Assembly: GCF_020745735.1 (NCBI RefSeq)
Contig: NC_083409.1
Location: 9,661,534-9,725,533 of the forward strand
Direction of reading: 5' to 3'
Length of the DNA stretch: 64,000 bases
From: Hemiscyllium ocellatum
Lineage: Eukaryota
Under the pieces are notes generated by a model. That model was given only the letters and a program-made list of their open reading frames with translations, had not been told where the DNA came from and did not search any database. Of the stretch, positions 1-64,000 are shown one piece after another. How positions within the stretch are numbered: the stretch's first letter is position 1; each line of letters begins with the position of its first letter. The position numbers were made by a program, and so were the translations under genes.

Positions 1-345
1 CATGGCTTAGAAAGGGTGGATGCTGGGAAGTTGTTTCCATGAGACAGGGAGACTAGAACCCGTGGCCATAGCCTTAGAATTAGAGGGGGTCAATTTAGAA
101 TGGAAATGAGCAGACATTTCGTCAGCCAGAGAGTGGTTGGTCTGTGGAATTCATTGCCACAGAGGCCGGGATGTTAAATGTCTTCAAGGCAGAGATTGAT
201 AAATTCTTGATCTCGCAAGGAATTAAGGGCTACGAGGAGAGTGCGGGTGAGTGGAATTGAAATACCCATCAGCCATGATTGAATGGTGGAGTGGACTCAA
301 TGGGTCGAATGGCCTTACTTCCACTCCTATGTCTTATGGTCTTCA
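1..345 (+). mobile_element. CR1-type LINE 3' fragment (RT C-terminus and 3' UTR)
   Basis: Has the CR1 end motifs (cagccagagagtggtt..ctgtggaattcattgcc, aaggcagagattgataaattcttg, atcagccatgattgaatgg..gaatggccttacttc). Near-identical text recurs at 17.9-18.2, 46.6-46.8 and 53.0-53.3 kb. Confidence 0.8.
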
Positions 346-404
346 TTTTTAAACTTCTCTATCAAATCTCGTTTTCAAAGTTCTCTATTCGGTCACTAGT
401 TTAT

Positions 405-1118
405 TCAGTTAATGGTCGGCCCTGGGGAGTGTTGCTGAACAAAGAGACCTTGGGATGCAGGTGCATAGTTTCTTGAAAGTGGAGTTGCCGGTAGAAAGGG
501 TCGTGAAGAAGGCATTTGGCATGCTTGCCTTCATTAGTCAGAACATTGACTGTAGTGGTTGAGGCATTGCGTTGCAGCTATACAGGACATTGGTGAGGCT
601 TCGTCTGGAATACTGCATACAGTTCTGATTGCCTTTCTATAGGAAGGATGTTAAACTTGAGAGGGTGCAGAAAAGATTTACAAGGATGTTGCTGGGACTG
701 AGTTACAGGGAGAGGCTGAATAGGCTGAAGTATTTTTCCCATGGAGCATTGGGGGCTGAAGGGTTTTTGTCAAGGTTTGTAAAATCATGAGGGGCAAGGA
801 TAGGGTGAATAGCCAAGATTTTTTTCTCAGGGCAGTGGAGTCTGTAAACTAGAGGGCAAAGGTTTAAGTTGAGAAGTGAAGATTTAAAAAGGGCCTGAGA
901 GGTCACGTTTTCAGCCAGAGGGTGCTATATACATGGAATGAGCTGCCAGAGTGGTGGAGAGGGGCTCAATTTTAACTTTTTGAAAGCATCGGGATGTGTA
1001 CATGAATAGGAAGTGTTGAGAAGGATATGGACCAAATGCTGGCAAATGGGGACTAGGTCACGTTGAGATAACTGGTTTGTGCGGGTGAGTTGGGTCTGTT
1101 GTATAACTGACTCTATGA
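405..1118 (+). mobile_element. CR1-type LINE 3' fragment, decayed
   Basis: Decayed RT C-terminal text (LEYCIQF..RKDV.KLERVQKRFTRMLLGL) followed by the CR1 3' UTR ending ctctatgac. Confidence 0.8.
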
Positions 1119-2109
1119 CCCCTTGCCTTTTGACCCACATGCTCAATCAATCTTTTGAGATGAAATATTTCACGGCCAGATCTATCTGGAGTTTAACATT
1201 TTTTTTTAAAAAAGATGCATTTGTAATGAAGTTGGTCTGTTTATTCTGTATGTGAAAAAGAAAGAGAATAAATCATTATTTTTAAAGACGAAATGATGGC
1301 TGAAGGTTGACATAAAACCTGTATAATTGCTGCTGCAGAATATTATATGTTAATATAGAATATAATCAGTTCAGTTGGGTGGGTTTTTGAGATGTGCCTT
1401 AAAGCAGTCTAGTGGGTGAAAGATTTCTCCAAAATATTGAGTGTTGTTGGAATAGAGAACTGCCACATATATTGTGTTCTGACCCCCATGCTGTAATTTT
1501 TCAAACAATGAAATGGAGAAAATCACTGCCCATTCATATTCAATCCCCTTTTATACATGAAATGTGACCTTTGTTTTGCTTCTCACTTCCCTATCTCTAT
1601 CTCCTGAGGATCTGAAACCTGAATACAGGCTGAGGTAACTAGTTGTTGTCAGGAAAAACCACTTAACCAATGCTGTTACTAACTTAAGAGGGAACAAAAT
1701 GGCTTCTCAATGCAAATAATATGACAAAATGGCTTCTAGGCTGCAAATTGACAATTCTGTGAAAAGCTGCATAAAATAGCTTTGAACGCTGTTAGAGCTG
1801 CATCATTGACTAATCACAGTCTGCCTCATCAGAGATTAGCAGACAATGCTTCCTTTACAGCATAGAAATAACTAGACTAGATGAGACATTACTGGCCAAT
1901 CTAACTGACCTTCAAGTTCCGATGGCAAGACTCAGTTAGTGAGGTTAGGGTGGCTTAAATGTTGGAAAACAAAGTTGGTTCCCAGGAAATATCATTGTCC
2001 CGAGTAGCTGTTAGTTAAAATTGTTTCATAAGTTAGTTGGTAATTGTCTGAATGTACTATATGATAATGGTCTGTACCTTTCTTTGAGACGTATAAAAAT
2101 GTCTGTTTT

Positions 2110-3035
2110 AAGAGATGTAGGTTTGCTCGCCAGACGTTTCATTACCTGGCTAGGTAACATCATCAGTGGCGACCTCCAAGTGAAGCGAAGCTGTTGTCTC
2201 CTGCTTTCTATTTATATCTTTCTCCTGGATGGGGTTCCTTGGGTTTGTGGTGATGTCATTTCCTGTTCGTTTTCTGAGGAGTTGGGAGATGGCACCTAGA
2301 TCTATGGTTTTGTTTAAGGCGTTATAGTTGGAGTGCTAGGCCTCTAGGAATTCTCTGTCATGTCTTTGCGTAGCCAGTCCCAGGATAGATGTGTTGTCCC
2401 AGGATAGATGTGTTGTCCCAGGCGAAATGGTATTTTTTTTCATCCGTGTGTAGGGCTACGAGGGAGAGAGGGTTGTGTCTTTTTGTGGTTAGCTGGTGTC
2501 CGTGTATCCTGGTGGCGAACTTTCTTCCTGTTTGTCCTATGGAGTGTTTGTGGCAGTCCTTGCATGGAATTTTGTAGATGACGTTGGCTTTGTCCATGGG
2601 TTGTACTGGGTCTTTTAAGTTTGTTAGTTTTTGTTTGAGTGTTGGTGGGTTTGTGTGCTACTAGGATTCCGAGGGGTCTTGGTAGTCTTGCTGTCATTTC
2701 TGAAACTACTTTGATGTATGGTAAAGTGGTTAGGGTTTCTGGCTGTGTTTGGTCTGCTTGTCATGGTTTGTTCTTGAGGAATCTGTGCACCTTGTTTTTT
2801 GAATATCCGTTCTTCTTGAATACGTTGTATAAGGTGGTTCTCCTCTGTTTTCCGAAGTTTGTCTGTGCTGCAGTGTGTGGTGGCTCGTTGGAATAGTGTT
2901 CTGATACAGCTTTGTTTGGAGGTCGCCACTGATGATGTTACCTAGCCAGGTAATGAAATGTCTGGATATCAAACCTACAGTTCAGCGAGCAAACCTACAC
3001 CCTAAACCTCAACCTGAGATACAAACCTTGCAAAT
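2110..3035 (-). mobile_element. Penelope-like element (Penelope/Poseidon type), truncated, with inverted pseudo-LTR arrangement
   Basis: Minus-strand fragments encode a GIY-YIG endonuclease (ANVIYKIPCKDCHKHSIGQTGRKFATRIHGHQ) and the RT thumb (KQSCIRTLFQRATTHCST). Segment 2127-2180 recurs inverted at 2914-2965. Confidence 0.8.
2127..2172 (-). ncRNA. Minimal type I hammerhead ribozyme motif (PLE pLTR)
   Basis: Minus strand reads tcgcca-CTGATGA-t-gttacct/agcc/aggtaat-GAAAC-GTC^-tggcga. Stem I (tcgcca/tggcga), stem II and the core are intact, with the minimal ACGU palindromic stem III. A degenerate inverted copy (GAAAT) lies at 2923-2965 (+). Confidence 0.7.
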
Positions 3036-3879
3036 GTCTGTTTTAAGCCATATGCACAGCTCCTCTGAGGAACATGGAAGTGTATAACCTCTGTGTTTGT
3101 GGACGATCTGTGCCTGGCCGTATGAAAAATAAAGAATGAAATGTTAAAGAACCAGACCAATTGTGAGTGCTTTTTCACCGATCACGGAACAGAGAGACCA
3201 CCGCCCCCCTCCCTCCCCCAACTGCACCAGGGGTCCAGATCTTCGCTACCAGTATTGTCTGAAGAATGTCTTGCTCCAGCTTGGCAAGCCAGTTACATAT
3301 ACATTGAGTACTGTTCTGTGGTCACCTTCAGTGTCAGAAGAACCTGCATGCCATGTTGTCAATTGCTGGTCTCACCTTGGAATGTCGGAGTGAGTGCCAT
3401 GCATGCTACTTGATGCTGACTCCTTTCTTTTTATACCGTCTGTACCAAACCCAGTACCATTTTCATTCACCTTCCATCAGTTTGTGCTAAGACGCTGCAG
3501 TTATATTCTCCTTCAGATGTTGGTAACAGTGATTCATTTAAAATGTATAAGCTCCTGGTTTGGGCAGTATGAACCATGTAATTCCTTAACATTAATGCAC
3601 TCATATCAATGCATGCATATGTGGAAAATAAAAATTGCTATGCTTTTAAATGTCACATGGTAGCTTTTTTTTAGCATTTTTGCATTTCATTGCTGTATCA
3701 TCAGATCAGTACAGTAATGTGCATATTTTTTTTTCAAATCTATCATAAATTGGAGTGAGAATTATTTTGCTTTTCTCGAAGACTTTTTTGACAGCTGGCT
3801 GTCTTTTCATTATTGTAACTCCTATAAGACAGATGTACAGAAAGCTGGTTTTGTAATTTAAAGTATGACTCATAACTGG

Positions 3880-4410
3880 AGATGAGTCGTATTGCGTGCA
3901 ATTCTGGTTTCCCTCCTATTGGAAAGATGTTGTGAAACTTGAAAGGGTTTAGAAAAGATTTACCAGGATGTTGCCAGGGTTGGAGGATCTGAGGACAGAG
4001 AGAGGTTAAGCAGGATAAATGGGTTCGGGCTGTTTTCCCTGGAGTGTCGAAAGCTGAGGCGTGACCTTCAAGAGTTTACAAATTCATGAGGGACAAAGTC
4101 TTTTCTGTGGGATGGGGGGAGTCCAGAACTAGAGGGCATAGGTTTAGGGTGAGAGGGGAAAGATATAAAAGAGACCTAAGGGGGAATGTTTTCACTCAGA
4201 GGGTGGTATCTGTATGGAATAAGCTGCCAGAGGAAGTGGTGGAGGCGAGTACAATTGCAACATTTAAAAGGCATCTGGATGGGTATATGAATAGGAGGGA
4301 TATGGGCCAGGTGTTGGCAGGTGGGACTAGTTTGGGTTGGGATATCTGGTCGGCATGGACGAGTTAGACTGGAGAGTCTGTTTCCGTGCTGTACATCCCT
4401 ATGACTCTAA
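3880..4410 (+). mobile_element. CR1-type LINE 3' fragment
   Basis: ORF 4086-4367 (RTRGHRFRVRGERYKRDLRGNVFTQRVVSVWNKLPEEVVEA) is the CR1 RT C-terminus. The fragment ends in the ctatgactct tail. Confidence 0.85.
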
Positions 4411-4569
4411 AAGCAATTTATGATGATCTAGTGGAAATAAAATCGTGCAACAATTTTGTGATTCTGCCTGGGGTTATCATTGTTCAATTGCCAGCTTTAC
4501 CTATTGCAGACTGTACTGTACTGAAGGTTAGACAGAAATGGGGGAATGTTGCTCATTGAAAGTGATTAA

Positions 4570-4623
4570 GTTAGACGGCTACAGAGATAAGTCTGGACAG
4601 TGGGACTATCTCAGTAGCTCTTT
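4570..4623 (+). mobile_element. Left half of a CR1 3' UTR interrupted by the R2 element
   Basis: gacagtgggactatctcagtagctcttt joined to 9228 onward (gtagccggaatcgacacaatgggttgaatggcctcattctgtactgtaaaattctatgatt) restores a CR1 3' end colinear with the uninterrupted copy at 50852-50925. Confidence 0.7.
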
Positions 4624-4780
4624 GGGGGATGTGACTACAGTGTTTTAAGGTTGTTGGTCTCCGACCGGTGCCTGGGTAGTCACCTTTGTGATCGTTTGTA
4701 CGTATTTTATCGATTACAAAGTAAGGTCGAACCTCCTCGTGGTTCCCCCGGTAACGACCTGGAAGAGGAAGCTTTTGACC
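4624..4780 (+). ncRNA. HDV-like (R2-type) ribozyme core at the element 5' end
   Basis: P1 GGGGGA(4624-29)/TCCCCC(4744-49). P3-L3 ACC-TCCTCGT-GGT (4731-43), the R2 signature. P1.1 CC/GG(4750-51). P2 5' strand (A)GGTCGA(4724-30) can pair with CGACCT(4755-60) or TTGACC(4775-80). J1/2 has two stems: gtgactac/gtagtcac and tttgtgatcg/cgattacaaa. The J4/2 strand is non-canonical. Confidence 0.7.
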
Positions 4781-4997
4781 GGGAGGCAATTTTAAATTGT
4801 CGAGTGGTTGTTTTAGTTTGGTTTGATCAGTGGTTTTAGCATCGATTTTATCCCTGGTTTTACCTGTACTATACGCCACTGGCAGTTTTATTGTTTCTCT
4901 CTGTCGTTTGAGCAATACTCAGACCTGGCCGGCGAATACGACCTCAGAAAAGATACGAGACGGCTGGTGACCATTCGGTCTAAATCAGAAACAAAAT

Positions 4998-7900
4998 TTG
5001 GCTGCGGCGATTATGGCCAATTCCAAAAATTCCGGTTGGGTGGGAGACCGGGTAAATAACTGCCCCACACGGTTGCTATTGGTGACACCATGCGCAAAAT
5101 GTGTTAGCCGAAAATGGACTGGACAATCCGTCTCGACACAGACGGAAGAGACTATAAGGATTATTCCGGCAAGGCTGTCCTCGGGCAGGCACGAGGAAGT
5201 CAGTAATATCGTCCAGAATGAGCAGGACGTAATTGGAAGAGAATGACTAGTAGAGGAGGCCCCTCTGCAGTCGAGTTCATTTAACAGCCAGACAATTTTT
5301 AATTCGAATTTTACTGGGCCATTTGATTTTAGTCGATGTGGAGAATCAGAGAGAGGCGAGGAGAGGGATGAAGGTAGGATAATCCACCCAATAATTAGGG
5401 ATAATGATAAAATAGAGGTAATAATTAAATACCCAGTAGATAATTTTAATTATAACTATTGTAATAACATTTATAATACTACGGGGAGGTTTAGGCAGCA
5501 TTTAAAGATATGTAAGGGAATTAAATCAGTTAGAGTTAGATGTAATAAATGTGAATGGGAAGGGAATTACCAAGCCGTAGCATGCCACTATCCTAAATGT
5601 TCTAAGAATGATAATGGTAATAATAATGAGATTGATAGTAATAACAGTAATAATAATGACCAAGGAGAGAGAGAGCAACCATACCAATGTGAATTATGTC
5701 CTTTAAACTTTAAGACAAGCAGAGGTTTGGGGCAACATGAATGACATGTTCATCCCATTTTAAGAAATGAGAAAAGGAAAAGAGGAAAGGTAGAGAGTAG
5801 GAATAAGATGGAGAATAAGGAGGGTAGTAAGAAAGGAATATGGTCTCAGGAAGAAGTGGAAATGCTGCAACAGTTAGAAGTAGAATTTAGTGGCTGTAAA
5901 AACATTAATAAAGCTACAGCTGAGAAATTAGGTTCTAAAAAGGCAAAACAAATTTCAGATAAGAAGAGGTTATTAAATAAGAAAGATAAAAGGCATGATG
6001 ACTGTAAAGGTATAGATCAAGAACTGGTTCTTAATATGAGTGATAGTGATGAAATGGATAATTGTGATCGGGAGATAGATAAGGTAGTAGAGGAAGAAAG
6101 ATTAAAGAGAAAGAGTGATCAAGAGAGTAATAATATTATGGATAGAGTAGACTATGAGAGCAAATCACTCATAGAATTACTTAAAATAGTAGAGGACGAT
6201 ATGGGAAAGAATAAAGGCATGAGTAAGGAATTTGAGAATATAATGAATATGATAAATTGGGAACGAATAAGGAGGTGGATAAAGGTAAGAAGGAGACTCA
6301 TTGTAAACAAACAGGTTTGAAGCAAAGGGATAGTGGATAAAGAATGAAAAGTAAGGAAAATAAGGCGAAGAGAAGGTATAGTAGAAAGAAAGGTAAATTT
6401 AAAGAAATGCAGGTCTTATATAAAACAAATACACAATACCTGGCTAGAACCCTAATGGGGGCTCCACTTAGATGTGAATGCCCCCTAAGTAATGAAGAAT
6501 TAGAATACTATAAAGAAAGATTAACTAACTCTAATGATAAAAATAATTTGAGAGGTTTTGCCAAATATAAAAGGCATGGGGAGGGATCGGAGGATGGGAC
6601 TCTGACAAGTCCTGTGACAGTAGAAGACGTGAATCATGCCATTAAGGCGTTGGACATAAAAACTGCTGCAGGGCTAGATAGGGTAACATTGAAAGGGATA
6701 GTGAAGATATTTAATAAAGATAATACAGTACTTCCTAGAATATATACTATTTGGTTGAAATCGGGTATAATACTGGATCAAATGAAATCAAGTAGAACTG
6801 TATTGATTCCCAAAGTGAGCGTTGAAGAAGGGTTGAAGGATATTAATTGGAGACCAATAACTATAGGGCCAATTATGCTCAGAATATTTACTAAAATTAT
6901 AGCCAGTAGATTAAGTAAAGTAATAAAGCTGAATAAAAGACAAAAGGGCTTTAAGGCTGGTGTAGCGGGTTGCGAGGAAAATATCAAAATCCTAGAAAAT
7001 ATTATTAATGGGGCTAAAAAGAATGAGAGAGATTTAGCGCTGGTTTTCGTGGATTTACCAAAAGCGTTTGACACATTGGGGCACAAATTAATTATAACAG
7101 CTCTTAAAAGACTCCAACTCCTGTCAATATTTATTAATTTGGTTGCAAATTTACACGATAACAATTTTATTCAAGTGGAAAGTTTTAAAACTAAAACAGG
7201 AAAGATTAAAATTTTAAGAGGGGTGAAGCAAGGTGATGCATTGTCGCCGATTCTTTCTAATATTGTAATGGACCCTCTGATTAGTACCATTGAAGAGAAG
7301 GAAAAAGGAATATTTTTAGGGATAGATAGGAAAAGCTATCACTGCGCAACATTAGCGTTTGCAGATGATATAGCATTAGTTAGTCAATCTTACGATGGCA
7401 TGGTGTATAATCTTAAACTTGTAGAAAAATTTTGTAAAAATGCGGGAATGGAGGTTAATATAAAGAAACGAAAGGGTTTTACTTATAAAAATAAGACAAT
7501 TATATATAATAAAATTAACAAAAAATTAAATGAAGGGAGCAGACAGTTTATAGAGCCAGGTACAGATAAACATTTAGGTGCTAAGATAGATCCGTGGATT
7601 GGCGTAAGCCAATCAAACTGGGAAAGCCAATTAGATATATGGTTAGGAAATTTAAAAAGATCCCCCTTAAAACCAGTTCAAAAAATAGAAATTTTAAAAA
7701 CATATTTTATTCCTAGACTATATTATTGCTTAGTTTTATCTGAAGTCTCTATTAATTATCTTAATAAATTAGATAATAAAATAAAAAGCGTAGTTAAAGA
7801 AATTTTACACCCTCCGCAATCCATCACAGATGGAGTATTATATGCCAAATCCCGTGATGGAGACCTTGCTTTAAATAGACTGTCAACCTTTATTCCAATC

Positions 7901-8855
7901 TCGATAATGAGGAAGTACGGGACGCTACAGAAATCTGAGGACGAAATCTTGCATGCATCATTTCGTTTCGAAGGTGACAGTGTGGCTGTAAAAATGTATA
8001 AGTTGAGTAAACTTAAAGTGATGGAAAATATCTGGAACCCGAACATTAATCGGCGATTGGGTGAAGAGGATACTATCAGGGAAAGGTAGTGAAGATGAGA
8101 TGGAAGAATTTAGCAGTATCAACTATGCTAATTGGAGGAGTACTGAGGTACAGAGATGGATGGCCCTCCCCTGTCAAGGAGCTGGGGTTCATTATTTTAA
8201 GAATGATAGTATATCCAATGGTTGGTTGACCAGAGTATAATATATGAAGACATCAAAAGTTATTAATTCGATTTTATTGAGAACAAATTTATATCCAACA
8301 AGAGCGTCAATGTCATATGGAAGGCCATGTAATATCAAGAATTGCAGAAGGTGTAATAATACGTTAGAAATGTTTGCGCACATCTCGGGGTGGTGCCCTT
8401 ATATTAAAAACATGAGGATCAAGAGGCATAATAGAATTGAAGAAGAATTAGTTAAGTACGTAAGGAAAAACGGGTGGACAGTTTATATAGAACCGAGAAT
8501 TAAAGATGAAGCTGGGAAACTTTGGATACCGGATCTAATCTTTAAAAGAGAACACCAGGTTGTTGTTGTGAATGTAACCATTAGAAGAGACCTTCAGATC
8601 AACTCGCTTGAATCAGCATGGGAAGAAAAGACAAACAAGTATAAACATCTAGGAAAAGAGCTAATGGACCTCATTGGTGGAGGAACGATATCCTTTTATG
8701 GTTTTGTGATTGAAGCCCGAGGGAAGTGGTTCGAAAAGAACACTGAGTTGATGAAAGACCTCGAGTTCTCGAAATTTAAATCTTTCGCACAGAATATCAC
8801 AACCCTTGTTTTGTCTTTGACCCTTGAACTTTTACGGATTTTTATGGACTCTTAA
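4998..8855 (+). pseudogene. R2 ORF (ZF3-ZF2-ZF1-Myb, reverse transcriptase, CCHC, restriction-like endonuclease), disrupted
   Basis: Translating across stops gives YCNNIYNTTGRFRQHLKIC (~5460), CNKCEWEGNYQAVACHYPKC (5541-5600), CELCPLNFKTSRGLGQHE*HVHP (5688-5756) and Myb WSQEEVEML. RT motifs: WRPITIG, QKGF, FVDLPKAFD, GVKQGDALSP, LAFADD. Then CRRCNNTLEMFAHISGWC, RHNRI, IPDLIF, KTNKY. Stops at 5244, 5742 and 8238; frameshifts near 6250-6345 and 8040-8090. Confidence 0.9.
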
Positions 8856-9227
8856 TTTCTCCCATTGACGTTATTTAATAATGTTTTAATAAGTTTTAGG
8901 TATTTTAATAGTTTTAATTAAGGATTTTAATACTTTTTGATGGTTTTATCAATAAAGGTTTAGTGTTTTAGATCACTTAGTTAAAAGGTAGTAGGTAGAT
9001 TGGGGTGTTAAAAATAAAGAGCACGCTTCACACAACAAGTGATGAGTGGCCGCCTAGTCTAACGGTTCATATGCCCAGCTCATCCCTTGCCTCGCTGAGA
9101 TTCTGATTTACAATGTATTTTGCCCTTCCCTTAAGATCTTTCCGGCTGTGGTTGCGTCGACAAGCGACGTTAAAATCTCGAAAAGGACACGATCCATCGC
9201 GTATGGTGAGTGCGTTTTTAAAAAAAA

Positions 9228-9294
9228 GTAGCCGGAATCGACACAATGGGTTGAATGGCCTCATTCTGTACTGTAAAATTCTATGATTCTATAA
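9228..9294 (+). mobile_element. Right half of the CR1 3' UTR and tail interrupted by R2
   Basis: gtagccgg..atgggttgaatggcctcattctgtactgtaaaattctatgattctat is the CR1 terminal motif; compare 50866-50925. Confidence 0.75.
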
Positions 9295-9509
9295 TTATGG
9301 ATGCTATATCTTTGTCACCACTGTCCAGGAAGGTGATATCAGGATGTATCCGTTATGAAATTACGGAGCTGATTATTCTGCATGTGCTGTGTGTTTTATG
9401 CTGCAAAGTTCCAACTTTATAAATTATTTCCCATGTTTCCAGGACTGGATCTGCAAAGAGCTGGAAATCTCTTACTGAGAGTGAAATATCCAAAGCCCCA
9501 TTACATTGT

Positions 9510-9832
9510 GGGCGGCACGGTGGCACAGTGGTTAGCACTGCTGCCTCACAGCACCTGAGACCCGGGTTCAATTCCCGACTCAGGTGACTGACTGTGTGGA
9601 GTTTGCACGTTCTCCCTGTGTCTGCGTGGGTTTCCTCCGGGTGCTCCGGTTTCCTCCCACAGTCCAAAGATGTGCGGGTCAGGTGAATTGGCCATGCTAA
9701 ATTGCCCGTAGTGTTAGGTAAGGGGTAAATGTAGGGGTATGGGTGGGTTTCGCTTCGGCGGGTCGGTGTGGACTTGTTGGGCCGAAGGGCCTGTTTCCAC
9801 ACTGTAAGTCTAATCTAATCTAAAAAAAAAAG
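9510..9832 (+). mobile_element. HE1-type shark SINE, full length
   Basis: tRNA-like head with A box (tggcacagtgg) and B box (gggttcaattccc), V-SINE core (gtggagtttgcacgttctccc) and a (taatc)n tail. Confidence 0.9.
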
Positions 9833-10309
9833 CAGGATATGTATGTGACACCACAAACTGTAGGGCTGGCTTCTTCACAACACCTATGTTGTTAAGGTAG
9901 TTCAGGATTGCAAAATTCCATAAAATGTTTACGAGTTGTTTAATAAATTGACTTTGTTTATTCAGCAGCAAACTACCAGCATTCAAAGCGGAAACTAACA
10001 TAAATAGACAGCTGATTTATCCGTTTTTTTTGTAATTCTGCAATTCTTCACGAACTGCTTTAGCTCAACATGTTCTCCCTTGTAGCTGGATTTTTTAATT
10101 TAGTTCACTATGTGACATCACTAAACCTTGTTTTTAAAGAATCTAAATAACATATTTCAAAAAGGCTTGTTCTTTGATGAAGAATGCACATTTTTTAGAA
10201 AGGTATAAAAATTGCATTCTCAAGTGCTTTCATTGCAAGATTATGTACAGTAAGTTCATGTCCCACTTCAGAGACCTGTGCTTTGTGAATCAGACTGATG
10301 CACCAGTGC

Positions 10310-10635
10310 AGTGCCATGGGTGTGCTTTGCTGTTCGAGTGCGATCGTTTGCTGAGCTGAGGCCCCGACTGCTCATCAGATAAATGCAAAGAGTCCTTTGC
10401 TACTTTTGGAAGACAAGCATAGAGGGTCCTTGTGGGTGTCTTAACTAATATTCAGTCTTCAACAAACACCTAAAACAGTTTATTTCATCTGTGTCATTGC
10501 TGGAAATTTACTGTTCAAAATTTGGTTTTGGACTTCCAATGTTTCAACCATGTGCTGAAAAATTATTTGATTCATTACAACAAGATTTTGGGGATCATTG
10601 ATTGTGAAAGACATTATATTTAGGCACTTTCTTTA
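10310..10635 (+). mobile_element. Old DeuSINE/SacSINE1-like SINE, highly diverged
   Basis: Degenerate match to the Deu-domain consensus as recalled (ggtgtcttaactaatattcagtcttcaacaaacacctaaaacag...gtgaaagacattatatttaggcactttcttt). Confidence 0.5.
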
Positions 10636-10678
10636 TAGATACCGAGTTATAAACACAAATTGCTTATATTTGTTACAG

Positions 10679-13365
10679 ATCAAAGATCGCTGAGTCCAGA
10701 TGGGCAGAAATCCAACTTGCTCAGCGAACTGTCTGCATCAGATCGAAACAAGTCGGCAGTCTTCGATAGTCGACCTGATGACTCCTCGAAGAGTCCCTCT
10801 CCAGTTTTCAAGTGCTATTTGAAATCTAGACCTGACTTTGTTGAAGGGCTGGATAACGTGGCAGGAGTGCTTAAATATAGTCGTATGCCAGATCAGTTGG
10901 CATTTAGGCCAGAGGATGGTGCTGGTGATGTAAGTGTTGTGTCCAATCATCAACCTGTGCAAGATGATACCCAGGAGGAACTTGGTCATCTAAAATCAGA
11001 AGACTCTGATGTCGAGGATGTAGATTTAGATTTAGACTTAGATTACTTAAGTCTAAATGTAAATCTACATCCTCGACATCAGAGTCTTCTGATTTTAGAT
11101 GACCAAGTTCCTCCTGGGTATCATCTTGCACAGGTTGATGATTGGACACAACACTTACATCACCAGCACCATCCTCTGGCCTAAATGCCAACTGATCTGG
11201 CATACGACTATATTTAAGCACTCCTGCCACGTTATCCAGCCCTTCAACAAAGTCAGGTCTAGATTTCAAATAGCACTTGAAAACTGGAGAGGGACTCTTC
11301 GAGGAGTCATCAGGTCGACTATCGAAGACTGCCGACTTGTTTCGATCTGATGCAGACAGTTCGCTGAGCAAGTTGGATTTCTGCCCATCTGATGTCGAGG
11401 ATGTACTAGGCTTTTCTTAGCAATCTGATCAGTCTGAACCCTTGCTGAAATTAGACCTTGAGAAACTGCAGCACATCAATGTCCCTGAGCGTATCAAGGA
11501 ATCAACTCCACTAAACAGAGTCCTATCTGATGACACAGAACAGCCTGAGCTTGTTGAAAAGACATTTTGAGGACTTGAAGGATGAAGGATATTACTTGCA
11601 CAAGGACGGCTATCCTGATGAGGTGGATAGTGCAAGTGATCATTCAGCCAGTTCTGTGAAGATTGTCAGATCAGTTAAGTCGGGCACCTCCATTGCATCT
11701 GCACTATCTCACTGAGGCCCAAGAGCTCTCCTGTCCTGAGCATTTAAGCAGGAGGGAATGAATGAAGGGGAGAAGCTTTCTCGAAGTGTTTCACCAAGTA
11801 TCAGTGTGGATGATGAAATCAGTGAGCGGCTGGGTGAGAAATACTCTCCCAGCTGTGGTAGCGTACATTCAGAACAACTTGTAGACTTGAAATCACCAAC
11901 TGAAAAGAGCAAAGTGATGCCAGTAATGAGGAACATGCTCCCATGCCATCACACTCTCCCTTTCCGTGTCGCACCCCAACAGCCATGTTGCCTGAAACTG
12001 ATGAGCTGCCTGAATCCCAAATTGGTGCAAGAATTTTATTTAGTAGCATCCAACCAGTGACACTTCACTTTAAGGGCAGAACTAGCTTCGCCAATGGCTT
12101 TTGGGCTGTGTGGAGCTGGATAAGCCAGAAGGCAGTCATAATGGGACATATGATGAAGTTGAATACTTCACATGCAAGGACAAATGTGGCATCTTTGCTC
12201 CTTCCCACGAGATTTCCGTTTGACCTGAACATTATGGGGATGGCATCGATACAACTGAAGATGAAAGGGACCTACTTGTGGAGGACAAATTAGTTCAAAA
12301 CTGCAAAACGCGTTGTGACGAAGGAAAAAAGCCAGAGCTTTCAAAAGATGTAACAGAATGGCAGGCGGAAGAGTTTGAGCTCAGTAAGACTTTGAGCTCA
12401 GTTCATTTAAAAACAGCTTGAATGATCAAAATGCAAGTAATCAGTTTTCTGAACCAAGTGCCTTTGACTTACTGCACATTATTAATGAATCTAGCAAGGC
12501 AGTGGTAACTTTTGGAGATGACCAAAATTTAAGAGAGCTTGCCCAAGTCTGGTGAGGAGGAATGATTGCCAAACTTGAGTGAAGACCAGAATGTTCATAG
12601 AGAAGGCATCCAAGGCAGTACTGGAGACAGAAACCGAAATCAATACCAATGTGCCTGTGTGTTCTTCCAGTGCACAAAGGGAGGAGTTTTCACTAAACAT
12701 CCACAAGAACGCTTCAACTTCTCTATTGGATTTACTGAAAAGGGAAAAGCTCCATTTAAAGTACCATTCCTCGAGCCTGAATCTGAGGAAATCCATGAGG
12801 AGCACGTGGACATCAAAGGAGAGGATCTCAAGGACAATTGTGAGGATAGTGAAGACCTTAAAGGAGATGATCGGAAGAGCAGTGACTCAAAGGCCAATTC
12901 TTTGGTTGATATGTTGCCATCTTCCTTTGTGAAGGATGCTATTGAACAATTGGAAGAAATCGTGGAAGTCTCAAGCTGAGAAGGTCCAACTTACTAATCA
13001 AGGATTACAGTTCAAATTGGATTTTGAATCCTCGCCCAAGCCACCTTCCAAGGATCCAAAGGAGGAACACAAGACTGTTATCCAGTTGAAGACATCTGAA
13101 AGAGATAACAGTGTTGATGTTAAGGAGGAAGTATTATCTCCAGATCTTTGTCCCCAACCTGTAAGGATTAATTTTGAACCTGTTTTGGGATGGATTTGAA
13201 TTTCAAGAATTGGTGATGTGTTATTGGTCTCGAAGCATTGATTCAATTGTTTTATTAATGATTCCAGAGCTTCTTAAATTCCCACATTTAAACATGCAGG
13301 TAGACAATCCTTTATATGAAATCACGAAATCTGAAAAGCTCCGAAATCTGAAGTTTTTGTTGTGA
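10679..13365 (+). pseudogene. Long Ser/Glu/Asp-rich exon of an unidentified gene, disabled and split by a fold-back duplication
   Basis: Acceptor ttatatttgttacAG (10677-78), then DQRSLSPDGQKSNLLSE..DSDVEDV. After the palindrome the frame resumes (DVEDVLGFS*QSDQSEPLLKLDLEKLQHINVPERIKE..). Further low-complexity acidic frames run to ~13.3 kb with stops and frameshifts. No recognisable domain. Confidence 0.45.
10697..11391. repeat. 695-bp near-perfect palindrome (344-bp arms, 7-nt loop)
   Basis: 10697-11040 is the reverse complement of 11048-11391. ORFs 10738-10989(-) and 11099-11350(+) translate identically. One mismatch is visible near the centre. Confidence 0.95.
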
Positions 13366-13560
13366 AGTTATTTTTTGTCTCATTAACAAGGTGGTTTGGG
13401 GTGTAGATGGTTAACCCAACTCCACACCAATCGACCCACATCACACTGAGGGTGTGGCCCAGCACTGGCAGGCGTCAGTTCTGTCTCAGGGCTCGCTTTC
13501 ACAGGTGGGTCTGCTGTTCAGTAAGAGTTTTAAACATTTTACTGTTGAACTGTCACTTAC

Positions 13561-16500
13561 TCTGAAAACGAAAGAATTCCGAATTCTGCAAACCAGCTGG
13601 TCCTGAGGGTTTCGAATAAAGGATTGTGTCCCTGTCGTACCAACAACAGGATGGTGGACCAACGACAGGATTGTTGTTGTTTTCCGAACAACATGTCAAA
13701 ATACAACTCCACTTTCTTCAGGCACATTTTGCAGGTCATCATTTTCAGAAATTACCCCGAGTGTTCCGCTTTCCCAAGGAACCTTTACCAAAAGACTGTT
13801 GTGAGGAATATCTTGATAAATTGTTAAATATATTTGTGGGTGATAAAATCAACCTGAGGGAATGTACTTAAAATTTCTGGTGTTTCGGTGTTTTCTACCT
13901 TGCCCATCAATTCTCAAAATATGTATAAGTATGCCCGATTATTTCTCAAGGATTTTGTGACCATTTCTACTGTGTAATTATTGAGTTTAGAACTGAAAGA
14001 TTGCTATTGAAATTCAAATCTTTTCTTCCTGCACTTTTCTGTCCTTCCCTCAAAGGGAGGCAGTGTTTTTAAAGAGGTTTATTTTAAACTACGTTTTGAA
14101 TCATGCTTTTCAACCTCTGGCTAAATCAGTTCACACACAGTTTTTCCAGCGTAGTGTTCTGAAGCGAAGTCCTGAGCCTGAATGACCATCTGATGAGAAG
14201 AACAGAAGGGTTTCTGGTTTGCACATATTAACATTGATTGGACAAGCAACTCTTTCATAAAAGTGCTTGACAAATTCTCATACTGTCCATTCCTTTCTGA
14301 GCATTCAGTGTAGGAAATCGCTGAAATAGGAGCCTCCACTTTGATTTGATACAGCAACATCCTGACTAAACTGACACATTCTTTTCTAATTTGCGTTTAC
14401 CTACAAATTACAGGAATATAAAAGGGGTGCAGCAGTCAACTGGAAGTGATCTGATTTTGGAAAGCTGAAGCTCAGAACATTCAATCTGAACTCGTTCATT
14501 CCCCTAAGTATAATAAATAGAAAGATGTAGAGAGTGTGAGCAGAAGAGGTTTTTGTGAGGTGTGATTCAGCTTTTGCATTTGAACACAAAATTATTTTCC
14601 CTTAGTTAAACAAGAAAGGTATGGGTTAATAGTGCTCCACAGCAGCTCTGATTGGTGATATGTATAACAGAGCATGTTAAAAACATTATCTCAATCCTGA
14701 TGACTGCATTGAATTCAATTTACCATTTTGCCCCTTCCCTAAAAATCCAAAGCCCCTTTCTCCTCCACTGTTTGTACTCTCCCATTGTTAATTTATCATC
14801 CTCATCATCATCATATTGTTATCCATTAAATTCCATCTGTCATAACGTTGCTCACTCTGAGAATCTATAGTTTCTGCTTCTATTTACATCATATATGCTG
14901 TCTCTTCCAGTCACTCAGTATTTGTTTCAAGTTCTTCTGTATCATTTTTGTCTTTCTGTTGCTGTTTCCATTTTTAATAAGACAATGTGATTCTTATTCA
15001 CCTCCTTATAACTCTCGAGAATCATGACCTTCCACATGTCACTCCATAATTTTCAGATGAAGAGTGCCTCATAGGTTGAACTTCTCAATCTGTGATCATG
15101 TCTGTACCTCTTTTCCTGATAACATCTTGAGAATATGCACGATGTTGAGATTCCCAAAATTGACCAAAATATTTGAAGATTTTATGCGACTGTCATGGAA
15201 ATTAAATTGACTTGACTCAACTATTAGCAAGAGCAAAGAAAGGAGCTTTATTTAAATTCTGCAGAACTGACCCAGTACATTCAGCTAGATGCCTCAATGT
15301 AAGGGGTGTCTGAGCATTGTTCAGATGCTTGCCTTATACTGTTTCTTATCACGCTCTCAAGGGCAAAGACTGGGGAAAACTCAAATTGTTATTCTCTCAT
15401 CCCCTGGTCTTGGACATGACCGTTCTTCAGCTTTCGCTGAGTACGACTATCGCAAGCTCAAGTTGAATGTTTACAAAATTCAAACAGCTGACTGCAGGCC
15501 TCATCAAAGTATTGTTTACAAAGCTCAGCACAGCATTAAATTTTAGAAAAGCATTCTCTTTCAAATTTCATAGTAAATGGATAATTTTCCATTTCACAAC
15601 TTAATGTGACTTCAGTTGTTTGTGTCCAATTTGAAGAGCCAGGTGTTTTTTAATGGCCATATCTATCACCTTAAATAGCCTGTATGTTTGAATACTTTGT
15701 GGCCTTTACTGTAATCGGATTAGGATCTTACCATTTCAGGTGTAATTCTTTTTCTTATCCACTCAATGTATGACTTCATCTCCCTCTCAACTTCAATTCC
15801 ATCTTCCGGTAAATATTCCACTGTATCTGTCACTGCACGACAATTCCATCTCTGTCCCTTCAACCCAAGTCGGAATCATTTAGTTTCCTTCTCTTAAATT
15901 TCCAAGTCAAGATTGTGTTTATTACTATAACAATTAAGGGCGATCTGAGCATGAGCTCCTGTGGGCCCCTTCCATTCTCCACACCTTTCTAGTGTGAAAT
16001 CCTTATTTTACCCTGACCTGCATTTTCCCACCCACCTCTATCCATTTGACTGTGCTCCCCTTCGTTTGAAGAGCCCTTGAGTTTTGCCATTGGTCTTCTC
16101 AGAGGCAACTATTTCTGAAAATCCATGTCAATCATGTACAATTTTTCCCACTAATCTGCTCTTTTATTAATACAACCTTGTCAAAATGTTTGATAGTTCA
16201 CAACCTGCTCATTAGAAATTCATGCTCATTTCTCCTGATTAGCTACGGTCACTTCGACTGCTCGTACTTCACTCCATACTGTTCACTCTTAATTTACCAA
16301 CAAATGAAGCAAAACTAACTAATTACAAAATTCCTGTTTTGCTTTTATTGAACGAGGAGTTAGCTGCCCTCCAATCCTCTAGTCAAATTTTAGGAGGTAA
16401 TAATTAGAGCCTTGGTAGTTGGCTTTCTATTTCCAGCATGTCCCACAGATGTTGTTTCAAAGATTTGCCTCCTTTTATGTTGTGGTACATTCCTCAGTAT

Positions 16501-17035
16501 TATGCAGGAAATCTTGTCTAATACATCTACACCTACCCTTGGTCGTTCTGCAATCCTTTTAAACCCCTTCTCTGATCTCTCTTTTGCCTTTCCTCCTGCA
16601 ATCAATGATATTCTAAATTTATCCTTGGTTCAGATCGTGGAGCAAACTGTTGTTATTTTATGTATTTTGAACAGTATTCCCTTTTGTTTTCACTGTAGCA
16701 ATCTAACAAGCTATTTTTGGGGGGGGGAGGGGGGAGGGAGAGGACGTATCTAATAAAGTCTTTTTCTCTGTGACTCGTTTTCTTCTTCCAGCTTGTATTT
16801 AACATGACGAGAGAAATTTTCGCTGCAATGTTTTCTGAAGACCCCAGTTCCAGCCAAGCCCCATGGATGAAGCCAAGCTGAATTAGCTCTGCTTTCTTCA
16901 AACGAGCGAGGAATTTTAATGAAGTGAAGGTAATAACTCCCATGTAATCCCTTTGTCCTAATTGTCAGTAATAATGTTGCAAGTGTGATGCTGGTTGGAG
17001 TTAAAATATGTAGATTGATTAAGTGAGTGACTCAC
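13561..17035 (-). pseudogene. Possible minus-strand exon relics of an unidentified gene
   Basis: A 78-nt intron-like segment 17035-16958 has GTGAGT, a TACTGAC branch point and AG, and precedes an open stretch (YMGVITFTSLKFLARLKKAELIQLG..). An acceptor near 13857 and donor GTAAGT at 13560-13555 bound another segment. No protein identity. Confidence 0.25.
15191..15596. mobile_element. Solo-LTR-like repeat, copy 1
   Basis: Homologous along its length to 36813-37229. Termini are TGTCATGGAAATT...AATTTTCCATTTCA. TSD not clear. Confidence 0.55.
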
Positions 17036-17402
17036 CACGATCCTGACTTGAAAATCTGTCACTGCTCCTGGGAAGTACGTCCCTAATGAGATTGTGGGTC
17101 GAGCTCAGCACCATCTTCTCAAGGAAATCTTGGAAGGGGCAATAAGTGCTGGTCCAACAACGAACAAACAAAAGAAAATATTTTCTTCTAATCTCATTGA
17201 GCATCAAGTAACTCCATTTTAATTCTAAACTCCTCAATAAACATTTTTTTAAATGACACTCAGGCTCTGGGCAGAGCAGCTGGCCAGCATTTATTGACTG
17301 ATCCTCGTTGCTTTTGAGAACCTGGTGAGCTATCTTTTCTAACCACTGCAGTCCATGTGCTGGAGGTAGACTCACAATGCCCTTAGTGGTCAGATGCATG
17401 GC

Positions 17403-18225
17403 AGATGCAGTTTAATGTGGATAAATGTATGGTTATCCACTTTGGTGGCAAGAACAGGAAGGCAGATTACTACCTAAATGGAATCAATTTAGGTAAAGGG
17501 GCAGTACAAAGAGATCTGGATGTTTTTGTACACCAGTCAATGAAGGTAAGCATGCAGGTACAACAGGTAGTGAAGAAGGCTAATAGCATGCTGGCCTTCA
17601 TAACAAGAGGGATTGAGTATAGAAGCAAAAAGGTTCTTCTGCAGCTGTACAGGGCCCTGGTGAGACCACACCTGGAGTACTGTGTGCAGTTCTGGTCTCC
17701 AAATTTGAGAAAAGACATTGTGGCTATTGAGGGAGTGCAGCGTAGGTTCACGAGGTCAATTCCTGGAATGGCAGGATGACCTTAAGCTGAAAGACTGGAG
17801 TGACTGGGCTTGTATACCCTTGAGTTTAGAACGCTGAGAGGGGATCTGATTGAGTCATATAAGATTATCAAAGGATTGGACACTCTGGAGGCAGGAAACA
17901 TGTTTCCGCTGATGGGTGAGCACCGAACCAGAGGACACAGCTTAAAAATACGGGGTAGACCATTTAGGACAGAGATGAGGAGAAACTTCTTCACCCAGAG
18001 CGTGGTGGCTGTGTGGAATGCTCTGCCCCAGAGGGTAGTGGAGTTCCCGTCTCTGAATTCATTTAAGAAAGAGTTGGATAGAGCTCTCAAGGATAGTGGA
18101 ATCAAGGGTTATGGAGATAAGACAGGAACAAGATACTGATTAAGGATGATCAGCCATGATCATATTGAATGGTGGTGCAGGCTCGAAGGGCAGAATGGCC
18201 TACTCCTGCACCTATTGTCTATTCC
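17403..18225 (+). mobile_element. Young CR1-type LINE 3' fragment
   Basis: ORFs 17405-17779 and 17810-18139 are nearly intact CR1 RT C-terminal peptides (LYRALVRPHLEYCVQFWSP, RRNFFTQSVVAVWNALP). The 3' UTR ends attgtctatt. Confidence 0.9.
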
Positions 18226-18359
18226 TGAAATTTGATACAGGAATCCTGCAGAAATAGTGGTATTTTTCGAAGTCAAGATGGTGAGTGGCTTGGAGGGGCA
18301 CTTGCAGGTGACAGTCCTGTGTTTCTAGTCTCGCCTTTATGCCCTACAGTTTTAGAGTT

Positions 18360-19420
18360 CCTACACCTGTTAAAAGACTTGTCTATTTACCCTATCCATG
18401 CCCCTCATGATTTTATAAAATCTTTGCACAGTCACCCCTCAGTCCCCTTTGCTCCAGGGAAAATAGCCCCAACCAATTCATCCTCTTCCTATAGCAGATA
18501 ACTCCCAACCCTGACAACATCCTTGTAAATCTTTTCATAACCCTTTCAAGATTCATAACAACCTTCCGAGAGCAGGGAGTCCAGAATTGCACGGAGTATT
18601 CTAAAAGAGGCCGAATCAGTGTCCTGTACAGCCGCAACATGACTTCCCAACTCCTATACTCAATGCTCTGATCAATAAAGGCAAACATACCAAACACCAC
18701 CTTCACTATCCTGTTAACTTGCCACTCCACTTTCAAGGAACTATGAACCTGCACTTCAAAGTCTCTTTGCTCAGCAACACTCCCCAGTGCTTTATCGAGT
18801 GTATAAGTCCTGACCTGATTTGCCTTTCCAAAATGCAGCACCTCACCTTTATCTGAATTAAACTTCATCTGCCACTCCTCAGCCCATCTGTTGGAGATCC
18901 TCTTGTATTCTGAACCTTCTTCACTGTCCACTGCACCTCCAATTTTGGTGTCATCTCCAAACATACTAACCATAGTATGTGGAGAAAGTGAGGACTGCAG
19001 ATGCTGGAGATCAGAGCTGAAAAATGTGTCGCTGGAAAAGCGCAGCAGGTCAGGCAGCATCCAAGGAGCAGGAGAATCGGCGTATTGGGCATAAGCCCTT
19101 CTTCAGGAATGCAGAGGGTGTGCCAAGCAGGCTAAGATAAAAGGTAGGGAGGAGGGACTTGGGGGAACGTTGGGAATGAGATAGGTGGAAGGAGGTTAAG
19201 GTGTGGGTGATAGGCCGGAGAGGGGGTGGAGGCGGAGAGGTCGGACGAAGATTGCAGGTCAAGAAGGCGGTGCTGAGTCTGAGCATTGGGACTGAGATGA
19301 GGTGGGGGGAGGGGAACCATACTATGTTCCATGTTCACATCCAAATCATTTATGTAAATGACGAAAAGCAGTGAACCCAGCACCGATCCATGTGGCCACC
19401 ACTGGTCACAGGCCTCCTAC
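18360..19420 (-). mobile_element. CR1-type LINE fragment interrupted by a PLE-derived insertion
   Basis: Minus-strand RT peptide (MFGDDTKIGG..EWQMKFNSDK..LYRTLIRPLLEYSVQFW). The CR1 text resumes at 19315. Confidence 0.85.
18981..19314 (-). mobile_element. Penelope-derived short insertion with hammerhead motif and 13-bp TSD
   Basis: Minus strand carries ctgaagaagggcttatgccc..acgccgattctcctgctc. Flanked by AACCATAGTATGT (18968-80) and AACCATACTATGT (19315-27). Confidence 0.75.
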
Positions 19421-19429
19421 TGGAGATGG

Positions 19430-22400
19430 TCATTGACTGGCAGTTTTGGTGCAAAAATCACTTGCCTCTTGCCATCCAAACCTACATATTGTGTAGATCT
19501 TGTTGCCTTTGAACATAGACTGCTTCAGTATCTGAGGAGTTATGAACGTTACTGAATATTGTGCAATCTCTCTCTCTCTTTTCTCTCTCTCTCACTCTCA
19601 CACACACATATTTCTGATGAGATTTCTTCCCATAACTCCTGATTCCAAATTTCCTTGACACTCACCATGTCCCCCAAGGCATTCCCTCTCTGCAGATGAT
19701 ATATGGTACTAACTGAAAGACCGCCCTCACATCGGAGCACTCTTCATTCTATATCCAACTTGTAGGGCCGGGTCAAGAACGTAGTCTTCCTAACCTGGAA
19801 ATATCAGAAAACCTCCCTCTTAGGGATTCCATATTTCTGACCTAATTGGCTAAAGGACATCAAGATCCCTCCCTCAAATAAACCTCCCAGACAGGGGATT
19901 TCTTTCTGTGTCTATGCTCTGACGCTGGAGTCCTTTGATACCAGCCTAAATCCTAGGGCTCCCACTAACTGGGTGAATGGCAAATTGCCCCCACCCTGCT
20001 GCATTATCCTCCATGCTTTACTGTATTTATGATAATCAGACTTTCACAATGCGCACATACTGATCTCATCTTATCCATGAACAGCAAGTTTCTAAAGGGA
20101 CATCTCACCTGCGAGGCCTCTGCATCAAGCCACATCGACTTTGAGTCATTACGTACCCATTCACCTACATATAGCAACAGGGTGCCGATTTGATATCTCT
20201 TCAGATTTGGGAGGTCCACCACGTCCCCCATATCCAGCGGAAGTTGAAACTTGGTAAATTTAATGAAGCTGTGCCAACAGCGCCAAATAAACGACCCAAG
20301 CCATCCCACAAACCTCCGCAGCACCTGGTTGGGTAATAACAACGGGAGCATCCTCACAGGATGTAACAACCAAGGAACAACATTCACTTTAATCAAGGCT
20401 ATACGGCTGAGCCATGATCTGGGTATTCCCTCCCATCACTGCAAGTCCTGCTTTATCCTCTCAAACAGTGACACAAGGTTAGCTCCATACAGTTGCGGGA
20501 AGTGAGGGGTAATAAAAATTCCCAGATAGGGAAAACCTTTCTGTGACCATCTAAAAGGAAACACCATTCCGTCCTCCAGCTTCAGTACCTGCACCAATCT
20601 CCCACAGGCAGGACTTCCAATCTTGGAAAATTTATTCTGTATCGCAAAATGCTGCCTAATAATTTAATGTTTTGTATTAGCTGGGGTATGGACTTTTCAG
20701 GGTTAGCTAAAAACAGTAGGACATTGTCTATATAGAGAGTGATTTATATTTCCCCCAATCCCACCTTTGGGGAAAGAAAATTTCAGGGTCTTTTCAGACA
20801 GTCCCTGCTAGTGGTTCAAGTACCAAGGTAAACAGAAGGGGCAACAGGGGACATCCCTGTCGGCTGCCCCTCCCAACACCAAAATTACTCAATTTAACCC
20901 CATTCGTGATAACCACCACCTTGGGGTCTTTATATAACACTGCCACCCATCTGGTGAAGGCCCATCCCACACCGAAATGATCTGGAACAGCAAAGAGATA
21001 CGACCATTCCACCCGATCAAAAGCCATTTCTGCCTCCAGGGAGATCACCAAACCCGGAATCATTCTCTGCTGACATAGTTGCACTGTGTTCAATGCCCGC
21101 CTGATGATGATAGAGGAGCTGTGGAGGATCTGCTCCTCTTTTATATTAACAGGCAGCACCTTCTCCAGGCTCAGAGCTAACACCTTTGATTAGAATTTTA
21201 AAATCCACATTCAACAACGAGATGGGTCTATACAATGCACAATCCTCAGGGTCTTTCCCTTTCTTTAAAATAAGGGAAATATTAGCCTCTGTAAGAGAGG
21301 GCGGAAGACAGTCCTGGCTATACGAATGACTTTACAGCTCCAGCACTGGTTCAGCTGACATGTGCCTGAGCTCCTTGTAAAATCTGCATGGGAATCTGTC
21401 CATGTTGGACCTGCCTTACCGCCTCTTGCATCTCCTGTACTGTCAGAGGTACATTTAAAAGGGAGGTCTGATCTGCATTTATACCAGTGATATCCAAGTT
21501 TTCAAAACAGGATTCCATTCTCACTTCTCCATCCCCATAGCCCTCTGACCGGTATAATTCTGCATAGTACTCCCGAAATCTGGCATCGATCTTCCTCAGT
21601 TCACGAGTGACATTGCCAGTTCTCTCCCTGATAAACACAATGGACTGTGGTGCACTTTCCTTCCTAGCCAGTTAGGCCAGGGATCTACCTGGCTTATCCC
21701 CATATTCAAACAGCCTTTGCTTTGCAAAGGAGACCCCTCTCTTTGCCACTTGTGTGAGCGCTGAGTCCAGAGCAGCCCGGAGAGCCATGACCCGTTGCAA
21801 TTTGACCCCGAGTGGTCTGGGATAATGTGCCGATTTGGCTGCCTTCAGCCGGGCCTCAAGTATCAGCTGCTGCTATCCTCTCTGCCTCCTCCTCATTGTC
21901 ATGTGTGAAATAATCAAACCCCTTAAGAATGCTTTGGTGGTCTCCCAGAGCACTGTTGAATTAATGGCCATATCCAGATTAATGTCCCAAAAAAACCCTG
22001 TACTCCCTTGTGATACGCAGCACAAAGTTGTCATCCTTCAACAGAAACGGATTCATGCGACATTGTTGTGTGTCTACTCCACCACCTTTGGTCTTAACAT
22101 CTAAATATACTGCCACATGGTCCAAAATAGTAATGCTCTCAATCCTGCGGTTAACACCAAGTCCAAACAAACCGATGGGACAAAGAACATTTCAGTTCTT
22201 GTGTGGGTTGGAATAAAAGGTAAAGTCCCTCCCATTAGAGTAGAGACACTTCCACACATCCGCTAGCCCCAACTCCTCACACAAGTCCACTAACTGTCTA
22301 GTCTGCAGAGGTGTACCCAACAGCCCTCTTGGCATCCTGTCCACCCCAGGGTCCCTGAGACAATTAAAGTCTCCTCCTATAATCATACGGCGCATCCCAA

Positions 22401-24277
22401 GAGCCATAACCTAGAGACTGCATCAGCTAAAAACTTGAGAGGGTGCACCGGGGGACAGTAAACGTTCAGGATGCCATACTCTTCTCCATGTCCCAGAGCC
22501 TTGAGATTAATGAACCATCCATGCTCATCCTTAGTTTGATCTATCACCTGAAATGGGAGGTTCCTTCATACCAGTATGGCCACTCCTCTGCCTTTGGAGT
22601 TGAAAGAGGAGAAGAATACCGTATCATATTCTCCCTGTTGTAACTTCAGATGTTCCCTGTCAGTCAAATGCATCTCTTGCAGTAGAGCGATATCAACCCT
22701 TTCCCTCTTCAGATTTGAGAGCACCTTTTTCCTTTTAATGGGGGAATGGCTCCCCTTTATATTCCAGGTGCACCACCTGAACAGATCGCTAGCCATGACC
22801 CCACACTGCAGCCCGCAGTCCCCCGGGAGGAAGAAGCGCATTCAATGTGTGAAGAGTGGGAAAAGAAACAGACTTTATCAAATCTAAAGACTATTTCTAC
22901 AAATGCCACCAAAACTACTAAAACTAAAAAAAATCTAACCACTGCTCCTAATGTCAACAAATAAACACAAAAAACACAAATTTCCAGAGATCCACCCTTT
23001 GCCCGTAGGGGCCATTCACTCCCAACCTCACAACCATCCCAGCTCCTTCCAGATAAGGTCACGCCCCACACCCAAGCAATGGGGAATTAAACATAATATT
23101 TCCACTCCGACAAGTTAACAATGGACACCACCCCTCCCCCTTCTCATCTCAACCCCACACATCTTTACATGAAAGGAGTAACCATCCCTCACCCAGCAAA
23201 TCAAAACAATAGAATAGCCAATAGCTACCAAACAGCTATAATATAAAACATACCGGATCTCTCACTAAAGCAATGCCAAACCTATAAAGCGTGAGATCCC
23301 AAAAGGGAAAAGAACAAAGAGAGAGAAGATTTTAAAAATTGTTATGCCATTGTTCACACACCTCTTCTCCCTCCTTCTCAAAGTCTATCATTTCAGCGAG
23401 TTCAAAAGTTCTTTTACTTTTCCCGCCGAGTCAAAGTTGTCGACAGCTCCTGTAACTGAAACGTAGCACCGCCGGGTACCTCAATGTTTAATTTTTTTTC
23501 TTGACATCATCAAAGGTCATTCTTTTCTTAATTATGGCCTCAGAAAATTCATGAAGAACATTATTTTCAAACCTTTATAAGCCAAAGCCTATGGATCCCT
23601 TCCCAGTCTTCTGGCTGTTTCTTTTTTTTAAATGCTTTTCCTTGTGATGCTGGAGTCACACTAGGACCGGGCGGGGGCACTGGGCCGGCCCAGACCTGTA
23701 CATCACGATCCGGTCGGCCCACTCCATATTCGCCCGTCCCGACTCGATCTCCAGGCTCAGCAATTCCAGAAGCCACCTCTTGAGGAAATCAGCGAGGTTT
23801 TCACCTTCTAAATGCTCAGGTCAGCCCAAGATCTGTAGATTGTTTTCCGACCTTGATTTTCGAGGTCATCGACTTGTTCCTTCAGGGCCTGAACCTGCCC
23901 TTCCAAGGTTTGAACCCGCCCCTTGGACCCCTCCATCGTGGCCTCCAAGGCTTCGTTAGTAAATTCTGTTGCTCCACTGAACTGAAGGGCGCTGCCACAG
24001 GGTTTGACATAATGGCTGTGGGTGTGCCTGACATAGTAGAGGAGTGCCCTGCCTGCTGCACTCCTCTAGCTCCCTTTCCTTTAGATGTCTTCGCTTCAGC
24101 TTCAGATCTTCCCAATCCTAATTTAAAGGGGCTCGAGGTTCTCTACCGACTTTCTACCACAAAGTTTTGTCAGGGGTGACTAACAATGGGGGAAGGGGTA
24201 GGATCCCACCTTGCCTGGGGTTTGGCACAGAGCCCAACGCACCAGTCTGTTCAGACTGCTGCCATCTTGAATCTCCC
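19430..24277 (-). mobile_element. Near full-length, decayed L1-clade LINE
   Basis: 5' start GGGAGATTCAAGATGGC at 24277. ORF1 from ~24115 has coiled-coil/RRM-type text. ORF2 starts at ATG 22796 with the APE domain (WNIKGSHSPIKRKKVL..ALLQEMHL, IIGGDFNC) and RT (LEAEMAFDRVEWSYL, RGSRQGCPLLPLLFTLVLEPLA). Many stops and frameshifts; a (CT)n(CA)n tract at 19567-19609. Confidence 0.85.
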
Positions 24278-25011
24278 ATACCCACTCTCTACTGATCACA
24301 CCCTCAAAACCTTCCCGAAGATGTGTCAGGCCTCATTTCCCTTCAGTAAACAGACCGAAAGTTTTCATGAGGAACCATTGCTCCATCTCCCACCACCGCA
24401 CACAAGTTCCCTTCCTGCTCTCGAATGGGCCTCATACATTCCTTCATTCTCCTCTTGTTCTTTCTGTGATTATAAAACATCACTGGGATATCCCGGACTT
24501 AATTTGGACACATCTCATCCTGTCAGCTCTTTGCTTTCCTCAGGTCCTGGTTACTTTCACCCTTGCATTTTGTCTTTCAGCTCATTTTTACCAAATCATT
24601 GCCCTGTTCAGTAAAATGGTTTGTTCCCAAGTGAAAACTTTTACACTTGCTCCATGGTTCTCCATTTCCATCCCTACTCTCAATCTCACTGAGTTCTGAT
24701 CACTGTCACTGAAATGCTCCCCCATTGATAGCCCTTCCAGCTGCTCACATTCATTCCCTCAGTAATGGTCCAAAACTGTCCCTTCTCTTTCACTATCACC
24801 CTCTCAGGGGAAATTAGGGATGGGTAATAAATGCTGGCCTGACCAGTGACACCCACATCCCAAGATGTAATTTAAACAATGTCTGTTCTTTTATGGGGTT
24901 TGTTAGGAGTTGGCGACAAATGTTCAAAATGGATTGTTTTGCCAGTTCATGTTCGGAGAGTTAAAATCCCTTCAAAAGGCAGGGATTAAAATTGCTTCTC
25001 TTGTCTTTCAG

Positions 25012-25340
25012 GCCGTGACAACTCTCAGTCCAAGCTGACCCTGCTGCCCCCCTTCCCGGAGCAGGTCAATGCCAACGGCACTGCCACCCTGGTGTGCCTT
25101 GCCAATCACTTCTATCCAGATGAGCTGGAGGTGCAGTGGAAGAAGGACGGTGCAGTCATTTTGGACGGGGTTCAGACCAGCAACTACCTGCGAGCTTCGG
25201 ACAGCACCTACAGTGTCAGCAGCCTGCTGACCCTCTCTGGGTCTGACTGGGAGTCCAATGCTCGCTTCTCCTGTGCCCTCACCCACATGACTCTCCCCTC
25301 TCCCCTCAGCAAGAACATCAGGAGATCAGAATGTGTGTAA
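25012..25340 (+). CDS. IGKC: Ig kappa (shark NS4/type III) light-chain constant exon, in frame
   Basis: Acceptor ttgtctttcAG, then phase-1 RDNSQSKLTLLPPFPEQVNANGTATLVCLANHFYPDELEVQWKKDG..SDSTYSVSSLLTLSGSDWESNARFSCALTH..RRSECV*. Both domain Cys, the Trp and the terminal interchain Cys are present. Confidence 0.93.
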
Positions 25341-25864
25341 AGTGTCTGAGACAGTCCACAGAGGAGACACAACTTGAAATAGAACAGCGCTGAGCTGGCA
25401 GGACAAAGGTCATTGTCAGCACTGAATTTCAACACTCTTCCTTCTTGGGACTGGCTTGGCGACATTTCTGAGGTTCAAGGGTTAAGGCAGGTCAATGGGA
25501 TAATCAAAAAGAAGCTCTACTCTATCAAACCCCATGCTGACCCTGTTCTGGGAGTGTTTGACTGGGGCAGTGATGTCCTGTGATGCCAAATCAAACCTAT
25601 TGAAAATGCTGAAATCTGTCAGCTGTACAAAACAATGTGAGCCTCAGAAGTCTCTGCTTCAGTAAAACAGACCTACTTCCTGCTCAGCTATCAGTTCCAG
25701 TTTTAGGTTTTGTCACTGTTTAAAGGGACATGATTCTTCGGTTATTGAGAAAATCTCCACAAGTGTTTTCCTCAAGCTCCATTGTGGCTGTGAATTTGAG
25801 CAGCTTCCTCTGTCTGGGCTGTTAATTGCTGACTGTTTTCTGTCAATGTCAATCTGGAAAAGGG

Positions 25865-25870
25865 AATAAA
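25865..25870 (+). terminator. Polyadenylation signal of kappa C copy 1
   Basis: AATAAA ~525 nt after the stop, at the homologous position in the second C copy (41990-41995, minus). Confidence 0.7.
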
Positions 25871-27344
25871 GATGAAGAAGATTCAGTCTCTGTCTTGTGT
25901 GTGCTTTGGAAATGGCCAGATCTGAAGCCTCAGGGAAAGCTGTGTGAAGTGTTCACCTCCACAGTCAAGGCCTGGAGAATGAGGGGGAGAATAGAGGGGG
26001 CAATGGGGTCTCCGGAGCAGGAGGGCAATGCCACCATTGTGTCCAGAAGGGGCACTTTCAGCAGGAATGCAGGGCCTCAAGGAAATCTTTCCCAATAGAT
26101 GGGGAAAAGAAGGAAGGCAGAAGAGGACAATGGGGAACACAATAATCTGATGGATATTCCCCATCAACGCTCACCCATCCCTTCAGCACAGCAAGATCAC
26201 AAGCCAAGAAATTCAAATCAACTGTTTGGGAGCCAGAGCCACTGGGAACCCTATATTGATGAATATGACCAGCAGGACCTTGTTACTCAGAATAACAATT
26301 GCACAATAACAATTTGGGAAATATTTATTCCATAAGTTAGACCTGGGTTTTCTTTATTCTTCAATTGAGATGGAATTGTCCCGTGTGTCCCTGGGGTCAG
26401 ATTGAGAATGTTCAGTCCGGGGAGTCTGGGAGTCACAGCTGGGGAGGACAGTCAATGATAAACTGGTTCTACTATCTGCTGTCATATTCTGTAGCCCCCG
26501 GACCATCTCAGTGACAACCATCCAGGGCTCATTGTCCTGACTTTTGTGTTCCTCAGTCCACACGTGGCTCCAGCAATCTCACTCTTTGGTTCTCTTATCA
26601 GTGGGAACCATGGGGCTGAAATCTTATCCGAACAGACCCTCACACAGCGGGGAGGCTACTGGTGGCTGAGAAACCCCTTGGATTCAGTCCCAGATTCCAC
26701 TGTGGCTCTTTCATTCAAACACAGCATTAGCACACTGATTCCACATTCAGAAGACAATCCTGAGATGGGGCAAGTTTGGTTCTTGATTCTAATGTGGGGA
26801 AATGGGGGCTGGGTGTGACATGTCTAGTCTGAAACTGGTGGGGGTACTTTATAATGAAGAATAGAAACTGATGTCAGAATAAAGTCAGGTGTTGATGGGA
26901 GTGAGGACTATCTCAGTGATCTGTCTCCAGAATCCACAGACGGTACACATCCTTCTGTCAGATCCTGTAGTCTGAGAAGAGTCCTTGACATCTAATATTT
27001 CTCCAACTTTCCCAAAAAAGGTGAGATATTTTCTGTGTCAGTGATTCCCTGGAACAGGACATTTTTAAAAAGGGCTGTGGGAAGGGAATCGTTGACTCTC
27101 AATGACAAAGCCAATGGAAGGATGTGAAATGTTAGGGCAGAGAGGATGACACCAGAAACAATTCAATGTTGTCGCTCTCTCCTTTGCAATTGCTAAACTG
27201 GCAATAATTGGTATTCCCTCACAATTTGCTCTCTTGTATTCGATCCATTTGCCTTTCTTGCTTTGCTTCTTTTGACTTGAGTCTGTGGGTAGTTCCATCA
27301 AAACCCAATCTCCTCACACTCATCCAGGCCCCTGAAGAGATTCA

Positions 27345-27600
27345 AGACAAAGAAAAACTGCAAATGCTGGAATCCAAGGTTGACAAGCAGAAGGCTGGGA
27401 GAACACAGCAAGCCAGGCAGCATCAGGAGGTGGAGAAGTCATCATTTTGTCTGTAACACTTCTTCAGGACTGGTGGTGGGTGTTGGGGGAGCTGCAGATA
27501 AAGGGAGTGGTGGGGGCAGAGTGGTGAGATGGGGATAGGTGAAGATAGGTAGAGGGTAATATCTGATTGGTTGATGGGAGGGATGAATACAAATTAATCT
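27345..27600 (-). mobile_element. Penelope-derived pLTR fragment
   Basis: ctgcaaatgctggaatccaagg..acagcaagccaggcagcatc..cttcttcagg resembles the PLE ends at 18985-19110 and 40370-40490. Confidence 0.6.
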
Positions 27601-28983
27601 CTCCATTGATTAATCAGGTCATACTCTCTATCATTCTCAACCTATCCCTCTCTCAACACCCTGCTCCGCCCCATCCCCTTTATCCCCTTTTCAAATTTTT
27701 CCTCATCTCACAGCCCATTCATTGGGTAAATTAATTGGGTAAAATTCCTGTGAACCACCTCCGATGCATTTATATTCTTCCTTCAATAAGGAGACCAAAA
27801 CTACCCTCAGTATTTGAGATGTGGTCGCACCAATGTCCAGGAATAACTGAAACATCACAGTCTCACTTTCTGGTCCTTAACCATGCCTACTCTCTCTTGT
27901 ACCAGGCTTTTTAACTGTCCATCTCTAATTGCCCTGGACCTGGTGGTGATTAGCTGCCTTCTTGAACCCCTGCAGTCCGTGTGTTGTTGGTAGACCGACA
28001 ATGTCCTTAGGAAGAGAATTCCAGGATTCTGACCCAGTGATGATGTAGGAGCAGCTTCATATTTCCAAGTCGAACTAGTGAATGACTTGGAGAGGAACTT
28101 GCTGGGGTGATGGTCCCGTGTATCTGCTGTTCTTGTCCAAATATAAGTGGTCATGGGTTTGGAAGCTGTTGTCTCAGGATGTTTGGTGAATCTTTGCAGT
28201 GCATCTTGTAAATAGTACACAGAGCTGTTACTGAGCATCGGTGTGGGGGGAATGCATGTATGTGAATGCGGTTCCAATCAAGCGGGTAAACTTGTTTTCA
28301 ACAATATTTAATTAAAATAAGATAAAACAACATAAAATTAAATATAAATAAAAATTTGCTGGCTTTTAGATAAACCATCACTGAACCCAAAAAGCTAACT
28401 CCTCCTCTCCCCACAGAGGCTGCACCTGTTGCCTTTCTCCAGCATCGTGCTTCTATTTGAGATTTGCAGTATTTTGGTTTTGTATCGGTTTTAAAGCCAT
28501 TGGTTATAAGAGAAGCATTGGCCAGCACACTGGGGGGATTTTCCCTGAGATGGTCACATCCCTTATATTCACATCGACCTGAGAGGGCAGTGGTTTAACC
28601 GATCATCCAGCAGATGGCGTCTTTGCCTTTGCCAGCCTCAGGATAGTGTTCCAGTGTCTGGAGTGGGGCTTGAGACACTGCAGGTTCAGGTGACAGTGTT
28701 ATCACTGAGGCTGTCTATTCTTTCCTGGGATGTGGGGGTCACTGGCAAGACCAGCATTTGTTCCCCATCCCTCACTGCCCTGAAAGTGAGTGGCTTGCTC
28801 GGCCTTACAAATGGTAGGTACCTGGAACACACTGCCAGAGGAGGGGGTGGAAGCAGACTCAATAGAAGTATTCAAGAAATATCTGCACTAATGCATGAAT
28901 AGGAAGGGAATAGATGGATATGAATTCTATAGCTGAAGACAGTTTCAGTGAGGAAGGGCAAAATGTGTAAGCACAGGCTTTAT

Positions 28984-29294
28984 GGGCGGCACGGTGGCAC
29001 AGTGGTTAGCACTGCTGCTTCACAGCGCCAGAGACCTGGGTTCATTTCCCACCTCAGGCGACTGACTGTGTATAGTTTGCATGTTCTCCCCGTGTCTGCG
29101 TGGGTCTCCTCCGGGTGCTCCGGTTTCCTCCCATAGTCCAAAGATGTGCGGGTCAGGTGAATTGGCCATGCTAAATTGCCCGTAGTGTTTGGTAGGGGTA
29201 AGTATTGGGGTATGGGTGGGTTGCGCTTCGGCGGGTCGGTGTGGACTTGTTGGGCCCAAGGGCCTGTTTCCACATTGTAAGTAATCTAATCTAA
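28984..29294 (+). mobile_element. HE1-type SINE
   Basis: Same consensus as 9510-9832. Confidence 0.9.
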
Positions 29295-29992
29295 TTGAAT
29301 TCTAAAGGCTGGGAGGGCCGAAGGGCCTGTTCCTGTGCTGTGTTGTTCCTTATTCTTTGGTCCCTGCTGTTGAATTGGATTCTCGGGAGCCAGCTCCGTA
29401 TGAAAAGCCTGTTCCCATTCTTTTGTTGGAGTTCATGGGGCAGCTGCTGCTTCCTTGCTACGGCACTGATCATACCAACAATGTGGAAAGCCTCTTGATA
29501 TTTTAAATACATTGTCTGCAGGAAAATGTTTGGCTGAGGTTTTAATATTGTTCAATAAGATAATGGCATCAATACACCAGTGTTGTTTACAGCTGGGAAC
29601 ATTTGCCATCATGGCCCGAGAATTAAATGGACCCTCATTCGTGATAATACAGTTTTTTTTAATGTTTCTTTCTCTTTACGTGTTATGAAATGGTTTGCAA
29701 GTTTTGATGAGGACAGTACATCTTCAACACTGATTGATGGAGTGGATGACTGTTTGAATTCTCACTTGTGATAATACAGTTTTAAATGTGTCAGTGTTAC
29801 TTTCCCCACTCTCTGGGGGAGTGTCGCTGTCACTATCCCTACCCCACCCTTCACTCTAGGGGTGATACCATTTTTAGCATGCTTTCTATTTGAGAATGTC
29901 CCTGTTCTTGTCCCCCCCTCTCTCAGGAAAGGGTGGGTGTTTGACATGCACCTGGTTTGTTAGTTCCATTTACTCTCTTGTGAACTGGGTAA

Positions 29993-30083
29993 AAATCTTC
30001 GAGGATCATGCCCGAAACGTCGATTCTCCTGCTCTTTGGATGCTGCCTGACCTGTTGCGCTTTTCCAGCAACACATTTTCAGC
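29993..30083 (+). mobile_element. Very short PLE-derived insertion with 14-bp TSD
   Basis: ..catgcccGAAACGTCgattctcctgctc..caacacattttcagc, flanked by TGTGAACTGGGTAA (29979-92) and TGTGAACTGAGTAA (30084-97). Confidence 0.75.
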
Positions 30084-30906
30084 TGTGAACTGAGTAATCC
30101 CTGTTTTACTCTGGTAATAGTGAGTTAAAGCCCAGCACAGTTGTGCTCGATTCTGGGACTGAGGATCAAGAACGGGGTCTGATCGCTGTCCCTGATTTGT
30201 GGGTCCTCTCTGATGGAGGCCATTGTCAAGACTGCCATCTCTTGGCCTGGAGAAGCACGAACATGCAGTGCTCATGGGAATAACCTGAAAGTGATCAGAG
30301 GACAAGGTCAAAAATCATACGACACCAGGTTATAATCCAATAGGTTTATTATAAGACACAAGCCTCGCCCCTTATTCAGGTGCTCAGAGGAGCAAACAAG
30401 GTGAATTTAATCAACAGAGAAAACAAACTCTGCTGTTCATTTCCTTCTCGGTTGACTCCGTTCTCCTCAATGACATGAACAAGAGACGAGGCAAGAATAA
30501 AGAATATAAGGACACCACCAGTGATGGCCTGAAATTCATAAGAACTCTCATCCAGCACTTTGATGAAAAGTAAGAGTATGTGAACAATGTTTGGTGACAA
30601 CATTGTCCTGCTTTTTCAATTTTTAGCATCGATTCAAAGCATAAAGAGTCTTTCTTTCTCCTTCCCACCTTGAAACTCTAACTGAGATGATCAAACCCAG
30701 CCACAGTTCATGTGACGGGTTGAGGGGATTGTCTTATGATCAAAAGAGGGGATTGAGAAGGTTGGGAGGAGATTTCACTGAAATATTTTAAATTTCCAGG
30801 GCCCTGACAGGGTATATTTTGGAAGGATGTGCCCCGACCTAGGGATTCTAAAGCAAAGTCACAGTCTGAGAATAAGGGGTTAGACATTTCGATCAGAGAT
30901 GAGGAA

Positions 30907-31057
30907 TGGGTGGCACAGTGGCTGGCACCACTGCCTTACAGTGCCAGGGACCCTCAGGTGACTGTCTGTGTGGAGTTTGTATGTTCCCCCTGTATCTGCA
31001 TGGATTTCCTCTGGGTTTCCGCTCTTCATCCAAAGATGTGCAGCTGAGGTGGATTGA
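30907..31057 (+). mobile_element. HE1-type SINE, partial and diverged
   Basis: gggtggcacagtggctggcacc..gtggagtttgtatgttcccc..caaagatgtgcag. Confidence 0.75.
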
Positions 31058-31674
31058 ATCTCATTAATACATACAGTAAGTAGTTAAGGCCTCAGCACAA
31101 AATCCTTGTGGAACACCACTCGTCACTTTCTTTCTCTGTTGTCTGTCACTAAACCAGCCTCCGAACTGAGTCAAACATTCATCTTCAATCCCATGGGTTT
31201 TAACTTTGGTTAGCAGACTGATTTGTGGGAAATTATCGTGTACTTCTGAAAGTTGATAAAACTATATGCCCTTTCGACTATTTTAATTAATACTTTTGGT
31301 TCATTAGTTAGAACCTACCCATCACAAATCTATGTGGGCTATTTCCAATTCTCTACATGTTCATTCTCTTGGCTGTTAATTATAGGTTCCTTTGAAACCC
31401 TCAAAAGAGATGTTAGATTGACCAGGATATAATTTCCTCGGCTCCACCTCTCAAGCTTCTTGAACCCGTGGAGTTACAGCAAGGTATTTTCCAAACTAAA
31501 GGAATGGTTGTTGTTTGGAACCTTGTGGAAAAATCTTCTGAAAATTCTTGCCCTTCTCCCCCTTCCCTTAAATCCCTGAGGCCCTGGAGATCTGTCAGCC
31601 TTTAGAGCTACTCATTTTCCAATGCTGTTTTCTAGCATGGATCAAGTTTTGTGAATGCCAATCTTCAATTGGAT

Positions 31675-32000
31675 GGCATGGTGGTTTAGTGGTTAGCACT
31701 ACTGCCTCACAGCACAGGGGACCTAGGTGCGATTCCTACGTCAGGTGACTGAATGTGTGGAGTTTGCACATTCTCCCTCTGGGTGGAGTTCCTCTGGGTG
31801 CTCCAGTTTCCTTCCACAATCCAAAGATGTGCAGGTTAGGTGAATTGATTGCGCTGAATCGCCCATCATGTTAGATGCATTAGTCAGGGATAAATATGAG
31901 ATTGGAGAATGGGTCTGGGTGGGTTGCTCATTGGAGGGTCAGTGTGGACTTGTTGGACCAAATGGCCTGTTTCCATACTGTTGGGAGTCTAATCTAATTC
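31675..32000 (+). mobile_element. HE1-type SINE
   Basis: Head, core and tail (ctaatctaa) are present. Confidence 0.85.
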
Positions 32001-33929
32001 ACTATTAACCTCCCTGGAATGGAAGCTGCATTATCCCGTTCCTTGACTGTGAAGACTGACACAACTAATTATTGAACACATCGGCCATTCCCTTAATCTC
32101 ATTCATGGAATTCCCAGCTTGTTTTTAAAGGGCTCACATTGCACTGGAGCCCCCTTGATTTTCTAACTTTCATGTAAAACATTTGTGTTATTCTTGTGAC
32201 CCCTTGCAGGTCTCTTTCTCAATCACTTGTTTTGTAGCTCTTGCTTCCTTTTTGTCTTCCTTTGCAGTTCTTCATATCTTCCTTCAGTTGCTGAATTCTC
32301 ACTGATATTCCGACATTTGAGTGTTCTCACCTTTAGTTTTTGTTTTCTCTCACTTATTTTATCAGCGACGATGTGCTAACAAGTGGGGACCTGTTCCATA
32401 CTTTGTTGACCATCTCCCCATCTCATTGGGAGTCTGATCTGACAATTTTGGCTGACACCAATCTCTGTTGCATTCTGTTTTCTGGGAGGTGGGTGTCACT
32501 GGCATCAATCAGCATTTGTTACCCAAGACTCATTGCCCTTGAACTGATGCCCTTGCTGTGGCCTCTCAGAAGGCACCTAAGAGTTGACCAGATTGCTGTG
32601 GGGCTGGAGTCACATGAGGTCCAGACTGGGTAAGACTGAGGCTGGACAGCATTCAGGGATCATTATCGTGGTCATCATTAATGAGGCTTGCTTTGTGATT
32701 TGAATTCAAATTCCAGCATTTGTCACTGGGGGAGATAATACAGTTCAATAGATTGTGGCAGGACCACTGTTTTGTATCTCATCTGAAAGACAACAGTTCC
32801 CTCAGTTTTGCAGTGTCAGCCTTGACTGTGTGCTCAACATAGGAATTAGGAGCGGGAGGAGGCAATTCAACCCTTCGAGCCCGCTCCGCCATGTAACAGG
32901 ACCGCGGATGATTTTATCCTGGTCTCAACTCCACTCTCCTGCCTGCTCCCCATCGCTCTTTCTCTCGCTTTTCATCTGAAACATCTTTCTTGAACCTGTT
33001 GATTGATTCTGCCTCCACTGCACTCTGGGGCATTGCATTTCACAGATTCACAACCCTCTGGGAAAAGTAGTTTCTCCTTCTCTCAGTTTTGAACCTACCG
33101 CCTCTCACTCGAAATCGATGACCTTTTGTTCCAGACTGTCCCACAAGGGGGAGCATCTATTCAACATCCACCTTATCAATCCCCTTTCACATTTTCTATC
33201 CCTCTACCAGATCCCTCCTCATTCTTTTGAACTCCAGTGAGTCCAAGCCCAAGCTCTTTAACTGCTCCTCGTAGGACAGCCCTTTCATCCGTGGGATCAG
33301 TCTGGGGAACATCCTCTGAACAGCCACCTCTGAAGGACTCTATGATCAAAATAGACTCCACAAAACTTCTGAGACAGAGGTGACAGTGCTCCCACTGACC
33401 AGGTTCCAGTTTGTACAGGGTTCCACTCTCAGCTGGATGGTTGGGAGTTGGAGCTGATTGTAAGTTGTATTTTGGAGAGGAATAAGCAACCTTTCTGATC
33501 AAAGCCTCCAGAAATGTGAAGGTGAAATTTATGAGCAATTCCGAGCAATGATCTACTCGGTTATTTTGACTCCTGGGGCCTGCTGAGTACTAAAACTCAG
33601 CATTTAGGGATTGCTGAGAAATATCTTCATTGACTTGGACATTAATTGTACTTTTCAGGTTCCACAGTTTAATGAAGAGTCCAGAAGATTATAGCTTTGG
33701 GTTATTTCCCGATCTCATTGTTGCTGTCTACAAGGCTGTGAAGGACACAGAGTGGAAGAAGTACTTTCCAAAAGAATAGAGGCTTCTCTTTTCTTCAAAG
33801 GGTTGCCATCTCTTGAGTAGATATGAGACAGAACCACATGCATGCTTCAGGGCTAGAATGGAAAGAAGGAACTTACATTTGTATCACAGAATCCCTATAG
33901 TGTTGAAGTAGGCTCTTCAGCCCCTTGAG

Positions 33930-34188
33930 TCCACACTGCCCCTCTGAAGGTCATTCTACCTAGACTCCTATCCTTTCTCTGTATGTTTCAATGGCTACTC
34001 TACCGAGACTGCACATCCCTGTACACTCTAGGCAATTTAGCATGGCTAATTTACCAGCCTGCAGATCTTTGGACTGTGGGAGGAAATCCCCACAGGCACA
34101 GGGAGAATGTGCAGTCTCCACACAGACCTTCCCGAGGTGGGTCCCTGGCGCTGTGAGGCAGTAGTGTTAATTACTGAGGCACTGTGTT
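33930..34188 (-). mobile_element. HE1-type SINE, diverged
   Basis: Reverse-complement SINE core (ggcaatttagcatggc..ctttggactgtgggagg..gcgctgtgaggcag). Confidence 0.75.
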
Positions 34189-34419
34189 TCCCATTATTGC
34201 TTGCTGTAATGTTTGTTTCATGACTTTATTGTTTTAAATAAACCAACTCAGAGAGTTAATGGATTGATTATAGGATCAGTATCTTTAACATGTCACGGTG
34301 AAAGGCCGGAGGAAACACTGTGCAGATGAGGCCGATTACACAAACAGCTTAATCTGCAGGTAGAAAATACGAACGACAATCTCCGATTGAGTGAAGGTGT
34401 ATGAGGCAACATATGGGCA

Positions 34420-34875
34420 AAGAAAAAAAGTAGGCCACTCGGCCCTTTGAACCTGCTCCCCCATTCAATAAAATTGTGGTTGATCTGATTTTAACCTCAA
34501 CTCTACATTCTCCGATAATGTTCCATCCCTTCAGTCATCAAGAATCTATTTCCCTCGGCCTTAAAAATATCGAAAGATTCTGCACCCACTGCCTTTTAAG
34601 GAAGGGAATTCCAAAGACTGACAACTCTGAGAGTAAAATCATGTTTCTGAATCTCTGTTTTGAATGGACTCTCCCTTAATTTCAAACTGTGATCCCTAGT
34701 TCTGGATTCTCCCACAAGAGGAAACATCCTTTCCACATCCACCTGGTCAAGGCCCCTCAGGATCTTGCATGTTGCAATGAAGCCTTGCATTCAGTTTCCC
34801 CTCACAATACACCATAATGTTCTATGAGCTTTCCTGATGACTTGCTGTACCTACACACTAACCTTCTGTGATTCA
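34420..34875 (-). mobile_element. CR1-type LINE 3' fragments
   Basis: Minus ORF ERMFPLVGESRTRDHSLKLRESPFKTEI..FTLRVVSLWNSLP. Confidence 0.75.
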
Positions 34876-34904
34876 TGCACAGAGACCCAGATATGGTTCC
34901 AGGG

Positions 34905-35115
34905 AAAATGTGTTGCTGGTTAAAGCACAGCAGGTTAGACAGCATCCAAGGAATAGGAAATTCGACGTTTCGGGCATAAGCCCATTCCTGATGAAGGGCT
35001 TATGCCCGAAACGTCGAATTTCCTATTCCTTGGATGCTGCCTAACCTGCTGTGCTTTAACCAGCAACACATTTTCAACTGTGATCTCCAGCATCTGCAGA
35101 CCTCATTTTTTACCC
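34905..35115 (+). mobile_element. Palindromic PLE-derived mini-element centred on a hammerhead, 13-bp TSD
   Basis: 80-bp arms (34904-83 and 34996-35075) with one visible mismatch surround attcCTGATGAa. Flanked by TATGGTTCCAGGG at 34892-904 and 35116-128. Confidence 0.85.
34984..35019 (+). ncRNA. Minimal type I hammerhead ribozyme
   Basis: attc-CTGATGA-a-gggc/ttat/gccc-GAAAC-GTC^-gaat. Stem I is attc/gaat, stem II is 4 bp and the core is intact. Confidence 0.75.
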
Positions 35116-36384
35116 TATGGTTCCAGGGACCCAGGTTCAAATCCCATCATGGCAGATGGGGGAATTTAAATTCTAGAACAAAAAAAATCTGCAATTAAAA
35201 ATCCAATGATGACCATGAATCAATGTCGATTGTCAAGAAAAGGTTTACTAACGTCCTTTAGGGAAGGAACTGCCATCCTTCCCTGGTCTGGCCTACATGG
35301 GAATCCAATCCCACAGCAATGTGGATGACTGTTAACTGCTCTCTGGGACAATTAGGGGTGGGTAATAAATGCTGTCCTAGTCAGTGATGTCCTCATCCCG
35401 TGAATGAATTAAAAAGAAAAATCTGACTATAAATAATTGACATGACGATTAATTGTAATTAATCATTTGTAATTAATGAGCAGCCTAAGTTCCAGGCCCT
35501 CATTATCTCCTGATTTATTCTCTTTCCCACCATAAAGCTACTGTTAGGAAGCATGGAGACTATTCCCACCAGATCTTGGATCTCTCCTATTTGTGCTACT
35601 TTCCAGAACACAAGCATCTTCCTGCTCCAGCCTCCATTCCTCACCCTCACACTGTTCTCCCTCTCTCCACTCCTGACCTCTCACACTGTTCTGCAGCCTC
35701 CGCTCCTCACCCAGCCCTGTTTAATACCAGGGGTCATAAGATTAAGTATTTTTTGCCCCAGCTTGTGGTAGCTATGTGTAACATGTTGCCTGAGAGGGTG
35801 GTGCAGGCTGAAAATCTCACAACCTTTAAAATACATTTGGATGAGCACTTTTAATTCCAGGAGACAGTAGGCTCCAGTCAACTGCGGGTAAATTGGGTTA
35901 GTATAGTTTAGTGTGTGGTGGTTGGCATAGACTTGGTGGGCCGAAGGGCCTATTTCTGGGCTGTATGACTCTCGAAACTGGCTCCCTGGCTCTGTGAGGC
36001 AGCAGTGCTGTGTCGCCCATATTGAGGGAGGCACACAACAAAATCAGCACAAGGAGGGATAAGAATTCAGCGCTTCCTGTTTTTGAAAGCCCCACCGCCA
36101 CATCACCCATTTAGCAAATTAAAACAAAGGATGGGTTATAAGCACAGCTCCCTGCCGGGGTGGTGAAGGGGAGGTGTGGTCACTGGTCAGATAACAAAGA
36201 CATAGGAAGAGAGGGAGTGGACCCAATTAAAATGGAAGGGGAGTGGTGTGGGGGGTATCTGTGAATGGATACTTACCCATCTGACAGAGTGCCCTCCACC
36301 TGGCAATCTATTTTACGCAATGTAGAAACATAGAGGATAGGAGCAGGAGTAGGCCATCGGCCCCTCCAGCCTGCTCTGCCACTC

Positions 36385-36770
36385 AATATGATTGTGGCTG
36401 ATCATGGAGCACATTACTGTAATCCCTCCCTACCCCGTATGCCTTGGTTCCTTCGCCACAAGAGCTATCTCTACCTCCTTCTTGAAAACATAATGTTTTG
36501 GCCTCAACCACTTTCTGTGACAGAGAATTCCACAGGCTCACCACTCTCTGGGTGAAGACATTTTCCTCATCTCTGTCCTATAGAGTTTATGAGCCTGGTT
36601 CTGGACTTCCCCACCATTGGGAACATCCTTACTCCATTTGACTTGTCTCGTCCTGTTCCAATTTTATAGCTTTCTCCAAGATTCCCTTCCTTAACTGTTT
36701 TAAACTCCAGTGAACACAATCCTCACCAACTCAACCTCTCCTTATACGTCAGGCCTGCCATCCAGAAATC
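36385..36770 (-). mobile_element. CR1-type LINE 3' end
   Basis: Reverse complement of the 17.9-18.2 kb family (ggagcaggagtaggccat..gaattccacaggctcaccactctctgggtgaag). Confidence 0.75.
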
Positions 36771-36812
36771 AAATAGCATTCAGTCATTAATATTACTCAG
36801 CCCATTGTGGAA

Positions 36813-37229
36813 TGTTGTGGAAATTAAATTGACTCGACTCAGCTATTAGCAAGAGCAAGCAAAAAGAGCTTTATGATTTTTTTTAACCTCTGCATTGCAG
36901 GGGGACCACATGCACTTGACAAAAATGCCTTGTGCAAGGGCCCTGAGCATAATTCAGATATTTGCCTTATCCTGTTTCTTATCACACTCTCAAGGACAAA
37001 GACTGTGAAGATTTGAGTTGTTATTCTTTTCATTCCCTTGTTGTGGACAGACTGTTCTTATATTTTTCTCTTGTTGAATGTTTACAAAGTTCCTCAGGGA
37101 GAAGCTGTCCCTTAACTGCATACTTCAGCAAAGTGTCAGAGAGTTTTAATTTTAGTCAAGCACCGTCTTTCAGGTTTCAGAGTAAATGGATTTCAGAGTA
37201 AATGTTAATTTTGTTAATTTTCCATTACA
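36813..37229. mobile_element. Solo-LTR-like repeat, copy 2, with 5-bp TSD
   Basis: 417 bp, TG...CA ends with imperfect terminal inverted repeats (TGTTGTGGAAATT / AATTTTCCATTACA). Flanked by TGGAA (36808-12 and 37230-34). Confidence 0.7.
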
Positions 37230-37364
37230 TGGAACACAGACTTTGTAGGTCAGAGTTAGAAGACAATCATTGCCGGTTCTAAAATTCAGGCTTCGGGTGC
37301 AGTAATCTCAATGGAATCATTGGATACAATCTTACAACAGCAGAAAGATGGGAGGTGTAGATGG

Positions 37365-37565
37365 AGGGTGCAGACAGCGGTGTAGGCAGTGGGTGTAGGT
37401 GGTGGGTGCAAACAGAGGGACTAGACAGTGGCTGTAGATGCTGGGTGCAGACAGTGGGTACAGACGGTGGTGCAGACTGAGGGTGCAGACGGTGGGAGCG
37501 ACTGGTGTTGTAGACAGAAGGTCCAGACGGTAGTTGCAGATGGTGGTGTAGACAGTAGTGTAGAC
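37365..37565. repeat. Degenerate G-rich minisatellite (gggtgcagacagt-like unit)
   Basis: About 15 imperfect copies of ggtgcagac/gtagac..gtg. Confidence 0.7.
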
Positions 37566-38199
37566 AAGAGCAATATCATGCGTGGTGACCACATGGGTGG
37601 CTGTGTGGAATCACACAGAGAGCAGCCAGTGAGCCTGACACAGTCAGGGACACCCCCTGGTGCTGAAGATCATGTTGTTGCTGGCAAAGGTCGCATTTCA
37701 ACTGGAACTGCACTTCCTCCCTACACACTTCCCTCTTGTCCCCACATGCCTCACTACAACCCCTGGATTGCCAGGCAGCACCCTGTGCCCTCACTCAGTC
37801 TCCGTTGACCTTGTCTCCATTAGCCTTGATGCTCCTCCCAAGCACTTACTTGGGCCTTCACTGAAGCTTGAGCCATTTCCTCTGACCCTTGATCATTGAT
37901 TTGCCATCTTGGAACTGTCTAACCTAATCACCATTAACCTGTACTGCCCTCTCAGCATGGAGCATAGATTGATACAGCACAGAAAAGGCCCTTTGGCCCA
38001 TTGAGTCTGCACTGACACAACTACCGCTAAAGGCACGCTAAGCCCAATTTCTTGCACTTATCCCAAATCCTTGCATGTTATGATATCTAAATGTTGTAAG
38101 GTTTCCAGCCTCCACTACCTTCCCTGACAGAGGGTTGTGTGTTTATAATTCATATCATGTCAGGCTCACGGAGTTTAACAAAAGCTCCTGTTCTTTAAT

Positions 38200-38510
38200 G
38201 TGCAGTGTGGTAGCTCAGTGGTTTGCACTGCTGCCTCACAGCACCAAGGGTTCGATTCCAGCCCAAGGTGACTGTCTTTGTGGAGTTTGCACGCTCCTGC
38301 TGTGTCTGTGTGGGTTTCCTCCCACAATCCAAAGATGTGCAGGTTAGATGAATTGGCCATTCTAAAATTGCCACAGTGATCAAGAATCTCTCAGTCAGGG
38401 GAAATGTTGAGTAAAAGTGTAGGGGAATGTGTCTCAGGGAGTCTGACTTCAGAGGGTTGGTGTTGGCTTGTTGGGCCAAATGGCCTGTTTCCACACTGTG
38501 GAGTCTGTGA
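38200..38510 (+). mobile_element. HE1-type SINE, diverged
   Basis: Head, core and CR1-like tail (gggccaaatggcctgtttccacactg). Confidence 0.8.
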
Positions 38511-39760
38511 CAGTCCATTCCAGATTCCCATCACCCAGAATTAAAATCTTATTTCCCAAATCTCATTTATGATGTTCGTAATGAAACCATTCATTTTGTC
38601 TTGTCTCGTTTAGCTCTTGTGCTCCTTGTTCGATAAATATTTTTTTTCAATAAAATATGAGCCTCTTGATGGGCTGTTAACCTTGTTCAATCAGGGAGCC
38701 CCGGCTGACAGATAAAAAGCGGAGTGTCAGAAGGACTGATACTCTGGGACCTGACTCTGAATAACAACCTGCCGACCAACCCCCTCCTTCTGTCACCCTC
38801 AACCTCCCCATGCTTACTCTTGATTCCCCATCAATCCAGGTTGTGCTGCCTTTGGGAGAGGTTGGCCTTCCTTCCATTCCTAATGAAGAGCTTATGCCCA
38901 AAGCATTGATTATCCTGCTCCTCGGATGCTGCCTGACCTGCTACCGTTTCCCGGCAACACACTATTGACTCTGATCTCTACCATCTGCAGTCTTCACTTT
39001 CTCCTTCCCTCCAGCACCCAGGAAAGTGGATATCATCCCAGAAGAGCACAGTCCCACTCACTCATTACAGACAGAGATGACTGGTGGTGTGTTTAACCTG
39101 AGGGTCTCGACAGCTGAGGCAGGAGGAGTGAAGGTGGCACCTTCATGGTGGTAGCACCCTTCATTAATCCACTGCAATTCCTCTTGGAGCTGCAAGAATT
39201 CAGCCTCACTCACTGCTCTCCTCCCTGTAAGGTAATATTGCTGCATCTAGTTTAGAGCTAATTGACCATTGAAATATGACTATGGCTAGTCAGCATTGGC
39301 TGAGCAGGCAGCCTATACTGCAAGGATCCCAGCTCCAAAAAATCCCCTTGTAATTGGGGAGCACATTAGGGAGCACAGTGTGCACTGCCTCTGAAATCCC
39401 TCCCTTACTGAGAATACACTCTCAGTATTCACCTTTCTCAGCTGCCATCTCAATTTCGCTGTAAATTCTGTGAACTATGATCCTGCCCCACTAGCTGCCT
39501 GATGAAGGAGCAGTGCTCTGAAAGCTTGTACTTCCAAAGAAACCTGTTGGACTATAACCTGGTGTTGTGTGATTTCTTAACCTTGGCCACCTCAATGAGC
39601 TGCCATCTCAGACTGAGTTGTTTTTCTTCCGAGATTTGACAACATTAAAGCCTAATCTTCAATCCCCATCACAAAGCCCATTCTCTACCCATCACTCAGA
39701 GATAAATACTTCAGAGACACCGACAGGCAGCACAGAGTAACACACTCCCACTCATTGAGA

Positions 39761-39992
39761 TACAAAGTTAAAAATCACACAACACCTGGTTATAGTCCCT
39801 CAGGTTTAATTGGAAGTACAAGCTTTCGGAGCACCGCTCCATCATCAGGTGGTTGTGGAGGATTCTTCCTTGATGATGGAGTGGCGCTCTGAAAGCTAGT
39901 GTGCTTCCAATTAAACCTGTTGGACTATAACGTGGTGTTCCGTGATTTTTAACTTTGTACACCCCAGTCCAACACCGGCATCTCCAAATCAT
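39761..39992. mobile_element. Second PLE-type mini-element family in head-to-head inverted arrangement
   Basis: 39761-39850 is the inverted copy of 39872-39959 ((c/t)tgatgatggag..gctc(c/t)gaaagct..ggactataac..gtgatttttaactttgta). Related single copies occur at 39495-39590 (+) and 30305-30355 (-). Confidence 0.65.
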
Positions 39993-40367
39993 TGCACTGC
40001 CTACAGCCAGTGCAGAATAACACACACACAGAGACACCTACAGGCAACACTGAGTAACACACACACTCAGAGAGTCAGGCAGCATTGAATAACATGCTCA
40101 CACTCCATGCTGCCTGTAGGTGTCTCTGTGAATAACTAACCCACTCTCAGATTGGCACCGACAGGCAGCATTATGTCGGACTCTCGCACTCAGAGGGACA
40201 CGCAGCCTGCAGTGTCAGTGATTGGCCTCAGATTATTTCAGGTACAACACAGCATGCAGCAAAGAGTGCAGAGTGTGATCCCAGCACCTGAGCCTGGACC
40301 ACAGAGTAAAGAGGGAATGCCTAAGATTGTAATTATTGAGTCCTCACAACTTTCTGTTTCTAGGTTA

Positions 40368-41760
40368 AAAACAAGGACTGCAGATGCTGGAAACCAGAGG
40401 CGAGATCAGAGTGGTGCTGGAAAAGCACAGCAGCTCAGGAAGCATCCAAGGAGCAGAAAAATCAACATTTTGGGCAAAAGGCCTTCATAAGGATTAGAGG
40501 CAGGGTGCCTGCAGAGTGGAGAGATAAATAAGAGGGGGTGGGGAGAAAGTAGCATGGAGTACAATAGGTGAATTGGGGATGGGGATGGAGGTGATAGGTC
40601 AGAGAGGAGGATGGGGGAAGGTAGCAAAGAGTACAATAGGTGAGTGGGGGTGGGGATGGAGGTGATAGGTCAGAGAGGAGGGTGGAGTGGCTAGGTGGAA
40701 AGGAAGATAAGCAGGTAGGACAGGTCATGAGGATGGTGCTGAGCTGGAAGTTTGGAGCTGGGGTGAGGTGGGGGAAGGGGAAATGAGGAAACTGGTGACA
40801 TCCACATTGATGCCATGGGATTGAAGTGTTCCGAGGTGGAAGCTGAGGTGTTCTTCCTTCAGGCGTCGGGTGGTGAGGGAGCGACGGCGGAGGATGCCCA
40901 GGACTTGGCTGTACTTGGCAGAGTGGGAGGGGGAGTTGAAATGTTGGGCCACAGGGCGGTGGGGTTGATTGGTGTGGTTGTCCTGGAGATGTTCCCTAAA
41001 GCGCTCTGCAAGGAGGCGTCCAGTCTCCTCAATGTAGAGGAGACCGCATCGGGAGCAACAGATACAATAAATGATATTGGTGGGTGTGCTGGTAAAAATT
41101 TGATGGATGTGGAAGGCTCCTTTGGGGCCTTAGATGGAGGTGAGGGAGGAGGTGTTGGCAGAGGTTTTGCAATTCATGCGATGGCAGGGGAGGGTGCCAG
41201 GAAGGGAGGGTGGGTTGTTGGGGGACGTGGACCTGACCACGTAGTCACGGAGGGAACGGTCTTTGCGGAAAGCAGGAATGGGTGGGGAGGGAAATATATC
41301 CATGGTGGTTGGGTCCATTTGGAGGTGGCGGAAATGTCGTCGGATGATGTGGTTTATGCGAAGGATGGTAGGGTGGAAGGTGAGCACCGGGGTGGGGGGG
41401 GGGGGGGGGGTGGAGTTCCGTCCTTGTTATGGTTGGAGGGGTGGGGTTTGAGGGCGGAGGAGTGGAATGTGGATGAGATGGAGGGCATCTTTGACCACAT
41501 GGGAAGGGAAATTGCGGTCTCTAATGAAGGATGCCATCTGGTGTGTTCTGTTGTGGAACTGGTCCTCCTGGGAGCAAATATGGTGGAGGCAGAGGAATTG
41601 GGAATACGGGATGGCATTTTTGCAGGAGGTAGGGTGGGAAGAAGTGGAATCCTCGGTGTTGGTGGGTTTTGTAAAATATGTCAGTGTCAAGTCGGTCATC
41701 ATTAATGGAGATGGAGAAGTCCAGGAAGGGGAGGGAGGTGTCAGAGATGGTCCAGGTGGT
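40368..41760 (-). mobile_element. 5'-truncated Penelope-like element (Neptune-type Cys linker)
   Basis: Minus frames: SSHPTSCKNAIPYSQFL..ICSQEDQFH (thumb), PAFRKDRSLRDYVVRS..PCHRMNCKT (Cys linker) and AQHFNSPSHS..EEHLSFHLGTLQSHGINVD (GIY-YIG C-terminus), then the pLTR with a hammerhead-like segment. Confidence 0.85.
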
Positions 41761-41989
41761 CATTAATGGAGATCTGTTAGGAATCTTGTAACCTCCACAG
41801 ATTCCAGATCAAAGGGATCATTTGAAAGTGATTGATGATTGGCTGTCAGTATCCTCTACAACAGATGTGTCATTGATTGACAGGCCAATGAGCCAATTGT
41901 GACAATGCCATGCTGAAATGCAGCCAATCAGCTGAATGGAGTGGTCAATCTCCAAAGCACACAGAGACAGAGACTGAATCTTCTTCATC

Positions 41990-41995
41990 TTTATT
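41990..41995 (-). terminator. Polyadenylation signal of kappa C copy 2
   Basis: AATAAA on the minus strand, homologous to 25865-70. Confidence 0.7.
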
Positions 41996-42523
41996 CCCTT
42001 TTCCAGATTGACATTGACAGAAAACAGTCAGCAATTAACAGCCCAGACAGAGGAAGCTGCACAAATTCACAGCCACAATGGAACTTGAGGAAAACACTTG
42101 TGGAGATTTTCTCAATAACATAAGAATCCTGTAAATTCAAACAGTGACAAAACCTTAAATTGGAACTGGCGGCTGAGCAGGAAGGAGATCTGGTTTACTG
42201 AAGCAGAGACTTCTGAGGTTCACATTGTTTTGTACAGCTGACAGTCTTCAGCAACTTCAAGAGATTTTACTTGGCATCACAAATCAACCATGTCCCAATC
42301 AAACACTCCCAGAACAGGGACAGCATCGGGTTTGACACAGCGTAAAGCTCTATCTACAGTGTCCCAATGACCTGCCTTAACCCCCTGAAATTCAGAAGTG
42401 TCCCCTAGGCCAATCCTGAGAAGGAAGAGAGTTGAAATTCAGTGCTGACAATGACCTTTGTCCTGCCAGCTCAGCCCTGTTCTATTTAAAGTTGTGTCTC
42501 CTCTGTGGACTGTCTGAAACACT

Positions 42524-42853
42524 CTACACACATTCTGATCTCCTGATGCTCTTGCTGAGGGGAGAGGAGAGGGTCATGTGGGTGAGGGCACAGGAGAAAC
42601 GAGCGTTGGACTCCCAGTCAGACCCAGAGAGGGTCAGCAGGCTGCCGACACTGTAGGTGCTGTCCGAAGCTCGCAGGTAGTTGCTGGTATGAACCCCGTC
42701 CAAAATGACTGCACCGTCCTTCTTCCACTGCACCTCCAGCTCATCGGGATAGAAGTGATTGGCAAGGCACACCAGGGTGGCCGTGCCCTTGGCATTGACC
42801 TGCTCCGGGAAGGGGGGGCAGCAGGGTCAGCTTGGGCTGAGAGTTGTCATGGC
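42524..42853 (-). pseudogene. IGKC: Ig kappa constant exon, copy 2, with +1 frameshift
   Basis: Acceptor ctttcAG at 42855-54. HDNSQPKLTLL is followed by a 7-C run (42812-18) where copy 1 has 6, shifting the frame. The downstream frame GTATLVCLANHFYPDELEVQW..RRSECV* is otherwise intact. Confidence 0.85.
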
Positions 42854-43419
42854 CTGAAAGACAAGAGAAACAATTTTAATCCCTGCCATTTGAAGTGATT
42901 TCAACTGTCAGAATATTCACTGATAAAATGTTTGAACATTTGTAGCCAGTACCTAACAAACACCAGAAAAGAACAGGCATTGTTTAAGTTGCTTCTTGGG
43001 ATATGAGTGTCACTGATAGGATCAGCATTTATTGCCCATCCATAATCACCCAGAGGGCAGTTTAGAGTCAACCAAATTGTTGTGGGTCTGGAGTCACTTG
43101 GTAAGGATGGTAGTTTCCTTCCCTAAAGGACATCAGGGAATAAGATGGCTTTTTCCTGACAATCAACAATTGTTTCATGGTCATCATTCGACACTTAATT
43201 GCAGATTTTTTTATTGAATTCACATTCCACCATCTGCTGCCACAGGATTCTAACTCTGGCCCCCAGAACATTAATCTGGATCTCTGGATGAACAGCTCAG
43301 CAATAGTACCATTAAATCATCACCTCCTTTATCTTATTTTTAGTTGAGTGTGAAAGCAAGAAGTTTGTTTCTGAACAGGATGATTCTGAAAAGCACAACT
43401 GAAAGACTTCCAGTTCATC

Positions 43420-44165
43420 CCAAAAACGATTAGTTCCTTGAAAGTGGAATTGCAGGTAGGTCAGGGAGTGACGAAGTCATTTGCCATGCTTTCCTTTATT
43501 GGGCAACGCATTGAGTATTGGAGTTGGGAGCTGTTGCAAGTGTACAGGATATTAGTTTGGCCCCTTTTGGAATTCTCTGTGGAATTCTGGCCTCCCTGCT
43601 GTAGGAAAAATGGTTCAGAAAAGATTTCCAAGGATGTTGCCAAGTTGGAGGATTTGTGCGATCGGGAGAGGCTGAATAGGCTGAGGCTATTTTCCCTGGA
43701 TCGCTGGAGGCTGAGGGGTTACCATATCGAGGTTTCTAACACAATGAGGGGCATTGATCAAGTGAATAGAGAAGATATTTTGGTCAGAGTGAAGGAGTCC
43801 AGAACTAGAGAGCATAGGTGGAAAGTATCAGGAGAATGATTTAAACGGGAACTAAGGCATAATGTTTTCCTGCCGAGAGTGGTACATTTTTGGAATGAGC
43901 TGCCAGAGGAAGTGGTGGAGGCTGGTATGATAACATTTAAAAGGCATTTGGGTGAGTATATGAATAGGAAGTGTTTAGAAGGATATTGGCCAAATGCTGA
44001 AAAATGGGACTAGATTAATTTAGTTTATCTGGTCGGCATGGACAAGTTACACAGAAGGATCTATTTCTGTGCTGTACATCTCTCTGACACTATGACTCTA
44101 TGTCTCTGTGGTTGACATGGATGAGTCAGATCGAAGAGTCTGTTTCCATGCTGTACATCTCCCTG
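43420..44165 (+). mobile_element. CR1-type LINE 3' fragment with tandem tail
   Basis: ORF 43438-43839 is CR1 RT C-terminal text. The tail ctatgactct is duplicated at ~44090-44170. Confidence 0.8.
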
Positions 44166-44399
44166 ACTCTAATTGTGTTTCAATCAAGCCCTCAGCACCT
44201 CAGACTCTCCCAAAGACAGTTACACTTTGCTTGAAAACCAGTCACTGTTGCAATTTCAGGAAAGGGGCAACCAATTTCTACACAGCAAGATCCCACTGGA
44301 AGCAATGACATCAAAGAGCATTCTTCATGATTTTGGTTCAAGGATAAATATTGTCCTGAACTCAACCCAAAGAGAAAGTAATTTGGTTCAGTTGGATGG

Positions 44400-46830
44400 A
44401 CAATGAGAAAATGGAAGGTAAAGGAGAAGGTAGGATTGCTGGTTAGTGATGGGATTGATTGTTACCAAAAAATAAAAGGAAGGGACGGAATTTTTGAATA
44501 TCAAAGATGCCATAAAATTGCAGGGAAAGTCAAGAATAGATCAACATTAAAGATTTTGTGTCTAAATGCACGAAGCATTCCGAGTCAGGGAGACAAAGTG
44601 ATGCCCCAAATCGAGGTAAATTGAGTTTCCAAGTAATTTAAACTAGTTAAAGTGGAGGAGGGCTCAGGAGAGTTTAGCAAAGATTCTAGAAGATGTAATA
44701 GGACTGAGAGCATGGAAGTGATCAGGAATCAAATGTCAAGCACAGCAGATGAGAGGAACAATGATGAGAAGGAGGGCAGTCAATGTAGGACTGAGGGTGT
44801 TATACTTAAATGCACAAGATATACACAATGAGCTTGTAGTTCAGATTGAAACTGGCAGGTACAATGTTGTGGGTATCACAGGGACATGGCTGTAAGGGGA
44901 TCCGGGCTGGAAACTAAATATCCAAGGATCCATATCCTATCAAAAAGACAGGCAGAAGAGCAGAGGGACAGGAGTTGCCTTGTTAGTAAGAAATGACTTT
45001 AAATCAATAGCAAGAAAGATACAGTCAAAAGGTGTAGAATCTGTGTGGGGAGAGTTGAGGAACCCAAGAAATAAAGAATCTGATGCAAGTTCAGGTCTCC
45101 AAGCAGTAAACAGGGTGTGGGGAAGGAAATCAATCAGGAGACAGAAAATCCATTAAAAAAATGGATAGGTGGACTGGGTAGCACGTCTCAACAAAAAGAT
45201 TTCATGGAATGTCTATGAGATGGTATTTGAAACAGCTTGCGGTTTGGAACAGGCAGTTCTTGATTCAGTGATGTGTAATGAGGCAAACTTGGTTGGTGAG
45301 CTGAAGGTGAAAGTGTCCCTCTGGATAAGTGACCATAATACGATAGAATTCCCCCTGTAGTTTGAGAGGGAGAAGCTGTAATCAGATGGAACAGTATTTC
45401 AGTTGAGTAAAGGGAACGACAAAGACGTGAGGAAGGAGCTGGCTAGAGATGATTGGAAGGGGAGCTGAGCAGGTAAGATGGTGCGGCAGCAAACAGCAGG
45501 GTTTCTGGGGGTAATTCAGGAAGCAGAGTAGGAATTCATCCCAAAAAAGAAGAAACACACTAAGGGGAGGACAATGTAACCATGGCTGATGAGGGAGGTC
45601 AAGGACAGCATAAAAGCAAAAGAAAAAGCACACAATGTGGTGGAAAATAGTGGGAGGCCAGAGGATTAGGAAGTCTTTAAAAACCTGTAGAGGATAACTA
45701 AAAAAAAATCAGGGTACAGAAGGTGAAATGTGGGGGAAAGCGAGCCAGAAATATAAAAGAAGATTGCAAGAGTTTCATCAGATATATAAAAAGGAAGATG
45801 GAGGCAGAAATAGACATTGGAAAAAGAATAATAGGAAATGAAGAAAAAGCAGAGGAATTGAATACATACATTACATCAGTCTGCACAATGGAAAACACCA
45901 GCAGTGTCCCAGTACTTCAAGACTGTCAGGGGACAGAGGTGAGAGCAGTGGCCATTACTAAGGAGGAGGTACTGGGGAAGCTGAAATGTCTGAGTGTGGA
46001 TAACTCACCCAGACTGGATGAATTACACCAGTGTGTTCTGAAGGAGATCACTGAGGAGATTGTGGAGACATTTTTGATGATCTTTCAGGAATCAATGGAG
46101 TCAGGGAGTGGAGATATTTTCTAAATGAGGAAAGCCTTTGGAAATCTAAAGCACAAACCTCATTCAGGATTTTCTTAAGGTGAACAGGCAGGTGCAGTTT
46201 GTGCTTGGGAAGCAAATGAAATATTAGCATTCATTTCAATAGGGCCAGATTACAAGAGCAGAGATGTACTGCTGAGGCTGTGTAAGGCTCTGATCAGACT
46301 GAATTTGGAGTATTGTGAACAGATTTAGGACCCATATTCTAAGAAACAATGTGCTGGCATTGGAGGGGTTTACAAGAATGATCCTGGGGATGGAGGGCTT
46401 GTCATATGAGGTGTGGTTGAGGACTCTGGGTCTGTACTCGATGGAGTTTAGAAGGACGAGGCGGGATCTTATTGAAATTTACAGAATACAGATAGACCTG
46501 GATAGAGTGGATGTGGTGAAGATGTTTCTGAAAACAGGAGAGACTCGGTAACCAAGGCACAGCCTCAGATTGAAGGGCCGACCTTTTCGAGCTGAGATGA
46601 GGAGGAATTTCTTCAGCCAGAGGGTGGTGAATCTGTGGAACTCATTGTTACAGAGGACAGGGAGGCCAAGTCACTGAGTGTATTTAAGACAGAGATAGAT
46701 AGGTTCGTGATTGTTAAGGGGATGGAAAGTTCCTGTGGAGTAGGCAGGAGAATGGGGGTGAGAAGCATATCTGCCAAGGTCAAATGGCAGAGCAGATTCA
46801 ATGGGCTGAATGGCTGATTTCTGCTCCTAT
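44400..46830 (+). mobile_element. Decayed CR1 ORF2 (endonuclease to RT C-terminus, internally deleted) and 3' UTR
   Basis: ILCLNARSI, SDHNTIEFP, KAEELNTYITSVCT..SPRLDELH..VLKEI and the 3' end gagatgaggaggaatttcttcagccagagggtgg. Confidence 0.8.
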
Positions 46831-46989
46831 TTCTTAAAGTCTTTTGGAGAGTTTCTCCAAAACCCTGGAACACTGAACACTGGACTCTGAGCCCTGCTGT
46901 AGTAGCTGTTTGTCATCAGAACTTTGCAAAGAGATTATCCAAGAGTGGAGAGAGTGTGCATCCATGTGGGAATTTCAGAATGTTTCCCA

Positions 46990-47960
46990 GCTCCTGGAAT
47001 ACCATGAGTACAGGAAGTGTGGTCAGTGACAGCAGTTGGAGCTCCGGTTTCGGAGCATGAGCAGCAGCTGGGGTCAGTGCGGAGCGTCCGTGAGGCTGAG
47101 AGGTCCGTGAAGAGCACGTTTCTAGATGTGGTCACTCCGCAGCTTCAGAGTATGCAGGGAGAGAGGGAATGGGGGAGCAGCAGACAGTGCAAAAGGACCA
47201 GGCAGCTAGTACAGGAATCCCCAGACATCCTACTCTCCAACCAGGATTCAGTTCAGAATCCTGATGCGAATGATGGTTCATCTGGGGAGTGCAGCCAGAG
47301 CCAGGTCCATGGCACCACGGGGGGCTCAGCTGTACAGGGGGGCACAAGGAAGACTGGAAGAGTGATAGTGAGAGGGGATTGGAGAGTGAAGGCAGTCGAT
47401 AGGTGTTTCTGCAGCTGCAGATGGGAATCCAGGATGGTGTGTTGTCTCCCTGGTGCCAACGTCAAGGATATCACTGAGTGGCTGCAGACCACCCTGAGGG
47501 GAGAGGGGGAACAGGCAGCAGTTCGTGGTCCACATCGGTCCCAGTGACAGAGGGAGAAAAGGGATGTAGTCCTGCAGTCAGAGGTTTTGGAGCTTCCTAC
47601 TTTTAAGTAATCTGGGAGCTTCCTACTTTTGAGTTCCTGCTGCTAATTAGTAGCAGGAAGTCAAAAGTAGGAATCTCCAGATTACTCCCAGTGCCCCACG
47701 CAAGTGAAAAAGGGCTCAGGCCCGAAACATCGACTCTCCTGCTCCTTGGATGCTGCCTGACCTGCTGCGCTTTTCCAGCAACACATTTGCAGCACCCCAC
47801 ACAAGTGAGAATAGAATCAGGAGGTGAACACAGGTGATTGCTGGGCTGGAAAGAGGATCCATGAGGGAGGGCTTTAGATTTTTGTGAGGTGGTTTACTAC
47901 TGTTAGAGAGAGTTTAAACTAACTTGGCAGGGGTGTGGGAGCCAGGGGCGAATATCAGAG
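46990..47960 (+). mobile_element. CR1 ORF1 fragment with SGNH/GDSL esterase domain
   Basis: RVIVRGDWRVKAVDRCFC..RMVCCLPGANVKDITEWLQ is the esterase block I-II typical of CR1 ORF1p. Interrupted by a hairpin at 47607-85 and a PLE insert at 47708-94. Confidence 0.75.
47708..47794 (+). mobile_element. Very short PLE-derived insertion with 14-bp TSD
   Basis: aaagggctcaggcccGAAAC.. flanked by CCCCACGCAAGTGA (47694-707) and CCCCACACAAGTGA (47795-808). Confidence 0.75.
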
Positions 47961-48194
47961 AGGAACACCAAGGACCACAGAATCCTCACAGCAGTCAATA
48001 AGTCACCACCCAGTGGGAAGGATGTGGAGAAATACAAATGCAAGGAATTTACAGAGACCTGCAAATATGATAGAGCCGTTATAAATGTGGGGGGGGTCTT
48101 TAATTTCTGAATATAGTGACCAGACTGGCAAAAGTATGTTTAGGTGAATTTTCAGGTGGCATTGGTGGCTTAGTGGTGGCTCAGGGGTGGGGGT

Positions 48195-48507
48195 CAGCAT
48201 GGTGGCTCAGTGGTTAGCACTGCAGCCTTATAGTACCAGGGTCCCAGGTTTGAATCCAGCCTTGGGTGACTGTCTGTGTGGAGTTTGCACATTCTCCCTG
48301 TGTCTGCGTGTTTTTCCTCCGGGTGCTCTGGTTTCCTTCCACAGTCCAGAGGTGTGCAGGTCAGGTGAATTGGCCATGCTAAATTGTCCATAGTGTTTGA
48401 TGCATTACTGAGAGGGAAATGGGTCTGGGTGGGTTACTCTTTGGAGATCAGTGTGGACTTGTTGGGCCAAAGGGCCTGTATCCACACTGTCGAGAATCTA
48501 ATCTAAT
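48195..48507 (+). mobile_element. HE1-type SINE
   Basis: Full consensus with (ctaat)n tail. Confidence 0.85.
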
Positions 48508-48519
48508 CATTGGCAGTGA

Positions 48520-50925
48520 AGAAGGCTGTCTAAGAATACAATGGAATCTTGACCAACTGGGCCAGTCAGCTGTGGACTGGCAGATGGAGTTTAATTCAGA
48601 TAAATGGGAGTGCTATATTTTGGTAAGACACAAGAGATGGGTGAGATCCTGAACAAATACTTTAGGTCAGTATATATTGTGGGGAAAGCTAGGGAATTTG
48701 GAAAAATAGTGATGTCTTGAAAAGAGAACACATCTAAATGAGGAGACGCTAAAGATCTTAAAACACATAAAGGTAGATAAACCCTAGGACCTGATCAGGT
48801 GTATCCCAGAACATTGTGGCAACTGGGGAAGAGATTTTTGGGACCCTTGCTGAGATATATGTATCATCGGTAACCATGGATAAGGTGCTGGAGAAACAGA
48901 GAGGTTGGCTAAGATTATGCCATTATTTCTGAAAGGAAAAGCAAGGGAACTATAGACCAGTGAGCCTGATGTCAGTGCTGGGTAAGATGTTGGAGTGGAT
49001 TCTGTGGGACAGGATTTACATCGTTTGGATAATCAGTGTGGCTTTGTGCATAGGAAATCATGTCTCCTGAATTTGATTCAGGAGGTGACCAAAAGAATTG
49101 ATGAAGACAGAACAGTAGACATTGTCAATATGGACTTCAGAGTAAAGTGTTTGACAAGGTTCCACATGATAGACTGGTTGTGAGGTTAGACCACATGGGA
49201 TCCAGGGGGAGCGAGCCATTGGAGTCAAAAAATTGGCTTGAAGATTGGAGGCAGAGAGTGTTGGGAAAAGGTTGCTTTTCAGACTGGAGATCTGTGAATA
49301 GCTGTGTGCCACAAGGAATGGTGCTGAGTCCACAAATGCTTTTCATCATTTAAAGAAATGATTTGGATGTGAATATAGGAGTTACGGTAAGTTTGTAAAT
49401 GACACCAAAATTGGTGGGACAGTGGATAGTGAAGAAGATTATCTCAGGGTACAGCGGGACCTTGATCAGATGGGGCAATGGGCAGAAGAGTGGCAAATGG
49501 AGTTCAGTTTAGATAAATGTGAGATGTTGCATTTTGGAAAGGCAAACCAGGGCAGGAGTTATACAGTTAATGGGAGGGCCCTGTGGAGTGTTGCTGAATA
49601 ACACACCTAGGGGTGAAGATGCAGGTACATTATTCCTTGAAAGTGGGGTCACAGGTAGACAGGGTGATGAAGAAGGTGTTTGGTTTGCTTGCTTTTGTTC
49701 ATCACTGCATTGAGTACAGGAGTTGGAACATAATGTTACAGCAGTACAGGAGATTGGTGAGGCCACTTTGGGAATGATGTGAACAATTCTATCATCCTGA
49801 GGTAGGAAGGATGTCGTTAAACTTAAAAAGCTGCAGAAAAGATTTACAAGGATGTGGCCAGGATTTGGAGGGTTTGAGCTGTCGGGAAAGGCTGAAGAAA
49901 CTGGGGCTATATTCCCTGCAGCATCTAAGGCCTTGGGATGACGTTATAGATGTTTATAAAACCATGAGGGGCATGAACTGAGTGTATATCCAAGGTCTTT
50001 TCCGTGGAAAAGGGATTCCAAAACAAGAGGACATAAGTTTAAGGCGAGAGGCAAAAGATTCAAAAGGGACCTGAGGGGTAACTTGTCACACAGAGGGTGG
50101 TGCGTGTCTGGATTGAGCTGCCAGAGAAAGTGTTGGAGGTGGTTACAATTACAGCATTTAAAACACATTGGGATGGGTACATGGATAGGCTGGTTTTCGA
50201 GAGATGGAAGCCAAATGCTGGCAAATGGGATGAGATCAGTTTAGGATATTTGGTTAGCATGGACAAGTTGGACTGAAAGGTCTGTTTCCACGCGGTATGA
50301 CTCTGTGACTATGAGTTGCTGGAAAAGCTGAGACTTCTTACCCTGAAGCGGAAGGTTCTGAGGAGTGACCTTGTAGAGGTTTGGAAAATCATGAGGGACA
50401 TAGATAATGTGAAGAATTCTGGAAGGAGGCGAATGTTTTGTAGCGATGGCAAAAATTGTTCCCAAAGATCATTCCAGGGATGAGGAACATCAGTTATGAA
50501 GTTTGATTGGAGAATTTGGGACTGTCTTCTTTGGAGAAGGCTGAGAGGAGATTTGTTCAAGGAATTCAGAGTCAGGAAGGGCCTGGACAGAGTAAATAGG
50601 GAGAAAATGTTCCCAATTAAGAAAGGATTCAGACCAAGAGACCACAGATCGAAAGCAATTGGGAAAAGTAACAAAAGTGAGATGGGGAACAACATTTTTA
50701 GCCAGTGAGTGGTTAAGGTGTGGAATGCACTGCCTGAGAGTGTGATGGAGGCAGCTTCAATTAAAACATTCCAAAGGGAATGAGAATGTTAGTTGAAAAG
50801 GAACACTGTGCAGGGTGGCAGGGAGAAGGCAGGAGAATGACGCTCAGTGAATTGCTCATTCAGAGAGCCGGTCCAGACAGGATGGGTGGAATGGTCTCTT
50901 TGTACACTGTAACAATTCTGTGATT
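48520..50925 (+). mobile_element. Nested and decayed CR1 ORF2 fragments and 3' ends
   Basis: RT motifs (GNYRPVSL, VDIVNMDF..FDKVPHDRL, VPQGMVLSP, DTKIGG). Two distinct 3' ends at ~50310 and ~50925. Confidence 0.8.
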
Positions 50926-51365
50926 GTGTGATTGAGCAGAGTTAAAGCTGGGGGAGGTGGGAGCTTGGTGTATCACTGTGCTGCTGCTGCTGAGGTCAGT
51001 GAGATCAGAGACTGGGACAGGGATCCAGAGCTCACATCAAAATCTGCCTGTGTCTGTCACACTGAGACTGGCAGGAGGCTACTCACTGATTTCACTCCAT
51101 GCTGCAGGAATGGGACCACAGGCTGAAAATGGACAGAGCTCCTCCACACAGTGAGTAAAACTGACTGACTTCTGTCTTGCTGCTTAAGCGGGGCAATGGA
51201 ACTAAAGAAGTACAGCTGGACACCCTGTTCGACACAGTGCTCCTCAATCAACCATTTCATTCACTGCAGCTCCCCACTAACACCTTCAACAATTCAGCAT
51301 TTGTGTTTTAGAAAGTGTATTTCAGTATTGACAGGGTTAATAACGGACAATTGAGGTTTACTTGC

Positions 51366-51400
51366 TCAGTCTGAGTTTGGTTCCTTTACCGAACGTGTAC
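51366..51400 (-). CDS. IGKJ: Ig kappa J segment (YTFGKGTKLRL)
   Basis: FGxG motif. The exon must end at CTGA| to join C in phase (LRLS-HDN), and the donor at that point reads GCAAGT rather than GT. Confidence 0.9.
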
Positions 51401-51439
51401 CACAGTGAGAGCTCCCAGTGCAGAGGCTGTATAAAAATT
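51401..51439 (+). promoter_or_regulatory. 23-bp-spacer RSS of J
   Basis: CACAGTG (51401-07), exactly 23 nt, then ATAAAAATT (degenerate nonamer; consensus ACAAAAACC). Confidence 0.8.
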
Positions 51440-51883
51440 TCTGCTCTCTGCTTCCCCCTGTCACTCTCAACCTCTCCCTGTCTCTCTCTGTCTCTGTCTA
51501 TTCTTGGTCAATCTCATTCACTCCCTACCCCTCTCTGTCTCTCCCTCATTCATGTGTCTTTCTCTCTCTGTCTCCCTGGGTTGTGTCCAGCTACTCTCGG
51601 GGGTTTGTGAAATTGAGTTTTCATTGTTAAATTTTGCAGCTGTTCTTCACATGTGGCCATGGAGTGTAAGAGGGAAACTTGAGGCCTTCAGTGAGCGGTG
51701 GACACCACAGGGACTGGAGTGTGTAGTGGACAGTGACAAACCCAGCATGGGGTAATTTGTTCAATTTACTTTATATATAACTGTGGACGTGTCAGTGCAG
51801 GAGTTGGGACTATCTGTCCCTTATTATACATTTCATATAACTGTTGGATGTGTCAGTACAGGAGGTGGTGGTGTGCGTGTTGA

Positions 51884-51911
51884 GGTTTTTGTATGGCTCT
51901 GTATCACTGTA
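51884..51911 (-). promoter_or_regulatory. 12-bp-spacer RSS of V, with mutated heptamer
   Basis: Minus strand: TACAGTG, 12 nt, then the perfect nonamer ACAAAAACC. The invariant first C of CAC is T. Confidence 0.85.
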
Positions 51912-52207
51912 AAGGCTGCTGCTATACTGCTGACAGTAATAGTCAGCGACGTCTTCATTCTGAACGTTGCTGATTGTCAGGGTGAAACTGGCCCCTGATC
52001 CACTGCCGGTGAATCGATGGGAGACTCCTGTGAATCGATTTGTTGCAGCATAGATCAGGAGAGAGGGTTTCTGACCTTCTCGCGGCTGGTACCAAGCAAG
52101 GTTGCTGCTAATGCTTTGACTGGTCATCCAGGTGGTGGTTGCAGTCTGGCCCAGTCCCACTGACAGCACCGGGGGAGACTGGGTCATGATGATGTCCCCA
52201 CTGATAC
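51912..52207 (-). pseudogene. IGKV: Ig kappa V exon, open frame but first Cys replaced by Trp
   Basis: [88 protein letters not shown]. Acceptor cctcAG at 52209-08. Confidence 0.9.
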
Positions 52208-52391
52208 CTGAGGGGTCAGAGAGAAACAGTGAAGTCACAACTGTCACAGAAAGAGCCGGTCAAATGAGAGATTGTTGGAGACACTGAGCATTCCTCTGGT
52301 TTCAGCATTTTCCCTTCAATCACAAGTCAGTGGAATTGGAGTGAAATGGAGAGCAGCTAAAGATTCAAGGTGGAAGGAGAGAGATTTGTAC

Positions 52392-52440
52392 CTGCGACAC
52401 AGAATGCCAGGGGCCAGATCAGCTGGATGTGTGAAATCAT
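52392..52440 (-). CDS. IGKV: Ig kappa leader exon (MISHIQLIWPLAFCVA-G)
   Basis: ATG at 52440, 49-nt exon, phase-1 donor G|GT. Joins the V exon in frame. Confidence 0.88.
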
Positions 52441-52500
52441 GGTGTGTGCTCCTGTCCCTGTGCCTGGTTCCTGATAAACTCTCCCTTCACTGGGCTCTGC

Positions 52501-52554
52501 TTTATAAAGCTGCAGCCTGTGAGAGTCTGACTGGGTGTTCCTCAGTATGTAAAT
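52501..52554 (-). promoter_or_regulatory. V-kappa promoter: TATA box and octamer variant
   Basis: TATAAA (52506-01) and ATTTACAT (52554-47, one mismatch to ATTTGCAT) lie upstream of the leader ATG in light-chain orientation. Confidence 0.7.
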
Positions 52555-52914
52555 GGCATCAGGCAGAGAGAGCCACGTCAGCCCCACACACTTCCTCTTC
52601 TCTCTCTCTCTCTCTCGCTGTCTCTCTCAGAGAATCATTGATGTGAACAACATTGAATGATGCCATTTGGCCCATTGTGTCTGTGTGAGTAAACAAAGAT
52701 CTGATGACACTAATCCCATCCTCCAGCTCTTGGCCCATCACCCTGGAGGCAACAGCAACACGAGTGAATATCTAAACACTGCTCCAATGTCACGAGAGTT
52801 TGTGACTCAACCTGCCTTTCGGGCAGTGAGTTCCAGATTCCCACCACCCTCTTGGTTAAAACATTTCTCCACAATTCTCCTCTCACTCCAATTTGACTGG
52901 GCCTGGACTCACTC

Positions 52915-53290
52915 AAGTCCAGAAGAATGAGAGGGAATCTGATTGAAATGTATAAAATTCTAACAGGGCTGGGCAGGGAGGAGGTTTCCCCTGGTTGGGA
53001 AGTCTGGAATCAGGGGACCCAGTCTCAAGGGGATACAGGGTAGACCATTTAGGACTGAGATGAGGAAACATTTCTTCACTCAGAGGGTAGGACAACTTGG
53101 AACTCAAGGAACTGAATAAATTCAACAAAAAGAGAGAGATAATTGTTTTGCATTTTAACAGCATGAAGGGAATGGGGAGAAAGCAGGAATATGGTTTTAA
53201 GATGGAGGATCAGCCATGATCATACTGAATGACAGAGCAGTCTCAAAGGGCCAAAAGGCCTACTCCAGTTCCGAGTTTCTATGTGTCCAT
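52915..53290 (+). mobile_element. CR1-type LINE 3' end
   Basis: aatctgattgaaatgtataaaattct..gactgagatgagg..atcagccatgatcatactgaat. Confidence 0.8.
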
Positions 53291-53544
53291 GTCTGTGTTA
53301 CCTGGGACACAGGTTATTGAGTCCTTTACTGATATATAAAGTGCCTTCTTACCCACGCTATCACTGCCCCAAATAATCTTATCCCCCTCTATCATGTCCC
53401 CTCTCAGCCTTCACTGCTCCAAGGAAACAATCCCAACCTTTCCAAGATTTCCCCACAGCTGACCCTCCATCCCAGGCAGCATCTTGGTAAATCTCTGCAC
53501 CCTCAAGTACAGTCACATCCTTCCCAGAATGTGATGACCAGGAC

Positions 53545-53995
53545 CTATCCACCTCTCTCTCTCTCTGTCTCACATCTGCCACTTCTTTCTCTCTATCTCT
53601 CTCTCTCCTACTGTTAATCTCTTTCATGTTCTCTCTCTCTCTCACTCTATCTCATAGCCACTCTCCCCAATTCACTCATGCTTTCTCACTCCATCTCATA
53701 ATCTTTATTTTTCCATCTCTCAATGTCTCCATAACTCCTTCCCTCTCTCGCTTCAATTTAAATCCTCTGTTTATCTCTCCTCTCTATACCTCCCTCTGTC
53801 TCTCTCCCTCCCTCTCTGTATTCCCAATCTACAGCCCCACTCCCTCCCTCTCTGTCATTCTGTTTCTAATCATACTCATGTCTCTCACTTCTCTCTCTCT
53901 CTCTCTCTGGCGCGCGCACACACACGCACACACACACACACACACACACGTACAGACACTCACCCTTTGTCTCTGACTCACTTCTCTCTCTTTCT
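53545..53995. repeat. (CT)n-rich tract with an embedded (CG)(CA)n microsatellite
   Basis: Pyrimidine-rich low-complexity sequence; strictly alternating purine-pyrimidine at 53910-53953. Confidence 0.9.
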
Positions 53996-54444
53996 CAGTG
54001 TCCCAGGTTGTGGCAGTTGAATTCAGGATGAATCTCCCTCTCTCTGCCTCACTCATGGATGTTAACCCTTGACCCCAGAAGCATGTTTTCTCCTGGACTA
54101 AGGCCCCATTTTCCACATTGACCTGGATTTGGCCTCTCTCAGAAAGATGGCTAGATTCTTGTCAAATGAAGGGCAGTTCTGTGCTTTTGGCCTGTTCTCA
54201 TTGGAGACTGGTTTGGACACAAAGCTCATTCCATGAAGGCCCAGCAGAGAGAGGAGATCCTCAGGCCATCAGTGTGAGCTGGAGGGACAGCACAGGCTCT
54301 GACCCACTGATCCAGCCTGTCCATTCACAACATTTTCTAATCCCTTCCCCTCTCCTACCCCTCTCTTTCCCTTTCCATGATCAGTCTATGAGTCAGGGTG
54401 TTTTACTGGGATGTGGGTTGAACCATTAACACAGTTACAACAGA

Positions 54445-56000
54445 AAGGAACCGAACCCCACACTCACCTTGGTGTCCATGATGCACTGGACTCTCCTACA
54501 GAGTCCAGTAAACATGGCCTCCTTCCTGCAAGAGCCTCCACTAGAGACCAGTAAACATTGGTCTCCTTCTGACTGGATCCTCCAAGACAGACCAGTAAAT
54601 ATGGGCCTCCTAATCACTGGAACTTCCAGTGGAGATGAGTAGATGGTTGAGTTTTTGAAGAAGTAAGCAAGAAGATAGGTAAAGATAGATTAGTACACTC
54701 TGTCTACATGGAGTTAATACAAGGTTCCCTATGGTAGACTGCTCAGTAAGATTATATCACACAGGATCCAGGGAGAGCTTGCCAATTGGATATAAAATTG
54801 GCCTGATGGTAGGAGGCAGAGGCTGGTGAGAGAAGGTTGTTCTTTAGACTGGAGGCCAGTGACCAACTGCCTGTCACAAGAATTGATCCTGGATCCACTG
54901 TTGTTCATCATTTATATGAACAATTTGGATGAGAAAATAGAAGGAATGGTCAGTAAGTTTGTGGCTGACGTTAAAATTATTGGCATAGTGGACAGGGAAG
55001 AAGGTTATCCAAGAGTGCAATGTCATCTTGATCAACTGGGCCAGTGGGTCAACAAATCCAGATGGAAATTTTGATAAATGGAAGGAGTTGCATTTTGGTA
55101 AGACAAACCAGGGCAGGAATTACACAATTAATGGTAGAGCCATGGGGAGTGTTGTTGAACAGAGAGACTGAGGGGTACAGGTACATAGTTCCTTGGAAGT
55201 GGGGTCACAGGTAGACAGGGTGGTGAAGAAAGTATTTGGCATGCTCACCTTCACTGGTCAAAGCAGGGAGTACAGGAGTTGGGACATGTTACAGCTGTAC
55301 AAGGCACTGGTAAGGCCACATTTGGACACAGTACATTTCTGCTCATCCTGGTATAGGAAGGAAGTTATCACAGTGGTTTGAACAAAAGAAAGATTAACAG
55401 GGATGTTATCAAGATTGGAGGATTTGAATTACAAGATGAGGATGAATAGGCCAAGATGTTTTTCCAAGGAATGCAGGAGATTGAGGGGTGACCTTATAGA
55501 GGTTGTAGAATCATGAGGGTCATAGATAAGGTGAATAGTCAAGGTAGGAGATTCCAGTATTAGAAGGAGTAGGCTTAAGTTGAGAGGGGAAAGAATTAGA
55601 AGGAAACTGAGAGGCAACATTTTCGCACAGAGGTTAGTGTGTATGTGTAAATGAGCTGCAAGAAGAATTCGTAGAGGTGAGTACAATTAATACATTTCAA
55701 GGACATTTTTACAGGAACATGGATAGGAAGGATTTAGAGAGAATTGGGCCAAACACATGCAAATGGGACGAGTTCAGTTTTGGATACTTGGTCGGCATGG
55801 ATGAGTTGAGCTGAACGGCCTGATCCCATGCTGTAAACCTCTATGACTCTTTGATGATGTATACATGGACCTCCTTCCAATAGACACGAATAAGCATGGA
55901 CCTCTTTCCACTGGAACCTCCAATAGACACCAATAAACAGGGACATCCTTCCCACTGGATGCTTCAGAAGAGACCAGTAAACATGGCCTTCCTTCCCTCA
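54445..56000. repeat. ~42-bp degenerate minisatellite split by a CR1 insertion (54690-55850, +)
   Basis: Units like agaccagtaaacatggcctccttc..ctgga.cctcca occur at 54445-54640 and 55860-56000, with CR1 RT text between them. Confidence 0.7.
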
Positions 56001-58339
56001 GGACTGTCCAGCACCTGAGCTGCAAACTCCACATCCTCTCCATCACGTATGCCTCTTATTTCAATCTCAACAACATTGTCTCTGCACTGCCTCGGCCCCT
56101 TGACCACAGAAACCCTAATTCCTGCTCGTCCTGCCCCCTAACTCTATGATTCTAATGTCCTCTCCCAGCTTCCTAAAGCCATATTCTATAAACTCCAATT
56201 TGTCTGATATGGAGTGGGCCCTTCCCTGTCTTATCCATCTGTCATTCCAGAATGACCCCATACCTCACTGCCAGCCAATTGCCTCCATGGCCACCCTCCT
56301 CCCTCCGTCTGTGTCCTGCTGCAGACTCACATTCCCTCCCTCCCCCTTCCATCTTCTGTCTCTGGGCTCCTGTCCATTACTGCTTGCTCCATCCCACCAT
56401 TGACAGCAGAGCCTTCAGACCCCTACAGCATGCTCTCTGACCTCCTGCCCTTGATCCCTCCCCCTCTCAATGGTTGTGCTATTGAATATACTGTTCAATC
56501 CCATCACTTTTAGTTCACTGTTCCCTTGCCATTGATTTGCTGAATTATTCCTCATCAGTAAATCTAGTCTGGCCTGTTCCTTGAGTTGATTCAAGAGAGT
56601 TTTCCTTGAGAAAACACTCTTCTGTAAACTGGGTTGTCTGTTTCTCCCAGTCTTTGTGTAAAGGTGAGTCTAAGTGTGTGTAAGCTCTAAAACAGCACAG
56701 ACAGAGGTCACTGGGCTAATTGTGACTGTTAGTCAAATTAGTCCAATGAGTCCCATTTACGCAGCCCTTCCTGTATAACCCTGCAATTATTTCCTTTTCA
56801 GCTATTTCTCCAAATGCCCTTTTGAAAGTTGCTGTTGAATCCACTTCCACTCACCTTGCAGACAGTCATCATGAACTCGCTGGATAAAAAATGTTCCTAT
56901 CCTCTCTCTTGTACTTTAGACTTTTTCTGAAATGTGTGCCCTCTGGTTACTGACCCTCCTGCCTGGAGAAACAATTTGTCCTGTATTTACTGCATCCAGA
57001 CTCTCTAACTGTGAACCCTTCATTGAGTGAGACCTATTTCCAGCACAGGGGGAGAACTTTCAGCCTGTCAGGTAAATGCTGTCATTTCATGGAGCAATCC
57101 AGTCAGTCCCACCCCCTCCCCTACTCGACCCCCAGGGCCTTGCAGGTTTATTTCCATCAAGAGCCCATGAAATCTGCCATTGCAATCACTGAGTGTCTTC
57201 ACCTGTCTCACCTGAATGGGCACTAATTTCCAAGACTTTGCCAATTGCTGCTAAAATCAAAGTTCTGTCTGACATTCCATATCTCTTGCCCAACAGAATG
57301 TAAGATAATCTCAAAGGAAAGACAGGATTTTGTCTCCTCACGGACTGTGCGGTGGTCACCCTTACTGATACTGTCATGGACAGATACACCAGCAGCAGGC
57401 AGGTTGGTGAGGGTGATAGTGAGTATGTTTTTCCCTCTTGTTGGTTCCCTCACCACCTGCCCCAGGTCCAGTCTCGCAGCTGAATCAGGTGGAACCTGAC
57501 CAGCTTGCTCAGTAGTGATGCTTCTGAGCAGCTCTTGATGGTGGACTTTGAAGTCCCTTCCTCAGGGTATATCCTGCATCATTCCCATCCTCTGTGCTCC
57601 CTCCAAGTGTTGTTCAACATGGAGGACTGACTGCTCAGTTGAGGTTGGAGGGGAGGGCGGTGCTATGTGGTAATCAGCAGGAGGTTTCCTTCCCCATGTT
57701 TGACCTGCTGTCATGAGGCTTCATGGGTTCCATAGTTAATGGTGAGCACTCCCAGGGCAACTCCCTTCCGACTGTACACACCACTGTGTTGCTTCCCTTG
57801 CTTGGTCTATCCTGCCAGTTAAAAACTGAATGAGGGAACAATTCTGTGCAGGTTCCACAGCTTGGAGACAGAGCTGCTGCTGGATTCTGTTTCTGATCTC
57901 CGAGTGCAGGCGTGTGTGTTTGTGAGAGAGTGACTGACACTTTTTCCAAAACTGTGCTGTTTCTGCAAAAAATATATCCTAGAACCAGCCTCCTGTGCTG
58001 TCAGATTCCAGGGAGTGTAGATGGTTCACAGTTTTCTCCCGTCTCAGTAACAAACACCCAGCTGCTCCGAGCTCCTTCTTTCACTTCCTCTTTTGGTGAA
58101 GTTTCAACCTTGTGCTCTGACAGTCTTTACAGTTATTTTTTACACTGGGACTTTCTGCTGTGGTCAGAATCTCTAATAATAAGTGTCCAATCAGTGACAA
58201 TCACAGCAGCTAAGAGTAGTCAGGACTGAGGAGCCAGGCTCACTGGGAAACATATTGGGAAGATCAAAGTCATCCTCTTCAGATCCTGGTATAAACTCCA
58301 TCCCTTTCCCTGAGCACTGTCTGCTGCTCAACCAGACTC

Positions 58340-58690
58340 TTTACAAACTGGGTCTCATGTTTGAGAATGATCTAATCCCCATATCTTCCATATCACAAAG
58401 ATCAGCCACTGAAAATCTCTGCCATGTTTATGGGGCTCCAAACATGACCATTCCAATAACTGATGCACATCACAGCCACTGCCCTCTGTATCCTTCAGCT
58501 CATCCAAAATTCTGCAGCCCGTATCCAAACTTGCACCAAGTCCCGTTCCCACAACCCCCTGCACCTCGTGCCTAGATTGGCTCCTGGGCGAGCAACACCT
58601 CGATTTTTCAAATTCTCATCCTTGTTCTCAAATCCCTCTCTGCCCTCCACCCTCCCTATCTCTGTAACCTCCTCCAAGCTGCCTCACTCC
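58340..58690 (+). mobile_element. L2-type LINE 3' fragment
   Basis: LQLIQNSAARIQTCTKSRSH..LAPG..FKFSSLFS.SL..TLP.YLCNLL resembles the L2 RT C-terminus. Confidence 0.65.
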
Positions 58691-58999
58691 GTGTGGTCAG
58701 CAATCTTGGATAATTGGCTCTCTATTCCTTCATCCAAGTCATTGAGAAATATCGTGAAATACTGAGGCCCCTGCACAAATCCCTGGGGACACCACTATTC
58801 ACATCTTGTTCTTTGAAGAGCACACACAGTATCCCTCTTCTCTGTCTCCTATCTCCAAACTAATTCCGAACCAAAGACAAATACTTTTCTATCACTGTCT
58901 TGATGATAGGAAGCAGAGGGTAATATTGGAAGGATGCTTGTCAGACTGGAGGCCTGTGTTGAGTGGAGTGCCTCAGGGCTCAGTGCTGGCCCCATTACT

Positions 59000-61780
59000 G
59001 TTTGGCCATCAATTTTCCCAGGGTGTTCCGTTCACCGTACAGTTTACTCCAGATTTGGATTTTCCAAAATTCGTCCGATCACATTTCCCCGGATTGAACT
59101 CCATCCGTCCGTTTCTCTGCCCAACTCTCCAATCTATCTATATTCCGCTGTATTCTCTGTCAGTCCCCTTCACTATCTGCTCCTCCACCAATCTTAGCGT
59201 CATCTGCAAACTTGTTAATCAGACCATCTATACCTTCCTCCAGATCATTTATGTATATCAAAAACAAGAGCGGTACCAGCACGGATTCCTGTTCTCCATT
59301 CTGAAAAACTCCTTCCACTGCTACTGTCTGTCTCAGCCTGTTCTCTATCCATCTAGTGAGTACACTCTGGACCCCATGCGACTTTAATTTCTCCATCAGG
59401 CTGCCATGGGGAACTTTATCAAACACCTTACTGAAGTCCATGTGTATGACATCCGCAGCCCTTCCCTCATCAATCAACTTCATCACTTCTTCAAAAACGT
59501 CTATAAAGTTGGTAAGACATGACATTCCCTGCACAAAATCATGCTGCCTTTTACTGAAATTTCTTCCAAATGTAAATAGATCTTATCCCTCAGTATCTTC
59601 TCCAGCAGCTTCCCTACCACTACATCAGGCTCACTGGTTGATAGTTACCTGGATTATCTTGGCTACCCTTCTTCAACATTAGTAATTCTCCACTCCTCTG
59701 GGACCTCATCCATGTTCAAAGTTGCTACAAAGATATCGATTAAGGACCCAATTATTTCCTCTCTTGCTTCCCTCAGTAACCTGGGATCGATCCCATCCCG
59801 ACCTGGGGACTTGTCCACCTTGATGCCTTTTAAAATACCCAACACTTTCTCGTTCCTTAAACCGACTTGACCCTGAGTAATCAAACATCTATCCCCAACT
59901 TCAACATCTGTCATTTCCCTCTCCTTGGTGAATACCGACGTAAAGCACTCATTAAGAATCTCATCCATTTTCTCTGACTCCACACATAACATTCTTCCTT
60001 TGTCCTTGAGTGAACCAACCCTTTTTCTAGTCACCCACTTGCTCCTTATATAAGAATAAAAGGATTTGGAATTTTCCTTAATCCTGTTTGCTAATGATAT
60101 TTCGTGACCCTTTTTAGCCCTTCTAATTCCTCATTTCAGATTGGTCCAACTTTCCCAATATTCTTCCAAAGCTTTGTCTATTTTCAACCACCTAGACCTT
60201 ATGTATGCATCCTTTTTCCTCTTAGCTAGTCTCAAAATTTCATCTGTCATCCAGCGTTCCCTAATTCTGCCATTTCAATCCCTTATTTTCACAGGGACAT
60301 ATCTGTCCTGACTCTCGTCAACCTCTCTTTAAAAGCCTCCCACATATCAAATGTGGATTTCCCTTTAAACAGCTACTCCCAATCCACATTCCCCAGCTCC
60401 TACCAAATTTTAGGATAGTTGGCCTTCCTCCACTTTAGTCCTCTTCGTTTAGGACCAATCTCATCTTTGTCCATGAGCATTCTGAAACTTATGGAATCGT
60501 GATCACTCTTCCCAAAGTAATCCCCTACTGAAATTTCAACCACCTGGCCAGGCTCATTCCCTTACACCAGGTCCAGTATGGCCCCTTCCTGAGTTAGACT
60601 ATTTCCACATTACTCTGTAAAATCCTCCTGGATGCTCCTTACAAATTCTGCTCCATCATAACTTCTAACATGAAGTGCATCCCAGTCAATGTTGGGAAAA
60701 TTAAAATCTTCCATCATCACCACCTTGTTACTCCTACATCTTTCCATAATCTGTTTACATGTTTGTACCTCTATCTCACGTTCACTGTTGGAGGCTTGTA
60801 GGATAGCACCAACATTGTTACTGCATCCTTCCTGTTTCTGACCTCTGCCCATATTGCCCCACTGCTCGAGTCCTCCATAGTGCCCTCCTTCACCATACCT
60901 GTGATATCCACTCTGACCAATAATGCAACTCCTCCATCCCTTTTACCTCCCTCTCGAACCCATCTGATACATCAGTATCCTGGGATATTTAGTTGCCAAT
61001 CTTGCCATTCCCTCAACCAAGTCTCAGTAATAGCAATAACATCATGCTCCCAGATACTGGTCCAAGCCCTAAATTCCTCTGCCTTACCTACTACACTTCT
61101 CACGTTAAAACAAATTCACCTCAGACCATCTGTCCCTTTGCGTTCATCATCTGCTCCCTACCTACTCTTAACCTGAGTCACGCTGACTTCAATATCTAGT
61201 TCCTGACAGGCTTTAGTTACTCCCTCCTTATTGCCCACTAACCTCCTCATTTGGTTCCCATCCCTCTGCTACACTATTTTGAACCCTTCCCAAGAGCGTG
61301 ATCAAACACATCCCACAGGACATTGGTTCCAGTCCTTCCCAGGTGTAGACCGCTCGATTTGTAATTGTCCCACCTCCCCAGGAACCAGTCCCAATGTCCC
61401 AAAAATCTGAACCCCTCCCTCCTGCACCATCTCTCAAGCCATGCATTCATCCTGCCTATACTTTCATTTCGACTCTGACTAGCACATGGCACTGGGAGCA
61501 ATCCTGAGATTACTACCTCTGAGATCCTACATTTTAATATGGTTCCTAACTCCCTAAATTCTACTTGTCGGACCTCATTCCAATTATTACCGATATCATC
61601 AGTCCCTTCATGCACCATCACAGCTAGCTGTTCACCTCCCCCTTCAGAATGTCCTGCAGCCGATTTGAGACATCCCTGACCCGTACAACTGGGAGGCAAC
61701 ATGCTATTCGTGAGTCTTGTTTTTGACCACAGAACCGCCGATCTCCTCCCCTTACAAAGTCCAAATAAACCATATCCATG
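59000..61780 (-). mobile_element. CR1 LINE: ORF1 esterase, APE and RT, lacking the 3' end
   Basis: ORF 61274-61801 (VHEGTDDIG..ISGLLPVP..MNAWLERWCRREGFRFLGHW..GLHL) is the SGNH esterase. Also MEDFNFPNIDW and HMDFSKVFDKVPH..INDL..KFADDAKIGG. Confidence 0.85.
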
Positions 61781-62382
61781 GGCCCCCCTTATCAAATCCA
61801 CTCACTACATCCTCAAACAATTCCAGTCGATTTTTTAAGCATGATTTCCCTTTTGAAAATTCATGCTGACTCTGTGCAGTTCTGCCACTGTTTTCAAAGT
61901 GCTAAGCTATATAATATTTTATAATGAATTTGAGCATTTTCTCCACTGCTGACTTCCGGCTCATTGGTCTAAAATTTCTTATTTTCCCTCTCTCTCTCTC
62001 TTTTTCAATAGACGTGTTAAATTAACTCCATCCATTCTGTAGGACCTATTCCACAGTCGACAAACAGATAACCATCAATGTTTCTCATATTTTGCAACCA
62101 CTTCCTGAAGCACTCCTGAAAATAGTTTATTTGGCCCTGCTGATTTAAGACATTCTAATTTTCCCAGAACCATTTTCCTCCAACAACTGACTTCCTTCAG
62201 CTCCTTCCTCTGATAAAACCCCAAGTTCACCAACATGTCTGAGATTTATTTGAGAATTCATTTGTGCAGAAAGATCCAGAATATGTTTATCTGTCATCTC
62301 TTTGTTCCAACTATAACATTATAACACTTGTGTGGAACTTCCTTGAATATAATCTGGACATCCATATAAACAACTCATTAGT

Positions 62383-62689
62383 GGGTGGCACGGTGGCACA
62401 GTGGTTAGCACTGCTGCCTCACAGCGCCAGGGACCTGGGTTCAATTCCTGCCTCAGGTGACTGTGTGGAGTTTGCACGTTCTCCCCGTGTCTGCGTGGGT
62501 TTCCTCCGGGTGCTCCGGTTTCCTCCCACAGTCACAAAGATGTGCGGGTCAGGTGAATTGGCCATGCTAAATTGCCCAAGTGTTAAGTAAGGGGAAAATG
62601 TAGGGGTGTGGGTGGCGCTTCGGTGGGTCGGTGTGGACATGTTGGGCCGAAGGGCCTGTTTCCACACTGTAAGTAATCTAATCTAATCT
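62383..62689 (+). mobile_element. HE1-type SINE
   Basis: Full consensus with (taatc)n tail. Confidence 0.9.
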
Positions 62690-62854
62690 TCCCTTATCTC
62701 ACACATTAGTGACCTCGTTAAAACATGTAACCAGATAGTTAAAGAGGTCTGACCCTTTTAAATCCATGCTGACTTACTCTGATCTGTTCATAATTGTCAG
62801 ACATTCTGTCTCTAAAATCAGATTCAATTACTTCCCAACAATAGACATTCAACG

Positions 62855-63160
62855 GCATGTCTGCAGATGCTGGAAACCAGATTCTGGATTACTGGTGCTA
62901 GAAGAGCACAGTAGTTCAGGCAGCATCCGAGGAGCAGCGAAACCAACGTTTTGGGCAAAAGCCCTTCATCAAGATTAAAGGCAGTGAGCCTGAAGCGTGT
63001 AGAGATAAGCTAGAGGAGGGTAGGAGTGGGGAGAAAGTAGCATAGAGTACAAGAAAATGTGGCTGTGGTAGCGAGTTTGTTTCACGACATGGTTGAAGAG
63101 CTTCTCTCTCCAAGAATCTCAGGGAGTTCCTCTCCCACTGCAACTCCCAGGCCATTTCCT
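62855..63160 (-). mobile_element. PLE-derived fragment with pLTR
   Basis: ctgcagatgctgg..cagcatccgaggagc..acgttttgggcaaaagcccttcatca. Confidence 0.65.
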
Positions 63161-63164
63161 CTGC

Positions 63165-64000
63165 CCTGAAGCTGTACCAGCCTCTACCACTTCCTCTGGC
63201 AGCCCATTCCACACTCGCACCATCCTGTGTGTGAAAAAGTTGCTCCTCAAGTCTCTTTTATATCTTTCCCCTCTTACCCTAAACCCATGCCCTCTGTTGC
63301 TGGACTCCACCACCCCAGGGAAAAGACTTGGTCTCTTTGCCCTTTCCATGCCCCTCATGATTTTGTAAACCTCTGTAAGGTCAGTCCTCAGCAGGGACCT
63401 CTGTAAGGTCACCCCTCACTCCAGGGAAAATATCCCCAGCCTAATTAACCTCTCCCTGTAGCTTAAATCCCCCAAACCTGGTAACATTCAGGTAAATCTT
63501 TACTGAACCCTTTCAAGTTTCACAACATCCTTCTGATAGGAAGGAGACCAGAATTGAACACAATACTCCAAAAGTGGTTTAGGAGACCTCCCAATACCTA
63601 TACTCAATACTCTAACCAATAAAGGAAAGCATACCAAATGTCTTCTTCATTATCTACCTACCTACGACTCTATTTTCAAGGAGCTATGAACATACACTCC
63701 AAAGTCTCTTTGTTCAGCAACACTCCCGAGAACCTCACCATTAAGTGTATAAGTCCTGCTAAGATTTGCTTTCCTAACTGCAGCACCTTGCATTTATCTA
63801 AATTAAACTCCATCTGCCATTCCTTAGCCCATTGGCCCATCGGATCAAGATCCTGTTGTAATCTGAGGTAACCTTCTTCGCTGTCCACTACACCTCCAAT
63901 TTTGGTGTCATTTGCAAACTTACTAACTCTACCTCCTAGGTTCATATCCCAATCATTTATGGAAATGACAGAAAGTAGTTGCCCCAGCACAAATCCTTAT
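63165..64000 (-). mobile_element. CR1-type LINE RT fragment
   Basis: INDWDMNLGGRVSKFANDTKIGGVVDSEEG..WQMEFNLDKCKV and FFTHRMVRVWNGLPEEVVEA. Confidence 0.85.

What the first reader, a model, noticed from the sequence alone, without database searches (positions are those of the whole stretch)
4570..9294. Full-length clade-A R2 retrotransposon inserted into a CR1 LINE 3' UTR at a 28S-like site rather than in rDNA
Seen: the ORF has the ZF3-ZF2(CCHC)-ZF1-Myb-RT-CCHC-RLE layout of vertebrate clade-A R2, and neither flank is rRNA. Joining the flanks gives ..ACAGTGGGACTATCTCAGTAGCTCTTT|AAAG-TAGCCGGAATCGACACAATGGGTTGAATGG... This is colinear with the intact CR1 3' end in this window at 50852-50925 (TTGCTCATTCAGAGAGCCGG..GACAGGATGGGTGGAATGG). 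There is no TSD and at most a few bases are lost. Known: R2 nicks 28S at ..ACGGCGGGAGTAACTATGACTCTCTTAAGG^TAGCC, typically without a TSD. The empty site matches this target in the upstream block (ACAGTGGGACTATCT vs ACGGCGGGAGTAACT, 11/15) and around the nick (CTCT-TTAAAG^TAGCC). Inference: either a 28S-specific R2 hit a near-cognate site, or an R2 lineage has switched to the very abundant CR1 3' UTR. The second case would be a site-specific retroelement parasitising another LINE, plausibly co-transcribed from CR1 and released by its own ribozyme.
Basis: partly seen in the sequence, partly recalled or inferred. Interest (0 to 1): 0.9.

Follow-up and report, generated by a model that had tools for sequence, protein, structure and literature searches.

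The report
Dead shark R2 element off target
This is a decayed but end-to-end copy of an R2 jumping gene, which normally lands only in ribosomal RNA genes, sitting in a stub of another repeat (CR1) at a spot that closely mimics its ribosomal target; it looks like a natural off-target hit, not a switch to a new target.

Summary
Window 4624-9227 (+) is an end-to-end lineage-A (three-zinc-finger) R2 element, and its two flanks are the two halves of a short 5'-truncated CR1 tail. There is no rRNA anywhere in the window.

The ORF is dead, with at least 3 in-frame stops and 2 frame changes.

The rebuilt empty site matches the 28S R2 target at 22 of 33 positions without gaps, in exact register (P about 5e-7). 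The matches fall where published R2Tg off-target insertions also match 28S.

The only other member of this lineage I could fetch is bamboo-shark locus L001. It sits in a different part of a CR1, again at a 28S-like site in register (17/26). So the protein appears to still read the 28S motif. A switch to CR1 as target is not supported, and this CR1 stub has no promoter.

New here:
- The first 27 nt of the element are an internalised, diverged copy of the 28S leader.
- That leader forms P1 of an HDV-like ribozyme, with compensatory changes relative to 28S-resident shark relatives. This follows the route modelled by Eickbush et al. 2013.

The scan has already noted at least 7 other R2 relics outside rDNA in this genome. 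I could not settle whether this lineage also lives in rDNA.

Verdict: a new member of a known kind, of moderate interest.

The parts
4500..4623 (+). Upstream half of the host: a 5'-truncated CR1-like LINE tail, ending ...CAGTAGCTCTTT. The start near 4500 is approximate.
   Evidence: Colinear with other CR1 tails of the window once the R2 is removed. Contigs of public runs join 4597-4625 to 9228-9271.
4624..9227 (+). The whole R2 element (lineage A), 4604 bp, from the ribozyme cut site to the A-run.
   Evidence: Five other contigs of the same species also begin their match exactly at 4624.
4624..4650 (+). Internalised, diverged copy of the 28S leader (28S positions -28..-1), ending TTAAGG.
   Evidence: 21 matches with 3 gaps to the genuine leader read in L002:71-98. 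None of 20000 shuffles and none of 59232 window 27-mers reaches this score. Alignment A1.
4624..4943 (+). HDV-like self-cleaving ribozyme fold. P1 is 4624-4629 with 4744-4749; P2 is 4725-4729 with 4939-4943; P3 is 4731-4733 with 4741-4743; L3 is 4734-4740; P1.1 is 4735-4736 with 4750-4751. There is a large P4 domain at about 4755-4932, and J4/2 carries the candidate catalytic C at 4933.
   Evidence: Core aligns with 28S-resident relatives L002 and L003. Compensatory double changes at P1 pairs 3 and 6, P3 pair 1 and leader stem 4633-4681. J1/2 folds with z = -4.45 and P4 with z = -2.7. No Rfam family matched. Cleavage was not tested.
4998..8855 (+). The single R2 ORF, now broken: stops at 5244, 5742 and 8238, and frame changes in 5975-6353 and 8032-8124.
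   Evidence: Other copies in the species read A at 5742 and C at 8238 and lack one base at 8082, so these defects are private to this copy.
5250..5741 (+). ZnF3-ZnF2(CCHC)-ZnF1. ZnF3 has lost its first Cys and last His in this copy.
   Evidence: Aligns to R2Tg 9dou residues 220-313, E = 2.5e-6.
5745..6000 (+). Myb DNA-binding domain.
   Evidence: Aligns to R2Tg residues 317-394, E = 2.6e-13.
6344..8089 (+). N-terminal extension, reverse transcriptase and thumb, in a different frame from the rest of the ORF.
   Evidence: Pfam RVT_1 5.7e-29. PDB lineage-A R2 chains at about 1e-105. Tree placement.
8130..8855 (+). Linker, CCHC zinc knuckle and restriction-like endonuclease, with a stop at 8238.
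8856..9227 (+). 3' UTR with the conserved block containing the GAAAAG hinge (9180-9185) and a terminal A8 (9220-9227).
   Evidence: Alignment with bamboo-shark copies L005 and L006. The hinge is the motif read by lineage-A R2 proteins (PMC12180492).
9228..9300 (+). Downstream half of the host CR1 tail, beginning G TAGCC GG. TAGCC equals 28S positions +1..+5.
   Evidence: 28S downstream sequence as printed in PMC12222951.

Best explanation
A lineage-A R2 non-LTR retrotransposon of a shark inserted once, by its own target-primed reverse transcription, into a near-cognate copy of its 28S target. That copy happened to lie in a short, 5'-truncated CR1 tail.

Inferred steps:
1. The R2 protein bound the 28S-like upstream block and nicked the bottom strand next to GG/TAGCC.
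2. The freed 3' end paired with the few 28S-type bases that follow the 3' UTR on the RNA, and primed cDNA synthesis.
3. The full RNA was copied up to its ribozyme-made 5' end (G4624).
4. The 5' junction closed on a GGG microhomology, without a target-site duplication.

The copy then decayed (stops and frame shifts) and is present in three sequenced samples of the species.

The element's first 27 nt are an old duplicate of the 28S leader that has become part of the element. It has co-evolved with the ribozyme, so self-cleavage now uses the element's own P1 rather than host 28S sequence.

Shown: the anatomy, the flanks, the register of the 28S match, the compensatory pairs and the decay. Inferred: the order of biochemical steps, ribozyme activity, and that the family's normal home is rDNA.
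For: - R2 lineage-A identity and domain order.
- No rRNA in the window.
- CR1 colinearity of the flanks.
- The empty site matches 28S -28..+5 at 22/33 ungapped, P = 5.5e-7; the window maximum elsewhere is 19.
- The matches sit at +1..+5 (5/5), at -25..-19 (6/7, including T at -20) and on the T/C-rich block -9..-5 (5/5). These are the three features of the R2Tg off-target logo (PMC12222951).
- L001, the bamboo-shark member of the same lineage (sister in the tree, support 100), is 5'-truncated inside a CR1 ORF2 segment. Its upstream flank matches 28S at 17/26 in register, P = 1.6e-5. About 2.6e-4 of random sites reach that identity.
- Relatives L002 and L003 sit in true 28S.
- Ribozyme and leader. 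The route to an internal leader is modelled in PMC3774820.
- Private ORF defects.
- Zero-difference contigs of this copy occur in runs from three samples; one from X5 bridges the 5' junction (4382-4655).
Against: - No 28S-flanked copy of this particular lineage was seen. Both members with readable junctions are ectopic.
- Five other full-length 5' ends in the species have non-28S upstream flanks.
- Earlier notes of the scan list at least 7 R2 relics outside rDNA in this genome.
- Assemblies and short contigs under-represent rDNA, so absence of 28S-flanked copies is weak evidence. Still, it leaves room for a lineage that lives outside rDNA.
- The exact pre-insertion sequence (GGG before TAGCC) is inferred from the element's first bases and from a repeated contig of a related species, not from an orthologous empty site.
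Confidence: 0.68

Rival explanations
1. The lineage (window + L001) no longer depends on rDNA. It carries its own 28S-derived leader and ribozyme, is transcribed by read-through from wherever it lies, and spreads among dispersed near-cognate sites. The very abundant CR1 repeats supply most of those sites.
For: - Every copy of the lineage with readable flanks is outside rDNA.
- Five more 5' ends have non-28S flanks.
- The ribozyme P1 pairs with the element's own leader and would have a central mismatch with true 28S.
- The lineage has a long separate branch and a deviant AT-rich ORF, GC 0.35 against 0.44 for the window.
- There are high-depth variants, including internally deleted ones.
- Several scan notes report ectopic R2 in this genome.
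Against: - An internal leader with compensatory P1 changes is the expected outcome for rDNA-resident R2 as well (PMC3774820).
- Summed depth suggests only about 8 copy-equivalents at 80% identity or more, and the copies are 10-20% apart, so there is no sign of a recent burst.
- rDNA copies would be poorly visible in the data I could reach.
- The upstream flank of the depth-87 contig is unknown and could be 28S.
Confidence: 0.2
2. The lineage has been retargeted to the CR1 3' UTR as a new specific site, parasitising CR1 and using CR1 transcription.
For: - This copy is in a CR1 tail in sense orientation.
- CR1 tails in general carry GGGAC...CTCTT...AGCC at R2-like spacing.
- L005 abuts a CR1 3' end.
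- One scan note reports another R2 splitting a CR1.
Against: - L001 lies in the ORF2 part of a CR1, not the tail.
- The five other 5' flanks agree with one another at only 0.51.
- The host CR1 piece is a promoterless stub.
- The site is better described by its likeness to 28S than by any CR1-specific feature.
- CR1 is so abundant in sharks that chance residence in CR1 is expected (my own knowledge, not measured here).
Confidence: 0.04
3. Endonuclease-independent capture: an R2 RNA with a short 28S tail primed on a random break that happened to end in ...GGCTA. The upstream 28S likeness would then be chance.
For: Only 4-5 nt of downstream homology are needed for priming (PMC12222951). L006 shows TAGC at its 3' junction, with no clear upstream match.
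Against: The upstream match, 15/25 in the exact register, has P = 2e-4 on its own. The same is seen independently in L001. There is no large deletion or rearrangement at the site.
Confidence: 0.04
4. The flanks are a decayed 28S fragment that moved together with the R2, not a CR1.
For: The site is 28S-like. One scan note describes an R2 with a 28S 3' flank outside rDNA.
Against: - No LSU rRNA match even at a lax threshold.
- Beyond +5 the downstream flank follows the CR1 tail for about 70 nt, and the upstream flank does so for about 100 nt.
- Hundreds of CR1 contigs cover the downstream flank.
Confidence: 0.02

Closest known systems
Vertebrate lineage-A (clade A) R2 elements, e.g. R2Tg (zebra finch) and PlaMe (turtle), and the shark R2s reported in Genome Biol 2026 (PMC13188248)
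   Same: ZnF3-ZnF2-ZnF1-Myb-RT-CCHC-RLE order. RT at about 35-37% identity over more than 500 residues. 3' UTR with the GAAAAG hinge. 5' HDV-like ribozyme. Insertion without a TSD next to ...GG/TAGCC.
   Different: This copy is not in 28S. The ORF is dead and unusually AT-rich. It belongs to a long-branched shark sub-lineage whose only other known member (L001) is also ectopic.
R2Tg off-target insertions in human cells (PMC12222951)
   Same: The site shares with 28S the same three features: 4-5 nt downstream homology, positions -19..-25 with T at -20, and a T/C-rich then T/A-rich block near -9.
   Different: This is a natural, germ-line, fixed event in a shark rather than an engineered donor. 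It is a single site, not a logo.
Eickbush, Burke and Eickbush 2013 model of 5' extension by 28S duplication and compensatory P1/P1' change (PMC3774820, Fig. 8 d-e; sea squirt R2-B/C, horseshoe crab, sow bug)
   Same: [quoted passage not shown] P1 is formed with the duplicate, and compensatory changes erode identity to 28S.
   Different: It is seen here in a vertebrate lineage-A element, at a more advanced stage (about 21/28 identity, three compensated core pairs). The rDNA-resident parent has not been observed.
Non-site-specific R2 families (R2NS-1_SMed, R2NS-1_CSi; PMC5035012) and sponge R2-homologous elements (PMC13188248)
   Same: R2-type proteins found outside rDNA.
   Different: Those families have flanks unlike 28S and many young copies. 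Here both analysable sites are 28S-like in exact register, and the copies are few and old.

Membership tests
R2 non-LTR retrotransposon, lineage/clade A | Single ORF with three N-terminal zinc fingers (ZnF3, CCHC-type ZnF2, ZnF1) followed by Myb | tested here: met
   Searches align 5250-6000 to R2Tg 220-394. ZnF3 ligands are mutated in this dead copy.
R2 non-LTR retrotransposon, lineage/clade A | RT domain grouping with R2, and with lineage A rather than D | tested here: met
   (1e-105 against 5e-49). One search places it in a fully supported (SH-aLRT 100) 9-row shark clade. That clade lies in a 20-row group (98) that also holds turtle PlaMe and teleost R2s and excludes the R2DM-like row.
R2 non-LTR retrotransposon, lineage/clade A | C-terminal CCHC zinc knuckle and restriction-like endonuclease | tested here: met
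   E = 2e-41 to chains 9nl3 and 9dou over residues 5-200 of the piece.
R2 non-LTR retrotransposon, lineage/clade A | 5' HDV-like self-cleaving ribozyme | tested here: met
   Fold read from alignment with 28S-resident relatives, with compensatory pairs. No Rfam model matched. Catalysis is not testable here.
R2 non-LTR retrotransposon, lineage/clade A | 3' UTR module with GAAAAG hinge recognised by the protein | tested here: met
   (GAAAAG at 9180-9185, conserved in L005 and L006). PMC12180492.
R2 non-LTR retrotransposon, lineage/clade A | Insertion at the canonical site of 28S rDNA | tested here: not met
   This copy has CR1 flanks and there is no rRNA in the window. The site is a 22/33 mimic of the target. 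Whether the family as a whole sits in 28S could not be tested.
   L001 lies in another part of a CR1. Five other 5' flanks are unlike one another. The sample is small and the 3' junctions of other copies were not obtained.
Non-site-specific R2 (R2NS type) | Many near-identical copies with flanks unrelated to 28S | tested here: inconclusive
   Flanks of the two analysable copies are 28S-like. Copies are 10-20% diverged. No full junction table was possible.

The most novel reading that the evidence does not exclude
A shark-specific branch of lineage-A R2 has left the rDNA. With its own internalised 28S leader and a co-evolved ribozyme, it can be processed out of any host transcript. It persists by hopping among dispersed near-cognate 28S mimics, most of them supplied by the huge CR1 population. 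That would be a site-specific element living on look-alike sites.
Probability: 0.2. Interest if true: 0.65.

Novelty: new member of a known kind. Interest (0 to 1): 0.4.

Why it matters
R2 proteins are being developed as tools for gene insertion into rDNA, so their natural off-target rules matter. This copy and its bamboo-shark relative are natural, germ-line off-target events. Their sites obey the same three sequence features as the experimental R2Tg off-target logo, and they show that an abundant repeat family can supply such look-alike sites.

The internalised, co-evolving 28S leader is a clear vertebrate example of a route for moving the ribozyme cut site that was proposed for invertebrate R2s.

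Together with the scan's other notes, it suggests that slowly evolving shark genomes keep an unusually rich fossil record of R2 escapes. That record could be mined to measure R2 specificity over evolutionary time.

Tried and rejected
- Rfam on 4000-10000 at E up to 1 found no HDV-type family, so the ribozyme had to be read from alignment with relatives.
- The first read-laying run was swamped by CR1 contigs.
- The second read-laying run kept only 13 nt of 3' flank, so 3' loose ends of other copies were not listed. Only the 5' ends were informative, and both read-laying runs are now used.
- Catshark loci for P0151 and P0152 returned no DNA.
- A search with the spurious 115-aa ORF that spans the 5' junction, meant to fish out short public contigs of other copies, found nothing.
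- A metagenome scan for the lineage-specific ribozyme core gave 65 stretches. None has any R2 protein similarity, so they are chance matches.
- BLAST of the element against the rest of the window found no second copy or fragment.
- I considered that the flanks might be decayed 28S. I rejected this.
- At first I thought P4 and the catalytic C were deleted in this copy. Alignment A1 showed instead a large P4 insertion with J4/2 and P2 intact further downstream.
Full report
**What is there**

Window 4624-9227 on the + strand is one R2-type non-LTR retrotransposon.
- The 581-aa open piece 6344-8089 carries Pfam RVT_1 (5.7e-29).
- It hits solved lineage-A R2 proteins: 9nl3 at 9e-106, R2Tg 9dou at 1.3e-105 and 9nl2 at 1.7e-99. 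Lineage-D R2Bm scores only 5e-49, and LINE-1 ORF2 about 1e-23.
- The piece 8244-8855 aligns to the CCHC knuckle and restriction-like endonuclease of the same chains (2e-41).
- 5250-5741 aligns to the three zinc fingers of R2Tg, and 5745 onward aligns to its Myb domain.
- In a quick ML tree, the RT sits in a fully supported shark clade. That clade lies within a larger supported group that also contains the turtle PlaMe element and teleost R2s. The RT's sister is the bamboo-shark protein P0001 (locus L001), on a long common branch.

**State of the copy**

The element is complete at both ends, but its ORF is dead.
- There are in-frame stops at 5244, 5742 and 8238.
- There is a change of frame between 5975 and 6353 and another between 8032 and 8124.
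- Contigs of public runs of the same species read A at 5742 and C at 8238 and lack one base at 8082. At least these defects are therefore private to this copy.
- The ORF has 35% G+C, against 44% for the window.
- Contigs with no differences from this copy occur in runs from three samples. One, from run X5, bridges the 5' junction (4382-4655). The insertion is therefore real and not an assembly artefact.

**The flanks**

- No rRNA family matches 4000-10000 at E up to 1.
- None reaches the gathering score anywhere in the window.
- With the R2 removed, 4500-4623 and 9228-9300 align colinearly with other CR1 tails of the window.
- Contigs from the species and from a related species join 4597-4625 directly to 9228-9271.
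- The host CR1 piece starts only about 120 nt upstream of the insertion, just after the 3' end of another CR1 at about 4410. It is a promoterless stub.
- There is no target-site duplication.

**The target site**

I took the genuine 28S leader from L002:71-98, a metagenome contig whose upstream flank is LSU rRNA by Rfam. I took the downstream TAGCC from the junction amplicon printed in PMC12222951.

The upstream flank, plus the three G that open the element, plus TAGCC at 9229-9233, matches 28S positions -28..+5 at 22 of 33 without gaps.
- The binomial P is 5.5e-7 per position. Four registers were tried.
- No other position of the window, on either strand, exceeds 19.
- A repeated contig of the related species reads CTCTTTGG joined to GTAGCC. 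This supports that register.

The matches are 5/5 at +1..+5, 6/7 at -25..-19 (including T at -20), and 5/5 on CTCTT at -9..-5. These are the three features reported for off-target insertions of R2Tg in human cells (PMC12222951). They lie where lineage-A proteins hold the upstream DNA (PMC12180492).

**A second case in the lineage**

L001 is from the bamboo shark assembly and is 72% identical in DNA over 2.4 kb. It is a 5'-truncated copy whose 3' part has been lost.
- Its upstream flank is a CR1 ORF2 segment ending CAGTCTCTTAA.
- That flank matches 28S at 17 of 26 in register, two bases short of the canonical junction (P = 1.6e-5).
- Only 2.6e-4 of random sites reach that identity in any of five registers.

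Two independent events, in two species and in two different parts of CR1, both landed at 28S mimics. This argues that the protein still reads the 28S motif. It also argues that CR1 matters only as an abundant source of look-alikes.

**The 5' end**

I aligned the window with two 28S-resident relatives and one ectopic one:
- L002;
- L003, a bamboo-shark contig with LSU rRNA upstream;
- L006, the ectopic copy.

The alignment shows two things.

First, 4624-4650 is a diverged copy of the 28-nt 28S leader that those relatives use as the 5' strand of ribozyme P1. There are 21 matches with 3 gaps, and no shuffle or window 27-mer does as well.

Second, the HDV-like core is intact:
- P1 is GGGGGA with TCCCCC.
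- P2 is GGTCG with CGACC.
- P3 is ACC with GGT.
- L3 and P1.1 are conserved.
- There is a large P4 insertion.
- J4/2 reads CGAATA before P2.

Relative to L002 and L003:
- P1 pair 3 changed from C-G to G-C.
- P1 pair 6 changed from G-C to A-T.
- P3 pair 1 changed from G-C to A-T.

In the leader stem, pair 4633-4681 is G-C where L002 and L006 have A-T (L003 is out of register at these columns).

The J1/2 region folds far better than shuffles (z = -4.45), and P4 somewhat better (z = -2.7).

Five other contigs of the species start their match exactly at 4624. The leader is therefore a family feature, and 4624 is the RNA 5' end.

This is the outcome modelled by Eickbush et al. 2013 for R2s that duplicate upstream 28S sequence and then compensate P1 and P1' (PMC3774820). 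L006 carries a nearly unaltered leader at an ectopic site, which shows the starting state.

**The 3' end**

The last 80 nt share a conserved block with L005 and L006. It includes the GAAAAG hinge, the motif read by lineage-A proteins. Both this copy and L006 end in an A-run followed by TAGC.

**What the evidence does not settle**

I could not obtain the junctions of the other copies.
- The five other 5' flanks agree with one another at only 0.51. They are not a common site and not a 28S consensus. However, one of them, a contig at about ten times single-copy depth, could still be rDNA.
- Summed depth suggests about eight copy-equivalents at 80% identity or more, including an internally deleted high-depth variant.
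- Earlier notes of this scan list at least seven R2 relics outside rDNA in this genome, one of them also splitting a CR1. I did not check those.
- Bamboo shark has further ectopic copies (L004, L005, L006) with no rRNA nearby.

A lineage that now lives outside rDNA remains possible; I give it about 0.2. A lineage retargeted to the CR1 tail is unlikely, at about 0.04.

**Verdict**

The element is a new member of a known kind. It has two instructive features: a natural off-target site that obeys the experimental logo, and an internalised, co-evolving 28S leader.

Noticed in passing
window 4086-4410: 3' end of a second CR1-like LINE, with an open C-terminal ORF2 remnant (93 aa), ending at about 4410 directly before the stub that hosts the R2.
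   Followed up: partly
window 9505-9600: tRNA-derived SINE-like head (GGCACGGTGGCACAGTGGTTAGC...GGGTTCAATTCCCG). Only its T-arm gave a weak tmRNA-model hit, and ARAGORN calls no tRNA.
   Followed up: partly
contig of run X9 (related species), joint 9212 to 4628: A head-to-tail R2-R2 junction with TAGTAAAAA between the 3' end of one copy and position 4628 of the next. It could be a tandem insertion or a template jump.
   Followed up: no
contigs of run X5, joints 7095-8121, 8357-8810, 8863-8943: A variant with three internal deletions at about ten times single-copy depth (depth 99). This may be an amplified non-autonomous derivative of the family. A 5' variant contig at depth 87 replaces 4750-4945 with 204 other letters.
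   Followed up: no
L006:6405-10710 (bamboo shark, 533-kb scaffold): Full-length R2 of another shark family at a non-rDNA site. It still carries an almost unaltered 28S leader (GGTGGGAGTAACTATGACTCTCTT) and is followed by TAGC. This is what a ribozyme cut at -28 predicts for an ectopic copy.
   Followed up: partly
L005:6930-6990: A 5'-truncated R2 copy begins directly after the (AATCT)n terminal repeat of a CR1. The 3' junction is lost in an assembly gap.
   Followed up: no
L002 (JGI metagenome 3300026616): A metagenome contig carries a shark-clade R2 inside genuine 28S, so it is host (elasmobranch-like) DNA in a metagenome.
   Followed up: partly
protein P0155: A protein labelled as coming from an Aeromonas veronii MAG is sister to the Astyanax R2 protein in the tree (support 98). 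It is probably fish host DNA binned into a bacterial MAG.
   Followed up: no
window 5250-8855: The R2 ORF is strongly AT-rich (35% G+C, with runs of Asn and Lys codons). The 28S-resident shark relatives do not look like this by eye; their G+C was not computed, but the tree tool flagged the window RT and P0001 for deviant composition and none of those relatives. The cause is unknown.
   Followed up: no
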